DNA from: an uncultured Alphaproteobacteria bacterium | GTDB taxonomy: Bacteria > Pseudomonadota > Alphaproteobacteria > Rhizobiales > Aestuariivirgaceae | DNA: 64,000 nucleotides | Reading direction: 5' to 3' | Assembly (NCBI GenBank): GCA_937870685.1 | Contig: CALMZX010000144.1 | Location: 859-64,858, forward strand | Shown here: in pieces, positions 1 through 64,000 of the stretch | Layout of the letters: the number at the start of each line of letters is the position of its first letter | How positions within the stretch are numbered: position 1 is the stretch's first letter | The notes under the pieces: model-generated | The model's input: only the letters and a program-made list of their open reading frames with translations | Databases searched by the model: none | Told to the model about the DNA's origin: nothing | Made by a program: the position numbers and the translations under genes

Positions 1-1
1 C

Positions 2-928
2 CTCCTGGCGCTGGCGTGCGGCCTCAACTGCAAGGGCGCGGCTGCGGGCCAGGTCCAATGCCATGTCGGCAAATTGCCAGCGGATGCCCTGCCGGGCAGA
101 AAGCGGTTCACCTCCAATCACGCGTTCGGCCGCATAGGCCGTTGCGGCGTCAAAGGCGGCCTGGGCAATGCCAAGGCACATGGCAGCGACTTCGATGCGG
201 CCATTGTCGAGCACGCGCATGGCAGTCTTGAAGCCCTGGCCTTCGCTGCCGAGCAGGCTGTCGGCTGGCAGCAGGCAATCGAAGGCCAGCGGGAAGACAT
301 GGCCGCCTTTCAGTCCCATTGTGCGTTCCGGCTTTCCGGCGCTGAAGCCCGGTGTGCCGCGCGGCAAGATGAAGGCGGACATGCCGCGGTGGCCGGCTTG
401 CGGGTTGGTCACGGCATAGACGATGATGAAGTCCGCTTCGCCGCCATTGGAGATGAAGCATTTGCTGCCGGTGAGCCGCCAGCCATCGCCCTCACGGGTG
501 GCGCGGGTCTTCATGTCGGCGGGATCGGAGCCTGCGGTTGGCTCGGTGAGGGCGAAGGCCCCCAGTGTTTCACCTGCTGCGGCACGCGGCAACCATGTGG
601 CGCGCTGCGCTTCCGTTCCACCCAACAGAATCGAGTCGGTTGCGAGATAGTGTGCCGTGAGAGCCGAAACGGTGGAGCCGCAGGCCCCGGCCACCGTTTC
701 AACAATGGCAAGCAGAGCCTTGGCGGTTATGCCCGGTCCGCCGCAGGACTCCGGCAGGTTGGCGCCCAGCACGCCAAGGCTGGCAAGACCCTGCAGTTGC
801 TCGCGCACGAAGGTTGCCTGTTCGTCCACGGCGGCGGCCTTTGGCGCGATGTAGTCACCACAAAAGCGCTGCAACGCCTCAATGAAGGCGGCCTCGCCGC
901 TGTCCAGTCCGGGCCATTTCTCAATCAT
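2..928 (-). CDS. Acyl-CoA dehydrogenase family protein (3' end runs off the window)
   Basis: Not in the ORF track because it is truncated. Manual translation from ATG at 928: MIEKWPGLDSGEAAFIEALQRF...AFALTEPTAGSD...GSKCFISNGGEAD...RQGIRWQFADM (ACAD signatures). Start overlaps the CoA-transferase stop by 8 nt. Confidence 0.9.
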   Translation of the reverse strand, partial: MIEKWPGLDSGEAAFIEALQRFCGDYIAPKAAAVDEQATFVREQLQGLASLGVLGANLPESCGGPGITAKALLAIVETVAGACGSTVSALTAHYLATDSILLGGTEAQRATWLPRAAAGETLGAFALTEPTAGSDPADMKTRATREGDGWRLTGSKCFISNGGEADFIIVYAVTNPQAGHRGMSAFILPRGTPGFSAGKPERTMGLKGGHVFPLAFDCLLPADSLLGSEGQGFKTAMRVLDNGRIEVAAMCLGIAQAAFDAATAYAAERVIGGEPLSARQGIRWQFADMALDLARSRALAVEAARQRQE

Positions 929-2066
929 GTCGGTCTCCCGCCGGACGGAGTGCATCCAGAATTTCCTGCGTGTGTTCACCCAGTGCCGGGGCGGGCGCGC
1001 CGGCTTGTGGCTTTGTTCCGTCGAACCACACGGGCTGCGGCACCACGGCGGTGCCGCCCAGCACGGAAATGACTTCGCGGGCCCGCACCTGCTCGCTGTT
1101 TGCCGCCTCCCTGAAAGACTGGATGGGGGCGACGGGAATGCCCGCGCCTTCCAGCGCTTCAACGATGGCCGCGACGGTGCGTTCCGCGCTCCATGCCTCG
1201 ATCATTGCCTTGAGAGCGGGTTCATTCCGGGTGCGGGCTTCATCACTGGCAAAGCGCGTGTCCTGATCCAATCCGGGCCTGCCGATCAGCGCGGCAAAGA
1301 GGGTGAAGTGCTTTTCATTGAGAACGGCCACGGCAAACATGCCGTCGCAGGCACGGTAACAGCCGAAGGGGGTGGAGAGCGGATGGCGGTTGCCGACGCG
1401 GCGCGGTTCGCGCTTGCCATAGAACAACTGGGCATGGGCGGTAGGCAGCAGGGCGAAGAGCGCGTCATGCATGGCGACATCCAGTGTCGCGCCCTCACCG
1501 GTGCGTTCACGCTTGAGCAGGGCCGCAAGAATGGCCCAACTGGCAAACAGGCCTCCGGCAAGATCAGCGATGCTTTCACCGACCTTGAGCGGAACTGCGT
1601 CTTCATCGCCATTGACGGACATCATGCCTGAGAGCGCCTGCACGACCAGATCATAGGCGGGCTTTGCCGTCCATGGCCCGGTCTGGCCGAAGCCCGAGAT
1701 GGAGGCGTAGACAAGTGACGGTTTGCGGGCACGAAGTGTTGCGGCGTCCAGCCCGAGTTTCGCCGCCACGCCCGGCCGGAAGTTCTCGACGACCGCATCG
1801 CAGGTCAGTGCCAGTTCCTGCGCGGTGGCAATTCCTGCCTCCGTCTTCAGGTCCAGCACGATGGAGCGCTTGCCCCGGTTGGTGAGCTGGAAGAGGGCAC
1901 TCTTGTCATCGAGGAATGGTCCGATGTGGCGGTATTCATCTCCGCCGGGCGGTTCGAGCTTGATCACCTCGGCACCGAGATCGGCGAGCAGTGCCGTGCA
2001 GTAGGGGCCCGCCAGCACGCGGGTCAGATCGAAAATGCGAAAGCCCGAGAGCGGTCCGTCAGCCAT
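921..2066 (-). CDS. Family III CoA-transferase (CaiB/BaiF)
   Basis: DLTRVLAGPYCTALLADLGAEVIKLE, ENFRPG and IADLAGG (catalytic Asp position) motifs. Confidence 0.92.
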   Translation of the reverse strand: MADGPLSGFRIFDLTRVLAGPYCTALLADLGAEVIKLEPPGGDEYRHIGPFLDDKSALFQLTNRGKRSIVLDLKTEAGIATAQELALTCDAVVENFRPGVAAKLGLDAATLRARKPSLVYASISGFGQTGPWTAKPAYDLVVQALSGMMSVNGDEDAVPLKVGESIADLAGGLFASWAILAALLKRERTGEGATLDVAMHDALFALLPTAHAQLFYGKREPRRVGNRHPLSTPFGCYRACDGMFAVAVLNEKHFTLFAALIGRPGLDQDTRFASDEARTRNEPALKAMIEAWSAERTVAAIVEALEGAGIPVAPIQSFREAANSEQVRAREVISVLGGTAVVPQPVWFDGTKPQAGAPAPALGEHTQEILDALRPAGDRHD

Positions 2067-2865
2067 GGGGCTTCATCTCCAGGACAAGTTGGTGCAGGGC
2101 CGTCAGCACATCCGCAAGCACGCCGCGCAGCCGTGTGGCCTTTGTCTGGCTGAGCGTCCATGGTGGCGCTTCCGTCTCCAGATAGGTGGATTGCGCCAGT
2201 TCCATCTGGACGGCATGGACGTTGTGGTCCGGTCTGCCATAGTGACGCGTGGTCCAGCCGCCCTTGAAGCGGCCATTGCGCACGGAAGTGTAGCCCAACG
2301 CCGCCACACAGTGTCGCGCCATGCTGTCTTCGATTTCGGCTGCGCAGGTGCGGCCTGTGTCGGTGCCGATGTTGAAGTCGGGCAGGCGGCCTTCGAACAG
2401 GAAGGGAATGTGCGAGCGGATGGAGTGGCAGTCGTAAAGGATGGCGATGCCATGCAGGGCTTTGACACGCGCGATTTCGGCAGAGAGCGCCGCGTGATAG
2501 GGCGCGTGAAACAAGGCAAGGCGCTGGCGGATGTCCTCTGCCGATGGTGCCTCGCTCTCCCGCCAGATTGCCCTGCCATCAAAATCCGTTGTTGGCACAA
2601 GGCCGGTGGTGTTCTGGCCGGGATAGAGGCTTGTGCCGGCAGGATCGCGGTTGGCGTCGATTACATAGCGGTGGAACGTCGCCTGCACCGTGGTCGCCTC
2701 TGGCAGAAGGCCGTCATAGAGCCTGTCGATGTGCCAGTCGGTGTCGGCAAGGAGGTGGCCATTGTCGTTCAGACCCCGGGCAATGTCTTCGGGCACATCC
2801 GTTCCCGTGTGCGGGAAGGCGAGGATGACGGGTGACTGTCCCTGCCGCACGCGCACCGTTTCCAC
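2059..2865 (-). CDS. hutG: N-formylglutamate deformylase/amidohydrolase
   Basis: FPHTGTDVP, DTDWHIDRLY, YDCHSIRS, RFKGGWTTRHYG, AVQMELAQ motifs. Likely GTG start at 2865, just after the hutH stop. Confidence 0.92.
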   Translation of the reverse strand: METVRVRQGQSPVILAFPHTGTDVPEDIARGLNDNGHLLADTDWHIDRLYDGLLPEATTVQATFHRYVIDANRDPAGTSLYPGQNTTGLVPTTDFDGRAIWRESEAPSAEDIRQRLALFHAPYHAALSAEIARVKALHGIAILYDCHSIRSHIPFLFEGRLPDFNIGTDTGRTCAAEIEDSMARHCVAALGYTSVRNGRFKGGWTTRHYGRPDHNVHAVQMELAQSTYLETEAPPWTLSQTKATRLRGVLADVLTALHQLVLEMKPHG

Positions 2866-2866
2866 C

Positions 2867-4402
2867 TCATCCCTCCAGCGCGGGGAGAATGGCGGCGGCA
2901 ACCGTTAAAGTGATCCCGCCGGAGGAGACCAAGTCGCGTGCGGTGGCAAGATCCTTCGCCATGTAGCGGTCGTCTTCCAGTGTCGGCACAGCGGCACGGA
3001 TTGTCCTGATCACAGCCTCAAGCTGCGGACTGGTCTTGAGCGGGCCCCTGAGTTCCACGCCCTGTACGGCGCACAGTGCCTCGATGCCGAGAATGGTGAA
3101 GAGGTTCTCTGTCATCGGCAGCAGGCGGCGCGCTCCATGGCAGGCCATGGAGACGTGGTCTTCCTGGTTGGCGGAGGTGGGTGTTGAATCAACAGAGGCG
3201 GGATGCGCCATCTGCTTGTTCTCGGACATCAGGGCGGCCGAGGTGACTTCCGCAATCATCAGGCCGGAGTTGAGGCCGGGATGGCGCGAAAGGAACGGCG
3301 GCAGGCCGTAGGAGAGCGCCGGATCGACAAGGAGCGCGATGCGGCGCTGGGCGATGGCGCCAATCTCGCAGACGGCAAGCGCGATCTGGTCGGCGGCAAA
3401 GGCCACGGGTTCGGCATGGAAGTTTCCGCCGGAGACAACACTGTTGTCGGCCAGCACCAGCGGGTTGTCGGTAACAGCATTGGCCTCGATTTCCAGTGTG
3501 CGGGCCACCATGCGCAGGAGATCGAGACAGGCGCCATCCACCTGCGGCTGGCAGCGGATGCAATAGGGGTCCTGCACGCGCTCGTCGCCTTCGATGTGAC
3601 TCTCGCGGATCACCGAGCCGTCCAGCAGGTGACGGAGTGCGGCACCGGCATCAATCTGGCCCCTGTGGCCGCGCAGGGAGTGGATGTCCGGATGGAAAGG
3701 GGCTGATGATCCCATCGCCGCATCGGTGGACATGGCGCCTGTGATGAGTGCTGCCTTCAAGGCGCGATGGGCGCGGAACAGGCCCGCCAAGGCAAGGGCT
3801 GTCGAAACCTGCGTGCCATTGATCAGGGCAAGGCCTTCCTTGGCCGCGAGAACGACAGGCGTCAATCCGGCCCTGCCCAGCGCCGCGCGGCCCGGCAGCC
3901 GTTCGCCCTGATAGAAGGCTTCGCCTTCGCCGATCATCACGGCGGTCATGTGCGCCAGCGGTGCGAGGTCACCGGAGGCCCCGACGGAACCTTTTTCGGG
4001 AATGAGCGGTGTCACGCCCTTGTGCAGCATTGCCTCGATGAGGCGCACCAGTTCGAGGCGTACACCCGAGGCACCCCGGCCCAGAGACACGAGCTTCAGG
4101 GCCATGATGAGGCGCACGACATTTTCCGGCAGCGCGTCACCCACGCCGCAGCAGTGGGAGAGAATGAGGTTGCGCTGCAGTGTTGCCACGTCGGCGGCGT
4201 CGATCTTGATCGAGGCGAGTTTGCCGAAACCGGTGTTGACGCCATAGACAGGCGCGTTGCCGCGGGCGATCTCGTCGATGCGCTTCGCCGCCCGGGCAAT
4301 GCCGACGTCGAAGGAGCGGTCGAGGCTGGCGGCAGCGCCCTCCCAATAGATGCGGCGCAACTGGTCCAGCGTCACGTGGCCGGGATGCAGGGTGATGGTC
4401 AT
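2867..4402 (-). CDS. hutH: Histidine ammonia-lyase
   Basis: [13 protein letters not shown] (His-specific SH pair), [11 protein letters not shown] (MIO-forming ASG), [20 protein letters not shown]. Start MTITLHPG at 4402 in a TGATG overlap with hutI. Confidence 0.96.
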
Positions 4403-5619
4403 CAGCGTGTCCTTTGTCCCTTGAAGTAGCAGCTGTGCAGCGGGTTGAAGCCGATGCGGTAGACAAGCTCCGCCAGCGTATCGACATTCCAGATGGCGAG
4501 GTCGGCAGATTTGCCGGCTTCCAGTGTTCCTGCCTCGGCGCCAATGCCAAGGGCGCATGCGGCCTCACGCGTGCTGCCTGCGATGCACTCCTCGACCGTG
4601 AGGCCGAAGAGCGTCGCCGACATGTTCATGGTGAGCAGCAGGGAGGTGAGCGGCGATGTGCCGGGATTGCAGTCTGTCGAGATGGCGATTTTCACGCCTG
4701 CGTCGCGCAGCAGCTGCACGGGCGGCTTGCGCGTTTCATGGATGGCGTAGAAGGCCCCCGGCAGCAACACCGCAACGCTGCCCGCCTCCGCCATGGCAGA
4801 GGCACCTGCTGCATCGAGATATTCAAGATGATCTGCCGAAAGGGCATTGTAGCGCGCCGCCAGTTTCGCGCCGCCCATGTCGGACAATTGCTCGGCATGC
4901 AGCTTGACGGGCAGGCCAAGCGCCTTTGCCCTGTCGAAGACACGGGCCATCTCGTCCGTGGTGAAGGCAATGCGCTCGCAGAAACCATCGACGGCATCAA
5001 CGAGGCCTTCCGCCTGGGCGAGGTCGAGGCCCGGCAGCACCACGTCCGTGACATAGTCGCCGTTGCGGCCCTTGTAGGCAGCGGGTGTTGCGTGGGCGGC
5101 GAGATAGCTTGTCTTGACGCGGACAGGGCGCAGTCCGGCCACCTTCCGGGCGGCTCGCAGCATGCGCAATTCGCCATCGATCGAAAGGCCATAGCCGGAC
5201 TTGATCTCAAGCGTCGTCACACCTTCGGCCAACAAGGTGTCAATGCGTGGCAGGCTTGCGGCCGCCAGTTCATCCACGCCGAGTGCGTTGGTGGCCTGCA
5301 CCGAGGAGACAATGCCGCCGCCAGCACGGGCGATTTCTTCATAGCTGGCGCCAGCAAGCCGCATTTCAAATTCGCGGGCGCGGTGGCCGCCGTGCACGAT
5401 GTGGGTGTGGCAATCGACAAGGCCAGGCGTCACCCAGCGGCCTTCGAGGTTGATGGGTTCGGCGCTGTTCCGCGGCAGGTCAGCCTCGGGACCGGCATAG
5501 GCGATCCTGCCGTTCTCGATCAGGACGGCACCGCGCTCAATGAGGCCAAGGCCCGGAGTGCCGGGCGCAAGGCAGGCAAGGCGGGCGTTGCCGAGGCAGA
5601 TGCTTGGGGGAGGTGACAT
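4402..5619 (-). CDS. hutI: Imidazolonepropionase
   Basis: [43 protein letters not shown] motifs. Confidence 0.95.
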
Positions 5620-5652
5620 GAAACAATCCCGGTGAGCGTGCTGTTGCTCTTT

Positions 5653-5666
5653 TATGTATAGACATA
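5653..5666. promoter_or_regulatory. Putative HutC operator in the divergent hutI/hutF spacer
   Basis: Near-palindrome TATGTATAGACATA resembles the known HutC-type box (TGTATATACA core); hutC is adjacent. Confidence 0.7.
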
Positions 5667-5731
5667 TTACGACCCATGCAATAGGATTCTGTCATCGCAC
5701 CTGAACACCCGTTGCCGTAGCGAGGACCGCC

Positions 5732-7081
5732 ATGACATTTCTCTTTGCCGAGTCTGCCCTGCTGCCCACCGGTTGGCACAGCATGGTCCGCATCCGCGTG
5801 CAGGATGGCCTCATTGCTTCCGTTGAATCAGGTGCAGCACCGCAGCCCGAAGATGAAAGGCATGCGGTGCTGGTGCCGGGTCTCGGTAATCTGCATTCCC
5901 ATGCCTTCCAGCGCGGCATGGCCGGGCTGGCGGAGGTGCGCGGCCCCGGCGACGACAGCTTCTGGAGCTGGCGCAAGATCATGTATGGCTTTGCCCTTGC
6001 CATCGCGCCGGACCAGCTGGAGGCCGTTGCAGCACAGCTTTATGTGGAAATGCTGGAGGCCGGTTACACGCGCGTCGGCGAGTTCCACTACCTGCATCAC
6101 GATGTGGATGGCCGCCCCTATGCACGCCTCGCCGAACTGGCGGAACGGATCGCGGCGGCCTCTGCTGAAACCGGACTGGCGCTGACACTGCTTCCGGTCT
6201 TCTATGCCCATGCAGGATTTGGCGGCAGGGAACCGCAGCCCGCGCAACGGCGATTCATCACCTCGCCTGATCTCTATGCGCGCCTCGTTTCGGACTGCCG
6301 GGGCATCACGCAAGCCCTGCCGGGTGGAAAGACCGGCGTGGCGCCGCACAGCCTGCGCGCCGTGACGCCGGATGAATTGAAAGCCATCCTGCCGCTGTCG
6401 GAACAGGGGCCTATTCACATTCACATCGCCGAACAGGTGCAGGAGGTGGAGGATTGCGTGGCCTGGTCCGGCCAGCGTCCGGTGGACTGGCTGCTGGGTC
6501 ACATGCCGGTCAATGACAGGTGGACCCTCATCCACGCCACGCACATGACGGAGAAGGAAACCGCTGGCATGGCCGCCGCCAAGGCCGTGGCGGGTCTCTG
6601 CCCGGTGACGGAAGCCAATCTGGGCGATGGTGTGTTTCCAGCCAACCGCTTTCTGGGGGCAGGTGGCCGCTTTGGCGTGGGTTCGGATTCAAACGTGTTC
6701 GTTTCCCTCCCCGAAGAGCTGCGGCAGCTTGAGTATTCACAGCGCCTCTTTCACCGCTCGCGCAATGTGATTGCCGCTCCCGGCCAATCCACGGGCGAAA
6801 GGCTGTTCAGGGAAGCGGTGGCCGGTGGCGCGCAGTCGTTGCAGGGTGGCGGCCCCATTGCCATGGGCAACGACGCCGACCTTGTCTCCCTTGATCTGTC
6901 GGCCTGTGATCATCTCCCGGCCTCAGCCAGTCTCGACCAGTGGATCTTCGCACGTGGCGTCAGTGTCGACTGTGTCTGGGCGCGCGGCGTGAAGCGCGTG
7001 AAACAGGGGCGGCATGCGGCGCGCGACGCAATCGCCTCGCGCTTCAGGGCCGTCATGCGCAGCCTTGCGGAGAAGATGTGA
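5732..7081 (+). CDS. hutF: Formimidoylglutamate deiminase
   Basis: NLHSHAFQRGMAG, VGEFHYLHH, APHSLRAV, HIHIAEQ, CPVTEANLGDG, GSDSN motifs. Confidence 0.95.
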   Translation: MTFLFAESALLPTGWHSMVRIRVQDGLIASVESGAAPQPEDERHAVLVPGLGNLHSHAFQRGMAGLAEVRGPGDDSFWSWRKIMYGFALAIAPDQLEAVAAQLYVEMLEAGYTRVGEFHYLHHDVDGRPYARLAELAERIAAASAETGLALTLLPVFYAHAGFGGREPQPAQRRFITSPDLYARLVSDCRGITQALPGGKTGVAPHSLRAVTPDELKAILPLSEQGPIHIHIAEQVQEVEDCVAWSGQRPVDWLLGHMPVNDRWTLIHATHMTEKETAGMAAAKAVAGLCPVTEANLGDGVFPANRFLGAGGRFGVGSDSNVFVSLPEELRQLEYSQRLFHRSRNVIAAPGQSTGERLFREAVAGGAQSLQGGGPIAMGNDADLVSLDLSACDHLPASASLDQWIFARGVSVDCVWARGVKRVKQGRHAARDAIASRFRAVMRSLAEKM

Positions 7082-7112
7082 TGAAACATCGCAGGCTCCG
7101 GGGCAGTCGGCC

Positions 7113-7850
7113 ATGATCCGGAACGCAAAGCGCGCTCCCGCCGCGAGCCTGCACCAGCGCATCCTCTCTGACCTTGAGCACAGAATCGTCTCGGGCCAAT
7201 GGCCGCCGGGGCACCGCCTGCCGTTCGAGGTCGATCTGGCGGAGTCCTACAAGGTCTCGCGCATGACCGTGAACAAGGTGCTGACGCAGATGGCAGGCGC
7301 CGGCCTCATCGAGCGCCGCCGGAAGCTCGGCAGTTTCGTGGCGCAGCCGCAGGCGCAGTCCGCCATTCTTGAAATCCATGACATCGAAACGGAAGTGCGG
7401 TCACTCAATCTCGCCTATGACTACCGCCTTCTGGAACAGGCAAAGCGAATGGCGTCGGCGGATGACATCGCGAACTTCGGCCTTGCCCGCAAAGCTGGCG
7501 TTCTCGCCAGCAGGAGCCTGCATCTCGCGGGCGGGGTGCCCTTCTGCCTGGAAGACCGACTCATCAATCTCGCGGTGGTGCCGCAAGCAGCCGATGCAGA
7601 TTTCAGCCAGACGCCACCGGGCACATGGCTCACCCGTCAGGTGCCGTGGAGCACGGCGGAGCACACCATCCGCGCCATCGCGGCCGATCCCGCGCTGGCC
7701 CGCGCCCTGTCGATTCCGAAACATGCGCCATGCCTCGTGGTGCAGCGCCGCACCTGGAACGGCGAGGGGCCCGTCACCTTCGCGCGCTTCTCCTATCCGG
7801 CGGACAAACATGTGGTGGTGGCGCGCTTCACACCTGCGTCCTCCACCTGA
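7113..7850 (+). CDS. hutC: Histidine utilisation repressor (GntR/UTRA)
   Basis: wHTH (IVSGQWPPGHRLPFE...VSRMTVNK) plus UTRA domain (VPWSTAEHTI); located in the hut cluster. Confidence 0.9.
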   Translation: MIRNAKRAPAASLHQRILSDLEHRIVSGQWPPGHRLPFEVDLAESYKVSRMTVNKVLTQMAGAGLIERRRKLGSFVAQPQAQSAILEIHDIETEVRSLNLAYDYRLLEQAKRMASADDIANFGLARKAGVLASRSLHLAGGVPFCLEDRLINLAVVPQAADADFSQTPPGTWLTRQVPWSTAEHTIRAIAADPALARALSIPKHAPCLVVQRRTWNGEGPVTFARFSYPADKHVVVARFTPASST

Positions 7851-7932
7851 AGGCGCTCATGAAATGGGGTCGGCATGGTGATGACGGTAGCTCCATACTT
7901 TCTGTTGCGCTGCGGTACGGCTGGGCAGGCCT

Positions 7933-7946
7933 TTGATCTTCATCAA
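7933..7946. promoter_or_regulatory. FNR/FixK-type binding site
   Basis: Perfect TTGAT-N4-ATCAA (TTGATCTTCATCAA), 100 bp upstream of the oxidoreductase gamma-subunit start. Confidence 0.8.
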
Positions 7947-8045
7947 AGTCAACGCCGCCGATCAGGGCCATAGGAAACGGTCACACGCAGCCGCAGGCGA
8001 TTGGGCGGCCCGTGGCATGGTCCTTGGCTCCTCTCGGGGGTGTTG

Positions 8046-8648
8046 ATGTTTCAGGTGCGAATACATGGCCGTGGCGGCCAGGGCGTCGTCACCGCAGCGG
8101 AAATGCTCTCCGTTGCGGCCTTCATCGAGGGGCGGCACGCCCAGGCCTTTCCCAGTTTCGGCTCGGAACGCATGGGGGCACCTGTCGTTGCCTTCTGCCG
8201 CATTTCCGACCGCGAGATACGGCTGCGCGAACCGATCCAGACGCCCGATGCGCTGATCGTGCAGGACGTCACACTGTTCCGGGCCATGGATGTGCTGGAA
8301 GGCCTCTCGCCGTCGGGCTACCTGCTGGTCAACACCGGCAAGGGCTTCGCGGACATCCATCAGGAAGCTGCGGCGGCGCGCCTGCCGCCCGGCCACGCCC
8401 AGACCATTGGTGCCACGGAGCTGGCGCTCGCGCATGTGGGGCGCCCTGCTCCCAACACGTCATTGCTCGGGGCCTTCACGGCGCTCTCCGGTCTCGTCTC
8501 GCTCGAATCCGTCCTGGAAGCCATCCGCCGCACCTTTCCCGGAAAGGTGGGCGAGGCCAATGTGATCGCGGCGCGCGCCGCCCATGATCTGGTGGCAGCG
8601 CGCATGGCACCGGACATGCAAACCCGAAAGGATGCAGCCCATGCTTGA
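8046..8648 (+). CDS. porC: 2-oxoacid:acceptor oxidoreductase, gamma subunit
   Basis: RIHGRGGQGVVTAAE, FPSFGSERMGAPV, PNTSLLGA motifs. Confidence 0.9.
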   Translation: MFQVRIHGRGGQGVVTAAEMLSVAAFIEGRHAQAFPSFGSERMGAPVVAFCRISDREIRLREPIQTPDALIVQDVTLFRAMDVLEGLSPSGYLLVNTGKGFADIHQEAAAARLPPGHAQTIGATELALAHVGRPAPNTSLLGAFTALSGLVSLESVLEAIRRTFPGKVGEANVIAARAAHDLVAARMAPDMQTRKDAAHA

Positions 8649-9924
8649 ACAGCTGGAAGGCTCAAAGGCCATGGCCAAGGTGATCGGCCTGTGCCGTCCG
8701 CAGGTGGTCTGCGCCTATCCGATCACGCCGCAGACCCATATCGTTGAAGGCCTGGGTGAACTGGTCCGCACAGGCGACGTGCAGAACTGCGAGTTCATCA
8801 ATGTGGAAAGCGAGTTCGCGGCGCTCTCCGTTGCCATCGGGGCCTCCGCCGCCGGGGCGCGGGCCTACACGGCGACGGCGAGCCAGGGCCTGCTCTTCAT
8901 GGCGGAGGCGGTTTACAATGCGGCGGGCCTCGGCCTTCCCATCGTCATGACGCTGGGCAACCGCGCCATCGGTGCTCCCATCAACATCTGGAACGACCAC
9001 TCTGATGCCATGGCGCTGCGCGAGGCGGGCTGGTTCCAGCTCTTTGCCGAGAACAACCAGGAAGCCGCCGATCTGCACATCATCGCCTTCAGGCTGGCGG
9101 AAGAGCTGTCGGTGCCCACGATGGTCTGTGTTGACGGCTTCATCCTCACCCATGCCATGGAGCGGATTGACATTCCCGAGCAGGCGCAGGTCGATACCTA
9201 TCTGCCGCCCTATGAGCCGGTGCAGGTGCTGGACCCGGAAGACCCCATCTCCATCGGTGCCATGGTCGGGCCGGATGCCTTCACCGAGGTGCGCTACCTG
9301 CAATTCTACAAGCAGCAGACCGCCTTCCGTCTCATCGAAAAACTGGCGCATGACTTCAAGAAGCAGTTTGGCCGTGCGGCAGGCGGTCTCCTGCGGACCT
9401 ACAGCATGGATGAAGCCGAGACGGTTGTCGTGGCCATGGGTTCGGTCAATGGCACCATCAAGGACGTGATCGACGAGATGCGCGCCGACGGCATCCTGAT
9501 CGGCCTCGTCTGCCTCATCACCTTCCGGCCCTTCCCCACGCGGGCGCTGCAGGAAGCGCTGTCCCATGCCAAGGATGTGATCGTCATCGACAAGGCACTG
9601 GATGCGGGCATGGGCGGGCCGCTGGCCAGCAACATTGCCATTGCACTGCGCAACCTCGCGCAGACACCCAACATGCATTCGGTGGTGGCAGGGCTGGGCG
9701 GCCGCCCGGTCACCAAGGCAGCACTGCACCGCGTCTTCCGCCAGGCCGTCATCCAGCCATGGGATGGACCGCATTTCCTTGATCTCAACGAACGGGTGAT
9801 CGCGCGCGAAATCCACCGCAAGGGCAAAGCGCGGCGCTCCGGGCCATCGGCGGAAAACGTGCTCAAGCTGCTGGAACGTGAACGGGCCGAAAAGATCGCA
9901 GCGGCAGAGGGAACCGGCCGATGA
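8641..9924 (+). CDS. porA: Pyruvate-type 2-oxoacid oxidoreductase, alpha subunit
   Basis: AYPITPQT, VESEFAA, TATASQGL, NRAIGAP motifs. Confidence 0.9.
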   Translation: MLEQLEGSKAMAKVIGLCRPQVVCAYPITPQTHIVEGLGELVRTGDVQNCEFINVESEFAALSVAIGASAAGARAYTATASQGLLFMAEAVYNAAGLGLPIVMTLGNRAIGAPINIWNDHSDAMALREAGWFQLFAENNQEAADLHIIAFRLAEELSVPTMVCVDGFILTHAMERIDIPEQAQVDTYLPPYEPVQVLDPEDPISIGAMVGPDAFTEVRYLQFYKQQTAFRLIEKLAHDFKKQFGRAAGGLLRTYSMDEAETVVVAMGSVNGTIKDVIDEMRADGILIGLVCLITFRPFPTRALQEALSHAKDVIVIDKALDAGMGGPLASNIAIALRNLAQTPNMHSVVAGLGGRPVTKAALHRVFRQAVIQPWDGPHFLDLNERVIAREIHRKGKARRSGPSAENVLKLLERERAEKIAAAEGTGR

Positions 9925-10931
9925 ACGAGATCCAGAAACTGAAATTCTACCAGAAGGGCACGCTCACGGTTGGCAACCGGTTGGTGGATGAAGCCCAGCG
10001 CAATGTGCAGGCCAGCCTGTCGCGCTCGAATTCACTCACCTGCGGACACCGCGCCTGCCAGGGTTGCGGCGAGGCTCTGGGCGCGCGTTATGCCATCGAT
10101 GCCGCCATGCGGGCGAGCGGCAACAATCTCATCGCCGTCAACGCCACCGGCTGTCTGGAAGTCTTCACCACGCCCTATCCCGAAACGTCCTGGCAGATGC
10201 CATGGATGCACTCGCTTTTCGGAAACGCGGCGGCGGTGGCAACAGGTGTGGCGGCGGCCATGCGCGTCACCAACAGGGCGGGCACACGCGTTGTCGCGCA
10301 GGGCGGCGATGGCGGCACCACGGATATCGGCTTCGGCTGCCTCTCTGGCATGTTCGAACGCAACGATGACGTGCTCTACATCTGCTACGACAACGAAGGT
10401 TACATGAACACGGGCGTGCAGCGCTCCTCGGCAACACCGCCCGCGGCACGCACCGCCACCACGCCGGTTCTGGGGGATGAGCCCGGCAATGTCTTCGGCA
10501 CCGGCAAGTTCGTGCCCAAGATCGCCGTGGCCCACGACATTCCCTATGTGGCGACGGCCAGTGTCGCCGACCTGCACGATCTCGAAATGAAGGTGACCAA
10601 GGCCATGGGTTTCCGGGGTGCGCGCTACATCCAGATCAATGTGCCGTGTCCGCTCGGCTGGGGGGCTGCCTCCCATGACACGATCCGCCTGGCGCGGCTC
10701 GCCATCGAAACCGGCCTGTTCCCCATTTTCGAGGCCGAAAATGGCCGCTTCACACATGTGCGCAAGATCAGGCAGCGCAAGTCCGTCGCCGAATATCTCA
10801 AGCTGCAGCGGCGCTTTGCCCACCTCTTCAAGGGCGGCAAGGAGGACCCCCGCGTGGCGCGCATCCAGGCCATCGCCGACCGTCACATCGCGGACTTCGG
10901 CCTTCTCGAGACACCGGCAGGAGCGGCCTGA
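9921..10931 (+). CDS. porB: 2-oxoacid oxidoreductase, beta (TPP-binding) subunit
   Basis: HRACQGCG, ATGCLEV, GGDGG...YDNEGYMNTG (TPP motif), VPCPLGW. Confidence 0.92.
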   Translation: MNEIQKLKFYQKGTLTVGNRLVDEAQRNVQASLSRSNSLTCGHRACQGCGEALGARYAIDAAMRASGNNLIAVNATGCLEVFTTPYPETSWQMPWMHSLFGNAAAVATGVAAAMRVTNRAGTRVVAQGGDGGTTDIGFGCLSGMFERNDDVLYICYDNEGYMNTGVQRSSATPPAARTATTPVLGDEPGNVFGTGKFVPKIAVAHDIPYVATASVADLHDLEMKVTKAMGFRGARYIQINVPCPLGWGAASHDTIRLARLAIETGLFPIFEAENGRFTHVRKIRQRKSVAEYLKLQRRFAHLFKGGKEDPRVARIQAIADRHIADFGLLETPAGAA

Positions 10932-12556
10932 TGAAACACCCCTATGCCATTGCACTCGACGTGGGCACCAGCCGCCGCAACCTCACGGGATCATGGCGCA
11001 CCCTGCGGCCCGAATATGTTGACCGCCTGCCGCCGTGCAACAATGCCTGCCCGGCAGGCGAGGATATCCAGGGCTGGCTGTTCCATGCGGAGTCGGGCGA
11101 CTACGAGGCGGCATGGCGGGCACTGACGCTCAACAATCCGCTGCCCGCGATCATGGGGCGCGTGTGCTATCATCCGTGTGAAAATGCCTGCAACCGGGCC
11201 AGCATCGATGTGGCCGTCGGGATCAATTCGGTTGAGCGTTTCCTCGGCGACCTGGCAATCGAAAAGGGCTGGGCCTTCGCGCCGCCACCATCTGAAAGTG
11301 GCAAGAAAGTGCTTGTGGTGGGGGCTGGCCCCGCGGGGCTTTCGGCTGCCTATCACCTGCGCCGCCTCGGCCATCAGGTGACCCTGCGTGAGGCCGGGCC
11401 ACTGGCGGGTGGCATGATGCGGTTTGGCATCCCGAAATACCGCCTGCCGCGCCAGATCATCGATGCCGAAGTGAAGCGTATCACTGCCATGGGCGTTGAG
11501 CTTGTTCTCGACAGCAAGGTCGATGACATTGAGCAGGCAATGAAGGACGGCGGTTTTGACGCGGCGTTCCTTGCCGTCGGGGCTCATATCGCGAAGCGCG
11601 CTTATGTCCCGGCGGCAGGTGCTGCCAAGGTGCTGGATGCGGTACAGTTCCTGCGCTCCATGGAGGGCGAGGCACCGCCGCTCCTGGGCCGCAAGGTTGT
11701 TGTCTATGGTGGTGGCAACACGGCCATTGACGTGGCCCGCACGGCGCGCCGTCTCGGCGCGGAAGAAGCAATCATCGTTTACCGCCGCACCCGCGAGAAA
11801 ATGCCTGCCCATGACTTCGAGGTCGAGGAGGCACTGGAAGAGGGCGTGTCGATGAAATGGCTTTCCACCATCAAAACGGTGGATGGTGGCACCCTGCAGA
11901 TCGAGAAGATGGCGCTGGACGACAAGGGCTTTCCCCAGCCCACCGGCGAGTTCGAAACGCTGGAGGCAGACAGTCTCGTTCTGGCGCTGGGGCAAGACGT
12001 GGATCTCTCGCTGCTCGACAACGCGCCCGGCATCGTCATCCAGGACGGCGTGGTGAAAGTCGGGCCGGACATGATGACGGGGCGCGCGGGCGTCTTTGCC
12101 GGTGGCGACATGGCACCCTCGGAGCGCACCGTCACGGTGGCGGTCGGCCATGGCAAGAAGGCGGCGCGCTACATTGACGGCTACCTGCGCGGTGAACCCT
12201 ACGCGGCTGCGCCCAAACATGGCCTTGCTTCGGCCGACCGCCTGAACAGCTGGTATTATGAGGATGCGCCCGCCACGGTTCGGCCCATGCTCAACGCGGC
12301 GCGGCGCATCAACAGCTTCGAGGAAGTGCAGGGCGGACTTGACGAGACCAATGCCCTCTACGAGGCCCGGCGCTGCCTGTCCTGCGGCAACTGCTTCGAG
12401 TGTGACAACTGTTATGGAGTCTGCCCGGACAATGCCGTCATCAAGCTTGGCGCGGGAAACCGATTCCGCATCGACTATGACTACTGCAAGGGCTGTGGCC
12501 TGTGCGCTGCCGAATGTCCCTGCGGTGCCATCGACATGGTACCAGAGACCATCTGA
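10931..12556 (+). CDS. PorD-like 4Fe-4S protein fused with a GltD/SudA-like FAD/NADPH oxidoreductase
   Basis: N-terminal TGSWRTLRP (PorD-like); PPCNNACP...GRVCYHPCENAC Fe-S domain; GAGPAG FAD site; GGGNTAID...YRR NADPH site; C-terminal ferredoxin motifs CFECDNCYGVCP and CKGCGLCAAECP. Confidence 0.85.
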   Translation: MKHPYAIALDVGTSRRNLTGSWRTLRPEYVDRLPPCNNACPAGEDIQGWLFHAESGDYEAAWRALTLNNPLPAIMGRVCYHPCENACNRASIDVAVGINSVERFLGDLAIEKGWAFAPPPSESGKKVLVVGAGPAGLSAAYHLRRLGHQVTLREAGPLAGGMMRFGIPKYRLPRQIIDAEVKRITAMGVELVLDSKVDDIEQAMKDGGFDAAFLAVGAHIAKRAYVPAAGAAKVLDAVQFLRSMEGEAPPLLGRKVVVYGGGNTAIDVARTARRLGAEEAIIVYRRTREKMPAHDFEVEEALEEGVSMKWLSTIKTVDGGTLQIEKMALDDKGFPQPTGEFETLEADSLVLALGQDVDLSLLDNAPGIVIQDGVVKVGPDMMTGRAGVFAGGDMAPSERTVTVAVGHGKKAARYIDGYLRGEPYAAAPKHGLASADRLNSWYYEDAPATVRPMLNAARRINSFEEVQGGLDETNALYEARRCLSCGNCFECDNCYGVCPDNAVIKLGAGNRFRIDYDYCKGCGLCAAECPCGAIDMVPETI

Positions 12557-12559
12557 TCC

Positions 12560-13795
12560 TCAGCGCACCAGACGCACCAGTTCGTTGCTGATCTGGCCCG
12601 CGATCTCGGAGAAGACGAGGCTGATGGATTTTCCGTCCGCATCAGGCTCGTAGTATTTGCCCGGCGCGCAGTCCTTCAGCAGGTTGGTCACCTGCTTGTC
12701 GGTCACGTCATAGGCGATCGAGAACACGTTGATGCCCTTGCCCCGCATGCCGCTGCACAGGGATACCAGGTTCTGCTGTCCGTGCTGGATGTTACGGCTC
12801 TTGCCAGGACCCCATTGTTTTGAGGTCTGCACGCCGTCGGTGAGGAGAATGAGGTACTTGCGCGTCACGCCGTCTGTGTAGGATGCGGTGCCGGAGAATG
12901 GTGCCGCATCATCCAGCAGGTTCCAGCCGAACTCCGCGCCCAGTGCAATGTTGGTGTTGCCCAGCGGGCGCATGGCGTCCAGCTGCGCCTTGACCCTGGT
13001 GAAATCATCCGTGAGCGGAAGAATGTTCAATTGCCGCGTGGCATAGGCGCTGCAGTCGTAGTTGTCGGAGTTTTCCGAGGTCTTGTCGTAGTAGCCCCAC
13101 TTGCTGGTCGCATCGGAGGTTGGCGTGGTGACACCGGTGTTCAGGGGGTGATAGCGATCCTGGGTGCAGCCGGTCCAGATGGCGCCTCCTGTGGCCTGTG
13201 TCACATATTGGACGGGCATGGTGGTGCGGACCATGGCCGAGAAGGGCACCAGCCCGACCTTGAAGCTGCCGTCCTCGGAAGCGGCATCGAGTTTCGCCAC
13301 CATGTCTTTGGCGGCGGCGGCCATGCGCACGTATTTGCCGGATTCACCCATGGAACCGGAGTAGTCGAGCACCAGCACCACTTCAGCCTTGCCGCTTCCC
13401 GGCAGCATCACCTCGGTGCGGGCCTTGGCCTTCATCCTGTCAACGCCGCCCAGTTTCATGAGCAGGCTGGGCATGTCTTCGCTGATGGTGGCGATGACGG
13501 AATTTCCGGTCAGCTTGATGCTGACCTCCGGCGGCGTGGAGTCGATCTTGGTGAGGTTCTTGTCCACATAGGATTTGGCGATGCTGGCACGTTCGGCTTC
13601 GCTGGCGTTCTTGGCTGTCGCGGCCGCAAGTGCTGCACCGTCGAGCACGGCGCTGAGTTCCGTCTGCCGGTCAGAGAGGCGGATGAAATCCACCGCAACG
13701 CCTGCAGCGAGCAGCGCCGGAATGGCCAGAAGTCCGAAGAGGGGCCCGGTGCTGCCGGACGTTGACCGGAGGAATGCCGCGCAGGTGCGGATCAT
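12560..13795 (-). CDS. TadE/TadG-like pilin-motif protein with VWA domain
   Basis: N-terminal G-x3-PLFGLLAIPALL hydrophobic segment; VLVLDYSGSM MIDAS; GNTN; ILLTDG. Confidence 0.8.
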   Translation of the reverse strand: MIRTCAAFLRSTSGSTGPLFGLLAIPALLAAGVAVDFIRLSDRQTELSAVLDGAALAAATAKNASEAERASIAKSYVDKNLTKIDSTPPEVSIKLTGNSVIATISEDMPSLLMKLGGVDRMKAKARTEVMLPGSGKAEVVLVLDYSGSMGESGKYVRMAAAAKDMVAKLDAASEDGSFKVGLVPFSAMVRTTMPVQYVTQATGGAIWTGCTQDRYHPLNTGVTTPTSDATSKWGYYDKTSENSDNYDCSAYATRQLNILPLTDDFTRVKAQLDAMRPLGNTNIALGAEFGWNLLDDAAPFSGTASYTDGVTRKYLILLTDGVQTSKQWGPGKSRNIQHGQQNLVSLCSGMRGKGINVFSIAYDVTDKQVTNLLKDCAPGKYYEPDADGKSISLVFSEIAGQISNELVRLVR

Positions 13796-13906
13796 GATCT
13801 GCCATCCTTGAACGCCCCGGTAATGTCCGTATTAGTTCAAAGACGGCAAAAAAAGCTGAACAGATTGCCTCAAATTTGAGGCATCTGCCGGTTTCCTCTC
13901 AGATTG

Positions 13907-14599
13907 TCAGTCCTTGCGCGGCCGGGCCACGTCGTTGGAACCCTCGGGCTCCGGGCCGTGGCCATAGCTCATGCGCTTCATCTGGGCGATGACGCGCTCC
14001 ATTTCGTCATCCGGCAGGATCGGCGGTTCGCCAAGCGTGAGGGCCTGAACATAGAGGCGCGAAATGGTCTCGACTTCCACTGCAAGCCAAAGGGCCTTGT
14101 CGAGGGATTTGCCCAGCGAGATCTGGCCATGCTGTCCGAGCAGGCAGGCGAGGCGTCCTTCGAGGGCTTCAATGGCCGCATCCGAAAGCGCCTGCGTGCC
14201 GAAGGTGGCATAGCGGGCGCAACGGATCGTGGTGCCGCCGGCGACACCAGTCATGTAGTGGAAGGAGGGAATGGTCTTGTGGTGCACGGCGAGCGTCGTC
14301 GCATAGACCGAGTGACAGTGCAGCACCACGTCAATGTCCGTGCGGTGCCTGAGGATGTCGCGGTGGAAGCGCCATTCGGAGGAGGGACGGCGGCCCACAT
14401 AGGTGCCGTCGAAAGCCATCTCGACGATGTCCTCGGGCTGCATGATGTCATAGGGCAGCGATGAGGGGGTGATCAGGAAGCTATTGCCCACGCGCAGCGA
14501 GAGGTTGCCTGCCGTTCCCTGGTTGATGCCGCTGGCATTCATCTTGCGGCAGATGTCAACCATGGCGCGGCGTTCGGCGAGGTGGGAAATCTCAGGCAT
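13907..14599 (-). CDS. Class II aldolase/adducin family (fuculose-phosphate aldolase-like)
   Basis: GTAGNLS, PSSEWRFH, HCHS, GQHG metal-binding motifs. Confidence 0.88.
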   Translation of the reverse strand: MPEISHLAERRAMVDICRKMNASGINQGTAGNLSLRVGNSFLITPSSLPYDIMQPEDIVEMAFDGTYVGRRPSSEWRFHRDILRHRTDIDVVLHCHSVYATTLAVHHKTIPSFHYMTGVAGGTTIRCARYATFGTQALSDAAIEALEGRLACLLGQHGQISLGKSLDKALWLAVEVETISRLYVQALTLGEPPILPDDEMERVIAQMKRMSYGHGPEPEGSNDVARPRKD

Positions 14600-14711
14600 G
14601 TCTCGGCTTCCTTTTTCTTGCTGGCGGCTTCATTCCACCACCGCCCGGCGAGAGCAAGCGGAGATGTGGCGGACATGCCATGCGGCTGGAACAAGCCTCA
14701 CGACACAGGTT

Positions 14712-15500
14712 TCAGGTGAGCGAAACTGACACTTTTCCGAGCGATCCGAAGTCGCCCTCCACGTGGTCGCCGGCGGCAATGGCCATGGGAACAAGGCAGG
14801 TGCCGGTGGTCACCACTTCCCCCGCCCTGGCGGTGATGCCGTGGGCGGAGAGTTCATTCACCAGCCAGGTCATGGCAATGCGCGGTGAGCCCAGCACATT
14901 GGCACCCTTTCCGTGGACGTCGGGCTTGTCGGCCACACGGCCCACGGGCGCGAAGGCCGCAAGGTCCATCTCCCGCCAGGTGTCAGGCATGGCCTCTCCG
15001 ATGCAGAGCCAGTGGGCGCAGGCATTGTCGGCGATCAGGGCAGGGGCGCCAACGGTCTCGAAGCGGTCATAGCGGCTGTCGGGAATCTCGATCGAGGGAT
15101 GCAGGCCCGCAACAGCGCCGAAGACCTCGTCCTCCGCGTAGGCCGTGCGCCGGGGCGGCAGGTCCCGTCCGAGGCGGAAGGCAAATTCCACCTCTGCCAC
15201 TTTCATGTGGTTGTTGCCGAAGGGAATGCGCCCCCCCGAGGGCACCACGCGCTCGGCGATGTAGCGGCCAGCCAAGGGCCCATCGACACCGATGTGTTTC
15301 TGCCCGGCGATGCTGGTGGCGGCGATCTTCCATCCGGCCAGCGGTTTGGCTGACAGAGCCTGCCAGTGGCTCTGCACCACATAGGCGACGGCGCGGCTTG
15401 CCGGCGCACAGGAGGCGGGGAGTGCGGCGAGGCGTGTCTGGGCTTGCCAGTGGCCGATCAGGATGCGTGCGGCTTCCGCAGCGGTCGTGTCATCAAACAT
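14712..15500 (-). CDS. 2-keto-4-pentenoate hydratase / FAA-hydrolase superfamily protein
   Basis: GWKIAATS, EVEFAF, IEIPDSR, IADNA, AGEVVTTGT motifs. Confidence 0.85.
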   Translation of the reverse strand: MFDDTTAAEAARILIGHWQAQTRLAALPASCAPASRAVAYVVQSHWQALSAKPLAGWKIAATSIAGQKHIGVDGPLAGRYIAERVVPSGGRIPFGNNHMKVAEVEFAFRLGRDLPPRRTAYAEDEVFGAVAGLHPSIEIPDSRYDRFETVGAPALIADNACAHWLCIGEAMPDTWREMDLAAFAPVGRVADKPDVHGKGANVLGSPRIAMTWLVNELSAHGITARAGEVVTTGTCLVPMAIAAGDHVEGDFGSLGKVSVSLT

Positions 15501-15542
15501 GTCCCCAGCATGCGATGGCCACATCCCTTGTGCAAGCCCGTG

Positions 15543-16001
15543 TCAGGCCTGCAATTCATCGGGGCAGGTGGAGGCCAAGCCCTGTACGGAACCCCGGGCC
15601 GTGTAGTCCGAGCGCCTGCCGGTTTCCAGCGCCTCGCGCTCCGTGTCGGCTGCGGCGTAGAAGTCAAAGCAGTTGGCGCTCACCTGCACGATGCGGAAAC
15701 AGCCGCCGTTCATGGCGGTGTAGAAGGTGCAGAAAAGGTTGTTGATGACAGACCATTGGCCTGTGCTCACGGTGCGCGGGTCCCAGTAGTCGATGGCGCC
15801 CCCTGCATGATAGCTCTCGCGGAAGGCCAGTCCGTCGCGATAGGCCCCGGCCACGGTCTTGCCTTCGAAGGCGGTGATGATCTCTGGCCCTTGCAGCAGC
15901 CTTGCCTCCGGCGGTCTTGTCTTGCCCTCCGCCAGCACCAGAAGCAGCAGTGGCAGCGCCAGTGACAATGCCGTCCGGCTCAGGCTTCGATGATCTTCCA
16001 T
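15543..16001 (-). CDS. Hypothetical exported protein
   Basis: Hydrophobic signal-like segment, then a beta-rich domain with three Cys (GQWSVINNLFCTFY..GGCF..NCFDFY). Start uncertain. Confidence 0.6.
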   Translation of the reverse strand: MEDHRSLSRTALSLALPLLLLVLAEGKTRPPEARLLQGPEIITAFEGKTVAGAYRDGLAFRESYHAGGAIDYWDPRTVSTGQWSVINNLFCTFYTAMNGGCFRIVQVSANCFDFYAAADTEREALETGRRSDYTARGSVQGLASTCPDELQA

Positions 16002-16396
16002 TCGTGGGCAATCTCCGCCGTCTTTTCAAACATCTTGGAAGCTGAACAATATTTTTCCGCCGAAAGTTTGACGGCGCGCTCGACCACTGCCGGTTTCAGG
16101 CCGTGGCCCTTGAAGGTGTAGATGAGCTTCACCTTGGTGAAGACCTTGGGGTCTTCGGCGGCGCGTTCGCCATCCAGTTCGATCTCGCAACCCGTCACCT
16201 TCTCGCGGGCCTTTTCGAGGATCATGACAACGTCGAAGGCGGTGCAGCCGCCAAGGCCGAGAAGCAGCATTTCCATGGGGCGCACGCCGATGTTGCGGCC
16301 ACCCGCTTCCGGTGCCCCGTCCATGACGACGGCATGGCCCGACCCGGACTCACCCAGAAAGGCACGGCCGTTGATCCAGGTGACTTTGGCTTTCAT
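15980..16396 (-). CDS. OsmC/YhfA family protein
   Basis: MKAKVTW...SGSGHAVVMDG...RPMEMLLLGLGGCTAFDV...SAEKYCSAS. Confidence 0.9.
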   Translation of the reverse strand: MKAKVTWINGRAFLGESGSGHAVVMDGAPEAGGRNIGVRPMEMLLLGLGGCTAFDVVMILEKAREKVTGCEIELDGERAAEDPKVFTKVKLIYTFKGHGLKPAVVERAVKLSAEKYCSASKMFEKTAEIAHEWKIIEA

Positions 16397-16486
16397 GTGG
16401 GTTGCTCCCGCCTCGCATTGGTCCGCGCCCAGATAGTCGGGCGCGCGGCGTTGGTCAAAGCCATTTCCCGTGATAGCCTGCCTGCC

Positions 16487-16756
16487 ATGGCTACAGTGCA
16501 CTTCACCTCCAACCTGAGGCGGCATGTGGATTGCCCGCGCGTCGAAAGCACCGGTGGCACGGTGAAAGCCGTGCTCGACGGGGCCTTCGCGAGCAATCCG
16601 CAACTGCGCCACTACATCCTTGATGACCAGGGTGCGTTGCGCAAGCACATGCGCATCCTGATCGACGGCCAGGCCATCATTGCCCGTCACCACCTGTCAG
16701 ACATCGTTACCCCCACGTCTCAGATCTGGGTCATGCAGGCCCTCTCGGGAGGATAG
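16487..16756 (+). CDS. MoaD/ThiS ubiquitin-like (beta-grasp) protein
   Basis: 89 aa; GGTVKAVLD, ILDDQGALRKHMRILIDG, C-terminal ALSGG. Confidence 0.88.
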   Translation: MATVHFTSNLRRHVDCPRVESTGGTVKAVLDGAFASNPQLRHYILDDQGALRKHMRILIDGQAIIARHHLSDIVTPTSQIWVMQALSGG

Positions 16757-16759
16757 GAA

Positions 16760-17863
16760 ATGGCACGCAGCGTCATGGTTTCCACCCGCAAGGGCCTGTT
16801 CGAAGTGAGCAAGGGAAGCCGTGGCTGGGGCGTGCGGGAGGCGCATTTCATCGGTGACAACGTCACTCTTTCGCTCCACGACCCGCGGGACGGCACGGAC
16901 TATGCTGCCCTCAACCACGGCCACTTCGGCATCAAGCTGCACCGGCGCGACAAGGGCAAGAAGCGCTGGAAGGAAATCACCACGCCGGCCTATCCGAAGA
17001 AGCCCGAGACGCTGGTGGACCTCGATGGCTGGGGCAAGCCGGTGAACTGGAGCACGCAACTGATCTGGTCCATGGAAACGGGCGGGCCGGACCAGAAGGG
17101 CACGATCTGGGTCGGCACCATGCCGGGCGGGTTGTTCCGCTCCACCGACCGTGGCCAGTCCTGGGAGCTGATGGAAAGCCTGTGGCGGCATCCCAACCGC
17201 AACAAGTGGCTGGGCGGCGGGGCCGACATTCCCGGCATTCATTCCATCTGCGTTGATCCGCGCGATCCTGACACCGTTCGCGTCGCCATTTCCTGCGGCG
17301 GTGTCTGGGTGACGAAGGATGCGGGTGAAAGCTGGGTGCAGTCGGCACACGGCATGCGCTTTGGCGATGGCCCGGAAGAGGGGCTCACTGATCCCGAAAC
17401 GCAGGACCCGCACATGATGGTGCAATGCGCCGCTGACCCGTCAACGTTCTGGGTGCAGCACCACTACAGCATCTTCAAGTCGGTGAACGACGGTGTCAGC
17501 TGGAAGGAAGTGAAGGCCAAGCCGTCATCGTTCGGCTTCGCTGTTGTCGTGCACCCGAAGGACCCGGACACAGCGTGGTTCGTGCCCGGTATCAAGGATG
17601 AAAAGCGCATCCCCGTTGGGGGAGCACTGGTGGTGACGCGCACCAGTGATGGTGGCAAGACGTTCAAGAGCCTGACCAAGGGCCTGCCGCAGAAGCACGC
17701 CTATGACGTGATCTTCCGACACGGCCTCGCCATCGACGACACGGGCAAGCGCCTCGCCATGGGCTCGACCACCGGCAACCTGTGGATCAGCGAGAACGGC
17801 GGGGATTCGTGGAAACTGGTGAGTTCCACCCTGCCTCAGGTCTATGCGGTGCGCTGGGTGTAG
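16760..17863 (+). CDS. BNR/Asp-box repeat beta-propeller protein (no signal peptide evident)
   Basis: Repeated Asp-boxes: STDRGQSW, TKDAGESW, SVNDGVSW, TSDGGKTF, SENGGDSW. Confidence 0.88.
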   Translation: MARSVMVSTRKGLFEVSKGSRGWGVREAHFIGDNVTLSLHDPRDGTDYAALNHGHFGIKLHRRDKGKKRWKEITTPAYPKKPETLVDLDGWGKPVNWSTQLIWSMETGGPDQKGTIWVGTMPGGLFRSTDRGQSWELMESLWRHPNRNKWLGGGADIPGIHSICVDPRDPDTVRVAISCGGVWVTKDAGESWVQSAHGMRFGDGPEEGLTDPETQDPHMMVQCAADPSTFWVQHHYSIFKSVNDGVSWKEVKAKPSSFGFAVVVHPKDPDTAWFVPGIKDEKRIPVGGALVVTRTSDGGKTFKSLTKGLPQKHAYDVIFRHGLAIDDTGKRLAMGSTTGNLWISENGGDSWKLVSSTLPQVYAVRWV

Positions 17864-17870
17864 GGCACTT

Positions 17871-17898
17871 TCTCCCTCCCCCTTGCGGGGGGATGGGC
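17871..17898. repeat. Short GC-rich palindrome (REP-like, CCCTCCCCC-TTGC-GGGGGGATGGG)
   Basis: Hairpin immediately after the propeller stop; similar to the hairpin at 30021-30044. Confidence 0.55.
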
Positions 17899-17948
17899 CG
17901 TCGTTCAGGATGTTTTGCAGGCCACATGTGAGTCCGGGAGTCACGTCC

Positions 17949-18422
17949 ATGAACAAGAACACCATCTGTCTCTGGTACGACCATGATGCCGAGGCAGCGG
18001 CCCGCTTCTATGCCGCCACGTTTCCCGACAGCAGTCTGGACCGCGTCGTCCACGCCCCGGCGGACTATCCTGACGGCCAGCAGGGTGCGGTTCTCTTTGT
18101 GGAGTTCACGGTCTGTGGCGTGGCCTGCTCCGGCATCAATGGCGGCCCGCATTTCAAGCAGAGCGAAGCCTTCTCATTCCTGATCCAGACCGAAGACCAG
18201 GCCGAAACCGACCGCTACTGGAACGCCATCGTGGGCAATGGCGGGCAGGAAAGCCAGTGCGGCTGGTGCAAGGACAGGTGGGGCGTCTCGTGGCAGATCA
18301 CGCCGCGCATCCTCATGGAGACCATGGCGAAAGGCGGCGACCCCGCCCGCCGCGTCTTCGAGGTGATGATGCCCATGCGGAAGATTGATATAGCCACGAT
18401 CGAGAAAGCGGCGCGGGGGTGA
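17949..18422 (+). CDS. VOC/PhnB-like family protein
   Basis: NTICLWYD, INGGPHF..SEAFSF, DQAETDRYW, CGWCKDRWGVSWQITP. Confidence 0.9.
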   Translation: MNKNTICLWYDHDAEAAARFYAATFPDSSLDRVVHAPADYPDGQQGAVLFVEFTVCGVACSGINGGPHFKQSEAFSFLIQTEDQAETDRYWNAIVGNGGQESQCGWCKDRWGVSWQITPRILMETMAKGGDPARRVFEVMMPMRKIDIATIEKAARG

Positions 18423-18427
18423 ACGTC

Positions 18428-18530
18428 CTCCAGCTGCGCACGCACAGGATCAGATCACCCCGGCGACATCTTCGTGAACTTGCAAGATTTGCCGGGTGAT
18501 CAGATGTTCGTGTGAACGCAGTGGCGGAGT
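18428..18530 (-). ncRNA. Candidate rod-shaped small RNA (unassigned)
   Basis: The whole 103-nt stretch folds into one long imperfect hairpin. Its end coincides with the predicted +1 of a minus-strand TTGACA-N17-TAGAAG promoter. Strand is uncertain because G-U pairs favour the plus strand. Confidence 0.45.
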
Positions 18531-18537
18531 GTGCCTG

Positions 18538-18566
18538 CTTCTAGCGGAAGGCCTGCGCAGTGTCAA
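18538..18566 (-). promoter_or_regulatory. Sigma70-type promoter pointing into the VOC/kinase intergenic hairpin
   Basis: Minus strand: TTGACA (18566-18561), 17-nt spacer, TAGAAG (18543-18538), with an A-rich tract upstream. Confidence 0.55.
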
Positions 18567-18591
18567 GTATTTTTTCCTAGTTCGGAAATTT

Positions 18592-19494
18592 TCACACCGC
18601 CGCCAGGTGCCGGGCGAAGTCATTCGTTGCCATCAGGGTCTTGCAGCGGGTGAAGCGGTTCAAGGCATAGGCGGCGAAATCATCCGCCGGATTCCTGTTG
18701 GCGTGCTGGATCAGGCCCCAGAGGGTCCAGAGCAGGTCGCACATGGCCTTGTAGATCACCATGCGGCCATGGTCGGCGGCGGAAGGCTTCACGCCAAAAT
18801 AGGCGTGCAGCATCTCCATGTCCTGCACTTCGTCAAAGCCGCCTTCCACCGAAAGGTCACCGAGGTCCCACATGGGATCGTTCATGCCGGAGTATTCCCA
18901 GTCCACCACCCACATGCGTTCGCCCGTGTCGATGAAGTTTTCGCAGAGGGGATCGCAGTGGCAGGGCACCAGAGGGGCGGGATTGCGGGCCAGTGCCGCA
19001 CGGATGGTCTCCGCTTCCCGCACCACATCGTGGTAGCCATCCGGCAGGTCTACATCCTTGGTGGAGAGCACCCTCAGGTAGTCGTCGATCATGGCGAAGA
19101 GTTCGAAGCGGAAGGGAAACGAGCCGCCGGAGGTGTGCAGCTTGCACAGCACCTGTCCGGCGCGGGCGGGAGAACCCGTCCGTGTACGGAAGTTATCCGG
19201 TGACATGGTGACGGCTCCGGGGACGAGAACGGTCACCATCACTCCTGTTCTGGCGTCGGCGAAAATCACCTCCGGGCTCACCCCGGCGTCGGCGGCCACG
19301 CGGGCGGAGGCCGCCTCATTGTCGCGGTTGATGTATTCCTCCGTGCCTTCGCCCGGAATGCGCAGCACGTGGTTCCCCACCCGGTAAACCTTGTTGGTGA
19401 GGCCCCCCAGCCGTTCCACGGGGCCTCCATATGCGGAAAGTGCGGGGATGGTGCGCAGAACCGCGCGGGCGTGTTTTTCTTCTTCGGGCGTCAT
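18592..19494 (-). CDS. Choline/ethanolamine kinase-like phosphotransferase
   Basis: RLGGLTNKVY, VLRIPG, HCDPLCENF (Brenner-like motif), VDWEYSGMNDPMWDLG. Confidence 0.88.
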   Translation of the reverse strand: MTPEEEKHARAVLRTIPALSAYGGPVERLGGLTNKVYRVGNHVLRIPGEGTEEYINRDNEAASARVAADAGVSPEVIFADARTGVMVTVLVPGAVTMSPDNFRTRTGSPARAGQVLCKLHTSGGSFPFRFELFAMIDDYLRVLSTKDVDLPDGYHDVVREAETIRAALARNPAPLVPCHCDPLCENFIDTGERMWVVDWEYSGMNDPMWDLGDLSVEGGFDEVQDMEMLHAYFGVKPSAADHGRMVIYKAMCDLLWTLWGLIQHANRNPADDFAAYALNRFTRCKTLMATNDFARHLAAV

Positions 19495-19534
19495 GGGCAA
19501 AACGCTATCATGACAGAAACAAGTTTGGGAAGAG

Positions 19535-20179
19535 ATGATGACACAGGGTGATGGCGACAAGCACGACGGCTTCCTGGGGGCCGTTTACGACTCCAAGAGC
19601 ACAGACGATGTGGCGGCGCTTTATGACAAGTGGGCCGAAACCTATGATGCCGAGATGGCGCAGGCGGGCTACCGCCATCCCACCATCTGCCTCGCGCTCC
19701 TGTCGCGTCATCTGCCCCAGGGTAGCGCGCCGCTGCTGGATGCGGGGGCGGGCACGGGGCTCATCGGGGAGTGGCTGCAGATCATGGGGTATCCGCAGGT
19801 GGAGGCCCTCGACATTTCGGCAGGCATGCTGAAGGTGGCAGAGAAGAAGGGCTGCTACTCGGCCCTTCACGTACTGGCGCTGGGCGGGACCTTGCCTTTT
19901 GCCGGGAACAGTTTTGGCGGAGTCATCTCGGCGGGGGTGTTCACCTCCGGCCACGTGGGGGCGGAAGGTCTGGATGAACTGATCCGAATCACGCGTCCTG
20001 GCGGCGTCATCGTGCTGACGGTCAAGAACACCCTGTGGGAGGCGGGCTTTGCGGCGCGCATCGCCGAATTGGAATCGCAGGGCCTCGTCGCCCGCGCGGA
20101 AGAAACCGCTCCCTATGTGTCGATGCCGGGCGAAACCGGCACGACGCCAAGCCGCGGGCTTGTCCTGCGGGTTTGCTAG
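19535..20179 (+). CDS. Class I SAM-dependent methyltransferase
   Basis: YDKWAETYD, LLDAGAGTGL, ALDISAGML, SAGVFT motifs. Confidence 0.9.
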   Translation: MMTQGDGDKHDGFLGAVYDSKSTDDVAALYDKWAETYDAEMAQAGYRHPTICLALLSRHLPQGSAPLLDAGAGTGLIGEWLQIMGYPQVEALDISAGMLKVAEKKGCYSALHVLALGGTLPFAGNSFGGVISAGVFTSGHVGAEGLDELIRITRPGGVIVLTVKNTLWEAGFAARIAELESQGLVARAEETAPYVSMPGETGTTPSRGLVLRVC

Positions 20180-20862
20180 ACGAGGTCTGCCAGTCCGGCG
20201 AGGCTGTCGATCACGCGCGCCGGTTTTCCGGGGATGTTGTCGTCGATCGTGGGTGTGCGGGCAATGCGCACCACCTGAAAACCGAACTGCGCGGCCGCCT
20301 GTGCATCCCAGGTGTTGGCGGAGACGAAGCAGACCGAGGGCGCGTCCTGTATCGTGAGCTTCTGCATGGCGAGGCGGTACACCCGGCGGCTCGGCTTGTA
20401 GATGCCCACTTCCTCGACCGAGAGCACATGGTCGAAGAGTTTCTCCAGTCCGGCATGGCGCACGATCGAATCGAGCATCGAGGGAGAGCCGTTGGAGAGG
20501 ATGGCGGTGCGTTTGCCCTTCTTCTTCACGGCCGTGACGCCCTCCAGCGCATCGGGATAGGCGTCGAGCTTGAGATGGAGCGTCATCAGCTCATCGGCAA
20601 GGCCAGCTTCGTTGATCTCCAGCTGCTTGAGGGCATAGTCGAGGGCGTCCCGGGTCACGTGCCAGAAGTCGGCATGCACGCCCATGAGGCTGCGGAGCCA
20701 GGTGTATTCCAGCTGCTTGCGACGCCAAAGGGGGGCGAGGTCCTTGGCCTTGTCACCGATTTCGCCCGCGAGCTTTTCCACCGGCGAGGCCACGTTGAAC
20801 AGCGTGCCATAGGCGTCAAAGACGCAGGCCTGGATGCCTTCGAGTTTTCCTGCCGCTGCCAT
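20176..20862 (-). CDS. Haloacid dehalogenase type II-like hydrolase
   Basis: VFDAYGTLF, WRRKQLEYTW, ILSNG, YKP..VY, FVSANTWD. Confidence 0.9.
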   Translation of the reverse strand: MAAAGKLEGIQACVFDAYGTLFNVASPVEKLAGEIGDKAKDLAPLWRRKQLEYTWLRSLMGVHADFWHVTRDALDYALKQLEINEAGLADELMTLHLKLDAYPDALEGVTAVKKKGKRTAILSNGSPSMLDSIVRHAGLEKLFDHVLSVEEVGIYKPSRRVYRLAMQKLTIQDAPSVCFVSANTWDAQAAAQFGFQVVRIARTPTIDDNIPGKPARVIDSLAGLADLV

Positions 20863-20893
20863 GTGGTCTGTCCTCGCGCCGGACACTACGCCA

Positions 20894-21637
20894 TCAGCCG
20901 ATGGATGCAAGACCGGGGAACCATTCGATCAACCAGTAGGAGAGGGTTTGCATCGAGCCGGTCAGGAACATGACACCGGTGATGACCAGCAGAAGTCCCA
21001 TGATGCGCTCGACCATGGGCATGTGGCGGCGGAACTTGCGGAAGAAGCCGAGGAAGGCATCAAGGCTGAAGGCCGCGAGGAGGAACGGAATGCCGAGGCC
21101 CAGCGAATAGAGCGCCAGCAGGCTCATGCCCTTGCTCACGCTTTCCGATGAACCGGCAATCGAGAGGATGGCGGCCAGCACCGGTCCGATGCAGGGCGTC
21201 CAGCCGAACGCGAAGGCGAGGCCGATGCCATAGGCGCCGATCAGCGTCACGCCTTCGGCCTGGTGGTGATAGCGCTTTTCCTGCGCGAGGAAGCGCAGGC
21301 GGAAGAGGCCGAGAAAGTTCAGCCCCATGACGATGATGGCGATGCCGGCAACCTGGGTGAGGATGGGCATGTACTGGCGCAGCATCTGGCCTGCGGCAGA
21401 GGCGGTGGCGCCGAGCAGCACGAAGACGGTGGTAAAGCCGAGCACGAAGCACAGGGCCGCCAGCATGACGCGCATGCGGTGGTGGGTCTCGACCTTCACC
21501 TCCTCGCCCGCGAGGTCGTCGAGCGACAGGCCGCTGATGTAGCAGAGATAGGGTGGGACCAGCGGCAGCACGCAGGGGCTCAGGAAACTGAGCGCGCCCG
21601 CGAAAATCGCCGCACCGACCGAAACATCCAATTCCAT
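20894..21637 (-). CDS. ccdA: Cytochrome c biogenesis thiol-disulfide transporter
   Basis: SFLSPCVLPLVP and FGWTPCIGPVL cysteine motifs; polytopic membrane protein. Confidence 0.93.
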   Translation of the reverse strand: MELDVSVGAAIFAGALSFLSPCVLPLVPPYLCYISGLSLDDLAGEEVKVETHHRMRVMLAALCFVLGFTTVFVLLGATASAAGQMLRQYMPILTQVAGIAIIVMGLNFLGLFRLRFLAQEKRYHHQAEGVTLIGAYGIGLAFAFGWTPCIGPVLAAILSIAGSSESVSKGMSLLALYSLGLGIPFLLAAFSLDAFLGFFRKFRRHMPMVERIMGLLLVITGVMFLTGSMQTLSYWLIEWFPGLASIG

Positions 21638-21734
21638 GGCCGCTCTCTGGCAGGGCTGGCGCGGTTACGCAACAGATGGGCGCGTCGCAGGCATCACGTT
21701 TGGGTGTGCGTGGTGGTTGACGTCAACGTCAATA

Positions 21735-21751
21735 ATGTTATGTTATAACAT
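21735..21751. promoter_or_regulatory. Zur box
   Basis: Perfect ATGTTAT-N3-ATAACAT palindrome, 19 bp upstream of znuA. Confidence 0.85.
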
Positions 21752-21770
21752 ATCTGAATGGAGATCGCCG

Positions 21771-22706
21771 ATGCATCTGCCGTCCCTTGCCCTGTCCGCA
21801 AGCCTTCTGGCCCTTTCCGTTGTGCCCGCACTGGCCGCGCCAAAGGTGGTGGCGTCCATTGTGCCCGTGCACGCATTGGTGGCTGCAGTTATGGAAGGCG
21901 TCGGCACGCCCGTGTTGCTCCTGTCCGGCCAGACCAGCGAACATCAGGCCAGCTACTCGCTGCAACAGATCGAAGACCTCGGCAGGGCCGATGCCGTGTT
22001 CATTGTGGGGCAGGGGCTGGAACTGAAACTGGGGGAATTGAGCGGGAGCGAGACGGTTGAGGGTAAACGCTTTGTGGCGCTGGCCGATGTGGAGGGCCTG
22101 CGCAGGCTGCCGATACGTGAAGGCGGCCGTTTCACGGCGCATGCACACGGCGAAGAGGAAGCCGGTCATGACCATGAGGCGGGCACTGCGGCTTTTGATC
22201 CGCATCTCTGGCTTGATCCCGCCAATGCCAAGGTCATGGCCCTGGCCATTGCAGCGGAACTGTCGAAGACAGATCCCGGCGAGGCAGCGCGCTATCAGGC
22301 CAATGCCGTGGCGCTGACCGGAGAGCTTGATAGCCTCACGGCCGAGATTGCCTCCGCGCTTTCAGGCGTGAAGGACAAACCCTTCGTCGTCACCCATGAT
22401 GCCTTCCAGTATTTCGAGCATGCCTTCGGGCTCCGCGCGGCGGGCAGTATCTCGGATTTTTCGGGAACGCCACCATCGGCGCAACGGCTGAAGGAGGTGC
22501 GTGACACGCTCAAGGCGACAGGGGCCGTGTGCGTATTCCGCGAACCGCAGTTCTCCGGCAAGGCAGCCAGCATCGTGACCGAGGGAACCTCTGCCCGTGA
22601 AGGCGTGCTGGACCCCATCGGCGCAACACTTCCCCCCGGCAAGGGGGCCTATGCCACGCTGCTGCGCACTCTTGCCCGCGACCTCAAGGCCTGTCTGGAG
22701 GGATGA
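21771..22706 (+). CDS. znuA: Zinc ABC transporter substrate-binding protein
   Basis: Signal peptide; VVASIVPV, His-rich loop, DPHLWLDP, VTHDAFQYF, CVFREPQF. Confidence 0.9.
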   Translation: MHLPSLALSASLLALSVVPALAAPKVVASIVPVHALVAAVMEGVGTPVLLLSGQTSEHQASYSLQQIEDLGRADAVFIVGQGLELKLGELSGSETVEGKRFVALADVEGLRRLPIREGGRFTAHAHGEEEAGHDHEAGTAAFDPHLWLDPANAKVMALAIAAELSKTDPGEAARYQANAVALTGELDSLTAEIASALSGVKDKPFVVTHDAFQYFEHAFGLRAAGSISDFSGTPPSAQRLKEVRDTLKATGAVCVFREPQFSGKAASIVTEGTSAREGVLDPIGATLPPGKGAYATLLRTLARDLKACLEG

Positions 22707-22781
22707 TCTCGCGGGCTGAATGGCCTTCACTTTCTTGCCGCATTCCCCGATCATTGCGTGAGAGATTCGGGAAGGCAGTTC

Positions 22782-23438
22782 ATGATCCGGCGTTGGCTTT
22801 TGGCAGTTGCGTGTCTGGCAGGTTCGGCGGGAGCCGTTATGGCGCATCCGCACGTCTGGACCGACATGCGCTCGAGCCTGATGGTGGACGGGCAGGGGAT
22901 GATCACCGGCATCCGCGTGGAATGGACCTTTGATGAAGGCTACGCCACCTTTGCGCTCGAAGGCCTCGATACCAATGGCGACGGTTCCTACGGGCCTGAC
23001 GAAATCAGGCCGCTCACCGACGAGAACATCAAGAGCCTCGCCGAATCCGACTATTTCGGTTTCATGCGCCAGGGTGGAAAGCGGCTGCCACATGGCGCGG
23101 TGACGGATTATGCCCAGACCTATGACGGCAGCAGGCTGACGCTGTTCTTCGTCCTGCCGCTGGCAACGCCGGTGGACCCGCGCAAGGGAGTGTTTGACTA
23201 CAAGGTCTATGATCCGGACTTCTTCATCTCCTTCGATTACATGAAGGATGCGCCGGTTGAACTTGAAGGCACACTGCCGCAGGGCTGCACGTGGGAACTG
23301 AAGCCGGTGCTCACCGACGAGGAACTTGAGGCCAAGCGCAACTTCCTCTCCGAAAAGAGCAAGGACTGGGTCAATGAAACGGGCGAGGATTTCGGCTCGC
23401 TGTTTGCCCGGCCGGTCGTGGTGACATGCGGGTCGTGA
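22782..23438 (+). CDS. DUF1007-family (ZevA-like) periplasmic protein
   Basis: Signal peptide followed by AHPHVW; WTFDE; YDPDFF. Confidence 0.85.
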   Translation: MIRRWLLAVACLAGSAGAVMAHPHVWTDMRSSLMVDGQGMITGIRVEWTFDEGYATFALEGLDTNGDGSYGPDEIRPLTDENIKSLAESDYFGFMRQGGKRLPHGAVTDYAQTYDGSRLTLFFVLPLATPVDPRKGVFDYKVYDPDFFISFDYMKDAPVELEGTLPQGCTWELKPVLTDEELEAKRNFLSEKSKDWVNETGEDFGSLFARPVVVTCGS

Positions 23439-24523
23439 TCCGCATTCTCCTGCTGCTGGCGCTGCTGCTGCCTGTGTCGGCGCTGCCGGTTGTGGCGCAG
23501 GAGGGCGTTGCGGAGCCTCCGCCCAAGGTGGTGATCGACAAGCGCAAGCTGCTGGTGCCGCCGCGCAATCCTGATGGTTCTTTCGTCGTGACGCCGTTCA
23601 GCGAAGACCCGGTGCGCTGGGCGCGTGACAAGCAGCAGAACTTCTACCGCAGCCTTTCGGGTGCGATCCGAGGGCTCGCGTCCGACTCGCCGCTGAAAGC
23701 GGGGTGGACGCTGGTGTTCATCAGCTTCCTCTATGGCGTGTTCCATGCGGCGGGGCCGGGGCACGGCAAGGCGGTGATTTCCGGCTGGGTGCTGGCGACA
23801 GAAAATGATCTCAGGCGCGGCATCATCATCTCGGCGTTGAGCGCTCTCTTCCAGGCCTTGACGGCCATCGTGATCGTGAGCGGACTGCTTTTGTTTGTGA
23901 GCAGTGCCTCTGCCATGGCGCGGGATGTGGCGGGCTTTCTGGAAAGCGCCAGCTACCTGATGATCGCGGGCCTGGGGCTCTATCTGGTGTGGAGCGGCAT
24001 ACGGCCTGCCCATGCGCCTGCGGTTGCAGTGGCTGTGCCGGGTGATGCGGCGCGGCGCGCAACGGAAGGCGTGTCCTTCGAGATCGTCACGCCCCTGCCA
24101 GACGCATTGCCTGCCGATCATGTGCACGGGCCGGAGTGCGGTTGTGGCCATGCGCATCTGCCACAGGCCACGCAGGTACGCGGCGACTGGTCGTGGAGCC
24201 GGGCCGTGGCGCTGGCCTTTGCCGTGGGCCTGCGGCCCTGCACGGGCGCGCTGCTGGTGCTGATCTTTTCCTGGGGCATGGGGCTTTACTGGGCGGGCAT
24301 TGTTTCGACGCTGGCGATGGGGCTTGGGGTGTTCATCACCATTTCGCTGATCGCGTCGCTCGCCGTCTTCGCCAAGTCGGCGGCGCTGCGTTATGCGGGG
24401 CTGGGAAACCGGATGCTGGATCGGGCCGTAAGTGGATTGCGGCTGGTGGCGGGGCTGGGAATCGCAGGCCTCGGCGGGCTCATGTTCTGGGCCTCGCTTG
24501 GAACCGTGAATGCAATGATGTGA
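23435..24523 (+). CDS. NicO/RcnA-like (ZevB-like) metal transporter membrane protein
   Basis: SFLYGVFHAAGPGHGKAV, His/Cys loop HVHGPECGCGHAH, GLRPCTGA. GTGA overlap with the DUF1007 stop. Confidence 0.87.
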   Translation: MIRILLLLALLLPVSALPVVAQEGVAEPPPKVVIDKRKLLVPPRNPDGSFVVTPFSEDPVRWARDKQQNFYRSLSGAIRGLASDSPLKAGWTLVFISFLYGVFHAAGPGHGKAVISGWVLATENDLRRGIIISALSALFQALTAIVIVSGLLLFVSSASAMARDVAGFLESASYLMIAGLGLYLVWSGIRPAHAPAVAVAVPGDAARRATEGVSFEIVTPLPDALPADHVHGPECGCGHAHLPQATQVRGDWSWSRAVALAFAVGLRPCTGALLVLIFSWGMGLYWAGIVSTLAMGLGVFITISLIASLAVFAKSAALRYAGLGNRMLDRAVSGLRLVAGLGIAGLGGLMFWASLGTVNAMM

Positions 24524-24534
24524 GAGGTGTTGTG

Positions 24535-24993
24535 ATGCGGAACGGATTGGCGCTGGCGGGATTTGTGGTGCTCTGCCTTGCGGTGGGGGGGCTGGGAGGC
24601 TGGGCCACGGCGCAATCGGTGGCGGAGTGGTACCCCACGCTGGCAAAGCCATCATGGACGCCGCCGCCGTGGCTGTTCGCGCCGGTGTGGACGGTGCTTT
24701 ACATTCTCATGGGCGTGGCCGCGTGGCTGGTGTGGAAGAAGGGCACGGCGCAAGGTCCGATGGTCCTGTTCGGAGCGCAGTTGCTGCTGAACCTGGCCTG
24801 GTCTTTCCTGTTCTTCGGGGCGCGCTCGCCGGGGCTGGCGCTGATCGATATCGCGGTGCTTTGGATTGCCATCGCGGCGATGATCTTCGCCTATGCCTTC
24901 AGGAGTCGCCTGGCGGCCTATCTCATGGTGCCCTATCTGGCCTGGGTGAGCTTCGCCATGGCGCTGAACGCGGCGGTCTTCATGCTGAACTGA
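24535..24993 (+). CDS. tspO: Tryptophan-rich sensory protein
   Basis: WYPTLAKPSWTPPPWLFAPVW, LNLAWSFLFF, PYLAWVSFA. Confidence 0.93.
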   Translation: MRNGLALAGFVVLCLAVGGLGGWATAQSVAEWYPTLAKPSWTPPPWLFAPVWTVLYILMGVAAWLVWKKGTAQGPMVLFGAQLLLNLAWSFLFFGARSPGLALIDIAVLWIAIAAMIFAYAFRSRLAAYLMVPYLAWVSFAMALNAAVFMLN

Positions 24994-25059
24994 GGCTGTC
25001 ATTCCCGTATTAAGAATTAAGGCACACTACGCTCTTGACTCTGGGCAGGGTTCGTGACA

Positions 25060-25074
25060 GAACAAATGTAGAAC
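25060..25074 (+). promoter_or_regulatory. Alphaproteobacterial LexA (SOS) box
   Basis: GAAC-AAATGTA-GAAC (GAAC-N7-GAAC), 17 bp upstream of the imuA ATG. Confidence 0.88.
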
Positions 25075-25091
25075 ATTCTGGACATCCTGTC

Positions 25092-26072
25092 ATGCGTACC
25101 AACCCGATGCCCCTTCGGGCGGCGGTCGCGGCTTCGCGCCCGCCTGCCCCTTCGCCATCTGATCCTGCCGCGCCGACCACCCGGCCAGCACTTGCCAAAC
25201 CTGCCCTTGCCCGTGCCGTGCCGGAGCGGGAGGAGGCGCGGGCGCTCATTGCCCGGCTGCGGGAGCATCTGGCGCGTTCTGGTCCGGAGGAGAGGGGGAG
25301 GCAGCCTGTCCCGTCGCGCGCCCAGCGCCGGGAGGTCACCCCTTGGACCTTGGGGCTTGCGGACCTCGACAGGCACCTGCCGGAGGAGGGGCTGGCGGTT
25401 GCGGGCCTGCATGACATCTCGCCTGCGGCCTATGGCGACTTTCCGGCGGCCTGCGGTTTTGCCCTGGCGCTGGCCGTGCGGCGGCTGGCGGACAGCCGGG
25501 AGCGCCGCCCCGTTTTGTGGTGTCGTCTCGAAACTGAACAGCGGGAGTATGGCCATTGCTATGGCCATGGCGTGGCCGCTCTGGGGGTGCCACGGTCGCG
25601 CTTCCTGACCCTCAGCCTGAAGCGCCCGGTGGCCCTGCTCTGGACGGTGGAAGAGGCTTTGAAATCTGGCTGTTTATCAGTGGTTATCGGTGATGTTGCA
25701 ACGCAACATGCCGATCTCACGGCGACCCGGCGGCTGGCTCTTGCCGGACAGGCGGGAAGGGCATCCGGCATTATTGTATTGACTCGAAACTATATAGATT
25801 CAACGACCAGTTTCAGTCGATGGTGCGTTGCAACATCGCGCTCCCCACCCGCAGCATCGGACCCACGCGCTCCCGGCTCTCCGGTCTGGCAGGTCGGGCT
25901 CACCCGCATCCGGGGAGGCCGCCCCGGGGAGTGGTTTCTCAACTGGCAGAAAGATCATGCGCCGTCTCGTTTCACTCTGGTTCCCGGCTTTTCCGGTGGA
26001 GCGCTTCATCCGGGCGCGGCGGAAGGCCCGCGCTCCCGTGCCGCCACCGAGCCTGCCCTTCGCGCTGGTTGA
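25092..26072 (+). CDS. imuA: ImuA (RecA/SulA-like) mutagenesis protein
   Basis: LGLADLDRHLP..GL...LH, LWTVEEALKSG, TATRRLALA; first gene of the imu cassette. Confidence 0.85.
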   Translation: MRTNPMPLRAAVAASRPPAPSPSDPAAPTTRPALAKPALARAVPEREEARALIARLREHLARSGPEERGRQPVPSRAQRREVTPWTLGLADLDRHLPEEGLAVAGLHDISPAAYGDFPAACGFALALAVRRLADSRERRPVLWCRLETEQREYGHCYGHGVAALGVPRSRFLTLSLKRPVALLWTVEEALKSGCLSVVIGDVATQHADLTATRRLALAGQAGRASGIIVLTRNYIDSTTSFSRWCVATSRSPPAASDPRAPGSPVWQVGLTRIRGGRPGEWFLNWQKDHAPSRFTLVPGFSGGALHPGAAEGPRSRAATEPALRAG

Positions 26073-27462
26073 GCGCGGGGCCAAGGGCCTGCGCCTGGCG
26101 GCGGTCAATGCCGCGGCGCGGGAATTCGGCCTGATGCGCGGGCAGCGGCTGGCGGATGCCCGTGCCGCCGTGCCCGACCTTCTGAGCGAGGCGCATGAGC
26201 CGGAGCAGGATACGGCGAGTCTCCTCGGCCTGTGCCGCTGGATGGAGCGCTACAGCCCGTGGGTGGCGCCCGACCCGCCGGACGGCCTTCTCATGGAGGT
26301 GACCGGCATTCCCCATCTTTTCGGCGGCGAGGCGGCCATGCTGGCGGGCCTGAAGGCGCGGCTGACCGGTTATGGCTTCACGGCGCGCAGCGCCTGCGCC
26401 GGAACCATCGGCGCCGCCTGGGCACTGGCGCGCTACGGGCAGGACGGTGACGACAGCCTCAACGCTCTGCCGGTGGAGGCCTTGCGCATTGATGATGCCG
26501 CCGCCCGCACCCTGCGGCGACTCGGGCTCAAGAGCATCGGCGCGCTCACCAGCCTGCCACGGGCGAGCCTCGCCCGGCGCTTCCGGGGTGAAAGCATCCA
26601 CGAGAATGTGCTGTTGCGCCTCGACGAGCTGCTGGGCACGCGGGCCGAGCCGCTCAATGCCATCAACCCGCCGGGGTCGGTGATGGCACACCGGGCCTTC
26701 ATGGAACCGGTGATCACCCATGAGGGGCTGGTGAGCGTGCTGCGCGGGCTTTCGGGCGAGGTGGCCCGGGCGCTGGAGGCGCGTGGCGAAGGGGCGCTGC
26801 GTCTCATCCTCAAGCTGTTCCGCAGCGACGGGGGGCGGGTGCAGGTGCCGGTGGGCCTGACCGCGCCATCACATGAGGGCGGGCATCTCTTCCGCCTGCT
26901 CTCGCCCCGGCTTGAGACGCTTGATGCGGGCTTCGGCATTGATGCCATGACGCTGGAGGTGCGCGAGGCGGGGGCCGCCGTGGCGCGGCAGTATGGTTTC
27001 ATGGAAGAGAGTGCCGACACCAGCCTCTCCCAGCTCAATGACCGGGTGATGAACCGGCAGGGGCAGGAGATCACGCAGCTTGCCCCGGTTGAAAGCCACA
27101 TTCCGGAACGCTCGGAAGAGGCCCGTGCCATCGGCGCGGTCCTGCCTGCGACTGTGGGCGGCCTGCCGGAGCGGCCGCTGATGATCTTTGCCCCGCCGCA
27201 GCCGGCGCGCGTCATTGCCGCTGTTCCCGATGGCCCGCCGATGTCGCTCACCTGGCGGCGGGTGACGCGGCGCATTCTCCGTCATGCCGGGCCGGAGCGC
27301 ATCGCGCCGGAGTGGTGGCGCGGCGAAACGGGTGAGCGGCCGCGCGACTACTACATGGTGGAGGACGAGCAGGGCCGCCGCTACTGGCTGTTCCGCGAGG
27401 GGCTCTACGGCGAGGAGGCAGGCCCGCCGCCAAAATGGTTCGTGCACGGATTATCGGCGTGA
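25957..27462 (+). CDS. imuB: ImuB (inactive Y-family polymerase)
   Basis: RYSPWVAPDPPDGL, LFGGE, LPVEALRI, GPERIAPEWW, RDYY.VEDEQGRRYWLFR. Confidence 0.93.
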   Translation: MRRLVSLWFPAFPVERFIRARRKARAPVPPPSLPFALVERGAKGLRLAAVNAAAREFGLMRGQRLADARAAVPDLLSEAHEPEQDTASLLGLCRWMERYSPWVAPDPPDGLLMEVTGIPHLFGGEAAMLAGLKARLTGYGFTARSACAGTIGAAWALARYGQDGDDSLNALPVEALRIDDAAARTLRRLGLKSIGALTSLPRASLARRFRGESIHENVLLRLDELLGTRAEPLNAINPPGSVMAHRAFMEPVITHEGLVSVLRGLSGEVARALEARGEGALRLILKLFRSDGGRVQVPVGLTAPSHEGGHLFRLLSPRLETLDAGFGIDAMTLEVREAGAAVARQYGFMEESADTSLSQLNDRVMNRQGQEITQLAPVESHIPERSEEARAIGAVLPATVGGLPERPLMIFAPPQPARVIAAVPDGPPMSLTWRRVTRRILRHAGPERIAPEWWRGETGERPRDYYMVEDEQGRRYWLFREGLYGEEAGPPPKWFVHGLSA

Positions 27463-27469
27463 GACTGCC

Positions 27470-30400
27470 ATGAGCCGCTATGCCGAACTCGCCACAGCCA
27501 CGAACTTCTCCTTCCTGCATGGCGGTTCCCATGCCGAGGAACTGGTGTTGCAGGCCAAACACTTGGGGATCGCGGCGCTGGCCGTGACTGACCGCAACAG
27601 CTTTGCCGGAATCGTCCGGGCCCACGGGGCGGCGAAGGATGCGGACTTGCGCTTCGTGGTTGGCGTGCGGCTGGTGCTCGAGGACGGATGCGAACTGCTC
27701 GCCTGGCCCACGGACCGGCAGGCCTATGGCCGCTTGTGCCGCCTGCTCTCGCTGGGGCAACGGCGGGCGGAAAAGGGCGGCTGCATCCTCGCGCTGGCGG
27801 ATGTCTGTGAACATGCTGAGGGCACGCTCTTCGCCCTGCCACAGGCGCATGTGGCGCAGCTGGGGGACGTGCGGCGGCTGCTTCCGGCGCCACTCTATCT
27901 GGCGCTCTCCTGCCGCTTCGATGGCCGCGACCGCACCCGGCTGGCGGAGGCGGCCGCCGTGGCGCGGGCACAGGGCGCAGGCCTTCTGGCCGTGAATGAC
28001 GTGCTCTATCACCATCCGGACCGCCGCCCCTTGCAGGACGTGCTCACCTGCATCCGCGAGAAGGTGACGATTGCCGAGGCGGGCTACAGGCTGCAGGCCA
28101 ATGCCGAGCGGCATCTCAAGACGCCGGATGAAATGGCGCGGCTGTTCCGGGATTATCCCGAAGCGCTCGCCAACACGCTTGTGATCACGGAGGCCTGCCG
28201 CTTCTCGCTCGATGAACTGCGCTACGAATATCCGGAAGAGCCGGTGCCACAGGGCCAGGATCCGCAAGGCTATCTGGAACATCTGGCGCGGGAAGGTGCC
28301 ATGGAGCGCTATCCGCAAGGTGTTCCCGCCAAGGTGCGCCAGAACATCGCCAAGGAACTGGCGCTGATCCGCAAGCTCAACTACGCGCCCTACTTCCTCA
28401 CCGTTTATGACATCGTGCGCTTTGCCCGCAGCCTTGATCCGCCGATCCTCTGCCAGGGGCGGGGTTCGGCGGCCAATTCCACGGTCTGCTATGTGATCGG
28501 CATCACGGCGGTTGATCCCAACCAGATCGATCTCCTGTTCGAGCGCTTCATCTCGGAGGAGCGCAAGGAACCGCCGGACATTGATGTCGATTTCGAGCAC
28601 GAGCGGCGCGAGGAGGTGATCCAGTATCTCTACCGCCGCTATGGCCGGGAGCGGGCAGGCCTCGCCGCCACGGTGATCACCTATCGCGGGCGCTCGGCAC
28701 TGCGCGAGGTGGGGAAAGTGATGGGACTTTCGGAAGACGTGACCGGGGCACTCGCCGGCTCGGTCTGGGGCATGATGCCGGAGGAGATGCAGGAGAAGCG
28801 GCTGAAGGAGATCGGGCTTGATCCGGATGATCCGCTGCTCGCCCGCGTGCTGGAACTGACGGGCGAGATTGCCGGCTTCCCGCGCCATCTCTCGCAGCAT
28901 GTGGGCGGCTTCATCCTGACACGCGAGCGGCTGGACGAGACGGTGCCCATCGGCAATGCGGCCATGGAAGACCGCACCTTCATCGAATGGGACAAGGACG
29001 ACATTGACACGCTGGGCATGCTCAAGGTGGATGTGCTGGCCTTGGGCATGCTCACTTGCATCCGCAAGAGTTTCGAGCTGATCGAGGCCTGGCACGGGCA
29101 GCGCTACATGCTCGCCACCGTGCCGCGCGAGGACCGGACTGTGTATGACATGCTGTGCAAGGCCGACTCGGTCGGTGTCTTCCAGGTGGAATCGCGGGCC
29201 CAGATGAACATGCTGCCGCGCCTCAAACCGCGTTGCTTCTATGATCTGGTGATCGAGGTGGCGATCGTGCGGCCCGGCCCGATCCAGGGTGACATGGTGC
29301 ATCCCTATCTCAGGCGGCGCGATGGCATTGAGGCGGAGGATTATCCGGCACCGCATCCGGACTTCGGGCCGCCGGATGAATTGCGGCAGGTGCTGGGCCG
29401 CACCAAGGGTGTGCCCTTGTTCCAGGAGCAGGCGATGAAGCTCGCCATGGTGGCGGCGGAGTTCACACCTGGCGAACTGAACGAGTTGCGCAAGGCCATG
29501 GCCACCTTCCGGCGGCGCGGCACCATTGGGCGGCTGGAACAGAAAATGGTGAGCCGCATGGTGGAACGCGGCTACGATGCCGGCTTCGCGGCGCGCTGCT
29601 TCAACCAGATCAAGGGCTTCGGCGAATACGGCTTCCCGGAAAGCCACGCCGCGAGCTTCGCGCATCTGGTCTATGTCTCGGCCTGGCTGAAGCGCCACCA
29701 CCCGGCAGTGTTCGCCTGTGCGCTGCTGAATTCACAACCCATGGGCTTCTATGCCCCGGCGCAGATCGTGCGGGACGCGCGCGAGCATGGGGTTGAGGTG
29801 CTGCCGGTGGATGTGAGTCATTCGCAGTGGGATTCGGTGCTGGAGGAAAGGCCCCCCTCAGTCCTTCGGACAGCTCCCCCAACAAGTTGGGGGAGCGTGA
29901 TGAAACGCCCTCCCCCAGCTTTGCTGGGGGAGGTGCCCAACGGGCGGAGGGGGTCCCTTTGCCTGCGCCTCGGCTTTCGTGAGGTGGATGGGGTGCGGGA
30001 GGGGGATGTCGTGTCCATTCTCCCCTCCCCGCAAGGGCGAGGGAGGACAACAACACTGGCCGAAATGGCGGCGCTTCTCCCCCACTCCGCCCTCGAAAAA
30101 CTCGCTGCTGCCGATTGCTTCCGGTCGCTGGGTCTCGACCGCAGGCAGGCGTTGTGGGAGGTGACGGCGCTGGCCAAGGCGCGGACTCCCTTGCCGCTCT
30201 TCGCCCATGCTGATGCGAAGGAGCAGGGCATGGAAGCAGCGGTGCAACTGCCGGAGATGCCGCTCGCCGAGCATGTGGTCAACGACTACCAGACGGTGAA
30301 GCTGTCGCTGAAGGCGCATCCCATGTCCTTCCTGCGGGGGCGTTGTGCGGCTGAAAAGGTGACGGACAACGGCGTGCTCAAGTCGCTGCGCAATGGCCGC

Positions 30401-30799
30401 GCCGTGACTGTGGCGGGCGTGGTGCTGGTGCGGCAGCGGCCGGGCTCGGCCAAGGGAGTTGTCTTCCTCACGCTGGAAGACGAGTTCTCCGTCTGCAACG
30501 CGGTGATCTGGCCGGATGTGCTGGAGGCGCACCGCGCCACGGTGATGGGCGCGCGGCTGATGCTGATCCGCGGCCGGGTGCAACGCTCGGGCGACATCAT
30601 CCATGTGGTCGCCAGCCGCATCGAGGACAAGACCTTCTGGCTCACGTCACTCACGGAAGACGGCCTCACCCTGCGTGGCACCGTGGCGCGCGCCGATGAG
30701 GTGAAGAAGCCGGGGCCGGACCCGGCGCAGTACCAGCAAAGCTCAACCCGGCACCCCCGCAATGTGCGGGTGTTGCCGAAGAGCCGGGATTTTCATTGA
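27470..30799 (+). CDS. dnaE2: Error-prone DNA polymerase III alpha (contains in-frame palindromic repeat insertion)
   Basis: NFSFLHGGSH PHP domain, GRGSAANS, PPDIDVDFE, LSQHVGG, YGFPESHAASF, OB fold, C-terminal SRDFH. Confidence 0.96.
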   Translation: MSRYAELATATNFSFLHGGSHAEELVLQAKHLGIAALAVTDRNSFAGIVRAHGAAKDADLRFVVGVRLVLEDGCELLAWPTDRQAYGRLCRLLSLGQRRAEKGGCILALADVCEHAEGTLFALPQAHVAQLGDVRRLLPAPLYLALSCRFDGRDRTRLAEAAAVARAQGAGLLAVNDVLYHHPDRRPLQDVLTCIREKVTIAEAGYRLQANAERHLKTPDEMARLFRDYPEALANTLVITEACRFSLDELRYEYPEEPVPQGQDPQGYLEHLAREGAMERYPQGVPAKVRQNIAKELALIRKLNYAPYFLTVYDIVRFARSLDPPILCQGRGSAANSTVCYVIGITAVDPNQIDLLFERFISEERKEPPDIDVDFEHERREEVIQYLYRRYGRERAGLAATVITYRGRSALREVGKVMGLSEDVTGALAGSVWGMMPEEMQEKRLKEIGLDPDDPLLARVLELTGEIAGFPRHLSQHVGGFILTRERLDETVPIGNAAMEDRTFIEWDKDDIDTLGMLKVDVLALGMLTCIRKSFELIEAWHGQRYMLATVPREDRTVYDMLCKADSVGVFQVESRAQMNMLPRLKPRCFYDLVIEVAIVRPGPIQGDMVHPYLRRRDGIEAEDYPAPHPDFGPPDELRQVLGRTKGVPLFQEQAMKLAMVAAEFTPGELNELRKAMATFRRRGTIGRLEQKMVSRMVERGYDAGFAARCFNQIKGFGEYGFPESHAASFAHLVYVSAWLKRHHPAVFACALLNSQPMGFYAPAQIVRDAREHGVEVLPVDVSHSQWDSVLEERPPSVLRTAPPTSWGSVMKRPPPALLGEVPNGRRGSLCLRLGFREVDGVREGDVVSILPSPQGRGRTTTLAEMAALLPHSALEKLAAADCFRSLGLDRRQALWEVTALAKARTPLPLFAHADAKEQGMEAAVQLPEMPLAEHVVNDYQTVKLSLKAHPMSFLRGRCAAEKVTDNGVLKSLRNGRAVTVAGVVLVRQRPGSAKGVVFLTLEDEFSVCNAVIWPDVLEAHRATVMGARLMLIRGRVQRSGDIIHVVASRIEDKTFWLTSLTEDGLTLRGTVARADEVKKPGPDPAQYQQSSTRHPRNVRVLPKSRDFH
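29847..29960. repeat. Bipartite palindromic repeat copy 1 (A + inverted B), inside dnaE2
   Basis: 29851-29897 is the exact 47-nt reverse complement of 46395-46441; the B half matches 46337-46382 and 37600-37645. Confidence 0.9.
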
Positions 30800-30802
30800 A
30801 GT

Positions 30803-31588
30803 CTACGCTACCCGGCCGACGAAATGGGTTTCGCCGCGGGCGCGTGCGTGGGCGCGCACGGCATCGCCGAAGGTGGTGAAGAGTTTCACCGAATCCGGAT
30901 TGTTTGCGGCCTTGAACTCCGGGTGCCATTGCGTGCCGAAGGCGAAGGCCTTGGCGTTCTTCACGGAGACGGCCTCGACGATGCCATCCGGTGCCGTGGC
31001 TTCAATGTTCAGGCCGTCGCCCAGGCGCTTGATGCCCTGGCGGTGGATGGTGTTGACCATCGTTTCGCTCTTGCCAAGGATGCGGTGCAGGAAACCGTTG
31101 GGCGTGACCGAGATGGCGTGGCGGGGGGCATAGCGGACGTCCACATCATCGGATTTCGGCGCGCGATGGTCGAGGCGGCCCTCGCCGCGCTGCAACTCCG
31201 TTTCCAGCGTGCCACCCATGGCAACGTTCAGTTCCTGGAAGCCGCGGCAGATGCAGAACAGCGGCATGCCACGGGCGATCACGGCCTTGATCAGTTGCAA
31301 GGTGGTGGCGTCGCGGCGGTGGTCATAGGGCTCGTGGTCGGCGGTGGCCTCCTCGCCATAGTGCGGGGGATGCACGTTGGAGACGGCACCCGTCATCAGG
31401 ATGCCGTCGAAATGGGCGAGCATGCCGTCGAGGTTGTCGTGATCAAGCTGCGAGGGGATCATCACGGCGTCGACATTGGCGACATCCGTCAGTGCACGGA
31501 CATATTTGTCGCCAAGCGAATGGAAGAGGAAACCGTCTTTTTCATAGGTATCGGCGGGAAGGCCGACGAGGGGGCGGGACTTGGACAT
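30803..31588 (-). CDS. Gamma-glutamyl-gamma-aminobutyrate hydrolase family (peptidase C26, PuuD-like)
   Basis: ILMTGAVSNVHP, ICRGFQELNVA (Cys nucleophile), QWHPE. Confidence 0.9.
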   Translation of the reverse strand: MSKSRPLVGLPADTYEKDGFLFHSLGDKYVRALTDVANVDAVMIPSQLDHDNLDGMLAHFDGILMTGAVSNVHPPHYGEEATADHEPYDHRRDATTLQLIKAVIARGMPLFCICRGFQELNVAMGGTLETELQRGEGRLDHRAPKSDDVDVRYAPRHAISVTPNGFLHRILGKSETMVNTIHRQGIKRLGDGLNIEATAPDGIVEAVSVKNAKAFAFGTQWHPEFKAANNPDSVKLFTTFGDAVRAHARARGETHFVGRVA

Positions 31589-31601
31589 GATCTCCGGCGC
31601 G

Positions 31602-32861
31602 TCAGTTGAGAACAAGCCGCCATATTAGCCCTGCCAAGGCAGACAAGGCCAGCGTTTTGGGAATGCCCAGCTTCGCCCCAAGCAGGGCAAGGGCGGCGGC
31701 ACAGGCCAGCACCAGCGCTGCCGGATCGAAGCCCTGGATATCCGGCCACCAGACGGGCACGGTGCCGGGCAGGCGTTTCACCCCGGCAAAAACCACATGC
31801 AGGCCAAACCACAGGCTGAGATTGAGGATGACGCCGACCACGGCAGCGGTGATGCGGGCCAGCGCCGCGGCCAGCCGGGGCCGGGATTGCAGGTAGTCGA
31901 TCCAGGGTGCGCCTGCAAAAATCCAGAGGAAGCAGGGCGTGAAGGTCATCCAGAGAAAGACGAGGCTTGCTGCGAGGCCCGCCCAGAGCGAGCCGTCCTG
32001 TTTCGCGGCGGCGAGGAAGGCCACGAACTGACCCACGAGAATGAGCGGCCCGGGCGTGGTTTCGGCCAGCGCCAGTGCGTCGATCATCTCGCGCGCCGTG
32101 AGCCAGCCGGTCTGTTCCACCATGGTCTGGCCGAGCGACACGAGAACCGCATAGGCACCGCCAAAGGTGACGACCGCCAGCACGGAGAACATGCGGCCGA
32201 GTCTGGCGAGGATGTGTTCGGTGCCGGGGACCAGATGCAGCGCCGCAAGGGGAATGAGCCAGATGGCGGCCCATTGCAGAGTGGTCAGTACAGTGGCGCG
32301 CCAGGAAGGGCGAATGATGGCGCTTTCTCCATCGCCCGTGACCGGAGGCATGAGCATGCCTGAGAGTGCTGCCACCAGAATGACCAGCGGAAAGGGCAGG
32401 GCAAACACGAAGAGGGCCAGAAACGCCAAAGACGCCGTGATCCAGTCTGCCGTCGTGCGCAGCGCGCGCCGCGCCACCTTGAACAATGCTTCAAGAACAA
32501 TGGCAAGCACGGCTGCCTTGAGACCCCAGAAGACTGCGGTGAGGGCAGGAAGGTTTCCAAAACTGGCGTAGAGCAATGAAAGTGCGAGGATGAGCAACGC
32601 GCCTGGAAGGACAAAGAGCACCCCGGCCATCAGACCACCTGTCATGCCGTGGCGTTTCCATCCCGCATAGGTGGCGAGTTGCATCGCTTCCGGCCCCGGC
32701 AGCAGCATGCAGAAATTCAATGCCGAGAGGAACTCCTTCTCGCTGAGCCACTGGCGTTGTTCCACCAGTTCCCGGTGCAGCAGCGCGATCTGCCCTGCTG
32801 GCCCGCCGAAGGAGAGAAGTCCGATGCGCAGGAAGACGGAGAAGGTTTCGCGTAGACTCAC
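31602..32861 (-). CDS. chrA: Chromate ion transporter (CHR) family
   Basis: SFGGPAGQIA, LPGPEAMQL, TFGGAYAVL, ETTPGPLI repeats. Confidence 0.92.
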   Translation of the reverse strand: MSLRETFSVFLRIGLLSFGGPAGQIALLHRELVEQRQWLSEKEFLSALNFCMLLPGPEAMQLATYAGWKRHGMTGGLMAGVLFVLPGALLILALSLLYASFGNLPALTAVFWGLKAAVLAIVLEALFKVARRALRTTADWITASLAFLALFVFALPFPLVILVAALSGMLMPPVTGDGESAIIRPSWRATVLTTLQWAAIWLIPLAALHLVPGTEHILARLGRMFSVLAVVTFGGAYAVLVSLGQTMVEQTGWLTAREMIDALALAETTPGPLILVGQFVAFLAAAKQDGSLWAGLAASLVFLWMTFTPCFLWIFAGAPWIDYLQSRPRLAAALARITAAVVGVILNLSLWFGLHVVFAGVKRLPGTVPVWWPDIQGFDPAALVLACAAALALLGAKLGIPKTLALSALAGLIWRLVLN

Positions 32862-33838
32862 GCCTTCACCGCTTGCCGTGCCACATGGTGCAGCACATGC
32901 ATGGCGATGCGGCCTGCTGTCATGGCGGCGGTGCCGTCACGGTCCTTCTTCGGCACGAACTCCACCATGGCCAGTCCGCCGATGCGGGCCTTGGCGGCGA
33001 TGTCGCCGATCAGACGGGTGATCTGCAGGAAGTCCAGACCGCCGGGCGAGGGGTAGGCGACGGCGGGCATGACGGAGGAATCCAGCACGTCCAGATCAAG
33101 GCAGATGACGCAGGTCGACTCGGGCTCGATGTGTTGCAGAACACTTGCCGTGCCGTCCCGGTGGAAGGTGTTGCCGGGTACAAGGCGTGCGCCCCATTGC
33201 AGGGCGGCTTCCACCTCGCCTTGCCGGGCGCTGCCGATGCCGCGCGCGCCGACCTGAACGATGCGCCAGACGTGGGACATTTCGGAGGCGCGGCGCATGG
33301 TCGAGGAGAAGCCCATGGGTTCGCCTTCACGCTCCTCGCGCCAGTCAATGTGGGCGTCGATCTGCACCACCGTGATGGGCGGGCCACCGGCGAAACCGGC
33401 GAGGAAGGGAATGGGCACGCTGTCGTCACCGCCGAACATGATGGGCACGGCACCCGCATCGAGGATGGATTTCGTCTGTGCTTCGATCTTGCGGCGGTTG
33501 CCCTTGCCGTCTTTGGGTTTGGTGGCGAGGTCACCGAGGTCCACGGCGGCAAAGCCTTCGTCCGGCAGAAGCCTGCTGCCGAAATCAAAATCCCAATGGT
33601 CGATCCATTCCGCGTCCCAGGACAGCGCCTTGCGGAAGGCCTTGGCTGCGTCGGCATGAATGTGGTTGTCGATGGTCTTGTAGGGTGTGCCGTGTGGCGC
33701 ACCGAAGAAAGCGGCCTGCGCGCCCTTGGGCGTGGCGGCGTGGCTGGCGCCCATGATGGCCGGTCCGCGGCGGCGCGGGGGTACCGTTTTTGCACGGGGT
33801 CTGGAGCGGGGTTTGGGGCGCTTTGCTGTCTTGGCCAT
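32858..33838 (-). CDS. Ureohydrolase (arginase/agmatinase family) with atypical active-site motifs
   Basis: GGDDS (canonical GGDH), DAHID, DLDVLD...PSPGGL. A basic N-terminal extension makes the start uncertain. Confidence 0.85.
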   Translation of the reverse strand: MAKTAKRPKPRSRPRAKTVPPRRRGPAIMGASHAATPKGAQAAFFGAPHGTPYKTIDNHIHADAAKAFRKALSWDAEWIDHWDFDFGSRLLPDEGFAAVDLGDLATKPKDGKGNRRKIEAQTKSILDAGAVPIMFGGDDSVPIPFLAGFAGGPPITVVQIDAHIDWREEREGEPMGFSSTMRRASEMSHVWRIVQVGARGIGSARQGEVEAALQWGARLVPGNTFHRDGTASVLQHIEPESTCVICLDLDVLDSSVMPAVAYPSPGGLDFLQITRLIGDIAAKARIGGLAMVEFVPKKDRDGTAAMTAGRIAMHVLHHVARQAVKA

Positions 33839-33865
33839 GCGCAGACTGTGGCGCAGAACAGCCTG

Positions 33866-34879
33866 TCAGGCAACGTGCGCGGCAGCAACAGTGGGCGAAT
33901 ATTCGTGCGCCGCCTGCCAGTTCACACGTGCGGACGGGAACGTGAGGCGTACCTCGGTTCCGCTGCCCGGTGCAGTGGCAAGTGTCACATCCCCGTCATG
34001 CAGGCGCAGGATGCCCCGGGCGATGTAAAGGCCAAGGCCGAGACCGGCGTGGTGGCGGGCCGCCCCTTCGTCCAACTGGCGGAAGGGTTCAAAGGCCCGT
34101 TCGGCATTTTCGCTGGTGATGCCAGGACCTGCGTCCGTCACGGTCACGACAAGGTCACCAGAGGCGCCACGCAGCATGTTGATGTTGACGATGCCGTCGG
34201 GCGGCGAGAAGGCGACGGCATTGTCGACCACGCAGGCCAGCGCCTGACGCATGCGGTTGGCGTCACCAAGGCAGGTGATGCCGCCAGCGATGCGGGCGAC
34301 AATGGAGACGTTGCGCGCGGCGGCGGCATCGTGGCGGTCCCGGCTCACGACCTCAATGATTTCAGCGATGTCGACCGGGTAGCCCGCGACCTTCAAGGAC
34401 CCGCTGGCGATACGGTTGGCATCCAGCACATCGTCGAGCCGCTGCTTGAGGTGATGGGCATTCTCAAGGATGGCGGTGGCAAATTCCTCGCGTTGCTTGC
34501 GGGCGGTGCCCGTTTTCTCGGCATCGCGCAGCAGTTCCGAGAAGCCGATGATGGCATTGAGGGGGGTGCGCAATTCATGGGTGGTTGCCGCAAGGATCAC
34601 CTGCGGGGGCGGAACGGGAGCCGCCGCCACGGGCCTCACGTCCCGGTCCGCTGCTGTTTCCACGAGTGTTGCTGCGGCGGGTGGCCGTGCGGCAAGGGCG
34701 AGGCTTGCCAGTGCGACGAGCGCCAGCCAGAGCCAGTCCGGCAGTGTCACCGCGTGGAACCATGCGACGGTGGCGAACAGAGTTCCGGTCAAGAACAGCA
34801 GCGCAGCCGCCAGCATGTGATGCCAGCGGTGCCGCGCAGTTCCTTCCTGCCGTGCCCCGTGAACCGTCCCGTCCGTCAT
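33866..34879 (-). CDS. Membrane-anchored sensor histidine kinase (orphan)
   Basis: Two TM segments; HELRTPLNAIIGFSE H-box; DNA, DAGPG, FEPF and GLGLGL boxes. Start uncertain (34879 or 34984). Confidence 0.85.
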   Translation of the reverse strand: MTDGTVHGARQEGTARHRWHHMLAAALLFLTGTLFATVAWFHAVTLPDWLWLALVALASLALAARPPAAATLVETAADRDVRPVAAAPVPPPQVILAATTHELRTPLNAIIGFSELLRDAEKTGTARKQREEFATAILENAHHLKQRLDDVLDANRIASGSLKVAGYPVDIAEIIEVVSRDRHDAAAARNVSIVARIAGGITCLGDANRMRQALACVVDNAVAFSPPDGIVNINMLRGASGDLVVTVTDAGPGITSENAERAFEPFRQLDEGAARHHAGLGLGLYIARGILRLHDGDVTLATAPGSGTEVRLTFPSARVNWQAAHEYSPTVAAAHVA

Positions 34880-35040
34880 TGTCCCTGCCTGCGCGCCGGC
34901 CCCGGAGCGGCGCGAATCAAAGGCAGTGTACTCTTCCAGCGTGGGCTTTGCGCTGGTTTGATGACGGGGTTTCCTCTGTGGCACGGCTGCATTATGGGAA
35001 TGGGCAATCCGGCCATGCGCCCGGGCCGTTTCAAGCGATC

Positions 35041-36090
35041 ATGACAGACACAGCCAATCCCCACCTGCCGCCCGGCCATCCGCCCATCCCCACCGCCAAG
35101 ACCGGGCTGCTGCTTCTCAACCTCGGCACGCCGGAGGCGACCGACTACTGGTCCATGCGGCGGTACCTGAAGGAATTCCTCTCCGACCGGCGGGTCATCG
35201 AGGTGAACCGTGCCCTGTGGTGGGTGATCCTCAACGGCATCATCCTCACGACGCGGCCGAAACGGTCCGGCCACGCTTATGAACAGATCTGGAATCGTGA
35301 CAGGAACGAATCACCGCTCAAGACCTTCACGCGCTCGCAATCCGAGAAACTGGCGGTGGCGCTGGGGCGCACTGTGGGCCGGACGGGCAAGCTGCTTGTG
35401 GACTGGGCCATGCGCTACGGCCTGCCGCCCGTCGCCGAGAGACTTCAGGCGCTCAAGGACCAAGGCTGTGACCGGATCGTGCTGTTTCCACTCTATCCGC
35501 AATATTCCGCCGCGACCACGGCGACGGCGCTGGACAAGGCCTATGAAAAACTCCTGACCATGCGCTGGCAGCCGATGATCCGTGTGGTGCCCCCCTATTT
35601 CGCCCATCCTGCACACATTGCCGCCATCGCCGACAGCCTGAAGGAGCACATGGGGCAGCTCACCTGGAAGCCGGACCGCATCCTCGTCGCCTTCCACGGC
35701 CTGCCGAAGGAGTATCTCGACAAGGGCGACCCCTATCACTGCCAGTGCCAGAAGACAGCGCGCCTGCTGCGTGAGCGGCTGGGCATGGACCGGGACTATC
35801 TGCAGGTCGTGTTCCAGTCGCGCTTCGGCAAGGCGGAATGGCTGAAGCCCTATGCCCAGGATACGGTGGAGGAACTGCCGTCACAGGGGGTGAAGAAGCT
35901 GCTGATCATCTCGCCCGGCTTTGCCTCGGACTGCGTGGAGACGCTGGAGGAACTGGCCATCGGCCTCAAGGAGACGTTCCTTGAGAAGGGTGGCGAGCAG
36001 TTTTCCGTGGTGCCCTGCCTGAACGATTCCCCGCGCTCCATTCAGATGCTGCAAACCATCGCCGAAGAGGAACTCGCCGGCTGGGTCTGA
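35041..36090 (+). CDS. hemH: Ferrochelatase
   Basis: LNLGTP, FLSDRRVIE, LYPQYS, AFHG, FQSRFG, DCVETLEE. Confidence 0.96.
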   Translation: MTDTANPHLPPGHPPIPTAKTGLLLLNLGTPEATDYWSMRRYLKEFLSDRRVIEVNRALWWVILNGIILTTRPKRSGHAYEQIWNRDRNESPLKTFTRSQSEKLAVALGRTVGRTGKLLVDWAMRYGLPPVAERLQALKDQGCDRIVLFPLYPQYSAATTATALDKAYEKLLTMRWQPMIRVVPPYFAHPAHIAAIADSLKEHMGQLTWKPDRILVAFHGLPKEYLDKGDPYHCQCQKTARLLRERLGMDRDYLQVVFQSRFGKAEWLKPYAQDTVEELPSQGVKKLLIISPGFASDCVETLEELAIGLKETFLEKGGEQFSVVPCLNDSPRSIQMLQTIAEEELAGWV

Positions 36091-36150
36091 CGCGCTTGTG
36101 CGATTCACCGTGAAGCCCCATATTGTCAGGGATTTTGAGCGGAGACTCCC

Positions 36151-37110
<960 letters not shown>

Positions 37111-37135
37111 CGAAATGCCATGAGAGGGCCTAGGG

Positions 37136-37588
37136 ATGGGTGACATTTTTCCGATCTTCGGTGATGTGTGGTTCTGGTACATCATCGGACTTGTGCTGCT
37201 GATCGGCGAGTTGCTGGCGCCGGGCATTTTCCTGCTGTGGCTGGCGCTCGCGGCGGGACTCACCGGTGGCATCAATTCCATTTTCGGATTGGGCTGGCAG
37301 GCCGAGCTTGCGGTCTTCGCCGTACTCTCGGTGCTTCTGGTGCTGGCCTCATGGAACTATGTGATGAAGCAGCGCCGCCCGAAGAGCGACCAGCCCGACC
37401 TGAACCAGCGCCAGACCGGCTATGTGGGCCGCCGCACCACGCTGCTGCAGGCGATCAGCAATGGCCGCGGCAAGGTGAAGATCGACGACACGGTGTGGGA
37501 TGTCTCCGGACCCGACATGGCGCAGGGCACGGCAGTTGTGGTCACGGGTGTGACAGGCGCCACGCTTGAGGTGAAGGCGGCGGGTTGA
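37136..37588 (+). CDS. NfeD/YbbJ-family protein
   Basis: TM segments plus OB-fold LNQR..YVGR..GRGKVKIDDTVW. Confidence 0.9.
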   Translation: MGDIFPIFGDVWFWYIIGLVLLIGELLAPGIFLLWLALAAGLTGGINSIFGLGWQAELAVFAVLSVLLVLASWNYVMKQRRPKSDQPDLNQRQTGYVGRRTTLLQAISNGRGKVKIDDTVWDVSGPDMAQGTAVVVTGVTGATLEVKAAG

Positions 37589-37599
37589 GGGGGAAGAAA

Positions 37600-37737
37600 C
37601 CCCCTCCGGCCTGTCGGCCACCTCCCCCAACGAGTTGGGGGAGGGCATTTGACCAGCACCACGCTATGGCAATGAGACAACGCATACAATCACGCTCCCT
37701 CAACTTGTTGGAGGAGCTGTCCGAAGGACTGAGGGGG
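37600..37737. repeat. Bipartite palindromic repeat copy 2 (between convergent genes, longer spacer)
   Basis: B half at 37600-37645; inverted A half at 37693-37737 (43/45 identical to copy 3). Confidence 0.88.
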
Positions 37738-37742
37738 TTCCT

Positions 37743-38978
37743 CTACCCCACCCATTCGCCCTTGCGCATGAGGGCTTCGGCTTTTCCGTCCTTTGCGATG
37801 CCATCCACATCCAGTTCACCCGAGCCGATCATCCAGTCCACGTGGATGAGGGAGGTGTTCATGCCGGCCGCGAGCTTCTGTTCGGCTGACAGGGTGGCCG
37901 TGCCTTCCATGTTCTGGGCATAGGCCTGGCCCACGGCGATGTGGCTTGCGGCGTTCTCGTCGTAGAGGGTTTCGCTGAAGATGATGCCGGAGGCCGAGAT
38001 GGGCGAGGAGTGCGGCACGAGGGCCACTTCGCCGAGGCGGGCGGCGCCGTCGTCGGTCTCGATCATCTTGCGGAACACGTCGCCGCCTTTCTCCGCCGTG
38101 CCCTCGACGATGCGGCCCTTCTCGAAGCGCACGGAGATGCCGTCGATCAGCGAGCCCTGATAGGACAGCGGTTTTGTTGAACGCACGATGCCATCCACCC
38201 GCTCGCGGTGCGGCATGGTGAAGACCTCTTCCGAGGGGATGTTGGGATTGCAGAGGATGCCGTTGCGCGCCGTCGAAGCGCCGCCGGCCCAGACGTGGTT
38301 GTCCACGAGGCCGAGGGTGAAGTCGGTGCCGGGGCCTTTGTACTTCAACGCGGCATAGCGTTTTTCATTCAGCATCTTCACGCGGGCATGCAGCGTGGCG
38401 TTGTGGTGCTTCCATGCCGCCACCGGATCGGGTTGGTCGGCACGGGTGCATTTGAAGATGGCGGCCCAGAGGGCGGCGAGTGCCTGTTCCGGTGGCAGGT
38501 TCGGGAAGACCGACCTGGCATGGGAGGGGGTTGCAGCCGAGACCACGCACCAGTTGGTGGCAAATGCGGTGATCTGCTCGATCACCGGCTTGTAGGCCCT
38601 GGAGCGGGCGCGATTGGCACGGGAGACGTGTTCCGGGTTTTCGTTGGAGAGCAGCGAGGGGTCTTCGCCGATGATGGCAAGGCGCGCCGTCGAACCATCG
38701 CGGAAGGCTTCGGCCATGCCGTTGAAGAGCCATGCGGGTGCTGCATCAAAGGCTGCCTCGTGGCCGAGGCGGTAGCGCATGAGCGCGGTCTGCTCGTCGC
38801 TGTAGAGCGTGGTGACGAGAGAGGCTCCGGCGGCATAGGCGTGGTGGGTGACGCGGCGCACGAGGTCAACAGCTTCCAGCGGCGCCGTCACCAGAACCTG
38901 TTGCCCGGCACGGATGTTGAGGCCGGAGCGGATGATGAGTTCGGCGTAGCGGTCGAGAAGCTGATCGTGGGATGTCAT
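37743..38978 (-). CDS. Aminopeptidase, M29 family (AmpS/PepS-like)
   Basis: NIPSEEVFT, LGEVALVP, LYDENAASHIAVG, NTSLIHVDWMIG. Confidence 0.93.
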   Translation of the reverse strand: MTSHDQLLDRYAELIIRSGLNIRAGQQVLVTAPLEAVDLVRRVTHHAYAAGASLVTTLYSDEQTALMRYRLGHEAAFDAAPAWLFNGMAEAFRDGSTARLAIIGEDPSLLSNENPEHVSRANRARSRAYKPVIEQITAFATNWCVVSAATPSHARSVFPNLPPEQALAALWAAIFKCTRADQPDPVAAWKHHNATLHARVKMLNEKRYAALKYKGPGTDFTLGLVDNHVWAGGASTARNGILCNPNIPSEEVFTMPHRERVDGIVRSTKPLSYQGSLIDGISVRFEKGRIVEGTAEKGGDVFRKMIETDDGAARLGEVALVPHSSPISASGIIFSETLYDENAASHIAVGQAYAQNMEGTATLSAEQKLAAGMNTSLIHVDWMIGSGELDVDGIAKDGKAEALMRKGEWVG

Positions 38979-39081
38979 GGTGTGCTTTCAATGCAATGCA
39001 GGTCTTCGCCTGATTTATCGCCGCTGTTGCCGTGTCGCGCAATGACTGTGTTAGGGTGGACCCATCTCAGGAGAGTCAGTC

Positions 39082-40092
39082 ATGCGCGCAGTCGGATATT
39101 TCTCATCGCGTCCCGTCACGGATGCAAGGGCACTTGAGGATGTGACACTGCCCGAGCCAGAGGCGCTGGGGCATGACATCGTGGTTGATGTGAAGGCCGT
39201 TTCGGTGAACCCGGTGGACACCAAGGTGCGCAGGCGCTCGGGGCCGGAGGGGGACGGCCCCAAGGTCGTCGGCTTTGATGCGGCCGGCATCGTGCGTGCG
39301 GTAGGGCCGCTGGTGCAAGGGCGTTTCAAGCCAGGTGACGAGGTGTTCTATTCGGGGGCCATCAACCGGCCGGGCACAAATGCCGAGCGCCATGCAGTCG
39401 ATGCGCGGATTGTGGGCCACAAGCCCAAAACGCTGGACTGGTCGGAAGCCGCAGCCTTGCCGCTCACCAGCATCACGGCGTGGGAAATGCTTTTTGACCG
39501 GCTTCAGGTGGGGCGGCCGGTGGCGGGTGCGGGCAACAGCATCCTGATCATCGGCGGGGCAGGGGGTGTCGGTTCCATCGCCATCCAGCTGGCGCGGCAA
39601 TTGACGGGGCTCACGGTGATCGCCACGGCGTCGCGGCCCGAAACGGTGGCCTGGTGCAGGGAGTTGGGTGCGCATCATGTTGTCGACCACGGCAAGCCTC
39701 TGGCGCCGCAGGTCGAGGCGCTGAACACGGGCAAACCGGGATTTGTCTTCTGCACCAGCAACGCCCAGCCCTATGGGCAGGACATTGCCTCACTGATCGC
39801 GCCACAGGGGCGCCTGGGGCTCATTGCCGACGCCATGGACATGACGCCGTTCAAGACCAAGAGCATTTCCATCCACTGGGAGTTCATGTTCACGCGGCCC
39901 GTGGAGCAGACAGCTGACATTGCCGAGCAGGCCAGACTTCTCAACGAAGTGGCGCGTCTTGTTGATGCAGGCACGCTGCGCACCACGCTGACCCGGCGGA
40001 TCGGCAGGATCAACGCGCCGAACCTCCTCGCCGCCCACAAGCTGCTGGAAGAGGGCCGGATGATCGGCAAGCTGGCGCTGGAGGGCTGGTGA
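39082..40092 (+). CDS. MDR-family NADPH:quinone oxidoreductase-like protein
   Basis: SVNPVDTKVR, GFDAAG, ALPLTSITAWE, IGGAGGVGS. Confidence 0.9.
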   Translation: MRAVGYFSSRPVTDARALEDVTLPEPEALGHDIVVDVKAVSVNPVDTKVRRRSGPEGDGPKVVGFDAAGIVRAVGPLVQGRFKPGDEVFYSGAINRPGTNAERHAVDARIVGHKPKTLDWSEAAALPLTSITAWEMLFDRLQVGRPVAGAGNSILIIGGAGGVGSIAIQLARQLTGLTVIATASRPETVAWCRELGAHHVVDHGKPLAPQVEALNTGKPGFVFCTSNAQPYGQDIASLIAPQGRLGLIADAMDMTPFKTKSISIHWEFMFTRPVEQTADIAEQARLLNEVARLVDAGTLRTTLTRRIGRINAPNLLAAHKLLEEGRMIGKLALEGW

Positions 40093-40893
40093 TCAGCCCT
40101 TCGCCAGATCTTCCGGGCGCGGCATGGAGATGATGTTGTAGCCCGAATCCACGTAGTGGATTTCGCCTGTGACGCCGCCTGACAGGGGCGAGAGCAGATA
40201 GACGGCGGCACCGCCCACTTCGTCCAGCGTTACGGTGCGGCGGAGCGGCGCGTGAGCCTGCTGGTAGTTGAACATGGCGCGGGCATCGCCGACACCCGCA
40301 CCTGCCAGCGTGCGCATGGGGCCTGCCGAAATGGCGTTCACCCGCACCCCTTGCGGGCCAAAGTCGGCGGCGAGGTAGCGCACGCTTGCTTCCAGCGCTG
40401 CCTTGGCCACGCCCATGACATTGTAGTTGGGCATGACGCGCTGCGAGCCGCCATAGGTGAGGGTAAGGATGGAGCCGCCATTGGGCATGAGCTCTGCGGC
40501 GCGCTTGGTGATTTCGGTGAAGGAGAAGGCCGAGATCACCATGGTGCGCGAGAAGTTGGCGCGGCTTGTGTCGGCGTATTTGCCCTTCAACTCGTTCTTG
40601 TCGGAAAAGCCGATGGAATGGACGAGGAAGTCGATGGTGCCCCATTTCGCCTTCAGTTCGGCGAAGGTGGCATCCACCGAAGCGATGTCCTCTACGTCAC
40701 AGTTGATGAGGATGTTCGATCCGACGCTTTCCGCCAGCGGTGCGAGCCGCTTGCCGAAGGCCTCACCCTGATAGGTGAAGGCGAGTTCGGCGCCATGCTT
40801 CGCGAGGTTCGAAGCAATGCCCCAGGCAATCGAATGATCGTTGGCCACACCCATCACGAGGCCGCGGCGGCCCTTCATCAATCCATCGGTCAT
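40093..40893 (-). CDS. fabI: Enoyl-ACP reductase
   Basis: GVANDHSIAWG, YNVMGVAKAALE, ISAGPMRTLA. Confidence 0.96.
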   Translation of the reverse strand: MTDGLMKGRRGLVMGVANDHSIAWGIASNLAKHGAELAFTYQGEAFGKRLAPLAESVGSNILINCDVEDIASVDATFAELKAKWGTIDFLVHSIGFSDKNELKGKYADTSRANFSRTMVISAFSFTEITKRAAELMPNGGSILTLTYGGSQRVMPNYNVMGVAKAALEASVRYLAADFGPQGVRVNAISAGPMRTLAGAGVGDARAMFNYQQAHAPLRRTVTLDEVGGAAVYLLSPLSGGVTGEIHYVDSGYNIISMPRPEDLAKG

Positions 40894-40901
40894 GGTTTTG
40901 C

Positions 40902-42116
40902 TTATCCGTTGTGGCGTTGGAAGACGAGGGTGGCGTTGGTGCCGCCGAAGCCGAAGGAGTTCGACATCACGGTATCAACCTTGGCATTGTCCACACGCTT
41001 GCGCAGGATGGGCACGCCTTCAAAGGCGGGATCGAGTTCCTCGATGTTGGCGCTTTCGCAGAGGAAGCCGTTCTTCATCATGAGAAGGGAATAGATCGCC
41101 TCCTGCACGCCGGTGGCGCCCAGGGAATGGCCGGTCAGGGATTTGGTCGAGGAGATGGGCGGGATCTTGTCGCCGAAGACCTCGCGGATCGCTTCGATCT
41201 CCTTGGCATCGCCCACGGGCGTCGAGGTGCCATGCGGGTTGATGTAGTCGATGGCGCCCTTCACGTCCTTCATGGCCATGCGCATGCAGCGCACCGCACC
41301 CTCGCCCGAGGGGGCGACCATGTCATAGCCATCGCTGGTGGCACCATAGCCCACGAGTTCGCCGTAGATCCTGGCGCCGCGCGCCTTGGCGTGTTGCAGT
41401 TCTTCCAGCACGACGACACCGGCGCCGCCGGCGATGACGAAGCCGTCGCGGTTCTTGTCATAGGCACGCGACGCCGTGGCGGGGCGGTCATTGTATTTGG
41501 AGGACATGGCGCCCATGGCGTCGAAGAGCACCGAGAGCGTCCAGTCCAGTTCCTCGCCGCCGCCGGCGAAGACGATGTCCTGCTTGCCCCACTGGATCAG
41601 TTCCGCGCCATTGCCGATGCAATGGGCGGAGGTGGCGCAGGCCGACGAGATGGAATAGTTGACGCCGCGGATGCCGAAGGGTGTCGCCAGCGTCGCGGAG
41701 TTGGTGGACGACATGGTGGCGGGGACGGCAAAGGGGCCGACGCGCTTGGGGCCCTTTTCGCGGGTGGTGTCGGCAGCGGCCACGAGGGTGCGGGTCGACG
41801 GCCCGCCCGAGCCCATGATGATGCCGGTGCGGTCGTTCTTCTGGTCCTTTTCCTCAAGGCCGGAGTCGGCAATGGCCTGCTGCATGGCCACGTAGTTCCA
41901 GGCGGCGCCATCGCCCATGAAGCGGCGCACGCGGCGGTCCACGGTGTCGAGGTCGTAGGTCGGCGCGCCATGGACCTGGCAGCGGAAGCCCAGTTCCCTG
42001 TACTTGTCGGCTGATACGATGCCGGATTTGGCCTCGCGCAGGGAGGCGGTCACCTCCTGCACATTGTTGCCGATGGAGGAGACAATCCCCATGCCTGTGA
42101 CGACGACTCGCCGCAT
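40902..42116 (-). CDS. fabB: Beta-ketoacyl-ACP synthase I
   Basis: [44 protein letters not shown]. Confidence 0.95.
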
Positions 42117-42199
42117 TCTCTCGATACTCCGTGGAACGTTGGTCCGGTCTCTTAGCAGGTGCGGGCGGGCCGTTCCATGCGTCAAAAACCGGGTGGGGA

Positions 42200-42715
42200 C
42201 TACTTGGCTTCCGGCTGGAACAGGCCGACCTTCATGTCGGTGACCTGATAGATCGGCTCGCCATCGGCCTTCATCACGCCGTTGGCGACGGCGAGTTTCA
42301 GCTTGCGCAGGATGAGGCGCGTCACATCCACCTCATAGGTCACGGTCTTGACCTTGGGGGTGACCATGCCGGTGAATTTCACCTCGCCCACGCCCAGCGC
42401 ACGGCCCTTGCCGGGTTCGCCCAGCCAGCCGAGGAAGAAGCCGGTGAGCTGCCAGAGGGCGTCAAGGCCGAGGCAGCCGGGCATCACGGGGTCGCCGTGG
42501 AAATGGCAGGGGAAGAACCAGAGGTCCGGCTTGATGTCGAATTCGGCGACGACAGAACCAAGCCCCGCCGAACCGCCATCCTTGCTGATCTGGGTGATGC
42601 GGTCGAACATCAGCATGGGGGGCAGCGGCAGCTGGGCGTTGCCCGGCCCAAACAATTCGCCGCGCCCGCAGGCGAGAAGTTCTTCGTAGGAATAGGATGG
42701 TTGTCCGATCGGCAT
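42200..42715 (-). CDS. fabA: 3-hydroxydecanoyl-ACP dehydratase/isomerase
   Basis: [33 protein letters not shown]. Confidence 0.97.
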
Positions 42716-42798
42716 GGTCTGTGTGAGCCCCTGTTTTTTCCTTGGTTAGCATGCCGCCGCCCGGAAAGGCAAAGCAACAGCGTTGACAGTCTGGCGGA

Positions 42799-43761
42799 CT
42801 ACAACCTTCTCAAGAACACACTCCGCACCTTGTGGTCTGTGCCCTTTCTCAGCACCAGGTCGGCGCGGGGGCGGGTGGGGAGGATGTTTTCGCGCAAGTT
42901 CACCAGGTTGATGGTGTTCCAGATGCGGGTAGCGGTTTCACTGGCCTCGGCGTCGGTGAGCGAGGCGTAGCGGTGGAAGTAGGATTGCGGGTTTTGGAAG
43001 GCACCGTTACGGAGCGAGAAGAAGCGCTCAATGTACCAGGTCTTGAGGTCGGTTTCCTCGGCATCAATGAAGATGGAGAAGTCGAAGAAGTCGGAGGTGT
43101 TTGGAATGCCGCGGCCATCACGCGGCGGGCGGCCGGTCTGCAACACGTTGATGCCCTCGACGATCAGGATGTCGGGCTGGTCCACGACCTGGGTCTGGCC
43201 GGGGATCACGTCATAGGTGAGGTGCGAATAGACCGGCGCTTCCACGTCGCGCTCGCCCGACTTGATGTCGGACATGAAGCGGAGGATGCGCTGCAGGTCG
43301 TAGGATTCGGGGAAGCCCTTGCGCTGCATCAGGCCTTCGCGTTCCAGCACGGCGTTGGGCAGGAGGAAGCCGTCGGTGGTGACGAGATCGACCTTCGGGT
43401 GCGAGGGCCAGCGCGAGAGCAGGCGGCGCAGGATGCGCGCCGTGGTGCTCTTGCCGCTCGATACGCTGCCGCCGATGCCGATGACATAGGGCACCTTTAG
43501 GTCGGTGATGTGGAGGAACTGGTTGGAAGCGTGGAAGAGCTTCTGGCTTGCCTGCACATAGAGGTTCAGCAGGCGCGACATGGGCAGGTAGATCGCCTCC
43601 ACTTCTGCGAGGTCGATGCGGTCGTTGAGCGAGCGTACCTCGTCGAGGTCGGCATCGGTCAGCGTCATCGCTGTGTCGGCGCGCAGATCAGCCCATTCAT
43701 TGCGGGAGAAACGGCGGAAGGGAGAGACTTCGCGGGCGAAGTCCTCGGCAAGGTCAATCAT
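42799..43761 (-). CDS. coaA: Type I pantothenate kinase
   Basis: [31 protein letters not shown]. Confidence 0.96.
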
Positions 43762-44083
43762 GCGGGCGGCCCGCTTTTTCCACGAGGCCGGAGGTGCCTT
43801 CGCGGCGCCTGAGTTCCTCCATCACGGCAGTGGGCGAAACGCCTGCGGCCTGCAACAGCACGAGCAGGTGATACAGCACGTCGGCGGCTTCCTTCGTGAC
43901 TTCGGTTTTGTTCTTTTCGACAGCGGCGATGACGAGTTCAACCGCTTCTTCACCCAGCTTCTTGGCGCATTTGTCCACGCCCTTTGCGAGGAGCTTCGCG
44001 GTGTAGGAGGAGTCAGGCGAGGCGGAGGCCCTGGCTTCGATGTCCTTGGCGAGTGTTTCCAGTTGGCTGAACATGGCTGTCAC
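43754..44083 (-). CDS. hisE: Phosphoribosyl-ATP pyrophosphatase
   Basis: [16 protein letters not shown]...EAADVLYH. Confidence 0.95.
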
Positions 44084-44850
44084 GTCCCCTTCGTCATACG
44101 CACCGGTATCCCCGCCTTTGCCATGGCGTCCTTGGCCTGCGCGATCGTAAAGGTTCCGAAGTGGAAAATCGAGGCGGCGAGCACCGCTGTGGCGTGGCCG
44201 TCCCTGATACCTTCGGCCAAGTGGTCGAGCGTGCCGACACCGCCCGAGGCGATGACGGGGATGTTCACGGCGTCGGCGATGGCGCGGGTGAGGGCGATAT
44301 TGAAGCCCTTGCCCGTACCATCACGATCCATTGACGTGAGCAGGATTTCGCCTGCGCCCAGGGCTTCCACCGCGCGGGCAAACTGCACGGCGTCGATACC
44401 GGTTTCCTTGCGCCCGCCGTGGGTGAAGATTTCATACTTGCCCGGTGCCACTTCCTTTGCGTCGATGGCGACGACGATGCACTGGCTACCGAATTTCTCC
44501 GCCGCCTCCCTGACGAACTGGCGGTTGGCGACGGCAGCGGAATTGATCGAAACCTTGTCGGCACCGGCGAGAAGAAGGGCGCGGATATCGTCCAGCGTGC
44601 GCACGCCGCCACCGACGGTCAGCGGCATGAAGCAGGCCTCCGCCGTGCGGCGCACCACATCCAGCATGGTGCCGCGACCTTCGTGGGTGGCGGTGATGTC
44701 GAGGAAGCAAAGTTCATCGGCGCCGGCCTTGTCATAGGCCTTGGCGGCTTCCACAGGATCGCCCGCATCCACGAGGTTCACGAAGTTGACGCCCTTGACG
44801 ACGCGGCCGTCCTTGACGTCGAGGCAGGGAATGACGCGCATCTTCAGCAT
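44080..44850 (-). CDS. hisF: Imidazole glycerol phosphate synthase cyclase subunit
   Basis: [38 protein letters not shown]. Confidence 0.97.
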
Positions 44851-45599
44851 CAGCGGCCTCCGGCGACACGCAAGGTCGTGCCCGTGATGTAGCTTGCGGC
44901 ATCGCTCGCCATGAAGAGAATGGCCTCGGCGATTTCCTCCGGCTCGCCGATCCTCTGCATGGGGATGGTCGGGCGGATGCGTTCCACGCGCGCCACGTCT
45001 CCGGTGGAGCGTTCGTGGATGTCGGTCAGCGTCATGCCGGGGGTGACGGAGACGACACGGATGCCTTCCATGGCGACTTCCTTGGCAAGACCGGTGGTGA
45101 GGGAATCGATGGCGCCCTTGCTGGCGGCATACCAGACATATTCACCGGGACTGCCGAGCAGGGCGGCGGCAGAGGAAATGTTGACGATGACGCCGCCCTT
45201 GCCGCCGTTGCGGGTGGACATGTGCTTCACCGCCTCGCGGGCCACGTAGATGGCGCCCGTGGTGTTGATGGCAATGGTGTCGGCGATCACCTGCGGATCG
45301 GCTTCATCCAGGCGGCTGGACTTGCCAGTGATGCCAGCGTTGTTCACCACCACATCGATGCTTCCGAAACTCAAGGCGGTCTGGCGGAAGAGGCGCTCGA
45401 TGTCGTCGAGCTTCGCCATGTCGCCCTGGAAAGCCAGCGCCATGCCGCCATCCGTGCGGATGTCCTCGCAGAGACCTTCCGCTGCGGCGCGGTCAGCCAC
45501 ATAGTTCACGACCACCCTGTAGCCGCGCTGGGCGGCGAGGCGGGCAGCCGCGGCACCGATGCCGCGGCTGCCGCCAGTGATGAGCATGACCTTGTTCAT
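44850..45599 (-). CDS. Short-chain dehydrogenase/reductase
   Basis: [21 protein letters not shown]. Confidence 0.92.
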
Positions 45600-46327
45600 G
45601 CGGCCTCCGCGATCAGTTTCAGGGCTTCGCCTGCATCAACGCGGCCATCATAGAGGGCGCGGCCGGTGATGGCCCCCTCCAGCTTGCGCGCGTCGGGCTG
45701 CAACATGCGGCGGATATCGGCCAGCGAGGCCAGTCCGCCCGAGGCGATGACGGGAATGGACACGGCATCAGACAACGCGATGGTCGCATCCCAGTTGATG
45801 CCTGTCAGCACCCCGTCGCGGTCGATGTCGGTGTAGATGATGGCGGCAACACCGGCACCCTCAAACTTCTGCGCCATCTCGATGACGCCGAGAGACGAGG
45901 CTTCGGCCCAGCCTTCGACCGCAACCTTGCCGCCCTTGGCGTCAATGCCGACGGCGACCTTGCCGGGGAAGAGCCTGCAGGCCTCCTTCACGAGGCCCGG
46001 ATCGCGCACGGCGACTGTGCCGAGAATAACACGGGCGAGGCCCTTGGACAGCCAGCTTTCAATGTGGGCCAGGGTGCGGATGCCGCCGCCCAGTTGCACC
46101 GGATTTTTCGTCGCCTTGAGGATGGCCTCGACAGCGGCACCATTCACCGATTGTCCGGCGAAGGCGCCGTTCAGGTCAACGACATGCAGCCACGTGAAGC
46201 CCTGCTGCTCGAAGGCCAGCGCCTGTGCCGCAGGATCATCATTGTAAATAGTGGCCTCACGCATATCGCCCAGCTTGAGGCGCACGCACTTGCCGTCCTT
46301 CAGGTCGATGGCGGGGAAGAGGATCAT
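45596..46327 (-). CDS. hisA: ProFAR isomerase
   Basis: [34 protein letters not shown]. Confidence 0.96.
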
Positions 46328-46452
46328 GTGGAAGGGCCCCCTCCGGCCTTCGGCCACCTCCCCCAGCAAAGCTGAGGGAGGGTGAAACCCCGCGCGCTCC
46401 CCCAACTTGTTGGGGGAGCTGTCCGAAGGACTGAGGGGGGCAATTGGTTCAT
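46324..46452 (-). CDS. 42-aa repeat-derived mini-ORF overlapping the hisH stop and the hisA start (translation unproven)
   Basis: [42 protein letters not shown]; ATGA overlaps at both ends; below the ORF-track cut-off. Confidence 0.35.
46334..46441. repeat. Bipartite palindromic repeat copy 3 (between hisH and hisA)
   Basis: B half at 46337-46382, inverted A half at 46395-46441; inverted homologue of 29851-29957. Confidence 0.9.
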
Positions 46453-47102
46453 GGCTTCCACCTGAGGAAATTGGCGATGAGGCGCAGGCCCAGCTCCTGG
46501 CTCTTTTCGGGGTGAAATTGCGTGCCCACGAGGTTTTCATAGCCCACCATGGCGGTGACGGCGCCGCCGTAGTCGGTGGTGGCGATCAGGTCTTCGGGCA
46601 GGGTGGGTTCGAGGTGATAGGAGTGCACGAAATAAGCGTGCAGGCCGTTCTCGCCGGTGGGAATGTCCTGCAACACGGGATGGTCGGAATGGAGCTTCAG
46701 CGTGTTCCAGCCCATGTGCGGAATCTTGAGTGACGGATCATTTGGCGTGATGCGCACGACATCGCCCGCGACCCAGCCCAGGCCCTGGGTGGTTTCATGT
46801 TCAAGGCCGCGCGTCGCCATCAATTGCATGCCGACACAAATGCCGAGGAAGGGACGGCCGAGGCCGATCACCTGCTGCTGCAGGACCTCGCGCATGCCAT
46901 CAACGGCGTTGAGGCCGTCGCGGCAATCCCTGAAGGCACCGACGCCCGGCAGGACGATGCGGTCTGCCTTCGCCACCTCGTCGGCCTTGCTGGTGACGAT
47001 GATCTTGCCCTTGATGCCATGGTCTGCGGCGGCGCGTTCAAAAGCCTTGTGGGCGGAATGCAGGTTGCCGGAGCCGTAGTCGATGATGACGGTCTTCATC
47101 AT
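46449..47102 (-). CDS. hisH: Imidazole glycerol phosphate synthase glutaminase subunit
   Basis: [35 protein letters not shown]. Confidence 0.96.
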
Positions 47103-47692
47103 CCCTTCAGCGAACCTTTCGTCGAGGGAATGCGGTCCTTTTGGCGCGGGTCGATTTCCAGCGCGTCACGCAAGGACCGGGCCAGTGCCTTGAAGCTGCT
47201 CTCGGCGATGTGGTGGGCGTTGCCGCCGGCGGTGTTTTCCAGATGCAGGGTGATCCCGGCATTCATGGCGAAGGCCTGGAACCATTCGCGCACCAGTTCG
47301 GTGTCGAAGTTGCCGATCTTGTCGCGCGGGTATTCGCAGTTGAAGACCAGGAAGGGACGGCCCGAAACGTCGATGGCGACGCGGGTCAAGGTCTCGTCCA
47401 TGGGCAGGTCACAGGAGGCGTAGCGGCGGATGCCCTTGCGGTCGCCCAGTGCCTTGGCCACGGCCTGGCCGAGCGCAATGCCGCAATCCTCCACCGTGTG
47501 GTGGTCGTCGATGTGCAGGTCGCCCCTGGCGGCAAGGGTGATGTCCATCAGCGAATGCCGGGCCAGCTGTTCCATCATGTGGTCGAAGAAGCCGACGCCG
47601 GTCTTGACGTCGTAGCCTCCGGACCCATCGAGGTTCACCGTGCAGGTGACTTCGGTTTCGGTTGTCTTGCGGCTGATGGTGGCTGTGCGCAT
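47099..47692 (-). CDS. hisB: Imidazoleglycerol-phosphate dehydratase
   Basis: [25 protein letters not shown]. Confidence 0.97.
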
Positions 47693-47766
47693 GGGATGTC
47701 CCGCTGTTTTGCGGCTGCGAGATAGCAGAAGCCCCGGCCCCCGTCACCCCTTCCGAAGGACCCTCG

Positions 47767-48495
47767 TTAACGCTTCTTCCGGGGGGCGGGAGTGGCAGTG
47801 ATGACGTTGTCGGTATCCGTCAGAAGCGCCAGCATGGCGTCGCGGGCGGCCGGCCCGTCGGCCGTGGCGACGGCACGGACAATGTTCTGGTGCAGCTTGA
47901 GCGCCCGGGAATAATGCGGGTTCTTGTGGGTGGTGTAGTCGAAGAGGTTGGTGAGTGCCTGTTCGATGATGATGGAGAAGGGCACCAGCAATTCGTTGTT
48001 GGCGCAGGCGAGCAGGGCGTCGTGAAATTCGACATCGGACGCCACCATGTCCTTTGTCGCGGTGGCGCCGGCCATCGCATGATAGGCTGCGACCAAACGT
48101 TCCAGTTGGGCGGGTGAATGCTTGCGGGCGGCCAGTTCGGCGATTCCGGGTTCCACGAGGCGGCGGGCCTCCTGGGTCGAGGCAAGGAAGGCCTTGCGGT
48201 CCATGGCGGCGCGGTGCCACTCCAGCACATCGCGGTCCAGCATGTTCCAGCGCGCGCGCGGTTCAACCCGTGAGCCGATCTTCGGGCGCGACTGGATCAG
48301 GCCCTTGGCGGTGAGGCTCTTGATCGCCTCGCGCACGGCCGTGCGGCTGGCGCCATAGGTCTTGCCCCAGTCCGCTTCATTGGGGAGAAGGGCACCCGGC
48401 ACAAATTCGCCCGAGAGAATGCGCTCGCCGATGGCGCGCTCGATCTTGGCGTGGATGTTGCCTTTCGCCGATCTTGTCTTTCCGCGTCCGGTCAT
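47767..48495 (-). CDS. GntR/FadR-family transcriptional regulator
   Basis: LPNE..SRTAVREA..GLIQSRPKIG wHTH plus FCD domain. Start could be 48531. Confidence 0.9.
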   Translation of the reverse strand: MTGRGKTRSAKGNIHAKIERAIGERILSGEFVPGALLPNEADWGKTYGASRTAVREAIKSLTAKGLIQSRPKIGSRVEPRARWNMLDRDVLEWHRAAMDRKAFLASTQEARRLVEPGIAELAARKHSPAQLERLVAAYHAMAGATATKDMVASDVEFHDALLACANNELLVPFSIIIEQALTNLFDYTTHKNPHYSRALKLHQNIVRAVATADGPAARDAMLALLTDTDNVITATPAPRKKR

Positions 48496-48522
48496 GTTGC
48501 GCTGCCGCAAAGTTCGCTGGGC

Positions 48523-48558
48523 ATTTGTCATACAAGGCGGCGCCTATTTGTCATACAA
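48523..48558. promoter_or_regulatory. Tandem FadR-type operator
   Basis: ATTTGTCATACAA repeated exactly at 48523-48535 and 48546-48558; TTGT-N3-ACAA dyad typical of the FadR subfamily. Confidence 0.7.
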
Positions 48559-48661
48559 AATTCTTGATCACTTCCCGGCCCCACACTATGGTCCGCGGCC
48601 ATGACAGCGCAAGTCCGGCATGGGGCCGGAGGCGCAGTCTGGTTTTCAGGGAGGATACCTC

Positions 48662-49729
48662 GTGATCAATCGCAGAATTTTCATGGCATCCACGGTCGCC
48701 GCTGCCGTCGCCATCACCACGGGCATTGCACATGCCGAAGGCAAGGGCCTTGTCGGCCTCGCCATGCCGAACAAGTCGTCCACGCGCTGGATCTCGGACG
48801 GCGAATCCATGTCCAAGGAATTCTCGGCGCTCGGCTATGAAGTTGACCTGCAGTTCGCCGAAGACGACATCCCGACGCAGCTCTCGCAGATCGAAAACAT
48901 GCTGACCAAGGGTGCCAAGGTCCTGGTCATCGCCTCGATCGACGGCACCACGCTGACAGACGTGCTCAAGAAGGCCCACGAAGCTGGTGCCAAGGTCATC
49001 GCCTATGACCGCCTCATCCGCAACTCCGGCGACGTGGACTATTATGCCACGTTCGACAACTTCAAGGTTGGCGTGCTGCAGGCTGACAGTCTCGTGGCCG
49101 GCCTGAAGGAGCGCTTTGCCTCGGTGAAGCCGTGGAACGTTGAACTCTTCGGCGGTTCGCCGGACGACAACAACGCCTTCTTCTTCTATGATGGCGCCAT
49201 GTCGGTGCTGCAGCCGATGATCGATGCCGGCGAGATCGCCGTTGTCTCCGGCCAGATGGGCATGGACAAGGTCGGCACGCTGCGCTGGGACGGCGCCGTG
49301 GCCCAGGCCCGCATGGACAACCTGCTCTCCGCCAACTACACGGACAAGAAGGTGCACGGCGTGCTGTCGCCCTACGACGGCCTGTCGCGCGGCATCATCT
49401 CGTCGCTCAAGGGTGTTGGCTATGCGGCCGGCGCCGAAATGCCGATCGTCACCGGCCAGGACGCCGAAGTGGCTTCGGTCAAGGGCATGATGGCTGGCGA
49501 GCAGTACTCCACGGTGTTCAAGGACACCCGCGACCTCGCCAAGAAGACCGCCGCCATGGTCGATGCCGTGATGCAGGGCAAGGAACCCGAAGTCAACGAC
49601 ACCAAGACCTACGACAACGGCGTCAAGGTCGTGCCGTCCAACCTGCTCGTGCCGTATTCGGTGGGCAAGGGTGACATCGAAAAGCTGCTGATCGGTTCCG
49701 GCTACATCAAGGCCGAAGAACTGCAGTAA
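48662..49729 (+). CDS. chvE: Multiple monosaccharide ABC transporter substrate-binding protein
   Basis: [49 protein letters not shown]. Confidence 0.9.
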
Positions 49730-49745
49730 GCCACATCTGCCGACA

Positions 49746-49780
49746 GGGCCCCGCAGGGAGACTTGCGGGGCCCTTCTTTT
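49746..49780 (+). terminator. Intrinsic-terminator-like hairpin after chvE
   Basis: GGGCCCCGCA-N8-TGCGGGGCCC followed by TTCTTTT. Confidence 0.7.
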
Positions 49781-49826
49781 CAAGACATCATGACGAACGA
49801 GAGCGGGAGAACCCGCCGGAGACCTC

Positions 49827-51389
49827 ATGGGAGCAGTGCGGACGGCGATGCAGCAGGCAGTCGGGCCCATCCTCGAGATGAAGGGCATCACCAAGACGTT
49901 TCCGGGCGTCAAGGCGCTGACAGACGTGAACATTTCCGTCATGCCCGCCGAAATCCACGCCGTCGTGGGCGAGAATGGCGCCGGCAAATCCACCCTGATG
50001 AAGGTGCTGTCCGGCGTCTATCCGCACGGCAGCTATGACGGCACGATCCTCTATGAGGGCAAGGAACGGCAGTTCCGCAAGATTTCCGATTCCGAAGACA
50101 TCGGCATCATCATCATCCACCAGGAGCTGGCGCTGGTGCCGCTGCTCTCCATCGCCGAGAACATTTTTCTCGGCCACGAGACGGCAAGGAACGGCATCAT
50201 CAACTGGTTCGAGGCCTTCACGCGCACGCGCGAGCTTCTCAAGAAGGTCGGCCTCAGCGAGCATCCCAACACACTGATCACCAACATCGGCACCGGCAAG
50301 CAGCAGCTTGTGGAAATCGCCAAGGCGCTGAACAAGAAGGTGAAGCTGCTGATCCTCGACGAGCCGACCTCATCGCTCAACGAAAAGGATTCGAACGCGC
50401 TTCTCGAATTGCTGAAAGGCTTCAAGGCGCAGGGCATTGCCTCCATCCTGATCACCCACAAGCTGAACGAGGTGATGAAGGTCGCCGACCGCATCACCGT
50501 CATCCGGGATGGCAAGACGGTCGACACCATGGACGTTCACACCGGCGAGGTGAACGAGGACCGCATCATCAAGGCGATGGTGGGCCGCGACCTGTCGGAG
50601 CGCTACCCGCCGCGCATCCCGCACATCGGCGACACGCTGCTCGAGGTGAAGAACTGGAGTGTGCATCACCCGCAACATGCGGACCGGCAGGTGATCAAGG
50701 GCGTCAACCTCACGGTAAAAGCGGGCGAAGTCGTAGGCATCGCCGGACTGATGGGGGCGGGCCGCACGGAATTTGCCATGTCGCTGTTCGGCAAGGCCTA
50801 TGGCACGAAGATCAGCGGCGACGTGTTCATGCGCGGCAAGCCGGTTGACGTGTCGAGCATTCCAAAGGCGATGGAGGCGGGGCTGGCCTATGTCACTGAA
50901 GACCGCAAGACCTACGGCCTCGTGCTCATCGACCACATCAAGCACAACGTGACGCTGGCCAACCTGAAGGGCGTGTCGGAGCGCGGTGTCGTCAACGACG
51001 TGAGCGAGATCGGGGTTGCCACCAAGTACCGCAAGGACCTGGGCATCCGGTCATCCAGCATCTACCAGACCACGGTCAACCTGTCGGGCGGAAACCAGCA
51101 GAAGGTGGTGCTGTCGAAGTGGCTGTTCTCTGGCCCGGACGTGCTGATCCTTGACGAACCCACGCGCGGCATCGATGTGGGCGCCAAGTTCGAAATCTAC
51201 GGCATCATCAACCAGCTGGCGGGCGAGGGAAAGGCAGTGATCGTCATTTCATCCGAAATGCCGGAACTGCTCGGCATCTCGGACCGCATCTATGTGATGA
51301 ACGAAGGAAAATTCGTGGCTGAAATGCCAGCCAAAGAAGCGTCGCAGGAAAAGATCATGCGCGCCATCATGAAATCATGGGGTACCTGA
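49827..51389 (+). CDS. gguA: Monosaccharide ABC transporter ATPase (two NBDs)
   Basis: [31 protein letters not shown]. Confidence 0.92.
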
Positions 51390-51390
51390 C

Positions 51391-52608
51391 ATGACCGATA
51401 TCGCCGCCAAGGCCGAGCGCCCGTCCATCATGAGCTTCGTGAAGGCGAACATCCGCGATTACGCGCTGCTGCTGTCGCTGGCGGCCATCATGGTGTTCTT
51501 CCAGTTCACCACCAAGGGCATCCTGTTCACGCCGCTGAACATGACCAACATCATCCTGCAGAACAGCTACATCGTCATCATGGCGCTGGGCATGCTGCTG
51601 ATCATCGTGGCCGGGCACATTGACCTCTCCGTCGGCTTCCTGTCCGGCTTTGTCGGTGCCATCGCGGGCGTGCTGATGGTGACCAACCCGTTCTGGCCTG
51701 TGGAATGGAAGCTGGGCACGGTGCCGGCCATTGCCGTCTGCCTGTTGGCGGGAACGCTGATCGGGGCCCTGCAGGGATGGTTCGTGGCGCGCTTCCGCAT
51801 TCCCGCCTTCATCGTGACGCTGGCGGGGATGCTCATCTTCCGCGGCCTGATGATTGCCATGCTCTCCGGCCGCAACCTTGGACCCTTCCCGGAATCCTTC
51901 CAGGCGATTTCCAACGGCTATGTGCCGGACCTGCTGGCCTTCATGGCGCCCGCAGGCATCAACATGTTTGCCCTTGTCGTGGGCGCTGTGGTGACGCTGC
52001 TCATCCTGTGGTCCAACTGGAAGGCGCGCATGCTGGAGCAGGCGCATGGCATGGCGGAAGAGCCGATCGAGCTGTTCTATGGACGCAACGCGCTCATCGC
52101 CGCGGCCTTCCTTGCCTTCTCGTGGATCATGGCCAACCACAGGGGCCTGCCCAATGTGCTGATCACCATGTTCGCCCTGGTGGCGCTGTTCATGTTCATC
52201 ACCACGCGTACCACCTTTGGCCGCCGGGTCTATGCCATGGGCGGCAACGAGAAGGCGGCGCGTCTTTCCGGCCTCAACACCGAGAAGATCACCATTGCGA
52301 TCTTCGCTATCATGGGGGGGCTGTCGGCGCTGGCAGGCCTGGTCTATGCGGCCCGCCTCAATTCGGCCCAGCCCAAGGCCGGTGCCGGGCTTGAACTGGA
52401 CGTGATCGCCGCCTGTTTCATCGGCGGGGCGGCTGTGACCGGGGGCGTCGGCAAGATCACGGGGGTGGTGATCGGGGCCTTCATCATGGGCGTCATGAAC
52501 AACGGCATGGGCATCATGGGCATCGGCATCGACTGGCAGCAGGTGATCAAGGGGGCCGTGCTTCTGCTTGCCGTGTTCCTTGACGTCTATTTCAAGAACA
52601 AGTCGTAG
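51391..52608 (+). CDS. gguB: Monosaccharide ABC transporter permease
   Basis: GHIDLSVG, IPAFIVTLAG, YAMGGNEKAARLSG, ELDVIAACFIGG. Confidence 0.92.
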   Translation: MTDIAAKAERPSIMSFVKANIRDYALLLSLAAIMVFFQFTTKGILFTPLNMTNIILQNSYIVIMALGMLLIIVAGHIDLSVGFLSGFVGAIAGVLMVTNPFWPVEWKLGTVPAIAVCLLAGTLIGALQGWFVARFRIPAFIVTLAGMLIFRGLMIAMLSGRNLGPFPESFQAISNGYVPDLLAFMAPAGINMFALVVGAVVTLLILWSNWKARMLEQAHGMAEEPIELFYGRNALIAAAFLAFSWIMANHRGLPNVLITMFALVALFMFITTRTTFGRRVYAMGGNEKAARLSGLNTEKITIAIFAIMGGLSALAGLVYAARLNSAQPKAGAGLELDVIAACFIGGAAVTGGVGKITGVVIGAFIMGVMNNGMGIMGIGIDWQQVIKGAVLLLAVFLDVYFKNKS

Positions 52609-52849
52609 CTGGAACGCGTTTCACCTGCTGATTGCGCGGCCGGATTGGCTGATTTCGCCATGTTGCCCGAGGATTAGGCCTATTGGACCACCACCCATGG
52701 CTGGCTGGGGCCAGCCTGCAAGACCCCATTGCCGGACGGTCATATCCCCGTCATAGTGTATGTCCTAACTCAGCCAGAAGCCGGGCCAACCGGACTTTAT
52801 GGGAGTTTCGGGGAGGCATTGTGCCGGCCCCACTTTGGAGGAAATAAGA

Positions 52850-54010
52850 ATGAGCAAATCCAAATCGACGATGGACCTGCTGAAGGCCGCCCGCCTGTCT
52901 CGCCGCTCGGTGATGAAGGCCGCCGCCGCAACCGGTGCCGTCGGATTCACCGTGCCGCTGGTCACGCGCAATGCCCTGTCTTCGTCTGGCGAACTGAATC
53001 TCCTGATGTGGTCGGACGAATTCCCGGGCGACGTGATCCCGAACTTCGAAAAGGCCACCGGCATCAAGATCAACCAGACGCCGTTCTCGCAGAACGAAGA
53101 GCAGATCAACAAGCTGCAGGCGACCGGCGGCGAAGGCTTCGACCTGTGCCAGCCCACCGTGAGCCGCGCCCCGCAGTTCAAGGATCTCGCCGTCACGACG
53201 CCTTTCGATCTCGGCAAGCTCAAGAACCTCGGCAACGTGCTGCCCGCCATGATGTCCAGCTCAGAAGCCCTGTGGAAGTGGGAAGACGGCCTGCACCACC
53301 TGCCGCATTGCTGGGGTTCGGAAGCGCTCTCCTTCCGCACCGACCTGTACAAGGGTGACCTGAGCAAGCTGTCCTACGGCTCGCTCTGGCAGGAAGACGT
53401 CAAGGGCCACACCCAGGGCCGCGGCCACTCCTTCATTCTCGGCATCGGCCTGTGGTGGGACGCGGAAGGCAAGCAGCCGTCCAACCGCATGCTCGACAGC
53501 TACAAGGATGAAGACAACTTCAAGCGCCTGTGGGATCCGATCCTGAAGTTCGCCATCGACAACAAGGCCTGGGTGAAGCAGTTCTGGGATTCCGCCGACA
53601 ACACCAAGTCGGGCCTGATGGAAAACGACGTGTGGCTCGGCCAGACGTGGGACGGCCCGGCGCTGTCGCTCAAGAAGGAAGGCAAGCCCGTGGGCTACCA
53701 GGCCCCGAAGGAAGGCGCCATCGTCTGGATGGACGGCCTCACCATGCTGAAGGCCTCCAAGAACCAGGAACAGGTCTATGCCTTCATCGACTACCTGCAC
53801 ACGCCGGAAGTCTCGGGCATGGTTGCGGACGGTTCGGGCTACAACCCGATCATCACCGGCGCCGATGCCTTCACCTCGGAAGTCTTCAAGAAGAACTTCC
53901 AGGAAGCCTATCCGGGCGACGCGCTCAAGAACCTCTGGCCGTGGCCGGCGGAACCCTCCTGGTTCGCCGAACTGCGCAGCCAGTACGAAGCCAAGTTCAA
54001 GGCTGCCTGA
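52850..54010 (+). CDS. PotD/PotF-like ABC substrate-binding protein with Tat signal
   Basis: SRRSVMK twin-arginine motif; PHCWGSE; WDG; PKEGAIVWMDG. Confidence 0.85.
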   Translation: MSKSKSTMDLLKAARLSRRSVMKAAAATGAVGFTVPLVTRNALSSSGELNLLMWSDEFPGDVIPNFEKATGIKINQTPFSQNEEQINKLQATGGEGFDLCQPTVSRAPQFKDLAVTTPFDLGKLKNLGNVLPAMMSSSEALWKWEDGLHHLPHCWGSEALSFRTDLYKGDLSKLSYGSLWQEDVKGHTQGRGHSFILGIGLWWDAEGKQPSNRMLDSYKDEDNFKRLWDPILKFAIDNKAWVKQFWDSADNTKSGLMENDVWLGQTWDGPALSLKKEGKPVGYQAPKEGAIVWMDGLTMLKASKNQEQVYAFIDYLHTPEVSGMVADGSGYNPIITGADAFTSEVFKKNFQEAYPGDALKNLWPWPAEPSWFAELRSQYEAKFKAA

Positions 54011-54059
54011 TTGCGGGCAGAAGTTGCAGCGCGCTTCGGCAGGCTGCACGGAGAATGGA

Positions 54060-54088
54060 GCCAGCCCCTTTGGGGGCTGGCTTTTTTT
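54060..54088 (+). terminator. Intrinsic terminator after the substrate-binding gene
   Basis: GCCAGCCCC-TTTG-GGGGCTGGC followed by a T-run. Confidence 0.85.
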
Positions 54089-54190
54089 GACCCATTGACC
54101 GCCGCGAATTGGTTCTACTTGATCTTGGGGGCCAATCCGTAGAAAGTGCCCTGGCAAGAACGATAATAATTAATGCTCAGGGGAAATGTT

Positions 54191-55276
54191 ATGAGTGCAG
54201 GCGTTGAGCTTGACCACGTCACGGTGAAATTCGGAAATTTCACGGCCGTGAATGACGCCACGCTCGACATCAGGAGCGGCGAGTTCTTTTCCTTCCTCGG
54301 GCCATCCGGCTGCGGCAAGACGACGATCCTGCGGACCGTTTCCGGCTTCCTCGACCCCACGGCAGGCAGTGTGCGCATCGGCGGTCAGGACATGCAGGGC
54401 ATCGGGGCCAACAAGCGTCCGACGGCCCTGATCTTCCAGAACCTGGCGCTTTTCCCGCTGATGACGGTTGCGGAAAACATTGCCTATGGCCTGCGCGTGC
54501 GTGGCGTGGACAAGATGGCCCGACGCAAGAAGGCAGATGAACTGCTCGACCTGATCGCGCTGAAGGGCCAGGGCGACAAGCTGGTGAGCGAACTCTCCGG
54601 CGGCCAGAAGCAGCGCGTGGCCATTGCCCGAGCCCTCGCCGTGGAACCCAAGGTGCTGCTGCTTGATGAACCGCTCTCGGCGCTGGACCTGAAGCTGCGC
54701 CAGCACATGCGCAACGAATTGCGCGCCATCCAGCAGCGCGTCGGCATCACGTTCATCTACATCACCCACGACCAGGGCGAAGCCCTGACCATGTCGGACC
54801 GCATCGCGGTGATGAGCGATGGCGTCATTGAACAGGTGGCGGATGGCAAGATGGTCTATGACAAGCCGCAGACGCCCTTTGTTGCCTCCTTCGTGGGCGA
54901 GAACAATCCGTTCCCGGGCACGGTGAGCAAGGCCACCGCCACGGGCGCTGTCGTGGATACGGCCTTCGGCCCCCTCGCCGGCCTCAATCCCAATGGCCTG
55001 AAGGTTGGCGACAAGGCCATCCTGTTCGTGCGCCCCGAAACACTCAAGCTCGGCAAGGGTGCTGCCGCCACGAGCTTCACGACAGAGGTCGAAAGCGTGG
55101 CCTTCGAAGGCAACATGACCCATGTGTTCCTCAAAGGGGCAGCCAAGAAGAACATCACTGTCACGGTGGGCCGCCATGGCGGCGTGAAGATGCCTGCGCA
55201 GGGCGACAGGGCGAACGTGCACTATGACGAGGCCTATGGCCTCGTGCTGCCGGAAGGGAAGATGGCCCGTGAGTAG
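54191..55276 (+). CDS. PotA-like ABC ATPase
   Basis: GPSGCGKTT, FQNLALFP, LSGGQKQRVA, LLDEPLSALD, TOBE-like C-terminus. Confidence 0.92.
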   Translation: MSAGVELDHVTVKFGNFTAVNDATLDIRSGEFFSFLGPSGCGKTTILRTVSGFLDPTAGSVRIGGQDMQGIGANKRPTALIFQNLALFPLMTVAENIAYGLRVRGVDKMARRKKADELLDLIALKGQGDKLVSELSGGQKQRVAIARALAVEPKVLLLDEPLSALDLKLRQHMRNELRAIQQRVGITFIYITHDQGEALTMSDRIAVMSDGVIEQVADGKMVYDKPQTPFVASFVGENNPFPGTVSKATATGAVVDTAFGPLAGLNPNGLKVGDKAILFVRPETLKLGKGAAATSFTTEVESVAFEGNMTHVFLKGAAKKNITVTVGRHGGVKMPAQGDRANVHYDEAYGLVLPEGKMARE

Positions 55277-56273
55277 CCGCGCCCTCGTCCTGCTGGTGCC
55301 CTTTCTGGTCATCACCGCCTTCTGGCTGATGGCCCGCTATGAATCCAAACTGGGCCATGACCCCACCCACAAAAGCTACTGGGAACGCAACGGCACTGTG
55401 CTGGGCATTGCCTTCATCGCGCTGGTGGCGTTCTGGACGCTGTTCCTCGTCACGCTGCCCTATCTCTACATGGTGGTGGAGAGCTTCCACCCGCGGCTGC
55501 CGCCGGCACAACGCGGCGGCCCCAATGACTTCCTGACGATTGCCCAATACAAGTCGTTCATCGTGTCGCCGACGGATGGCGAGTGGAACTGGATCCACAT
55601 GGGCAATTTCACCTACACCATCGTGGTGTCGGCGGCGGTGACCTTCCTCAACCTCTGCATCTGCTATCCGCTGGCCTATTACATGGCGCAGTCCGGCTCG
55701 GCGCAGAAGGTGCGCCTGCTGATGCTGGCGCTGATCGTGCCCTACTGGATCAACGAGATCCTGCGCGCCTTCGCGGTGCGCCTGCTGATCGCCTCGAAAG
55801 GCCTGATCAACCAGGCCCTGATGGGCAGCGGCATCACCGATGTGCCGATCGACTTCCTTGGCAGCAATACCGGCATGTGGATCGGCCTCAGCTACGCCAA
55901 CCTGCTGATTATGATCTTCCCGCTCTACAATGCCATTGAAAGCCTCGACAAGAACCAGATCGAGGCGGCGCGCGACCTTGGCGCGCCATGGTGGAAGATC
56001 CACCGCGACGTGGTGATTCCCTATGCCAAGCCCGGCATCGCCTCGGGCTGCACCATGGTGTTCATGCTGGCGGCAGGTTCGCTGGCGGCGCCCCTGTTCC
56101 TCTCCGGGCCGCAGCAGCGCTGGTTCACCATGACGGTCTATGACTTCTTCTTCCAGGCCTTCAACTGGCCGCGTGGGTCGGCCTACGCCTTCATCCTGCT
56201 GGCGGCCTGCATCACCTTCGTCATGCTGGTGCTCAAACTCTTCAAGGTCAAACTCGGCGAGGCCATCCGATGA
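55269..56273 (+). CDS. PotB-like ABC permease
   Basis: CYPLAY, VPYWINEILR, EAARDLGA. Confidence 0.9.
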   Translation: MSSRALVLLVPFLVITAFWLMARYESKLGHDPTHKSYWERNGTVLGIAFIALVAFWTLFLVTLPYLYMVVESFHPRLPPAQRGGPNDFLTIAQYKSFIVSPTDGEWNWIHMGNFTYTIVVSAAVTFLNLCICYPLAYYMAQSGSAQKVRLLMLALIVPYWINEILRAFAVRLLIASKGLINQALMGSGITDVPIDFLGSNTGMWIGLSYANLLIMIFPLYNAIESLDKNQIEAARDLGAPWWKIHRDVVIPYAKPGIASGCTMVFMLAAGSLAAPLFLSGPQQRWFTMTVYDFFFQAFNWPRGSAYAFILLAACITFVMLVLKLFKVKLGEAIR

Positions 56274-57145
56274 AATCCAGCGCCGTCATGAAGGGAATGC
56301 TGGGGTTCTACATCGTCCTCTTCTTCCTCTATCTCTTTGGCCCGCTCATGGTGATGAGCGTCACGGCCTTCAACACGCCGTCCTATCCGCAGGCCTTGCC
56401 CTTTGAAGGCTTCACGCTGCAATGGTTTGAAAAGCTGTGGAACCACCGCCTGATGATGGAGGGCCTGTTGAACTCGATCATCATCGGGCTTGGCGTGGTG
56501 ACGATCTCCGTGCCCATCGGGCTCGCAGCCTCGATCATCATGAACCAGATCTATCACCGGGCTCGCAGCCTGTTCTATCTGGTGACGATTTCGCCGCTGC
56601 TCACGCCGGGCGTCATCATCGGCATTTCCACCGTGATCTTCTGGAAGGACGCCTTCGGTCTCACGGACTGGAGCAAGGCCACCTTCTACAAGGGGATTGT
56701 GCTGTCGATCCTTGGCCAGGCCAGCTTTGTTTCAGCCTACTGCCTGCTGATCATCATGGCACGCCTCACGCGCTTTGACCGGGCGCAGGAAGAGGCGGCA
56801 CTCGATCTTGGTGCGTCCTACCCGCAGGTGTTCTGGCATGTGCTGCTGCCGTTCCTGAAACCGGCGATGCTGTCTGCGTCCGTGATCGCCTTCCTCTCGT
56901 CTTTCGAGAACTTCAACACCACGACCTTCGCCATCCTTGCCGACAAGACGCTGGTGACTGTGCTCGCGGGCGAAACTCGGCAGGGCACGACACCGGCGCT
57001 TTCGGCACTGGCCGTGATCATCATCGCCATCTCGCTGGTGGGAGCCATCACCTATGAACTGCTCAAGCGCCGCGAAGAGGCGGCTGCCGAGCGGATGAAG
57101 GAACGGGCGCGGCTCGCCGAACGGGGCGAACTGGAGCAAGCCTAG
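56270..57145 (+). CDS. PotC-like ABC permease
   Basis: [30 protein letters not shown]. Confidence 0.9.
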
Positions 57146-59280
57146 TTCCTGGCCTTGACCTTCAGGCGTGCCGCGTGCAGCAGCGGTTCAGTGTAGCCGT
57201 TGGGCTGTTCGCGGCCCTTGAAGACGAGATCGCAGGCTGCCTGGAAAGCGGTTGAGAGTTCGAAGTCCGGGGCCATGGGCCTGTAGGCGGGATCGCCTGC
57301 ATTCTGCTTGTCCACAACCGCGGCCATGCGCTTCATCACCTCCATGACCTGGGCGCGGGTGCAGACCTTGTGATGCAGCCAGTTGGCGATGTGCTGCGAT
57401 GAGATGCGCAGCGTGGCACGGTCTTCCATCAGGCCAACGTTGTTGATGTCCGGCACCTTGGAGCAGCCGATGCCCTGATCAATCCAGCGGACGACATAGC
57501 CGAGGATGCCTTGCGCGTTGTTTTCGATCTCGCGGATGACCTGCGCTTCGCTCCATTTGCGGAAGGCGGCGACGGGAATGTCGAGCACGGCCTCCACATG
57601 GGCGCGGCGGCCGCCTGCAGCCAGCTTCTTCTGCGCGGCGAACACGTCGATGCGGTGATAGTGCAGGGCATGCAGCGTGGCGGCGGTGGGCGAGGGCACC
57701 CATGCGCAGTTGGCACCGGATTTCGGGTGATCGACCTTCTGTTCCAGCATGGCCGCCATCATGTCGGGGGCCGCCCACATGCCCTTGCCAATCTGTGCCT
57801 TGCCGGACAGGCCGCATTCGAGGCCGATGTCCACGTTCAGGTTCTCGTAGGCCGTGATCCAGCCCTTGCGCTTGATGAAATCCTTGCGGCTGAAGGGTCC
57901 TGCTTCCATCGAGGTGTGGATTTCGTCTCCGGTGCGGTCCAGGAACCCGGTGTTGATGAAAGCAACACGGTGTCTTGCGGCGCGGATGCATTCCTTCAGG
58001 TTCACCGTGGTGCGGCGCTCCTCGTCCATGATGCCGATCTTCACGGTGTTGGCGGGCAGGCCCAGCATTTTCTCGACGCGGGTGAAGACCGTGTCAGCGA
58101 AGGCCACTTCCTCCGGCCCGTGCATCTTGGGTTTCACCACATAGACTGATCCGTGCAGAGAATTGCGCGTGCCGTCCTTCTTTTTCAGGTCGTGGAGTGC
58201 ACACGTTGCTGTGACCACGGCGTCCATCAGTCCTTCGGGGATTTCGGCGCCCGACCGGTCAAGGATGGCAGGCGTCGTCATCAGGTGGCCGACATTGCGG
58301 ACCCAGAGAAGGGCCTGGCCTTTCAGCATGAACGGCTTGTTGTCGGGGCCGGTGAACTCCCGGTCGGCATTGAGATGGCGGGTGAAGGCCTTGCCGCCCT
58401 TTTCCATCTTCGCCTCAAGGTCGCCCTTCATCAGGCCGAGCCAGTTGGCATAGGCCTGCACCTTGTCTTCGGCATCAACGCAAGCGACCGAGTCCTCGCA
58501 GTCCATAATGGCAGAGAGGGCGCTTTCGATCACCACGTCGGCGAGCAGGGCCTGGTCGTGACGGCCGATGAAATGGGCGCGGTCGAAGACCAGTTCGACG
58601 TGCAGTCCGTTGTTGCGCAGGAGAACCGAATCCGGCGCTTTGGGGTTGCCCCGGTAGCCCACGAATTTCTCCGGCTGGAGCAATGGCAGGTCATCCACCA
58701 GCAGCGCGCCATCCTTCACGTGATAGCGGCGGACATCGGCGTGGCTGGTGCCCTGGATGGGAAAGGCCTCGTCGAGAAAGACGCGCACGCGCGCCACCAC
58801 GCGGGCCCCGCGGCCGCGTTCATAGCCACCGGCTGGTGGCGGGCTGCCCATGGCGTCAGTGCCATAGAGGCAATCATAGAGCGAACCCCAGCGGGCATTG
58901 GCGGCATTGAGGGCATAGCGGGCATTGGTCACGGGCACCACCAGCTGCGGCCCGGCGATGCTGGCGATCTCGGGATCGACATTGATGGTGTCGATCTTGA
59001 AGTCAGGGCCTTCCGGCAACAGGTAGCCGATCTTCTCCAGGAAGGCCTTCTGGGCCGGAATGCCTGCGCCCTGATTGCCGCGGTGCCAGTCATCGATCAG
59101 GGCCTGAAGCTCATCTCGTCTGGCGAGAAGAGCCCGGTTCTTCGGGGCGAGGTCGTGGACGAGCGATGAGAAATCCCGCCAGAACGCGTCGCTGGCAAGG
59201 CCCGTTCCGGGCAGTACCCGGGTGTCGATGAAGTCCGCAAGAAGTGCGTCAACCTTGAGACCGTGTTTGTCAGTGCGCAT
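57142..59280 (-). CDS. glcB: Malate synthase G
   Basis: [71 protein letters not shown]. Confidence 0.97.
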
Positions 59281-60583
59281 GCGCGTTCATTCCATCCAGT
59301 TTGGCAGGCCGGGGGCCGCCATAGGCCCAGTCCAGCAATTCTACGGTGTGTACTACAGGAACTCCCGTCCCAGGAAAACCTGTGCCGGAGCCAAGCTGGG
59401 TCATGCAACCGATGTTGCCTGTGGCAATCACGTCCGGGTTGGTTGTGGCGATGTTGGCCAGTTTGCGATCACGCAAGCGGCCCGAAAGTTCCGGTTGCAG
59501 GATGCTGTAGGTGCCTGCCGAGCCGCAGCAGAGATGGCCTTCGGGGATTTCGGCCACGTCAAATCCGGCATGGCGCAGCAGGGCTTGTGGCTCAGTCTTC
59601 AGTTTCTGGCCATGTTGCAGCGAGCAGGCGGAATGATAGGCCACGCGGAGTTTCATGTCTGCCTGGGGCAGGTCAAGCCGGGTGAGCAATTCGCTGATGT
59701 CACAGGCTTTGGCGCTGATGGCGGCGGCCTTCGCGGCATAGGCGGGGTCAAGGCGGAGCATGTGGCCGTAATCCTTGATGGTGGTACCGCAGCCGGATGT
59801 GGTGATGACGATGTGATCCGGATTCTCCTCCGTCCACTGATCAATTACCCGGCGGGCGCGGGCAAGCGCATCTGCTTCCTTCCCCATGTGGTGGGTGAGG
59901 GAGCCGCAGCAGCTTTCGCCGCCAGTGACGGTCACGTCGTAGCCGAAGCGGTTGAGCAGGCGGATGGTGGCCGCATTGATGGCGGGATCAAGCACCGGCT
60001 GTACGCAGCCGCGCAGCAGCGCCACCTTGCCCTTGCGGGTGGCCGATGCCGGGTAGAAACCGGGCGCACCTGTGTCTTCGCGCGGCAGTGAGGATGGCAA
60101 CAGGGCGAGACCCGCGGCCATGCGCGCCATTCCCAAACGCCGCAGGAGCGGAGCGAAGGGTTTCGCCAATCCTGCTGCTGCAAGCGCATGGCGGAACAGT
60201 CCGGGGCGCGGCATGACGAAGGCGAGCAGATTGCGGAGCAGCGTTTCGCCTGCGGGCCTGCGGAAAGTCTCTTCCACATGGATGCGCGCGGTATCCACGA
60301 GGTGCATATAGTTCACGCCGGAGGGGCAGGTGGTCATGCAGGAGAGGCAGGAGAGGCAGCGGTCGATGTGGCGGGCATCGCTGACGGTCGCAGGGCGGTC
60401 TTCCTCCAGCATCTGCTTGATCAGGTAGATGCGGCCGCGCGGGCTGTCGAGTTCATCGCCCAAGAGCACATAGGTCGGGCAGGTGGCGGTGCAGAAACCG
60501 CAATGCACGCAAGACCGCAGGATGCCATTGGCGTCGGCCAGCACCGGGTCTTGCAGTTGCGCGGTCGTGAAATGCGTCTGCAT
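59270..60583 (-). CDS. glcF: Glycolate oxidase Fe-S subunit
   Basis: [27 protein letters not shown] domains, HSACSLQHG. Confidence 0.95.
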
Positions 60584-60586
60584 GGC

Positions 60587-61735
60587 TCAGCCCTTCACCA
60601 TGATGCCGGGGTTGAAGAGATTGCGGGGATCGAAGGACTGCTTCACCCGCGTCGAAAGCGCGGCCAGAGCCGGCGGTTGCGGCATGAAGGCCGAGACCCT
60701 TGCCCGTACTGCTTCCGGCGCGCGCACCAGCGTGGCATGGCCTGTCGGCAGGGAGGAACGGATGACAGACTGACCGCCATCATCCGCACCTGCAACCGCC
60801 AGCCAGAGCAATCCGCCGGCCCAATCAAAGAAGTGTGACGCTTCGAGGTTCGCCGCAATCGCTGCCGCAACTTTCGCGCCGTCGGTCGGCGTGGTGCTGA
60901 CGCGCCAGACAGCGTGCTCCCTCAGGCCCCAGAAAGGTTTCACATCGCGCAGGCCCGCCCACAGCCGGGCTGAGTCCTTCTGGCCGAGAATGCCTGCATC
61001 GCGGCCCAGCAGCTTCACCAGCCGGTCGCGGCGGGCGACGACGGACGGGGCGATGCCTTCAAGGCGCAGCCATGTCGCTTCGCCGGGCACATGGGCGGCG
61101 GCGGAGACATCGGCGGGCGACTGCATGGCATCGGCCATGAGGCGAACGGCCGTTTCATCATCCAGATGGCGCAGCACGATCGTCTCTTCTGTCTCAGGCA
61201 GTGGCAGCACCTTGACGATGATCGAGGTCATGGCGGCGAGAGAGCCATATGAGCCGGTGGCCAGCTTGGCGAGATCATAGCCTGTCACGTTCTTCACCAC
61301 GCGGGCTCCGGCGCGGATGCGCTGGCCCGATCCGGTGACAGCGGAGAAGCCCAGCACGTGGTCGCGTGCCGCCCCGGCGCGAATGCGGCGCGGACCGGAC
61401 AGGCCGCAAGCCACGATGCCGCCAAGGCTGCCGGATGACGGGCTGCCGAGAAGACTGCTGAGGTCCGGCGGTTCAAAGGCCAGCATCTGGCCATGCTTGC
61501 GCAGGAGTTTTTCAATGTCGGCAAGTGGTGTTGTGGCACCGGCTTCGAGGATCAGCTCTTCCGGCTCATAGACGGCAATGCCAGCGAAATGTTTCAGCGA
61601 CAGCACAGTCGTGGTGTCGACCGGATTGCCCAGCGCCATCTTTGTACCGAGACCCTGAATGCGCAGCGGCGCTTGCGCCGCCGCCACCAGTTCTGCGAGT
61701 TCATCCTCGGTCCTTGGGGCCATGGTCCGGGTCAT
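60587..61735 (-). CDS. glcE: Glycolate oxidase FAD-binding subunit
   Basis: YEPEEL, LAFEPP, VVKNVTGYDL, KQSFDP. Confidence 0.93.
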   Translation of the reverse strand: MTRTMAPRTEDELAELVAAAQAPLRIQGLGTKMALGNPVDTTTVLSLKHFAGIAVYEPEELILEAGATTPLADIEKLLRKHGQMLAFEPPDLSSLLGSPSSGSLGGIVACGLSGPRRIRAGAARDHVLGFSAVTGSGQRIRAGARVVKNVTGYDLAKLATGSYGSLAAMTSIIVKVLPLPETEETIVLRHLDDETAVRLMADAMQSPADVSAAAHVPGEATWLRLEGIAPSVVARRDRLVKLLGRDAGILGQKDSARLWAGLRDVKPFWGLREHAVWRVSTTPTDGAKVAAAIAANLEASHFFDWAGGLLWLAVAGADDGGQSVIRSSLPTGHATLVRAPEAVRARVSAFMPQPPALAALSTRVKQSFDPRNLFNPGIMVKG

Positions 61736-63225
61736 CAGAAGCGCGGCAGGTCTGGGTGGGGCAGGTTGCCCTTGCTCACATGCATGCGGCCCAGTTCGGC
61801 ACAGCGGTGCAGCACGGGGAAGACCTTGCCGGGATTGAGCAGGCCTTTCTCGTCGAAGGCGCATTTCACCCGTTGCTGCTGGGCCAGGTCGGCATCAGAA
61901 AACATTTCGGGCATGAGGTCGCGCTTTTCGATGCCGACGCCATGTTCACCGGTGAGCACGCCGCCCACCTTCACGCAGAGGCGCAGGATGTCGGCGCCAA
62001 AGGCTTCGGCGCGGTCGAACTCGTTGTCGGTGTTGGCATCGAAGAGAATGAGCGGGTGCAGGTTGCCGTCCCCGGCGTGGAAGACGTTGGCGACTCGAAG
62101 GCCATGCTTGCGGGACAATTCCTCCATGCCGCGCAGCACCTGCGGCAGGGCCTTGCGGGGAATGGTGCCATCCATGCAGATGTAGTCGGGCGAAATGCGG
62201 CCCACCGCCGGGAAGGCGGATTTTCGCCCGGCCCAGAAGGCGAGGCGTTCGGCCTCGCTGGTCGAGACCTTCACGGTCTGCGCCTTGTTTTTCTCGGCAA
62301 TGGCCTTCACCCGGTCCATCAGATGGTCAACCTCAACCTGCGGCCCGTCCAGCTCAATGATGAGCAGCGCTTCGGCATCGCGGGGGTAGCCGCAATGGGC
62401 AAAGTCTTCTGCCGCGTGAATGGCCGGACGGTCCATCATTTCCATGCCGCCGGGAATGATCCCCGCCGCAATCACGTCCGCCACGCATTGCCCGCCGTCT
62501 TCGCTGGAGGCAAAGCCCACAAGCAAGGCGCGCGCCGTCTCCGGCTTCTGCAGGATGCGGACTGTCACTTCGGTGACAACGCCGAGCAGGCCCTCCGAGC
62601 CTGTCATCAGACCCAGCAAATCGTAGCCTTCGCTGTCGAGATGCTTGCCGCCCAGCCGGATCACTTCACCCGTGACCAGCACCATTTCGAGGCCGAGGAT
62701 GTTGTTGGTGGTGAGGCCGTACTTCAGGCAATGCACGCCACCGGAATTTTCCGCCACATTGCCGCCGATGGTGCAGGCGATCTGCGAGGAGGGATCGGGG
62801 GCATAATAGAAGCCCTTGTGCTCGACGGCCTTGGTGATGGCGAGGTTGGTGACACCGGGCTGCACCACGGCAGAGCGGTTGGCGAAGTCCACCTCCAGCA
62901 CGCGGTTGAATTTCGCCATGCCGAGCAGGATGCCGTCAGCGAGGGGCAGCGCGCCGCCCGAGAGCGATGTGCCGGCACCGCGCGGCACCACCTTGACGCC
63001 GTTGTCGTGGGCGTAGCGCAGCACCTGCGAGACCTGTTCGGTCGTCTCCGGCAAGGCCACGACGAGCGGCGGCTGGCGGTAGGCGGCAAGGCCATCGGAT
63101 TCATAGGCGCGGAGGGCCGGGGCGGCGTCAATCACATGCGATGCCAGCAGAATGCGGCGCAAGGCGGTGACGATCTCGCCACGGCGCGCCATCACTTCCG
63201 CATCCGGGATCGGCATCGCCACCAT
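61735..63225 (-). CDS. glcD: Glycolate oxidase FAD-linked subunit
   Basis: PRGAGTSLSGG, YAPDPSSQIACTIGGN, FHAGDGNLHP, GEHGVG, LNPGK. Confidence 0.95.
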   Translation of the reverse strand: MVAMPIPDAEVMARRGEIVTALRRILLASHVIDAAPALRAYESDGLAAYRQPPLVVALPETTEQVSQVLRYAHDNGVKVVPRGAGTSLSGGALPLADGILLGMAKFNRVLEVDFANRSAVVQPGVTNLAITKAVEHKGFYYAPDPSSQIACTIGGNVAENSGGVHCLKYGLTTNNILGLEMVLVTGEVIRLGGKHLDSEGYDLLGLMTGSEGLLGVVTEVTVRILQKPETARALLVGFASSEDGGQCVADVIAAGIIPGGMEMMDRPAIHAAEDFAHCGYPRDAEALLIIELDGPQVEVDHLMDRVKAIAEKNKAQTVKVSTSEAERLAFWAGRKSAFPAVGRISPDYICMDGTIPRKALPQVLRGMEELSRKHGLRVANVFHAGDGNLHPLILFDANTDNEFDRAEAFGADILRLCVKVGGVLTGEHGVGIEKRDLMPEMFSDADLAQQQRVKCAFDEKGLLNPGKVFPVLHRCAELGRMHVSKGNLPHPDLPRF

Positions 63226-63228
63226 GGT

Positions 63229-64000
63229 TCAGCCGTTCACTGCCAGATAAACCGAATAAAGCGAGGTGCAGCCGCAGATGAACAGGCGGTTGCGCTTCAG
63301 GCCGCCGAAGCAGACGTTGGCCACAAGTTCGGGGATGTGGATTTTGCCGATCAGCGTTCCGTCCGGCAGGTAGCAGTGCACGCCATCCCCGGCGCTGGTC
63401 CAGATGCGGCCGTCCGTATCCACGCGAAAACCATCGAACAGGCCCGCCGTGCAGTCGGCAAACACCCGGGAAGCGCCCAGCGTCTTGCCATCCGGTTTCA
63501 CCGTGAGGGCGCGGATGTGTTTGGGGCCATTTTCCTTATGGGAAATGCCGGTGTCCGCCACATAGAGAATGCTCTCGTCGCGGGAGAAGGCGAGGCCGTT
63601 GGGCTTCTCGAAGTCGTCGGCCACCAGCGCGACGTCGCCCGAGGGATCGATGCGATAGACATGACATGCGCCGATTTCGCTTTCGGCCCTGCCGCCCTCA
63701 TAGTCGGCGAGAATGCCGTAGCTGGGATCGGTGAACCAGATGGAGCCATCTGATTTCACCACGACGTCATTTGGCGAGTTGAAGCGCTTGCCCTTGTAGC
63801 GGTCAGCCAGCACGTTGACGGTGCCGTCATGCTCGGTGCGGGTGACACGGCGCGCACCGTGTTCGCAGGTGACGAGGCGGCCTTCGCGGTCAGTGGTGTT
63901 GCCGTTGGAATAGTTGGAGGGCGTGCGGAACACGGCCATGTGGCCGTCACATTCGTCGTAACGCAGCATGCAGTTGTTGGGGATGTCGGAGAAGACGAGA
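63229..64000 (-). CDS. SMP-30/gluconolactonase family protein (5' end outside the window)
   Basis: VFSDIPNN, NSPNDVVV..DGSIWFTDP, PNGLAFS, FDGFRVD, VANVCFGG. Confidence 0.9.
   Translation of the reverse strand, partial: LVFSDIPNNCMLRYDECDGHMAVFRTPSNYSNGNTTDREGRLVTCEHGARRVTRTEHDGTVNVLADRYKGKRFNSPNDVVVKSDGSIWFTDPSYGILADYEGGRAESEIGACHVYRIDPSGDVALVADDFEKPNGLAFSRDESILYVADTGISHKENGPKHIRALTVKPDGKTLGASRVFADCTAGLFDGFRVDTDGRIWTSAGDGVHCYLPDGTLIGKIHIPELVANVCFGGLKRNRLFICGCTSLYSVYLAVNG

Follow-up and report, generated by a model that had tools for sequence, protein, structure and literature searches.

The window, the whole 64,000-nucleotide stretch of DNA that was analysed (contig C144:859-64858), holds at its left end a histidine-utilisation (hut) operon on the minus strand with the order hutI-hutH-hutG-CoA-transferase-ACAD (acyl-CoA dehydrogenase), and hutU follows past the left edge. 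Two further hut genes, hutF and hutC, diverge from this operon. The features are:

1..928, minus strand: ACAD (SCAD/Bcd-like), the N-terminal 309 of 384 codons, matching three Pfam ACAD domains
921..2066, minus strand: family III (CaiB/BaiF-type) CoA-transferase, 381 aa (PF02515, 409 bits)
2059..2865, minus strand: hutG, N-formylglutamate deformylase, GTG start (TIGR02017, 371.3 bits, cut-off 278.75)
2867..4402, minus strand: hutH, histidine ammonia-lyase (TIGR01225, 724.4 bits, cut-off 539)
4402..5619, minus strand: hutI, imidazolonepropionase, first gene of the operon (TIGR01224, 424.8 bits, cut-off 298)
5653..5666, no strand: HutC-type operator TATGTATAGACATA in the hutI/hutF divergent control region, matching 9 of 12 positions of TTGTATATACAA
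5732..7081, plus strand: hutF, formimidoylglutamate deiminase (NF006683, 715.5 bits, cut-off 654)
7113..7850, plus strand: hutC, GntR/UTRA histidine-utilisation repressor (TIGR02018, 293.4 bits, cut-off 220)

The hutC reading frame opens at 7014; its probable start is the ATG at 7113, and the TIGR02018 profile begins at residue 47 of the long frame. The original prediction of a five-gene, co-oriented hut operon with a CoA-transferase and an ACAD behind hutG holds, all genes lying as placed and matching their profiles, and so do the tight junctions it described: the hutI stop and the hutH start share one base (TGATG, 4404-4400), a single nucleotide at 2866 separates hutH from hutG, and 8-nt overlaps join the hutG stop to the CoA-transferase start (2059-2066) and the CoA-transferase to the ACAD (921-928). 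The start codon of the ACAD is the ATG at 928, with GGGAGA as a Shine-Dalgarno-like sequence; the gene runs left of the window to end at C144:632. The same prediction had stated that no hutU lies in the window, which is literally true but misleading; a search beyond the left edge, as it had proposed, places hutU directly downstream of the ACAD, with a start at C144:619, 12 nt past the ACAD stop, preceded by a caggag Shine-Dalgarno-like sequence. The gene is split: it runs off C144 and resumes at the end of contig C84, with 55 identical bases shared between these ends, and the two parts, as one gene, are the only hutU in the whole assembly.

All junctions from hutI to hutU are overlaps or gaps of at most 12 nt, and no terminator-like site was found on the minus strand inside the operon. 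From this layout the CoA-transferase and ACAD are predicted to share a transcription unit with the hut structural genes, behind a HutC-type operator. The operator proposed at 5653-5666 is seen in the sequence: TATGTATAGACATA is a 14-bp imperfect palindrome within the 112-bp hutI/hutF intergenic region, and it overlaps the -35 element of the only promoter-like site found, TAGACA-17-TAGGAT (window 5659-5687), which faces hutF.

The CoA-transferase is a full-length member of family III, its residues 6-366 aligning with positions 1-366 of PF02515. In the place of the catalytic aspartate it carries Asp168 (GESIAD motif), which is invariant in 12 orthologues and aligns with the Asp in the 'vgtSlaDl' motif of YfdE (4hl6), the closest solved structure; we take it to be equivalent to Frc Asp169, which forms the acyl-anhydride. 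Known transferases of the family were rejected as identities by their NCBIfam scores: succinate-glutarate and mesaconate transferase (303 and 298 bits against cut-offs of 750 and 700), oxalate transferase and Frc (292 against 522 and 209 against 504) and CaiB (NF002914, 122.7 against 413). The Comamonas orthologue is nonetheless named 'formyl-CoA transferase' or 'CoA:oxalate CoA-transferase' in public records.

The ACAD has the complete three-domain architecture (PF02771, PF02770 and PF00441, i.e. Acyl-CoA_dh_N, _M and _1), and Glu368 (IYEGS), at the position of the catalytic base, is invariant in 55 orthologues. Its closest solved structure is Bcd of C. difficile (5ol2_C, 297 bits), which aligns end to end; CarC (6fah_C, 209 bits) is a detectable relative. 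The best NCBIfam match, AcrC, reaches 267.9 bits where the cut-off is 640, which leaves the ACAD without a curated equivalog, and glutaryl-CoA dehydrogenase (163 against 470), 3-sulfinopropanoyl-CoA desulfinase (172 against 600) and CaiA (NF002885, 118.6 against 540) were likewise rejected. Neither curated models nor public names give a specific function for the pair. FAD binding, and ETF as the electron acceptor, are predicted from gene context: etfBA and ETF-QO genes are present in the window's own genome, Zobellella has a single cluster CoAT-ACAD-etfB-etfA-transporter-ETF-QO (CoAT, CoA-transferase), and the Neobacillus cluster likewise includes etf genes.

Orthologues of the pair were defined at a minimum of 47-50% identity, and loci were counted by a CoA-transferase of at least 47% identity. 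On this basis hut structural genes occur within the fetched flanks (up to 10 kb) at 52 of 71 orthologue loci but at 3 of 181 paralogue loci. Of the 29 rows that make up one clade (SH-aLRT 96) in a tree of 90 CoA-transferases, 19 are hut-linked, and the only hut-linked rows outside this clade are L111 and L176. An even sample of 400 Pseudomonadota genomes holds an ACAD orthologue (53-65% identity) in seven, six of them hut-linked; none of the six second-tier ACADs (42-44% identity) in the sample is. All seven sampled holders have hutU, compared with a background of 121/400 (30%), and hutU is still found in 7/7 genomes in which the pair is unlinked to hut. The linkage, which the original prediction had proposed to check, thus extends over Alpha-, Beta- and Gammaproteobacteria and one Bacillota genome, in several gene orders, and is specific to a single clade of orthologous CoA-transferases and ACADs:

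hutG-CoAT-ACAD-hutU: Paracoccus aminovorans, P. limosus, P. simplex, Paenirhodobacter and Ahrensia
hutU-CoAT-ACAD, in places followed by an NCS1 permease: Pseudomonas and same-genus relatives
NCS1, divider, CoAT-ACAD-hutU-hutI: Acinetobacter
LysR, divider, CoAT-ACAD-hutC beside hutH/hutU: Comamonas testosteroni ATCC 11996, Variovorax and Polaromonas
CoAT-ACAD-hutU-etfB-etfA-hutU2-AraC-NCS1: Neobacillus

Its conservation in other genomes shows that the arrangement in the window did not arise by chance insertion. Roughly one in four orthologue loci lacks a hut linkage (Zobellella, Variovorax sp. KK3 and the sampled genome G072 among them), some of these lying on short contigs. In three lineages, those of Acinetobacter, Pseudomonas and the window, the module stands behind HutC-type operators: Acinetobacter has a perfect TTGTATATACAA 75 bp upstream of its CoA-transferase gene, and hutU-CoAT-ACAD is preceded by the same sequence with one mismatch in the sampled genome G155 and two in Pseudomonas sp. 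GL-B-12, which has the same gene order. In both G155 and Neobacillus the module has an additional hutU of its own; that of G155 scores 1033 bits and its canonical copy 1034.

We consider it fairly probable, on sequence grounds, that the CoA-transferase and ACAD form a two-enzyme branch feeding imidazole propionate (dihydrourocanate) into Hut. The family III transferase would load imidazole propionate with CoA, the steady-state donor being urocanoyl-CoA, so that free urocanate would be released, with priming by succinyl- or acetyl-CoA. The SCAD-like flavoenzyme would take the alpha,beta hydrogens to give urocanoyl-CoA, passing electrons to ETF, ETF-QO and the quinone, and the released urocanate would be hydrated by HutU, the product of the next gene, before the remaining Hut steps to glutamate. 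Since the module lacks a hydratase, a 3-hydroxyacyl-CoA dehydrogenase and a thiolase, its output should be the enoate; imidazole propionate is the only histidine-derived acid considered that an ACAD would turn into a Hut intermediate. ACADs are known to accept (hetero)arylpropionyl-CoAs, as MCAD does phenylpropionyl-, indolepropionyl- and furylpropionyl-CoA. Linkage, above all to hutU, co-occurrence with hutU and the operators all support the oxidation of imidazole propionate to urocanate via CoA esters, as originally proposed, with the substrate deduced from context and the CoA donor and direction likewise putative. Points against the branch include the lack of a CoA ligase that could prime the CoA cycle; also, Coote and Hassall in 1973 reportedly held that the first step in P. 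testosteroni was perhaps hydroxylation to imidazolyl-lactate, not a CoA route.

Several known systems resemble the pair in part. In E. coli carnitine metabolism CaiB/CaiA with FixABCX also combines a family III CoA-transferase with an ACAD, cycles CoA from product to substrate with free acids going in and out, and uses an ETF-type electron carrier; its substrates, however, are trimethylammonium betaines, its physiological direction is reductive and anaerobic, and it needs the CaiC ligase and CaiD hydratase. The window proteins are not CaiB/CaiA members, since their NCBIfam equivalog scores are 123/413 and 119/540. FldA with AcdA/EtfAB of Clostridium sporogenes (aryl-lactate to aryl-propionate) and the caffeyl-CoA reductase CarC likewise pair a family III transferase with a Bcd-like ACAD and act on aryl-acrylyl- or aryl-propionyl-CoA, but they are strictly anaerobic and reductive, involve a 2-hydroxyacyl-CoA dehydratase and a bifurcating ETF, and are not known to be linked to hut genes or to use an imidazole substrate. 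The urocanate reductase UrdA of Shewanella and gut bacteria handles the same free acids, urocanate and imidazole propionate, yet is a single FAD/FMN enzyme of the fumarate-reductase type, acting on the free acid, only reductively and without CoA esters; its fold family is unrelated, the window proteins matching only CoA_transf_3 and ACAD domains. A precedent for an embedded extra ACAD that feeds in the saturated analogue of a pathway intermediate is the itaconate degradation cluster, in which methylsuccinyl-CoA dehydrogenase admits methylsuccinate with the cluster's CoA-transferase and has a prevalence among prokaryotes of 1.6%, similarly low as that of the pair (PMC12290011). That cluster differs in its C5-dicarboxylate substrates and in a pathway that itself proceeds through CoA esters; the Hut intermediates are free acids, so that the transferase of the pair must also release the product.

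Among other explanations, it is quite unlikely that the pair introduces the double bond into the propionate side chain of an N-methylated, thiolated or otherwise modified imidazole acid or of another heteroaryl-propionate, the enoate passing to HutU or a paralogue. The second HutU of the Neobacillus module is indeed divergent (46-52% identity to the window HutU; TIGR01228, 785 bits; S-methyl-thiourocanate hydratase model, 610 against a cut-off of 880), and basal members of the CoA-transferase clade (L116) adjoin a HAL-like lyase and a betaine-type binding protein. Against this, the adjoining hutH and hutU are canonical equivalogs by score in the window and at most loci, the dedicated hutU of G155 scores level with its canonical copy, and no methyltransferase, desulfurase or similar gene lies alongside the pair. 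We also judge decidedly improbable a merely regulatory or by-product tie to Hut, be it salvage of what the labile 4-imidazolone-5-propionate decays to, disposal of imidazole propionate as an undesired HutC ligand and not for nutrition, or an unrelated short-chain acid pathway hitch-hiking with hut genes. Some orthologue loci are unlinked to hut and have their own LysR regulator, and the nearest curated CoA-transferase models concern dicarboxylates (glutarate, mesaconate, oxalate), but these fall far under their cut-offs (303/750, 298/700, 292/522), and hitch-hiking fails to explain a linkage in at least five gene orders, three classes and two phyla, the 100% co-occurrence with hutU or the presence of the HutC operators.

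The direction could also be the reverse, the pair serving as a cytoplasmic, CoA-dependent urocanate reductase and, like CaiAB/FixABCX or FldA/AcdA, as an electron sink during histidine use, an alternative to UrdA; urocanate would pass via urocanoyl-CoA and imidazolepropionyl-CoA to imidazole propionate. ACADs of this subfamily are reductive in anaerobes, with Bcd, AcrC and CarC among the nearest characterised relatives, and Zobellella, a facultative anaerobe, has the cluster with ETF and ETF-QO. At two loci (L112 and L115) a PIG3-like NAD(P)H medium-chain (MDR-type) reductase replaces the ACAD beside the CoA-transferase and hut genes, with no ACAD orthologue in either genome; it could run only towards imidazole propionate, a misfit with the oxidative direction. 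Reversal is nevertheless very improbable: most holders (Paracoccus, Comamonas, Acinetobacter, Pseudomonas) are aerobes dependent on ubiquinone, passing electrons from ubiquinol to an enoyl-CoA is an uphill step, the module would vie with the adjacent HutU for urocanate, and a hutU of their own in the G155 and Neobacillus modules is sensible only with urocanate as the product.

The neighbours of the basal members suggest that the CoA-transferase clade may handle a range of aryl-acrylate and aryl-propionate acids. Whether the hut-linked clade marks undescribed CoA-dependent imidazole-acid routes in three forms, with an ACAD, with an MDR reductase and with a hydratase plus 3-hydroxyacyl-CoA dehydrogenase, is doubtful. 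If it does, the ACAD form (window, Paracoccus, Comamonas, Acinetobacter, Pseudomonas, Neobacillus) would be the missing imidazole propionate-consuming pathway, the MDR-reductase form (L112, L115) a UrdA-independent cytoplasmic route from urocanate to imidazole propionate, and the Rhizobium form (L116), near the HAL-like lyase and betaine-type binding protein, a HutU-free beta-oxidation of a urocanate-like acrylate. In the literature we found no paper describing the pair or genes for converting imidazole propionate to urocanate. The feeder branch for imidazole propionate would supply this step, for which no described genes were found, and so lead imidazole propionate back to urocanate.

Five genes, all co-oriented on the minus strand, fill the left 5.6 kb of the window, with hutF and hutC divergent from them:

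4402-5619, minus strand: hutI, above the curated NCBIfam equivalog cut-off
2867-4402, minus strand: hutH, above the curated NCBIfam equivalog cut-off
2059-2865, minus strand: hutG, above the curated NCBIfam equivalog cut-off
921-2066, minus strand: family III CoA-transferase (CoAT), full-length Pfam family match
928 (start), continuing past the window edge, minus strand: acyl-CoA dehydrogenase (ACAD), full-length Pfam family match
5653-5666: putative HutC-type operator TATGTATAGACATA, a palindrome in the 112-bp hutI/hutF control region

The original prediction of hut genes with a coupled CoAT and ACAD is thus borne out by profile matches for each gene, and its junctions are all present: TGATG at hutI/hutH, a 1-nt gap at 2866 and 8-nt overlaps at 2059-2066 and 921-928. 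It had also pointed past the left window edge for hutU, which is indeed there as the next gene after ACAD. On contig C144, which carries the window at positions 859-64858, ACAD stops at position 632 (contig coordinates) and hutU starts with an ATG at 619, with caggag just before it; hutU runs past the end of the contig, and its remainder lies at the end of contig C84. The end of C84 and the start of C144 overlap inside hutU by 55 identical bases, so the contigs can be joined and hutU is one intact gene. The operon therefore reads hutI-hutH-hutG-CoAT-ACAD-hutU, and no terminator-like site was found on its strand from hutI through hutU. A chance insertion or an assembly artefact is ruled out by the exact 55-nt contig overlap together with the conservation in other genomes described below.

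In the assembly (3.29 Mb in 155 contigs) the hut genes occur as one set, alongside only two family III transferases and four ACADs; etfBA lies on contig C105 and the ETF-quinone oxidoreductase (ETF-QO) gene on contig C148. A CytX-like NCS1 permease gene on C84 is convergent on hutU; at 22-23% identity (partial alignments) to the NCS1 permeases of the Pseudomonas and Neobacillus modules, it is not counted as part of the module. Downstream of hutC, ~730 nt away and with a 191-aa ORF between, lie three translationally coupled genes (8584-12556, plus strand). Two of the products resemble the PorA and PorB subunits of 2-oxoacid:ferredoxin oxidoreductases, at 443 and 333 bits and so short of the equivalog cut-offs; the other is a GltD-like NAD(P)-binding flavoprotein of 541 aa (PRK12771, 766 bits) that carries a PorD-like ferredoxin tail. 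Together they could be a pyridine-nucleotide-linked 2-oxoacid oxidoreductase.

CoAT and ACAD are unambiguous members of well-known folds, ACAD being SCAD/Bcd-like, and their catalytic residues (CoAT Asp168, ACAD Glu368) are intact and invariant among orthologues. At best, a curated NCBIfam equivalog reaches 303 bits for CoAT (cut-off 750) and 268 bits for ACAD (cut-off 640). As every equivalog falls far below its cut-off, the pair was rejected as CaiAB, glutarate/GcdH, mesaconate, oxalate/formyl-CoA, AcrC or sulfinopropanoyl-CoA desulfinase enzymes. No model for the CoAT or ACAD of the module was found in NCBIfam (June 2026), though recent thiourocanate hydratase models are present. The public names of orthologues in cultured bacteria ('CaiB/BaiF family', 'formyl-CoA transferase', 'CoA:oxalate CoA-transferase', '3-sulfinopropanoyl-CoA desulfinase') are generic or taken from distant relatives. 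Hut-linked ACADs share seven clade-specific invariant positions (N57, L58, D98, G103, F212, D337 and R365), of which two are Asp and one, R365, lies three residues ahead of the catalytic Glu; as a possible clue to the substrate these are a lead, not evidence.

Relatives of the CoAT, collected by pattern scans with one genome per species, show a clear identity gap between orthologues (at least 47%) and paralogues (~45% or less). The original prediction turned on whether the linkage recurs across genomes, and it does: a hut structural gene lies within the fetched flanks (10 kb or less) of 52 of the 71 orthologue loci as against 3 of the 181 paralogue loci, and short contigs carry several of the 19 orthologue loci without hut linkage. 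When 90 CoATs were placed on a tree, a single clade of 29 rows (SH-aLRT 96) gathered the hut-linked sequences: 19 of its rows are hut-linked, as against 2 of 61 outside it (loci L111 and L176). Searching an even sample of 400 Pseudomonadota genomes with ACAD gave orthologues (53-65% identity) in seven, six of them hut-linked, while none of the relatives at 42-44% in six further sampled genomes was hut-linked or adjoined a CoAT. All seven pair-holders have hutU, compared with 121 of the 400 sampled genomes, and hutU is present elsewhere in all seven genomes whose pair is not hut-linked. The gene orders are as follows:

Gene orders of the CoAT-ACAD pair in other lineages
hutG-CoAT-ACAD-hutU, as in the window's operon: Paracoccus aminovorans, P. 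limosus, P. simplex, P. binzhouensis, Paenirhodobacter, Ahrensia and relatives
hutC-like-hutU-CoAT-ACAD-NCS1 permease: Pseudomonas
hutU-CoAT-ACAD: four same-genus relatives, at only ~52% identity
NCS1 / CoAT-ACAD-hutU-hutI: Acinetobacter
LysR / CoAT-ACAD, then bona fide hutC, ~4.8 kb from hutH-NCS1-hutU: Comamonas testosteroni ATCC 11996 and other Comamonas
Similar to Comamonas but without the downstream hutC: Variovorax, Polaromonas, Xenophilus
LysR / CoAT-ACAD adjoining a full hut set: Acetobacter
CoAT-ACAD-hutU-etfB-etfA-hutU2-AraC-NCS1: Neobacillus cucumis (Bacillota), L111:9992-21060

Because the order differs between lineages, it argues for selection on the linkage rather than one inherited arrangement, and the pair is very probably linked to histidine/urocanate metabolism. 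One sampled genome, G155, which shares the gene order of Pseudomonas sp. GL-B-12, carries two hutU genes; both are equally canonical, and one is dedicated to the module. The N. cucumis locus is a self-contained module whose second hutU paralogue is divergent. In Comamonas (L213:12397-13150 and L104:12416-13150) the bona fide hutC follows ACAD on the same strand at a distance of 47 nt, scoring 278.5 bits to TIGR02018 in C. brasiliensis (L104), to which C. testosteroni is ~98% identical in the adjacent CoAT; two more HutC-like GntR genes adjoin hutH at these loci.

The control regions can be read alongside the gene orders. In the window, a single promoter-like site was found in the control region, and the TATGTATAGACATA palindrome shares bases with its -35. 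The Acinetobacter CoAT has a perfect TTGTATATACAA 75 bp upstream, with more copies flanking the module, where chance would give about 0.003 sites per 21 kb; a copy with one mismatch in G155, and with two in Pseudomonas sp. GL-B-12, precedes hutU-CoAT-ACAD. In Comamonas and Variovorax the pair is served by a LysR regulator of its own, and the putative operator stands before a neighbouring NitT/TauT-type ABC transporter.

What the pair does may be read from its partners. The modules consist of the transferase and the dehydrogenase, sometimes with ETF, ETF-QO and a permease, and never, among those inspected, a hydratase, 3-hydroxyacyl-CoA dehydrogenase or thiolase; the product that the transferase sets free would therefore be an alpha,beta-unsaturated acid. 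HutU, which acts on urocanate, is the tightest partner, and imidazole propionate is the only histidine-derived acid, of those considered, whose desaturation yields a Hut intermediate: imidazole acetate is without a beta-hydrogen, and imidazole lactate would need a dehydratase. SCAD/Bcd-like enzymes accept arylpropionyl-CoAs as good substrates. We thus favour, with moderate confidence, the original proposal that the pair turns imidazole propionate into urocanate; the conserved hut linkage and the hutU downstream speak for it, while one variant form of the module does not fit. CoAT would transfer CoA from urocanoyl-CoA to imidazole propionate through Asp168, giving imidazolepropionyl-CoA and urocanate; ACAD would oxidise imidazolepropionyl-CoA to urocanoyl-CoA through Glu368, passing electrons via ETF and ETF-QO to quinone; and urocanate would go to HutU. 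Such a cycle would resemble CaiB/CaiA in its CoA cycling but would run in the oxidative direction. The itaconate cluster, in which an extra ACAD brings in methylsuccinate, is a precedent for the same logic (PMC12290011).

The variant that fits poorly carries a PIG3-like NAD(P)H medium-chain reductase (MDR) in place of ACAD, in the orders IclR-MDR-CoAT-hutU-168 aa ORF (L115:2349-7546) and hutI-hutC-MDR-CoAT (L112:7053-11137). Both loci are from MAGs in which no ACAD orthologue was found, and their CoATs are basal in the hut-linked clade. A PIG3-like reductase can only reduce an enoyl thioester, and this form may make imidazole propionate, as a UrdA-independent route of urocanate reduction, or its substrate may be a different compound. 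In Rhizobium beringeri (L116:7377-12869) the CoAT stands with a glycine-betaine-type binding protein, a HAL-like lyase (TIGR01225, 503 bits, short of the cut-off of 539), a 3-hydroxyacyl-CoA dehydrogenase and an enoyl-CoA hydratase (crotonase), a layout suggestive of beta-oxidation, with an aryl-acrylate set free from a betaine such as hercynine as its substrate. The pair lies away from hut genes in Zobellella, Variovorax sp. KK3 and one sampled genome. The Zobellella iuensis cluster (L009:6966-15226; same in L010 and L011), with hutU elsewhere in the genome, comprises LysR / CoAT-ACAD-etfB-etfA, a 447-aa 'Gate'-domain membrane protein (PF07670) and ETF-QO; the Gate-domain protein has no NCBIfam match and may be an uptake system for the module's substrate. 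Counting against a CoA route, hydroxylation of imidazolylpropionate was reportedly described in P. testosteroni by Coote and Hassall in 1973.

Microbes make imidazole propionate from histidine, and the compound is now associated with type 2 diabetes and cardiovascular disease; the reviews found describe its formation via HutH and UrdA, its destruction being absent from them. Bacterial growth on the compound was reported in the 1960s-70s, and to our knowledge the genes behind it were never identified. A full-text literature search found no paper on its gene-level or CoA-dependent catabolism, and a 2026 review is without mention of it. CoA-transferase/ACAD pairing is known; what we propose as new is the substrate of this pair and its place as a feeder branch of Hut. 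The module is present in bacteria that are both cultured and tractable, namely Paracoccus (P. aminovorans WP_062562018.1, CoAT, and WP_062562019.1, ACAD), Comamonas (C. testosteroni WP_034347992.1 and WP_003071850.1, respectively) and Acinetobacter, and the prediction is therefore directly testable. If true, it would provide enzymes and marker genes for imidazole-propionate removal and put right misleading public names, among them 'formyl-CoA transferase' and '3-sulfinopropanoyl-CoA desulfinase'; it would also name genes for a long-known catabolic ability that had none assigned, and give a textbook pathway that otherwise works on free acids a CoA-dependent entry.

Follow-up and report, generated by a model that had tools for sequence, protein, structure and literature searches.

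A Por-type 2-oxoacid oxidoreductase with a permuted NADPH-flavoprotein module inside its delta subunit: a probable direct route from pyruvate to NADP+

Background

The four-subunit pyruvate:ferredoxin oxidoreductase (PFOR) of Methanosarcina acetivorans, PorABCD (PDB 9bt4), passes electrons to ferredoxin and has a delta subunit (PorD) of about 85 aa, stand-alone PorD and KorD proteins being approximately 80 to 105 aa long. Other enzymes of this kind are joined to flavoproteins: in pyruvate:NADP+ oxidoreductase (PNO), known from Euglena gracilis and Cryptosporidium, a single-chain PFOR carries a fused FMN/FAD module of the NADPH-cytochrome P450 reductase type, and the phenylglyoxylate:NAD+ oxidoreductase PadEFGHI is a Por-like enzyme with an added pyridine-nucleotide flavoprotein subunit. 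The 2-oxoglutarate enzyme of Azoarcus evansii (KGOR) reportedly reduces NADP+ and not NAD+, is said to reduce ferredoxin as well, and reportedly contains as one of its subunits a GltD/NfnB/DsrL-like FAD, Fe-S and NADPH flavoprotein with a C-terminal ferredoxin domain.

Within the wider set of GltD, NfnB and DsrL relatives, the alpha subunit of KGOR forms one clade with homologues of NsoC (PMC10134865, citing Ebenau-Jehle et al. 2003). Four Fe-S centres in addition to FAD have been measured in DsrL, and the third criterion by which its authors recognize DsrL excludes homologues that are linked to pyruvate/ketoisovalerate oxidoreductase genes (PMC7596348). In StnC, a circularly permuted GltD module (aa 102-565) is located inside a NuoG-like protein, where it binds NADPH and FAD and conducts electrons via two clusters (PMC10482914). 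Here we describe a homologue of DsrL that is encoded directly beside Por-type genes in an uncultured alphaproteobacterium.

Results and discussion

The operon and its fourth gene

The window (the whole 64-kb stretch of DNA that was analysed) contains a cassette of four genes on the plus strand, flanked by hut genes and one Tad-type gene. The first (8046..8648, +) encodes the gamma subunit, approximately 200 aa from an ATG at 8046, with a POR domain equivalent to the CoA-binding domain III; it scores 135 bits against Pfam PF01558 and 196.8 bits against TIGR02175 PorC_KorC (cut-off 81.1). The alpha subunit gene (8641..9924, +), with POR_N and PFOR_II domains, overlaps the gamma stop codon by 8 nt if the likely start codon, an ATG at 8641, is used; another ATG, at 8632, is an alternative start. 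The beta subunit gene (9921..10931, +) overlaps the alpha gene through the sequence ATGA and encodes the TPP-binding domain (TPP_enzyme_C) and a proximal [4Fe-4S] cluster, the ligands of which (C46, C49, C78 and C243) are invariant in 35 orthologues. The fourth gene is an open reading frame at 10931..12556 (+) encoding a protein of 541 aa, here called deltaF, and in the TGATG junction its ATG has one base in common with the beta stop codon. With overlaps at every junction, the deltaF gene is translationally coupled to the gamma, alpha and beta genes as part of a four-gene operon.

Domain architecture of deltaF

From the sequence alone, the original prediction had described a fourth gene of a gamma-alpha-beta cluster, the product of which begins like PorD, ends with the two 4Fe-4S motifs of PorD, and contains between them a complete GltD/SudA-type domain with GGGNTA and YRR motifs. 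Pfam identifies the domains of gamma (POR), alpha (POR_N and PFOR_II) and beta (TPP_enzyme_C) ahead of deltaF as described, and profile matches bear out both PorD-like ends. The motifs GGGNTA and YRR are present, and all parts of the GltD/SudA-type domain were found, but not in the plain order that had been supposed.

The N-terminal arm of deltaF (residues 5-31; 10943..11023, +), with the pattern N-x-T-G-x-W-R-x-x-R-P-x-Y, corresponds to positions 5-31 of the 85-position NCBIfam model PorD_Arch in a significant but short match (E 7.6e-5), and residues 8-36 of M. acetivorans PorD (9bt4_G) also align with it (E 0.023 versus PDB). All 35 orthologues share P4, A6, G12, S14, N17, T19, G20, W22, R23 and Y29, and G20, W22 and P27 are conserved throughout the family in an alignment of 41 sequences. 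At the other end, approximately 450 residues further on, is a 2x[4Fe-4S] ferredoxin domain of the PorD type (residues 488-541; 12392..12553, +) with the cysteines C488, C491, C494 and C498, then C519, C522, C525 and C529. Residues 478-541 align with positions 24-85 of PorD_Arch, the dicluster domain aligns with residues 32-83 of 9bt4_G, and Pfam places a 4Fe-4S dicluster at residues 487-536. The model TIGR02179 PorD_KorD (cut-off 60.05) is matched with 63.3 bits by the whole protein and with 64.5 bits by residues 440-541.

What lies between the two ends is a GltD-type module that is circularly permuted. The second part of the Fer4_20 domain comes first (residues 34-113; 11030..11269, +; profile positions 30-112; 72.9 bits) and contains C36, C40, C79, C83 and C87, all invariant in the 41-sequence alignment, as well as the nearly invariant E102. 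It is followed by the FAD- and NAD(P)H-binding dinucleotide domains (residues 125-408; 11303..12154, +), which match Pyr_redox_2 with 114.9 bits, align with NfnB and StnC, and include the YRR motif (residues 284-286; 11780-11788, +); none of Y284, R285 and R286 varies among 35 orthologues from several phyla. The first part of Fer4_20 (residues 459-487; 12305..12391, +) is found behind the flavin domains, where it matches profile positions 1-29 (E 8.8e-5), aligns with residues 16-43 of NfnB, and contributes the invariant C482 and C485. This position of profile positions 1-29 led us to reject a plain insertion of an intact GltD. Opening the GltD module at its distal cluster brings its two ends together, which allows it to be built into a ferredoxin; StnC uses the same device with another host protein. 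DeltaF clearly illustrates how a domain can be inserted by circular permutation.

The 15 cysteines that are invariant or nearly so in the 41-sequence alignment, together with the near-invariant E102, allow four [4Fe-4S] clusters to be fitted in deltaF, as many as were measured in DsrL (PMC7596348), with ligands assigned to clusters by homology with DPD and NfnB. An AlphaFold2 model of deltaF (pLDDT 92, pTM 0.91) has Nfn-ABC, StnC and NfnB as its best structural matches.

Relatives of deltaF

The design is not unprecedented: Por-type deltaF proteins are widespread and are catalogued under the NCBIfam subfamily model NF009410/PRK12771 ('NAD(P)-binding protein'), which also captures DsrL. Residues 9-539 of deltaF match positions 23-565 of the 566 in this model, with 766.5 bits (cut-off 516).

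The best matches in both sequence and fold are StnC of the Sporomusa-type transhydrogenase (PDB 8oh5) and the large subunits of NfnABC (9bov, 9n5u), with 326 and 301 bits and TM scores of 0.78-0.80. These proteins share with deltaF the circularly permuted GltD module as an insert in another Fe-S protein, but the host of the insert in StnC is NuoG/FdhF-like rather than PorD, and the complex is a transhydrogenase rather than a 2-oxoacid oxidoreductase. Chains of NfnB (4ylf_B, 5jca_L) match deltaF at E values of 1e-64 to 1e-67, and its fold matches have TM scores of 0.65-0.8; in linear flavoproteins of the GltD/NfnB/SudA type the entire Fer4_20 domain is N-terminal, whereas in deltaF it is permuted as in StnC. 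The bifurcating transhydrogenase NfnAB possesses NfnA as a partner, in contrast to the four-gene cassette of deltaF, which has no NfnA.

The closest characterized homologue of deltaF is DsrL (37% identity). An authentic DsrL, encoded in a dsrMKLJOP cluster and used as a control, has the same overall architecture and scores 718 bits against PRK12771 (cut-off 516), but it reaches only 36 bits against TIGR02179, compared with about 64 for deltaF, and its N-terminus has no PorD match. The likeness to PorD is therefore specific to deltaF. DsrL is encoded in dsr clusters and has DsrAB as its partner, whereas the deltaF gene directly adjoins genes of the Por type.

A three-gene cluster of the KGOR type was found in a genome of the same order, possibly Bradyrhizobium-like, encoding a flavoprotein of 599 aa, KorA (fused POR and POR_N) and KorB. 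DeltaF, over residues 27-536, has 31% identity with this flavoprotein. In KGOR, a two-subunit oxidoreductase of the KorAB type is joined by a flavoprotein that is a protein of its own and has no PorD N-terminal arm, whereas the flavoprotein described here is the delta subunit itself; the fused gamma and alpha of KorA contrast with the separate, PFOR-like subunits here, which score just 34-112 bits against Kor/Oor models; and 2-oxoglutarate is the substrate of KGOR, compared with probably pyruvate here. PadEFGHI was dropped as the nearest system: gamma, alpha and beta are hit by the models of PadE, PadG and PadI with scores that stay under the respective cut-offs, but PadF (delta) is a separate small protein and PadH belongs to another flavoprotein family, the PadH model NF045765 giving no hit at deltaF when run against the entire assembly.

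Conservation of the cassette

The original prediction had allowed that similar clusters might exist in databases, and 80 related loci were found. The order gamma-alpha-beta-deltaF is present at all 70 of those with enough upstream DNA; at the ten others, cut off upstream, beta directly precedes deltaF, and one of them also shows alpha. The conserved order spans at least three phyla (Proteobacteria, Actinomycetota and Acidobacteriota), and record names include Rhodocyclaceae, Gallionella, Azospirillum, Magnetovibrio, Sutterella, Solirubrobacterales, relatives of Actinomyces, and a SAR11 genome from an oxygen minimum zone. Fusions of the POR (gamma) domain to deltaF (712-758 aa) were found, and in a distant member, 41% identical, the order is porC-[deltaF]-porA-porB, deltaF occupying the slot of porD in the porC-porD-porA-porB order of M. 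acetivorans, the gamma, alpha and beta subunits of which are clear homologues of those encoded here. The 92%-complete assembly contains no further PorD above the TIGR02179 cut-off and no further POR_N gene of a second 2-oxoacid oxidoreductase.

These observations support the identification of deltaF as the delta subunit of the oxidoreductase with an NADPH-flavoprotein module inside it, and deltaF would be expected to assemble with alpha, beta and gamma into one complex. The alternative of a DsrL-like protein that merely happens to be encoded beside por genes was rejected on the basis of the synteny (70/70), the fusions, and the PorD-specific features that are absent from DsrL.

Proposed reaction and substrate

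We estimate a probability of roughly 0.65 that the product of the cassette is a Por-type 2-oxoacid oxidoreductase of four subunits, with pyruvate as its most likely substrate and with a delta subunit that has become an outlet for electrons to NADP+. The net reaction that we predict, pyruvate + CoA + NADP+ -> acetyl-CoA + CO2 + NADPH, independent of ferredoxin, is that of PNO; as the two flavoproteins are unrelated, the enzymes would be independent solutions to one problem.

Pyruvate is probably the substrate, being favoured by the overall likeness of alpha and beta to the M. acetivorans PFOR and by genes next to the cassette in other lineages. Among solved structures, alpha is closest to 9bt4_B, with 364 bits compared with 224 bits for the alpha subunit of oxalate oxidoreductase, and beta is closest to 9bt4_C, with 297 bits. 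Neighbours specific to Actinomycetota are PEP synthase and WS/DGAT, the PEP synthase gene adjoining the cassette at several loci; within the window, no flanking gene points to pyruvate. The YPITP motif of alpha, which the original prediction had read as a sign of a pyruvate-type enzyme, cannot serve as such, as it is found throughout the OFOR family (PMC5020499).

With the same chemistry and the same NADP+ outlet, the substrate could conceivably be 2-oxoisovalerate or another branched-chain 2-oxoacid, 2-oxobutyrate, 2-oxoglutarate or an arylpyruvate, a reading to which we assign a clearly smaller but appreciable likelihood. None of alpha, beta and gamma reaches the NCBIfam equivalog cut-off for a pyruvate enzyme (alpha scores 443 bits against PorA_Arch, cut-off 550); models of the VOR type score next best (alpha 295 bits, beta 285 bits), the family is named 'pyruvate/2-ketoisovalerate family' by JGI, and promiscuity is frequent among four-subunit PORs (PMC13768988). 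However, for alpha and beta alike the nearest protein of solved structure is a bona fide PFOR, by a clear margin over oxalate oxidoreductase, and PEP synthase adjoins the cassette in some lineages. Clustering of flanking ORFs identified no gene conserved over the 80 loci and no ORF family in more than about seven of them, and a cassette without conserved pathway-specific neighbours fits a central metabolite.

Electron acceptor

As deltaF consists of a small Fe-S subunit with an inserted NADPH-flavoprotein, its architecture suggests that electrons probably pass straight from pyruvate to NADP+ within the enzyme. In the proposed route, the 2-oxoacid would be oxidatively decarboxylated with CoA by the TPP of alpha/beta, and single electrons would pass to the [4Fe-4S] cluster of beta, then to the pair of clusters in the PorD-type ferredoxin domain, and on to the pair in the permuted Fer4_20 domain, until two electrons are gathered at FAD and NADP+ is reduced by hydride transfer. 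Free ferredoxin would be unnecessary. The standard potential of reductive carboxylation of acetyl-CoA is approximately -500 mV and that of NADPH approximately -320 mV; the proposed reaction would release much free energy and would effectively run in one direction only.

The preference for NADP(H) that the original prediction had attributed to the YRR motif is well founded in related proteins: YRR accommodates the 2'-phosphate of NADPH, DsrL-2, which bears it, is active with NADP(H) and not with NAD(H) (PMC7596348), and StnC was solved with NADPH bound. By analogy with NfnB and DsrL-2, the nearest characterized relatives, in which experiments back YRR as a sign of NADP(H) use, deltaF may be expected to use NADP(H). 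No biochemical study of a Por-type deltaF enzyme was found in the literature, nor is there any mention of one in the November 2026 review of PFOR diversity. To this extent the statement in the original prediction that no such cluster was known to have been characterized stands for the Por type.

It does not extend to the flavoprotein, since the KGOR of Azoarcus evansii reportedly has a homologous one; and because this enzyme is said to reduce ferredoxin besides NADP+, the independence of the deltaF enzyme from ferredoxin may not be absolute. The same reported property is in favour of an enzyme that reduces mainly ferredoxin or flavodoxin, with free ferredoxin as the main acceptor and the flavoprotein as a secondary way out or in for electrons that keeps NADPH and ferredoxin in balance, and the modelling of the C-terminal ferredoxin domain of DsrL as flexible on its linker (PMC7596348) points the same way. 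We consider this unlikely: the ferredoxin domain of deltaF is wired on both sides, with the PorD arm ahead of it and the permuted Fer4_20 segment abutting it, the predicted model packs all domains together (pTM 0.91), and the strict linkage of four genes, with no ferredoxin gene inside the cassette at the loci examined, argues for a self-contained unit.

Homology of the flavin module to bifurcating NfnB and the presence of R171, the conserved arginine of an I-P-x-Y-R-L-P motif that has been discussed for bifurcation, would suit an NADPH-driven pyruvate synthase in which FAD bifurcates electrons to a low-potential chain leading to TPP and to a further high-potential acceptor, or, with bifurcation or confurcation at this flavin, an energy-coupled oxidation with a second acceptor, and common facultative bacteria would then contain flavin-based electron bifurcation in an enzyme class that is new, but we regard it as very improbable, given that the cassette encodes no NfnA-like (PyrK-like FAD/[2Fe-2S]) or other high-potential partner at any of the 80 loci, that NADPH alone is too weak for reductive carboxylation of acetyl-CoA, and that StnC, the closest structural relative with a permuted module, does not bifurcate at its FAD (PMC10482914).

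If direct transfer from pyruvate to NADP+ is correct, many facultative and microaerophilic bacteria may oxidize pyruvate at low oxygen by means of an Fe-S enzyme that yields NADPH directly, bypassing both pyruvate dehydrogenase and the ferredoxin pool. This would alter the modelling of acetyl-CoA and NADPH supply, for example for synthesis of storage lipids or polymers under hypoxia, and would correct the routine annotation of the deltaF gene as 'glutamate synthase' or 'NAD(P)-binding protein'.

Putative regulation by oxygen

Among the sequencing runs listed for 7851-12556, none was of RNA, and the partial matches were to DNA from wastewater or sludge metagenomes, which is silent on expression. 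A box of the FNR/FixK type, TTGATCTTCATCAA (7933..7946, +), is located approximately 100 nt upstream of the gamma start codon and is the sole perfect TTGAT-N4-ATCAA in the 64-kb window. Boxes with at most one mismatch were found 55-138 nt upstream of gamma at 15 of 67 related loci, compared with 3 of 737 control windows, which suggests that the operon may be induced at low oxygen via a regulator of the FNR/FixK type. The record names of these 15 loci (L017-L069) are all proteobacterial or unclassified.

Operon organization and possible regulation

The genes for the gamma (8046-8648; POR domain), alpha (8641-9924; POR_N and PFOR_II domains) and beta (9921-10931; TPP_enzyme_C domain) subunits of a 2-oxoacid oxidoreductase (OFOR) are followed, on the same plus strand, by a gene (10931-12556) for a 541-aa protein designated deltaF. 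Gamma and alpha overlap at ATGCTTGA, alpha and beta at ATGA, and beta and deltaF at TGATG; overlaps at all three junctions indicate that the four genes constitute a single translationally coupled operon. A Tad/VWA-domain gene on the minus strand (12560-13795) converges on deltaF from downstream, and the two stop codons are only 3 nt apart, leaving no space for a separate terminator. The histidine utilisation (hut) genes on the 5' side of the operon (4402-7850), among them an amidohydrolase gene on the minus strand, the formimidoylglutamate deiminase gene hutF (5732-7081) and a GntR/UTRA regulator of the hut system (7014-7850), have no apparent functional tie to the oxidoreductase. Elsewhere in the window, G+C content rises to 0.705 at 26001-28000, compared with about 0.63-0.65 in the rest, and the AT skew of the 2 kb before that segment is strongly negative (-0.23).

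The only perfect TTGATCTTCATCAA box of the FNR/FixK type in the window is located at 7933-7946. Of 67 related loci, 15 have a box with at most one mismatch 55-138 nt ahead of gamma, versus 3 of 737 control windows, and the record names of all 15 are proteobacterial or unclassified. The operon may be induced at low oxygen by a regulator of this type, which would suit an Fe-S enzyme.

Domain architecture of deltaF

Pfam domain mapping, which the original prediction had put forward as a check, places Fer4_20 at residues 34-113 of deltaF, Pyr_redox_2 at 125-408 and a dicluster ferredoxin domain at 487-536. The 85-position PorD_Arch profile matches twice, with positions 5-31 at residues 5-31 (E 7.6e-5) and positions 24-85 at residues 478-541, and the solved PorD of M. 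acetivorans (9bt4_G) likewise aligns to both ends, so that the proposed arrangement of PorD-like ends around a GltD-type flavoprotein is upheld. The C-terminal part alone scores 64.5 bits against TIGR02179 (PorD_KorD), passing the curated cut-off of 60.05. The control, an authentic DsrL encoded within a dsrMKLJOP cluster of another genome in the order, resembles deltaF in general architecture but scores only 36 bits against TIGR02179 and has no PorD match at its N-terminus; the PorD features are therefore specific to deltaF rather than general to the flavoprotein family. Ten residues of the N-terminal arm are invariant among 35 orthologues from several phyla, a pattern that would be compatible with a role at a subunit interface.

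The flavoprotein had been described as a complete GltD/SudA-type domain; all of its parts are indeed present, but not in the expected order. At residues 34-113 only positions 30-112 of the Fer4_20 profile are matched, while positions 1-29 correspond to residues 459-487 (E 8.8e-5), C-terminal to the flavin domains, where deltaF aligns to residues 16-43 of Thermotoga maritima NfnB. On these alignments, the inserted GltD module is circularly permuted. The cut point separates the second cysteine of the distal GltD cluster from the third, and this cluster is therefore where both termini of the module come together, one carrying the PorD arm and the other the PorD ferredoxin domain.

In a family alignment of 41 sequences (36-58% identity), the invariant or nearly invariant residues include C36, C40, C79, C83, C87 and E102 in the N-terminal part, C482, C485, C488, C491, C494 and C498, and C519, C522, C525 and C529. 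By homology with DPD and NfnB, these ligands would give four [4Fe-4S] clusters: one bound by C40, C79, C83 and E102, a second by C482, C485, C36 and C87, and the remaining two in the ferredoxin domain. Four Fe-S centres have been measured in DsrL, in agreement with this assignment (PMC7596348). StnC and the large subunits of NfnABC match deltaF best in both sequence and fold; the AlphaFold2 model of deltaF is confident (pLDDT 92, pTM 0.91). In StnC, a NuoG-like protein, aa 102-565 are an insertion of the same permuted module, which there holds FAD and NADPH and passes electrons on via its pair of clusters with no bifurcation (PMC10482914).

Evidence for a partnership with the other subunits

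Searching species-representative genomes yielded at least 585 relatives, and the best 80 loci, which belong to Alpha-, Beta- and Gammaproteobacteria, Actinomycetota and Acidobacteriota, were examined. Gamma, alpha and beta directly precede deltaF, in conserved order, at all of the 70 loci with enough upstream DNA, and these subunits are 51-88% identical to those of the window, save for two poorer gamma matches. At the other ten loci the contig ends upstream, with beta (and in one case alpha as well) directly before deltaF. A member with 41% identity occupies the slot of porD in the gene order porC-[deltaF]-porA-porB, a POR (gamma) domain and deltaF are fused into one chain in proteins of 712-758 aa, and the same GltD module is fused to IOR-like POR_N/TPP proteins. 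Neither another POR_N gene nor another PorD above the TIGR02179 cut-off was found in this assembly.

At the genus level, only two of the six other genomes searched, beyond the window's own assembly, have a deltaF-type match above the cut-off, whereas identity to orthologues from other phyla is 63-78%. The gamma-alpha-beta-deltaF cassette has the look of an accessory module that moves horizontally. The permuted GltD module is also present in database representatives P0205, P0211, P0232, P0252 and P0266, where it is joined to IOR-like POR_N and TPP domains in proteins of about 1100 aa, to a dihydroorotate-dehydrogenase-like domain and to an HdrA-like/MvhD (FlpD) protein; it behaves as a portable NADPH plug.

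Probable cofactor and substrate

Y284, R285 and R286 are invariant among the 35 orthologues. [quoted passage not shown] The StnC structure was solved with NADPH bound (PMC10482914). The invariant motif together with these precedents makes NADP+ the likely electron acceptor of the deltaF enzyme, and the NADP(H) preference originally read from the motif is supported.

Among solved structures, alpha scores higher against the pyruvate:ferredoxin oxidoreductase (PFOR) of M. acetivorans (364 bits) than against oxalate oxidoreductase (224 bits), as does beta (297 versus 223 bits); both subunits are below the NCBIfam equivalog cut-offs. The YPITP motif of alpha, taken initially as a mark of pyruvate-type enzymes, is no such mark, being found family-wide in OFORs (PMC5020499). 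The genes that flank the cassette show no conservation over the best 80 loci, and at several Actinomycetota loci genes for PEP synthase and a wax-ester/triacylglycerol synthase (WS/DGAT) immediately adjoin it. Pyruvate is considered the most likely substrate, with a probability of roughly 55-60% judged from these comparisons.

At loci with Solirubrobacterales record names (L057:772-3126, L078:1528-2997, L061:1609-3099 and L088:1585-2988), the WS/DGAT gene precedes gamma on the same strand by 4-11 nt and is itself adjoined by the PEP synthase gene. This adjacency hints that NADPH and acetyl-CoA from the deltaF enzyme may feed neutral-lipid storage, a parallel to the pyruvate:NADP+ oxidoreductase (PNO) and wax-ester fermentation of Euglena.

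Relationship to known systems

The original prediction was aware of no characterised example, and overlooked a functional precedent: in 2003 Ebenau-Jehle et al. reportedly described an NADP+-specific 2-oxoglutarate oxidoreductase (KGOR) of Azoarcus evansii, with a 62-kDa subunit said to carry FAD, Fe-S clusters and an NADPH site, and are said to have pointed out similar genes in Bradyrhizobium. A three-gene cluster of KGOR type (L134:3873-8711), found in an 8-Mb genome from the order to which the window belongs, encodes a GltD-like flavoprotein of 599 aa that ends in a ferredoxin domain, a KorA whose POR and POR_N domains are fused, and KorB, a subunit pattern that presumably matches the Azoarcus enzyme. 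This flavoprotein is 31% identical to deltaF, from which it differs in lacking the PorD arm and in having R-S rather than Y-R-R as its NADPH-site motif. Euglena PNO is a functional analogue with an unrelated flavoprotein, and the flavoprotein of the phenylglyoxylate enzyme, PadH, is from another family. PMC10134865 cites Ebenau-Jehle et al. 2003 and counts KGOR-alpha, grouped in a single clade with NsoC homologues, as one of the relatives of GltD, NfnB and DsrL.

The deltaF enzyme is predicted to be a Por-type form of the NADP+-linked 2-oxoacid oxidoreductases in which the flavoprotein is inserted into delta, and the original interpretation appears reasonable. The prediction is clear, testable and bears on central metabolism. 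No functional test of a Por-type deltaF enzyme was found in the literature, and no delta subunit that carries a flavoprotein features in a November 2026 review of PFOR diversity. The design is nevertheless widespread and already catalogued, and will not surprise specialists in OFOR, Nfn or DsrL; the DsrL authors had already come upon OFOR-linked genes of the deltaF type (PMC7596348).

In NCBIfam, deltaF belongs to the broad model PRK12771 ('NAD(P)-binding protein'; 766 bits, cut-off 516). The genuine DsrL (657 aa) of the dsrM-K-L-J-O-P cluster in another genome of the order (L131:3768-10525) also exceeds the curated cut-off, at 718 bits, so that a single model lumps DsrL with the OFOR delta-flavoprotein. 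Matches above the cut-off occur in 46 of 301 genomes of the order and form two groups, a deltaF type of roughly 540 aa and a DsrL type of roughly 650 aa. Several genomes of the order possess both types.

Follow-up and report, generated by a model that had tools for sequence, protein, structure and literature searches.

A CysO-like ubiquitin-fold protein and a cytoplasmic Asp-box beta-propeller form a conserved gene pair in bacteria and archaea

What might a small ubiquitin-like protein with a C-terminal Gly-Gly be doing directly upstream of a beta-propeller? The question is raised by one locus in the window, by which we mean the whole stretch of 64,000 nucleotides analysed here. The ubiquitin-like (Ubl) gene (16487..16756, + strand) encodes an 89-aa beta-grasp protein that ends in ...QALSGG before the stop codon, and the propeller gene (16760..17863, + strand) encodes a 367-aa Asp-box (BNR) beta-propeller. 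The open reading frames and translations bear out the first-pass annotation, which had described an 89-aa Ubl ending in -SGG located 3 nt 5' of a propeller gene: the TAG stop of the former and the ATG of the latter (16760) are separated by this 3-nt gap. The hexamer GGAGGA, read from the sequence at 16748..16753 (+ strand), encodes G88-G89 of the Ubl and is at the same time a Shine-Dalgarno-like site, with 6 nt between it and the propeller ATG. Judging by this position, it looks like the propeller's Shine-Dalgarno site, and the two genes appear to be translationally coupled. An intergenic gap of -4 to 8 nt recurs in most related loci. At the locus itself, a consensus scan returned no promoter and a number of terminator-like sites not above chance expectation, and the GC hairpin 3' of the stop was no more stable than shuffled sequence.

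The pair had been described as widespread, and the neighbourhood survey agreed, finding the two genes adjacent or fused in many phyla, archaea included. Overall, Ubl and propeller were adjacent, in either order, at about 180 of about 195 evaluable loci, which belong to Pseudomonadota, Actinomycetota, Acidobacteriota, Chloroflexota, Gemmatimonadota, Planctomycetota, Verrucomicrobiota and three archaeal lineages. The Ubl gene adjoined the propeller gene in all 41 close loci, in 17/18 Pseudomonadota genomes out of a 301-genome sample, in 56 of the 56 loci of an Actinomycetota/Acidobacteriota set, and in 63 of the 80 distant loci, including those of Bathyarchaeia, Nitrosopumilales and Thermoplasmatota. 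In a subfamily at ~30% identity, the gene order is inverted. Twelve of the Actinomycetota/Acidobacteriota loci are in-frame fusions in which a linker of 5-25 aa connects the Ubl to the propeller that follows, and the Gly-Gly is buried inside the polypeptide. At ~12 Terriglobales-type loci the propeller is fused to a Ser/Thr kinase, with the Ubl gene directly downstream, and ~10 Ubls, mostly from this kinase-fusion clade, carry 1-17 extra residues past the Gly-Gly. The propeller has at least 7,910 homologues in the protein collection, with 348 clusters at 50% identity (E <1e-30), and ~6% of the sampled Pseudomonadota genomes carry the module. Pseudomonas and Cupriavidus are among its carriers, as are several archaeal lineages. 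Since the adjacency recurs in ~180 independent loci, it goes beyond chance. The two proteins form a fixed unit, sometimes a single protein, in many phyla and clearly work together; we regard it as almost certain that they make up one functional unit.

Do other genes belong to this unit? The Ubl gene is divergent from an OsmC/YhfA-type gene (15980-16396, minus strand), at exactly 90 bp from start codon to start codon, and the propeller is followed by a PF06983/PhnB-like gene (17949-18422, 159.6 bits), which we take to have a VOC-type fold. Both had been described in the first-pass annotation, as an OsmC-family gene divergent at 90 bp and a VOC-type gene downstream, and both are present as described. 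Their membership of the module was not borne out by comparison: a VOC-type gene comes after the pair in just one close relative, and conservation of the OsmC gene stops at the family (25 close loci), with no distant taxon having it beside the pair. Downstream YCII and ECF-sigma genes (5 loci) and MiaE (3 loci) were likewise rejected as partners, being too few and lineage-bound. Among 145 flanking genes, which gave 154 Pfam families, the commonest family occurred 6 times, and PALP (CysM-type) and JAB were absent from the top families. As no third partner recurs in these flanking families, the module is self-contained. PADLOC gave no match on the locus, and a defence-system reading was rejected.

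We then considered the Ubl itself. The Gly-Gly is conserved without exception in all homologues examined, as a carrier reading would have it, and forms the extreme C-terminus in ~90% of them; R52, G88 and G89 are the family-invariant residues (alignments A6 and A7). Alone, the window Ubl falls below the curated cut-offs of Pfam ThiS (PF02597; 18.7 vs 22.5 bits) and NCBIfam SAMP1 (41.2 vs 60). The profile of its clade (A7) matched solved SAMP1, CysO and MoaD structures with E values of 7e-6 to 3e-4 (SAMP1 homologue, 7e-6; CysO-like 4n6e_B, 5e-5; CysO, 3e-4). With the family profile (A6), CysO (3dwg_C, 6e-21) and the CysO-like partner of BexX (4n6e_B, 8e-21) ranked above SAMP1 and MoaD. Compared directly by BLAST, the window Ubl and M. 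tuberculosis CysO gave no significant match (E 0.067), and the CysO link of the window Ubl comes from profiles only, not from pairwise comparison. In the tree, the propeller-linked Ubls group with CysO types and MoaD is separate (support 96/88); the backbone gives no resolution on the monophyly of the propeller-linked Ubls relative to CysO. When a fused homologue was modelled with AF2, its Ubl domain had the beta-beta-alpha-beta... pattern (pLDDT 92-98). The beta-grasp fold by profile and the C-terminal Gly-Gly place the protein in the ThiS/MoaD/CysO/SAMP superfamily (PF02597) and, on the sequence evidence, it is a member of the CysO/SAMP1 branch of sulfur carriers. The genome has a canonical MoaD on another contig (C31:44417-44668), its only MoaE on a third (C3:2336-2791) and a moeB gene elsewhere; together with the tree split, this rules out that the Ubl is the housekeeping MoaD.

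The propeller carries canonical Asp-boxes at aa 128-135 (STDRGQSW), 185-192 (TKDAGESW), 241-248 (SVNDGVSW) and 344-351 (SENGGDSW), and degenerate ones at aa 62-70 and 295-302 (TSDGGKTF). Its Pfam matches above cut-off were BNR (30.3 bits) and Sortilin-Vps10 (44.8 bits). Inspection of the N-terminus (MARSVMVSTRKGLFEV...) showed no hydrophobic signal sequence, in line with the earlier remark that the protein lacks a signal peptide. PDB chain 3b7f_A matched it over its full length (phmmer, residues 6-365, E 1.1e-48). The AF2 model (pLDDT 93.7, pTM 0.92) has 28 strands, that is, seven blades, and Foldseek superposed it on 3b7f with a TM of 0.87 and an rmsd of 2.8 at 32% identity. The protein is thus a cytoplasmic, seven-bladed, single-domain Asp-box propeller of the 3B7F family, by full-length match in both sequence and fold.

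Several named alternatives were compared with this assignment. Sialidases are six-bladed and usually secreted, and in GH74 enzymes a tandem pair of propellers makes up the catalytic cleft. A sialidase (GH33) identity was rejected: the model has seven blades, no GH33 structure was among the top 50 fold matches, Pfam yields no family beyond the generic BNR repeat and Sortilin-Vps10, and the N-terminus shows no signal peptide by inspection. A GH74 xyloglucanase identity was rejected as well, the protein being a single 367-aa propeller with GH74 fold matches at TMq <=0.65 and TMt <=0.34, and so was an F510_1955 glycosylhydrolase identity (NF045728, 53.9 bits vs a 175-bit cut-off). The fold relatives found by Foldseek included Ycf48, crystallised with bound D1 peptide, and sortilin; the NCBIfam Ycf48 model scored 12.9 bits on the propeller against a 326-bit cut-off. 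The invariant or near-invariant polar residues of the family are T9, K11, H144, H161, Q215, H218, Q233, H235, R283, R320 and D326. When conservation was mapped on secondary structure, these residues sat, blade after blade, where A strands begin or in the B-C or D-A loops. Propeller convention usually assigns these positions to the channel mouth on the top face. In the model, then, the invariant His, Gln, Arg and Lys look like a ring around the top-face mouth of the central channel, a putative working pocket whose clustering of His and Arg is deduced from topology only.

The database names tell another story. The propeller is called 'exo-alpha-sialidase' and 3B7F 'glycosyl hydrolase, BNR repeat', names that would suit a reading in which the Ubl is a spare MoaD, ThiS or CysO serving a known pathway and the propeller an unrelated neighbour or ordinary glycosidase. 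(3B7F was deposited as 'putative glycosyl hydrolase'.) Such a reading could also point to the genomes whose propeller lacks an adjacent Ubl, where a CysO-type Ubl is found in ordinary CysM/JAB/MoeZ clusters. It is nevertheless contradicted already by the neighbourhood data: the genes are adjacent or fused in more than 10 phyla, and either of the two may come first. In addition, MoaD, MoaE and MoeB are all encoded elsewhere in the genome, with MoaD outside the Ubl clade in the tree, and the cytoplasmic, single-domain, seven-bladed propeller matches no glycosidase family model at cut-off. We consider this reading very improbable.

If the Ubl is a carrier, which enzyme activates it? The earlier statement that neither an E1 nor MoaE lies near the pair holds: the single ThiF-family gene of the genome, a MoeB-type E1, is on contig C56, the window is on C144, and the only MoaE is the one on C3 given above. 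Across the survey, an E1 gene (ThiF plus rhodanese) was adjacent in 3 of 208 loci (L091, L110 and L153), and E1 linkage was rejected as a general neighbourhood signal. L091 is from an archaeon, with the E1 directly adjoining and a separate MoaD-MoaE pair, and L110 and L153 have the order propeller, Ubl, E1; an E1-rhodanese gene is in one operon with the pair in Gemmatimonadaceae. The frequency of E1 genes within 12 kb is at chance level, and only the immediate adjacency is unusual. E1 activation of the Ubl has indirect support, from its likeness to CysO and from the three loci with an adjoining E1. No JAB peptidase was seen near the tailed Ubls.

Our preferred reading is that the pair is a two-component enzyme on the pattern of MoaD-MoaE, ThiS-ThiG or CysO-CysM, which we consider quite possible, though short of probable. 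In such an enzyme, the general E1 of the genome would act in trans on the flexible ...SGG tail of the Ubl, adenylating it and probably turning it into a thiocarboxylate; this E1 would be the MoeB-type protein here and a MoeZ-type protein with a rhodanese domain in other lineages. The tail would then enter the conserved pocket where the central channel opens on the top face. There, a ring of residues (His144/161/218/235, Gln215/233, Lys11 and Arg283/320), possibly holding a metal, would use the activated C-terminus on a substrate. A fuller version, which we advance tentatively and hold to be on the unlikely side, makes the propeller the first of a new class of partner enzymes for ubiquitin-fold carriers, a His-rich, possibly metal-bearing catalytic hub through which the Gly-Gly (thio)carboxylate of a dedicated CysO-like protein would yield a sulfur-containing metabolite or modification. 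In some lineages a Ser/Thr kinase would be tied directly to this chemistry or to how the carrier is loaded, and the whole would belong to an ancient bacterial-archaeal pathway. The case for the pair is built on co-occurrence, translational coupling, natural fusions, the invariant Gly-Gly, CysO-like sequence, fold and residue positions; E1 activation, the thiocarboxylate, docking of the tail in the pocket, catalysis and the substrate are steps that we infer.

AF2 prediction of a natural fusion (L182, alignment A5) gave two well-folded domains and no confident docking: pTM was 0.76, compared with 0.92 when the propeller was modelled by itself, and pLDDT stayed below 50 in the tail and linker. 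Given the fusions and the tailed Ubls, with no JAB nearby, a free Ubl C-terminus must be either cut out by some protease or dispensable. Foremost among the rival readings is a non-covalent regulatory or receptor pair. In it, the propeller would have the Ubl as a lasting subunit or ligand, with the Gly-Gly tail serving only for flexibility or as a pocket plug; the propeller itself would sense or bind, its state would be read out by the fused kinase or other partners, and no E1 chemistry would take place. In-frame fusions with linkers down to 5 residues, Ubls with residues past the Gly-Gly, and neighbourhoods nearly all of which are missing E1 and JAB genes speak for such a pair. The kinase-propeller fusions with a Ubl gene directly downstream are consistent with it too; this architecture is seen more typically with sensor or binding domains and argues against an enzyme. 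Sortilin binds peptide C-termini without any chemistry, and the crystallised complex of Ycf48 with D1 peptide offers a second precedent among the fold relatives. Against this, the Gly-Gly is invariant in all architectures and mostly terminal, a hallmark of E1-activated carriers, and the Ubl sequence is close to that of a true sulfur carrier, CysO. Four His, two Gln, two Arg and one Lys, all invariant, resemble a catalytic or metal site more than a groove for Gly-Gly. Fused carriers have a precedent in MoaX, a MoaD-MoaE fusion that is cleaved at its Gly-Gly, and the E1-rhodanese gene in the Gemmatimonadaceae operon again speaks for activation. On these points, we judge a purely non-covalent pair possible but not likely.

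Protein tagging of the SAMP/Urm1/TtuB type would take the carrier chemistry in another direction: the Ubl would be conjugated through its Gly-Gly to target lysines, with the propeller as substrate receptor or ligase, or as isopeptidase or processing hydrolase. SAMP1 is the best NCBIfam and PDB match of the window clade, and the module is found in archaea, in which SAMP conjugation is known. The precursor-like tails and the fusions would need a processing enzyme, and with no JAB nearby the His-rich pocket could be a metallohydrolase site. Most Ubls, however, already end in Gly-Gly, which would usually leave a dedicated processing enzyme idle, and we know of no peptidase among propellers of the 3B7F family. 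The absence of a PADLOC match counts against tagging as well, and the pair comes without E2, JAB or a dedicated E1, as opposed to all prokaryotic conjugation operons in the published catalogue (PMC1779556). We therefore regard tagging as improbable.

The two-component enzyme, if real, would matter in several ways. The known partner types of ubiquitin-fold carriers are a handful (MoaE, ThiG, CysM, BexX, TtuA/Ncs6 and TfuA); a propeller would be a new kind of carrier partner, and its substrate, once found, could lead to a sulfur metabolite, a modification or a signalling switch not seen before. The fuller version would also define an undescribed ancient pathway common to bacteria and archaea. 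The analysis corrects the systematic misannotation of the propeller as 'exo-alpha-sialidase' or 'glycosyl hydrolase', and the existing crystal structure of a family member (3B7F) makes the pair tractable in laboratory strains. In the literature that we searched, no paper connects BNR/Asp-box propellers with proteins of the ThiS/MoaD/CysO type, and the earlier statement that the pair has no assigned function stands for that literature.

How does the pair compare with known systems? Ycf48 (with its D1 peptide) and the Vps10 domain of sortilin have the same type of propeller by fold search and by Pfam Sortilin-Vps10, and both bind peptide tails through propeller arginines. The similarity is at the level of fold only: these proteins are lumenal or extracellular and have neither a Ubl partner nor the His cluster. 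3B7F (Reut_B4987, YP_299179.1, from Ralstonia eutropha JMP134), a structural-genomics entry, belongs to the same family as the window propeller. It has seven blades and five Asp-boxes, and its function is listed as 'not known', with no mention of its Ubl partner (PMC2716378). The pair does not belong with the prokaryotic Ubl-conjugation or defence operons (E1-E2-JAB), whose genes were not seen in the flanks apart from the three E1 loci above, and the catalogue of prokaryotic Ubl neighbourhoods has no propeller-containing one (PMC1779556). MoaD-MoaE, including MoaX, resembles the pair in joining a Gly-Gly carrier to a recipient of its tail, with an E1 acting in trans (MoeB) and natural fusions; the propeller differs in having no similarity to MoaE, and the genome encodes MoaD and MoaE separately. 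CysO with CysM (MoeZ, Mec; M. tuberculosis), a pathway described previously (PMC8280819), and CysO with BexX in 2-thiosugar formation (PDB 3DWG and 4N6E) likewise combine a small Gly-Gly carrier with a larger partner. The partner here is a beta-propeller, whereas CysM is a PLP enzyme and BexX a ThiG-like TIM barrel. The flanks of the pair do not place it in the CysO-CysM-Mec pathway, with no Mec/JAB gene and no CysM-type PLP enzyme beside the carrier; some propeller-carrying genomes have canonical CysM/JAB/ThiS-ThiF-rhodanese clusters elsewhere. In the CysO-BexX case, the E1 is encoded elsewhere and shared, and in this arrangement the Ubl-propeller pair, whose E1 is usually encoded elsewhere, is like it.

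The ubiquitin-like protein (Ubl) gene occupies positions 16487-16756 on the forward strand, and its ORF translates into 89 aa (MATVHFTSNLRRH...VMQALSGG, followed by TAG). Three bases past its stop codon, a 367-aa ORF encoding the propeller starts on the same strand (16760-17863). The final two Gly codons of the Ubl, GGAGGA (16748-16753, forward strand), lie 6 nt before the propeller ATG and resemble a ribosome-binding site. As these codons are the apparent ribosome-binding site of the propeller, the two genes appear to be translationally coupled. A GC hairpin (CTCCCCC-TTGC-GGGGGGA, 17876-17893) follows 13 nt past the propeller stop codon, with a look-alike carrying 3 mismatches at 30024-30041. 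Its folding energy was no better than that of shuffled sequence, and it may be kin to the CCCCCTC/GGGGGAG repeat family of the window.

The adjacency of the two genes is more than chance. In genome-contig searches, a ~90-aa ORF ending QALSGG lay directly upstream of the propeller at 41 of 41 loci from close relatives and from Polyangiaceae, Granulosicoccaceae and Poriferihabitaceae. An even sample of 301 Pseudomonadota genomes contained the propeller in 19, always single-copy, and a Ubl adjoined it in 17 of the 18 others. Among distant relatives found with a propeller alignment as query, 63 of 80 loci had an adjoining Ubl ending [S/A/T]GG, and about five of the 17 without one were cut off by the contig end. 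This distant set spans archaea (Bathyarchaeia, Nitrosopumilales, Thermoplasmatota) and bacteria (Chloroflexota, Acidobacteriota, Gemmatimonadota, Planctomycetota, Verrucomicrobiota, Methylomirabilota). With protein P0182 as query, the Ubl was present at all 56 loci examined in Thermoleophilia, Gaiellales and Thermoanaerobaculia. The neighbourhood survey called for by the first-pass annotation thus found the pair to be widespread, a Ubl adjoining in the large majority of loci across four sets. Gene order is inverted (propeller, then Ubl) in a Pseudomonadota subfamily at about 30% identity, and at 12 loci of the P0182 set the two genes are genuinely fused in frame (Ubl-linker-propeller), with 5-25 linker residues separating ISGG from the propeller. 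Since these fusions come from different assemblies and share 57-89% identity, they are not a single assembly error. The two proteins almost certainly act together, and the trivial reading, a spare carrier beside an unrelated glycosidase, is highly improbable.

Where the propeller had no adjacent Ubl, a CysO-type Ubl was encoded elsewhere in 10 of 11 genomes examined (including that of locus L089, Pseudomonadota sample). Seven such Ubl loci were inspected and proved to lie in ordinary sulfur-carrier clusters with CysM or ThrC-like PLP enzymes, JAB, and ThiS-ThiF-rhodanese fusions. It is conceivable that the propeller and the CysO-type cluster have a carrier in common in these genomes. At two Acidobacteriota loci (L251:4001-5461 and L252:4001-5437), canonical CysO forms the N-terminal part of a single ThiS-ThiF-rhodanese polypeptide together with its E1; CysM adjoins in both, and a JAB peptidase in L252.

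Both neighbours named in the first-pass annotation were present, a divergent OsmC/YhfA-type gene 90 bp from the pair (PRK10738, 151.6 bits) and a PF06983/PhnB-like (VOC) gene 85 nt downstream of the propeller. They were ruled out as members of the unit and represent local synteny only: the VOC gene is found 3' of the pair in 1 close relative, and the OsmC gene upstream of it in 25 close relatives and nowhere else. No third conserved partner emerged from the 145 nearest flanking genes, which gave 154 Pfam families, the commonest being YCII (6 times). YCII-domain genes recur downstream of the pair (loci L143, L157, L160, L166, L169) and between or after its genes (L134, L136, L144, L163). At five loci a YCII gene is accompanied by an ECF sigma factor with DUF6596, and the propeller and Ubl genes of Pyrinomonadaceae have between them a gene for a secreted protein of 243 aa with two YCII domains. 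A MiaE (tRNA ms2io6A hydroxylase) gene lies directly 3' of the Ubl at three Acidobacteriota loci (L112:7431-8000, L113:7433-8002, L154:7481-8023).

Searched alone, the window Ubl stayed under the curated cut-offs for ThiS (18.7 vs 22.5 bits) and SAMP1 (41.2 vs 60). Against solved structures, the profile of its own clade matched SAMP1, CysO-like and MoaD-related proteins at E 7e-6 to 3e-4. A family profile of 23 propeller-linked Ubls matched M. tuberculosis CysO (3dwg_C, E 6e-21), the CysO-like carrier crystallised with BexX (4n6e_B, E 8e-21), a SAMP1 homologue (2l52_A, E 1e-12) and a MoaD-related protein (1v8c_A, E 1.5e-11). CysO, which MoeZ loads, donates sulfur as a thiocarboxylate; CysM uses it, and Mec, a JAB protease, releases it (PMC8280819). 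Maximum-likelihood analysis split off the MoaD sequences at 96/88, placed the propeller-linked Ubls together with CysO types in one clade with an unresolved backbone, and supported the window's QALSGG clade at 96/86. Loss of the Gly-Gly in homologues had been put forward as evidence against the original proposal; G88 and G89 were in fact invariant across architectures, as was R52 within a ...LR.H.N.F..G motif.

Nor is the Ubl this genome's MoaD; that it might simply complement moaD was another objection raised at the outset. The genome has its own canonical MoaD (C31:44417-44668, after pgsA) and MoaE (C3:2336-2791), so the window Ubl is not a replacement MoaD. These two genes are on separate contigs and hence not adjacent in this assembly; around C31:43776-44668 the order is uvrC, pgsA, moaD, and next a pseudouridine-synthase-like gene. 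A third Gly-Gly MoaD-like Ubl (...LMPRIPGG; Pfam ThiS, 35.2 bits) is encoded on the window's contig at C144:89066-89299, outside the window and some 24 kb past its end. Roughly 270 nt separate it from a preceding ORF of 754 aa (C144:86536-88800) that, judged on its N-terminal sequence, looks like a molybdoenzyme of the xanthine-dehydrogenase/aldehyde-oxidase family. Three distinct Gly-Gly Ubls thus face one ThiF-family E1, of MoeB type without a rhodanese domain (contig C56); therefore the window Ubl, if activated, must share the housekeeping E1.

Two Pfam models scored over cut-off with the propeller, BNR at 30.3 bits and Sortilin-Vps10 at 44.8 bits. Four of its Asp-boxes are canonical and two degenerate, and its N-terminus shows no signal-like sequence. 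Its match to PDB 3B7F (Reut_B4987, Ralstonia eutropha JMP134) reached E 1.1e-48; this structural-genomics entry is listed with function 'not known' in an Asp-box survey (PMC2716378). The AF2 model (pLDDT 93.7, pTM 0.92) has 28 strands forming seven blades with N/C-terminal 'velcro' closure and superposes on 3B7F with TM 0.87. After 3B7F, the fold search matched GH74, which has two propellers, as well as DAIP, sortilin Vps10, and Ycf48 in complex with D1 peptide. In a comparison of 55 sequences, 29-87% identical to the window protein, polar residues T9, K11, H144, H161, Q215, H218, Q233, H235, R283, R320 and D326 were invariant or nearly so. On the modelled secondary structure, one blade after another carries them where its innermost (A) strand starts or in its B-C and D-A loops. 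Topology and the usual propeller convention would put the invariant residues at the channel's top-face mouth, the seat of propeller active and binding sites. These pocket residues are fully retained in Ser/Thr-kinase fusions, which have an N-terminal kinase and no transmembrane segment between kinase and propeller (L103:5086-7191, L114:5083-7191, and some ten further Acidobacteriota loci of this kind: L105, L108, L121, L124, L127, L128, L135, L139, L142, L150). The Ubl gene there is directly 3', and many such Ubls have extra residues past Gly-Gly. At two loci the Ubl frame runs on into a second domain, an ABC-transporter ATPase (L114:7192-8307) or a PNPOx-like domain (L124:6810-7844); these may be real fusions or stop codons lost in metagenome assemblies. 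Lys/Arg/Ala/Pro-rich, histone-H1-like basic C-terminal tails occur on propeller P0142 (~115 aa) and on those of L103, L112, L113, L117, L119 and L126, a possible sign of an affinity for nucleic acid or some other polyanion.

We tentatively favor a carrier with its partner enzyme, at somewhat below even chances. The Ubl C-terminus would be activated in trans, the activated tail would enter the propeller pocket, and it would then be used on a substrate. E1-dependent carrier chemistry is suggested by the CysO-like profile match, by the strictly conserved, mostly terminal Gly-Gly, and by a ThiF+rhodanese (MoeZ-type) E1 immediately beside the Ubl at archaeal locus L091, which has its own MoaD-MoaE. 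The same E1 type occurs in two Gemmatimonadaceae loci, in the order propeller, Ubl, E1. AF2 on a natural Ubl-propeller fusion left the domains undocked (pTM 0.76; tail and linker pLDDT <50). E1 genes were found in 3 of 208 loci only, and no JAB peptidase among the nearest flanking genes. These findings speak against such chemistry or for a non-covalent role, as do the absence of a free Gly-Gly end in the fusions and in about ten Ubls carrying 1-17 residues past it, and the roughly 700-aa kinase-propeller fusion (Pkinase, 177.8 bits) that about 12 Terriglobales-type loci encode just upstream of the Ubl gene. A non-covalent regulatory or receptor pair is the main rival, a little less likely than the carrier model. 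A tagging system, in which the propeller would serve as receptor or hydrolase, appears quite improbable.

Comprehensive surveys of prokaryotic Ubl neighbourhoods mention no propeller partner (PMC1779556, PMC1949818, PMC2948915), and a full-text search of an incomplete literature collection found no paper on the pair. We rate it as a carrier-partner pair whose partner class is undescribed in the searched literature. Tests of membership placed it outside the CysO pathway, MoaD, sialidases, GH74, Ycf48 and E1-E2-JAB operons. While it differs in the fold of the partner and in having no accompanying pathway genes, its outline is like that of MoaD-MoaE, ThiS-ThiG and CysO-CysM.

Follow-up and report, generated by a model that had tools for sequence, protein, structure and literature searches.

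The kinase/VOC spacer and its origin

The window analysed here is a stretch of 64,000 nucleotides (contig C144:859-64858) from an assembly of 3.29 Mb in 155 contigs with 62% G+C. Within it a gene encoding a VOC/PhnB-like protein (PF06983; 17949-18422, plus strand) converges on a gene encoding a choline/APH-type kinase (18592-19560, minus strand). The 169 nt between their stop codons (18423-18591) are filled entirely by an element that reads on the minus strand, a promoter-like region followed by a 104-nt imperfect hairpin, the rod (18426-18529), which starts 4 nt past the VOC stop codon. As had been stated in the preliminary description, no protein gene follows in that direction: none was found on the minus strand below 18426, and the window copy has no co-directional gene downstream.

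In a related genome (G055, locus L042) the stop codons of the convergent kinase and VOC genes are separated by 2 nt and the 169-nt spacer is absent. This genome is the only one to have kept the convergent VOC gene among the 23 genus genomes with the kinase, and it is the closest relative having the same gene pair, with amino-acid identities to the window of 83% for the kinase and 67% for the VOC protein. As judged from this comparison the spacer is a lineage-specific insertion of one complete copy of a module that also occurs elsewhere in the genus. By eye, the ends of the spacer (AAATTTCC... and ...GGAGGACGT) are not inverted repeats, and no duplicated flank relative to G055 was seen at the junctions. 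Among 50 copies in relatives the similarity extends from about 30 nt upstream of the -35 hexamer to a median of about +77. With these limits the window spacer consists of one module and about 25 extra nt, and it is these extra nucleotides that complete the long rod. For annotation the lesson is that this 'empty' spacer between convergent genes is a recent insertion and not an old terminator.

The promoter and the start region

Read on the minus strand, the promoter of the window copy has the sequence AAATTTCCGAACTAGGAAAAAATAC-TTGACA-CTGCGCAGGCCTTCCGC-TAGAAG-CAGG-CACACTCC... The -35 hexamer TTGACA (18561-18566), which is invariant or TTGACG throughout the promoter class, is separated by 17 nt from the -10 hexamer TAGAAG (18538-18543; GCTAGAAG with the two preceding bases), for which the class consensus is GCTAnnnn, and is preceded by an A-rich tract (AGGAAAAAATAC). 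The promoter had been described previously as near-consensus; this holds for the -35 hexamer and the spacing and fails at the -10, where TAGAAG lacks the last T, which is also the reason why a standard E. coli-type sigma-70 scan did not call the window promoter. The same TAGAAG is present in the promoters of the gene transfer agent (GTA, a domesticated phage) at three other loci (L116, L123 and L139), and the window -10 agrees with the one that over 100 related promoters of the genus have in common. The class -10 agrees likewise with GCTANAWC, the housekeeping consensus of Caulobacter.

The transcription start is predicted at 18530-18533 on the minus strand, a range that includes the +1 at about 18530 proposed earlier. 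The first bases form a conserved start region, Box A (CACACUCCGCCACUGCGUUCAC; 18512-18533, minus strand), which aligns with CAyACUCCAsmAwUGGGUC; this sequence opens every copy of the class, leaders of the first GTA gene included. A search by eye for a sigma-dependent pause element, that is a -10-like hexamer past the start, gave no consistent match.

Two further elements flank the -35 hexamer. Upstream, an inverted repeat TTTCC-N6-GGAAA (18570-18589, minus strand) runs into the A-rich tract (AAATTTCCGAACTAGGAAAAAA) and may serve as an activator site or UP-like element; at this position the arrangement aTTCCTa-N3-5-TAGGAAAATA is kept in most copies. Inside the 17-nt spacer, abutting the -35, lies the palindrome CTGCGCAG (18553-18560), which is found in all four promoter copies of this genome and lengthens to ACTGCGCAGT in two sister copies. 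It may be bound by a GafZ-like factor or by a repressor; the GafZ-binding palindrome of Caulobacter has the corresponding place (PMC11150451). The near-consensus -35 together with the A-rich tract suggests a strong constitutive promoter, whose control might call for a repressor and not an activator.

A promoter class shared with the GTA cluster

The strict class pattern, TTGACR-nYGnnCRn-N8-10-TAnnnn-N4-9-CAYnnTCC, was matched in 42 of the 61 genus genomes, with 0 to 9 copies per genome, while the reversed pattern used as a control gave practically no matches (~0) across the genus genomes. The window copy is among the matches (G000:C144:19384-19424(-)). The common architecture comprises, in order, the upstream TTCC-N6-GGAA repeat, the A-rich tract, TTGACA, a GC-rich palindrome, a GCTAnnnn -10 and the start CAyACUCCAsAAAUGGGU.

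This genome contains four copies, the one in the window and one each on contigs C6, C64 and C70. The copy on C70 is divergent from a LysR gene and precedes the first gene and the terminase of an RcGTA-like cluster encoding terminase, portal, capsid, Phage_tail_2, DUF2460 and Gp84_N/BR0599 proteins. The first GTA gene was used as a probe to retrieve the upstream regions from 29 other genus genomes, and the same promoter was present ahead of this gene in most of the resulting 30 loci. The palindrome differs between species (ACCGTACGGT, ACCGCGCGGT, AGCGCGCGCT and AsCGTACGGT, with ACTGCGCAG in this genome) yet stays palindromic, and it is uniform within each genome; this is the pattern expected of a site that co-evolves with one DNA-binding protein.

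Other features were noted around these copies. At the start of the C70 cluster (L002:1420-1545; ~27690-27810 of the contig) a canonical terminator, GGGCCGCGGCAGAGCGGCCUUUUU, lies between the promoter and the first GTA gene; behind this gene come terminase, portal, capsid, tail tube, DUF2460, Gp84_N/BR0599, a 1291-aa host-specificity-like protein and a lysozyme. In some relatives (L120, L122, L123, L125 and L126; G014, G020, G017 and G003) two tandem class promoters, 0.2-1.5 kb apart, are found upstream of the first GTA gene. The copy on C6 (L003:1500-1625; C6:5940-6065) is situated after argG and before a LysE-type exporter gene, and the same arrangement is found in G024 (L085) and G007 (L080). 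The LysE-type leader contains the conserved hairpin GGCCUGCUGACAcauccyGUCAGCrGGCC followed by GUUCUAUUU just upstream of the ribosome-binding site, and because of compensatory changes across the three species it has the look of an attenuator or antitermination gate.

The copy on C64 lies after nrdR and before a gene for a secreted Rv2525c-like protein (L004:1240-1545). The spacer between these two genes has grown to about 300 nt, while in G009 their stop and start codons overlap. The added sequence holds the promoter copy, a palindromic repeat of the CCCCCTC/GGGGGAG type and a second promoter-like site, TTGACA-N19-TATAGT. The nrdR-side promoter copy is a second lineage-specific insertion in this genome.

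Folding of the rod and the conserved hairpin

The rod of about 103 nt, pairing end to end, that had been proposed for this spacer was recovered as the 104-nt hairpin, in which long lower stems join the start region at the 5' end to the tail at the 3' end. On the minus strand it folds with -47.5 kcal/mol (36 pairs, 2 of them G-U) and on the plus strand with -53.1 kcal/mol (41 pairs, 4 G-U). Comparison of the 169-nt spacer with dinucleotide shuffles gave z values of -3.0 for the minus and -3.3 for the plus strand. The 110-nt windows of the genome average -37.7 ± 7.3 kcal/mol and 1.9% of them reach -53, so the stability of the rod alone is not extreme for this 62% G+C genome; the case for the rod is made by homology and covariation, not by energy. 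A U-tract is absent on either side of the rod on both strands, as had been remarked before for the minus strand, and no terminator-like site was called within 18423-18591.

The conserved part of the rod is only its top 44 nt, so that the end-to-end pairing described earlier is a property of the window copy. Closed with its own 3' tail the window copy folds with -48.5 kcal/mol versus a mean of -33.9 kcal/mol with the tails of other copies, a cost of 14.6 kcal/mol where the family average is 1.8 kcal/mol (p = 0.05). These tail swaps ruled out the end-to-end rod as a family trait.

The conserved core, Box B (18456-18499, minus strand), matches the covariance model R1, built from 24 type 1 cores, over the full model length with 56.5 bits (E = 1e-15), and it is the only match of R1 in this genome. 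It consists of stem P1 (18491-18497 with 18458-18464; about 7 bp in the family), stem P2 (18484-18488 with 18468-18472; 5 bp, GUCUU/AAGAC in the family) and the 11-nt loop GCAAGUUCACG (18473-18483; 11-12 nt in the family). A further 100 promoter copies were fetched, and of the 118 non-redundant copies examined 51 carry the conserved hairpin; its core ends at +70 relative to the start in the window copy and at +55 to +83 elsewhere. Type 1 hairpins have the form CAAC-AA-GUCUU-GCAAGCyCAmG-AAGAC-GAC-GUUG, with GAGCCCAUCAkG as the loop in a type 2 variant. Across species the stems vary, but GCAAGCyCAmG in the loop and its neighbours AA and GAC hardly change. The window core reads CGGC-AA-AUCUU-GCAAGUUCACG-AAGAU-GUC-GCCG; relative to the consensus, CAAC/GUUG has become CGGC/GCCG and GUCUU/AAGAC has become AUCUU/AAGAU, and by three double changes 11 of the 12 model pairs remain intact in this diverged copy.

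The covariation analysis in related genomes, which had been proposed as a check, showed that the stems covary. In the alignment of 54 matches, which was itself made by R1, 90.2% of the cells are paired and 9 of the 12 pairs show double changes; the covariation score in this R1-made alignment is 0.267 versus 0.125 for shuffles (reached by none of 500) and at most 0.110 with slid partners. A model-free count for P1 is weaker, with 73.4% paired and a score of 0.291 versus 0.160. The preliminary description had left the functional strand ambiguous. The orientation of the hairpin to the conserved promoter is fixed in all 54 homologues and the wobble pairs are biased to the promoter strand (36 G-U versus 18 A-C), which settles the strand as minus.

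A small-protein gene was ruled out by frame analysis: no reading frame is conserved, the NUG of Box A stands in the three phases relative to Box B in 10, 10 and 10 copies, the stop positions are scattered among copies and in the window copy a TGA interrupts the frame ahead of the core. The resemblance of CAAC/GUUG to the R''/R' cores of integron attC sites was likewise dismissed, for these sequences form the inner stem, there are no arrays and a promoter is attached.

The preliminary description had found no match to SRP, 6S, tmRNA, RNase P, tRNA or 5S motifs. No Rfam 15 family was matched by the element at E values up to 10, or by 33 related loci (16 + 14 + 3). The rod is single-copy in its own genome (BLAST with word size 7, and nhmmer) and was not found by BLAST in 40 relatives. 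Among 401 genomes of the order R1 matched only in this genus, apart from one marginal hit (E = 6e-4). A scan of species-representative genomes with the arm pattern gave 16 matches in unrelated phyla; similarity did not extend further in any of them, and the best (L079) looks like coding sequence. A metagenome scan with a 22-nt core gave a single match in an unrelated context, both type 1 and type 2 cores were absent from viral contigs, and in the full-text literature the core sequence matched nothing but unrelated primers.

With regard to copy number, then, the rod is unique in its own genome and the module is dispersed in relatives, with up to 9 promoter copies. Dispersed copies had been taken beforehand as the mark of a repeat; those found here are 75-93% alike and covary like an RNA, which is not what near-identical repeats do.

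Some loci depart from the common form. In L170, L192, L219 and L220 the 11-nt loop is replaced by an extra hairpin of 30-40 nt (e.g. GUCUCGGGCAAAUGCCGCUAUCAGCGGCGUCCCACGGAGAC) with the P1/P2 context retained. Moreover, a second conserved RNA of about 100 nt, CAUUCUCCAAAAUUGUAAGU...GAGCGCAAGG-hairpin-CAUCGCUGAAAUCCAAU...GGUAAAACAC, was seen in other species behind the same promoter and start at L232-L237, L246, L133, L142 and L127 (G012, G056, G048, G021 and G051). As it has no Rfam match it may be another new RNA family using the same expression platform.

Genes behind the module

In the relatives a coding gene matched by Pfam is found within a few hundred nt downstream of about 20 of the 51 copies. 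These genes often belong to type II toxin-antitoxin systems (ParD twice, HicA/HicB, Gp49 with an HTH_3 partner, Fic/DOC, a FitA-like protein and MazE); others are accessory genes, for instance those for FRG, DUF2971 and DUF5343 proteins and a transposase. At least 8 of the 51 copies have no plausible downstream gene, and a terminator-like site follows the module in only 7 of 51. A near-identical module stands ahead of different genes in L163 and L198 and thus behaves as a unit separate from its cargo. One module is placed directly 3' of a tRNA gene and another adjoins the RNase P RNA gene (L160:20-90 and L165:729-791), neighbourhoods that may be insertion hot spots.

Function of the module

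We conclude that hairpin and promoter together constitute one copy of an undescribed promoter-plus-structured-RNA module of about 150 bases that, by its sequence relationships, is scattered through the genus; membership of the window element in this family is well supported by the same comparisons. Transcription of the module from the minus strand, as predicted, is likely. RNA polymerase would start at about 18530-18533 and produce a rod-shaped RNA of about 100 nt, and a transcript that is not stopped would enter the VOC gene from its 3' end in antisense orientation. Part of the small RNA reading given in the preliminary description stands, as the element is non-coding, structured, unannotated and preceded by a promoter of its own; as a dispersed module it is not the unique local sRNA gene which that reading had in mind. 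Antisense transcription into the VOC (PF06983) gene, also put forward then, would be only a by-product, and the idea of a 3'-UTR element has to be given up as the family members sit 5' of genes.

The best explanation, which we hold to be somewhat on the probable side, is that the element is a solo, portable GTA-type promoter with a leader RNA on the minus strand that forms a structured gate close to the promoter. The promoter would be co-regulated with this cluster by a single DUF6456 (GafZ/GafA-type) protein through the palindrome in the spacer, and the hairpin, at about 35-80 nt past the start, would act as a promoter-proximal barrier or as a processing signal. In relatives it would gate the small accessory operons behind it, often toxin-antitoxin pairs; having no gene behind it, the window copy would be an orphan leader or a free small RNA. 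This explanation draws on the Caulobacter precedent, on the palindrome at the same place, on the promoter heading the GTA cluster, on a DUF6456 gene, on structured leaders and on terminators. The genome has a single DUF6456 (PF20057) match, at C76:6528-6935 with 119.8 bits, in an ORF of 257 aa. The first 110 nt behind class promoters have more structure than control windows (mean z -1.19 versus -0.22, p = 5e-6), an excess found also in copies without the conserved hairpin (p = 5e-4). In addition, two of the copies in this genome have terminator-like hairpins behind the promoter, ahead of the first GTA gene in one case and of the LysE-type gene in the other. A MucR/Ros-type regulator gene is encoded on the same strand about 670 nt away from the DUF6456 gene (L124:1390-3300), whose upstream region contains no class promoter.

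By analogy a GafZ-like antiterminator may control the module, and its link to GTA antitermination is put forward here as a hypothesis. A GafZ regulon of many promoters sits badly with the cargo, which is mostly toxin-antitoxin or accessory genes and not GTA genes, and with the single target promoter of GafZ in Caulobacter (PMC11150451). Moreover, the near-invariant loop is not explained by a mere barrier role and calls for a specific partner.

A different reading is that the module produces a free trans-acting small RNA or a protein-binding decoy RNA, whose loop and internal loops recognise a target. Its promoter would then be strong and constitutive and would work without regard to the GTA. 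The constancy of the loop and of the flanking AA and GAC against varying stems would suit such an RNA, as would the 11 of 12 pairs preserved by double changes in the window copy and the want of a gene behind it and behind several relatives. However, most copies have no terminator, about 20 of 51 are followed closely by a Pfam-matched gene, and a search of the genome with the rod (BLAST, word size 7) revealed no complementary target, which makes this explanation rather improbable. The position of the rod between convergent genes, 4 nt past the VOC stop codon, would instead be that of a bidirectional terminator or a 3'-end stabiliser of the VOC and kinase mRNAs, with the promoter-like sequence incidental; read-through from the kinase would also include the rod, and the sequence folds on both strands, slightly better on the plus. 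We regard this as very unlikely, since both strands are without a U-tract, G055 manages with a 2-nt spacer, a terminator has no need of a conserved loop sequence, and the 54 homologues keep a fixed promoter orientation and distance and are usually found upstream of genes and not between convergent ends.

The insertion itself raises the question of a selfish miniature element. Its hairpin would then serve mobilisation in the form of single-stranded DNA, the promoter would merely be carried along facing outwards, as in the Correia elements of Neisseria, and no function would be left for the RNA. Discrete boundaries speak in its favour, the module filling exactly the gap between stop codons that abut in G055, and so do the dispersal of the copies (0 to 9 per species), the second lineage-specific insertion behind nrdR where G009 has a stop/start overlap, the tRNA, transposase and toxin-antitoxin genes among the neighbours and the L163/L198 pair. 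Yet neither terminal inverted repeats nor a target-site duplication was seen at the junctions, no transposase or recombinase is consistently linked, and the copies, 75-93% alike, are not near-identical. Their stems change by compensatory pairs, the wobble pairs are biased to the promoter strand and the asymmetric promoter half is as well conserved as the hairpin. We therefore consider a purely selfish element unlikely.

Returning to the GTA-type promoter with a gated leader, a bolder version of it would be that a GTA late promoter has turned into a portable cassette whose factor-loading palindrome and nut-like Box A/Box B leader plug toxin-antitoxin and accessory operons into GTA antitermination. 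The hairpin would then be the RNA part of an antitermination complex or an off-switch, and the window copy a gene-less one giving a regulatory RNA only. This version is offered as a speculation that we consider unlikely.

If transcribed as predicted, the module would be a new family of structured RNA and would show plainly how a promoter can propagate, since a complete late-type promoter and its first transcribed bases have been copied to many loci with one operator-like palindrome per genome. It could serve as a system for asking how GTA or phage-derived control recruits host accessory genes, notably toxin-antitoxin pairs, and whether GafZ-type antiterminators use RNA elements besides DNA sites.

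Comparison with known systems

The genome contains a REP-like palindromic family (CCCCCTC...GGGGGAG) whose members, like the rod, are hairpin-forming intergenic insertions of about 100 nt, and one of these repeats lies in the leader behind the nrdR promoter copy. The rod shares no sequence similarity with this family and is single-copy with its own promoter, and so its membership of the family was ruled out.

Correia elements of Neisseria are bounded by terminal inverted repeats, duplicate a TA target and occur as near-identical copies. Like these elements and the 'putative mobile promoters', the module is short and dispersed (about 100-160 bp), brings a promoter to new sites and would yield transcripts that fold into hairpins. 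Unlike Correia elements it is asymmetric, with a promoter on one side only, has no end repeats and has covarying stems.

In Caulobacter crescentus the promoter PgtaT has a palindromic GafZ-binding element between the -35 and the -10 (Tran and Le 2024, PMC11150451). There GafZ has one target promoter, terGTA is placed after the first gene, and the factor enables RNA polymerase to pass long imperfect inverted repeats (PMC11150451). PgtaT and the module are alike in being sigma-70-type promoters that head a GTA cluster and in having a GC-rich palindrome between the -35 and the -10; moreover, Caulobacter, like this genome, encodes a DUF6456 (GafZ-type) protein. The long imperfect inverted repeats downstream are a barrier overridden by the antiterminator, and the hairpin of the module may play a like part. 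However, GafZ has one target whereas the promoter class of the module reaches 9 copies per genome, terGTA is situated past the first gene whereas the hairpin lies within the first 80 nt, and the sequences of the two palindromes are unrelated. The hairpin also has a sequence-conserved loop, unlike the Caulobacter system.

Late control in lambdoid phages relies on the promoter PR', a Q-binding element between the -35 and the -10, a 6S leader RNA and the terminator tR'. The module resembles PR' in combining a probably strong promoter with a candidate factor site in the spacer, in the short structured leader RNA made by default (predicted in the case of the module) and, at one copy of the class, that of the GTA, in having particle genes downstream. 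A Q homologue was not found here and, unlike the PR' system, the hairpin of the module has no canonical terminator after it. The module differs further from PR' in being dispersed and often standing ahead of toxin-antitoxin genes.
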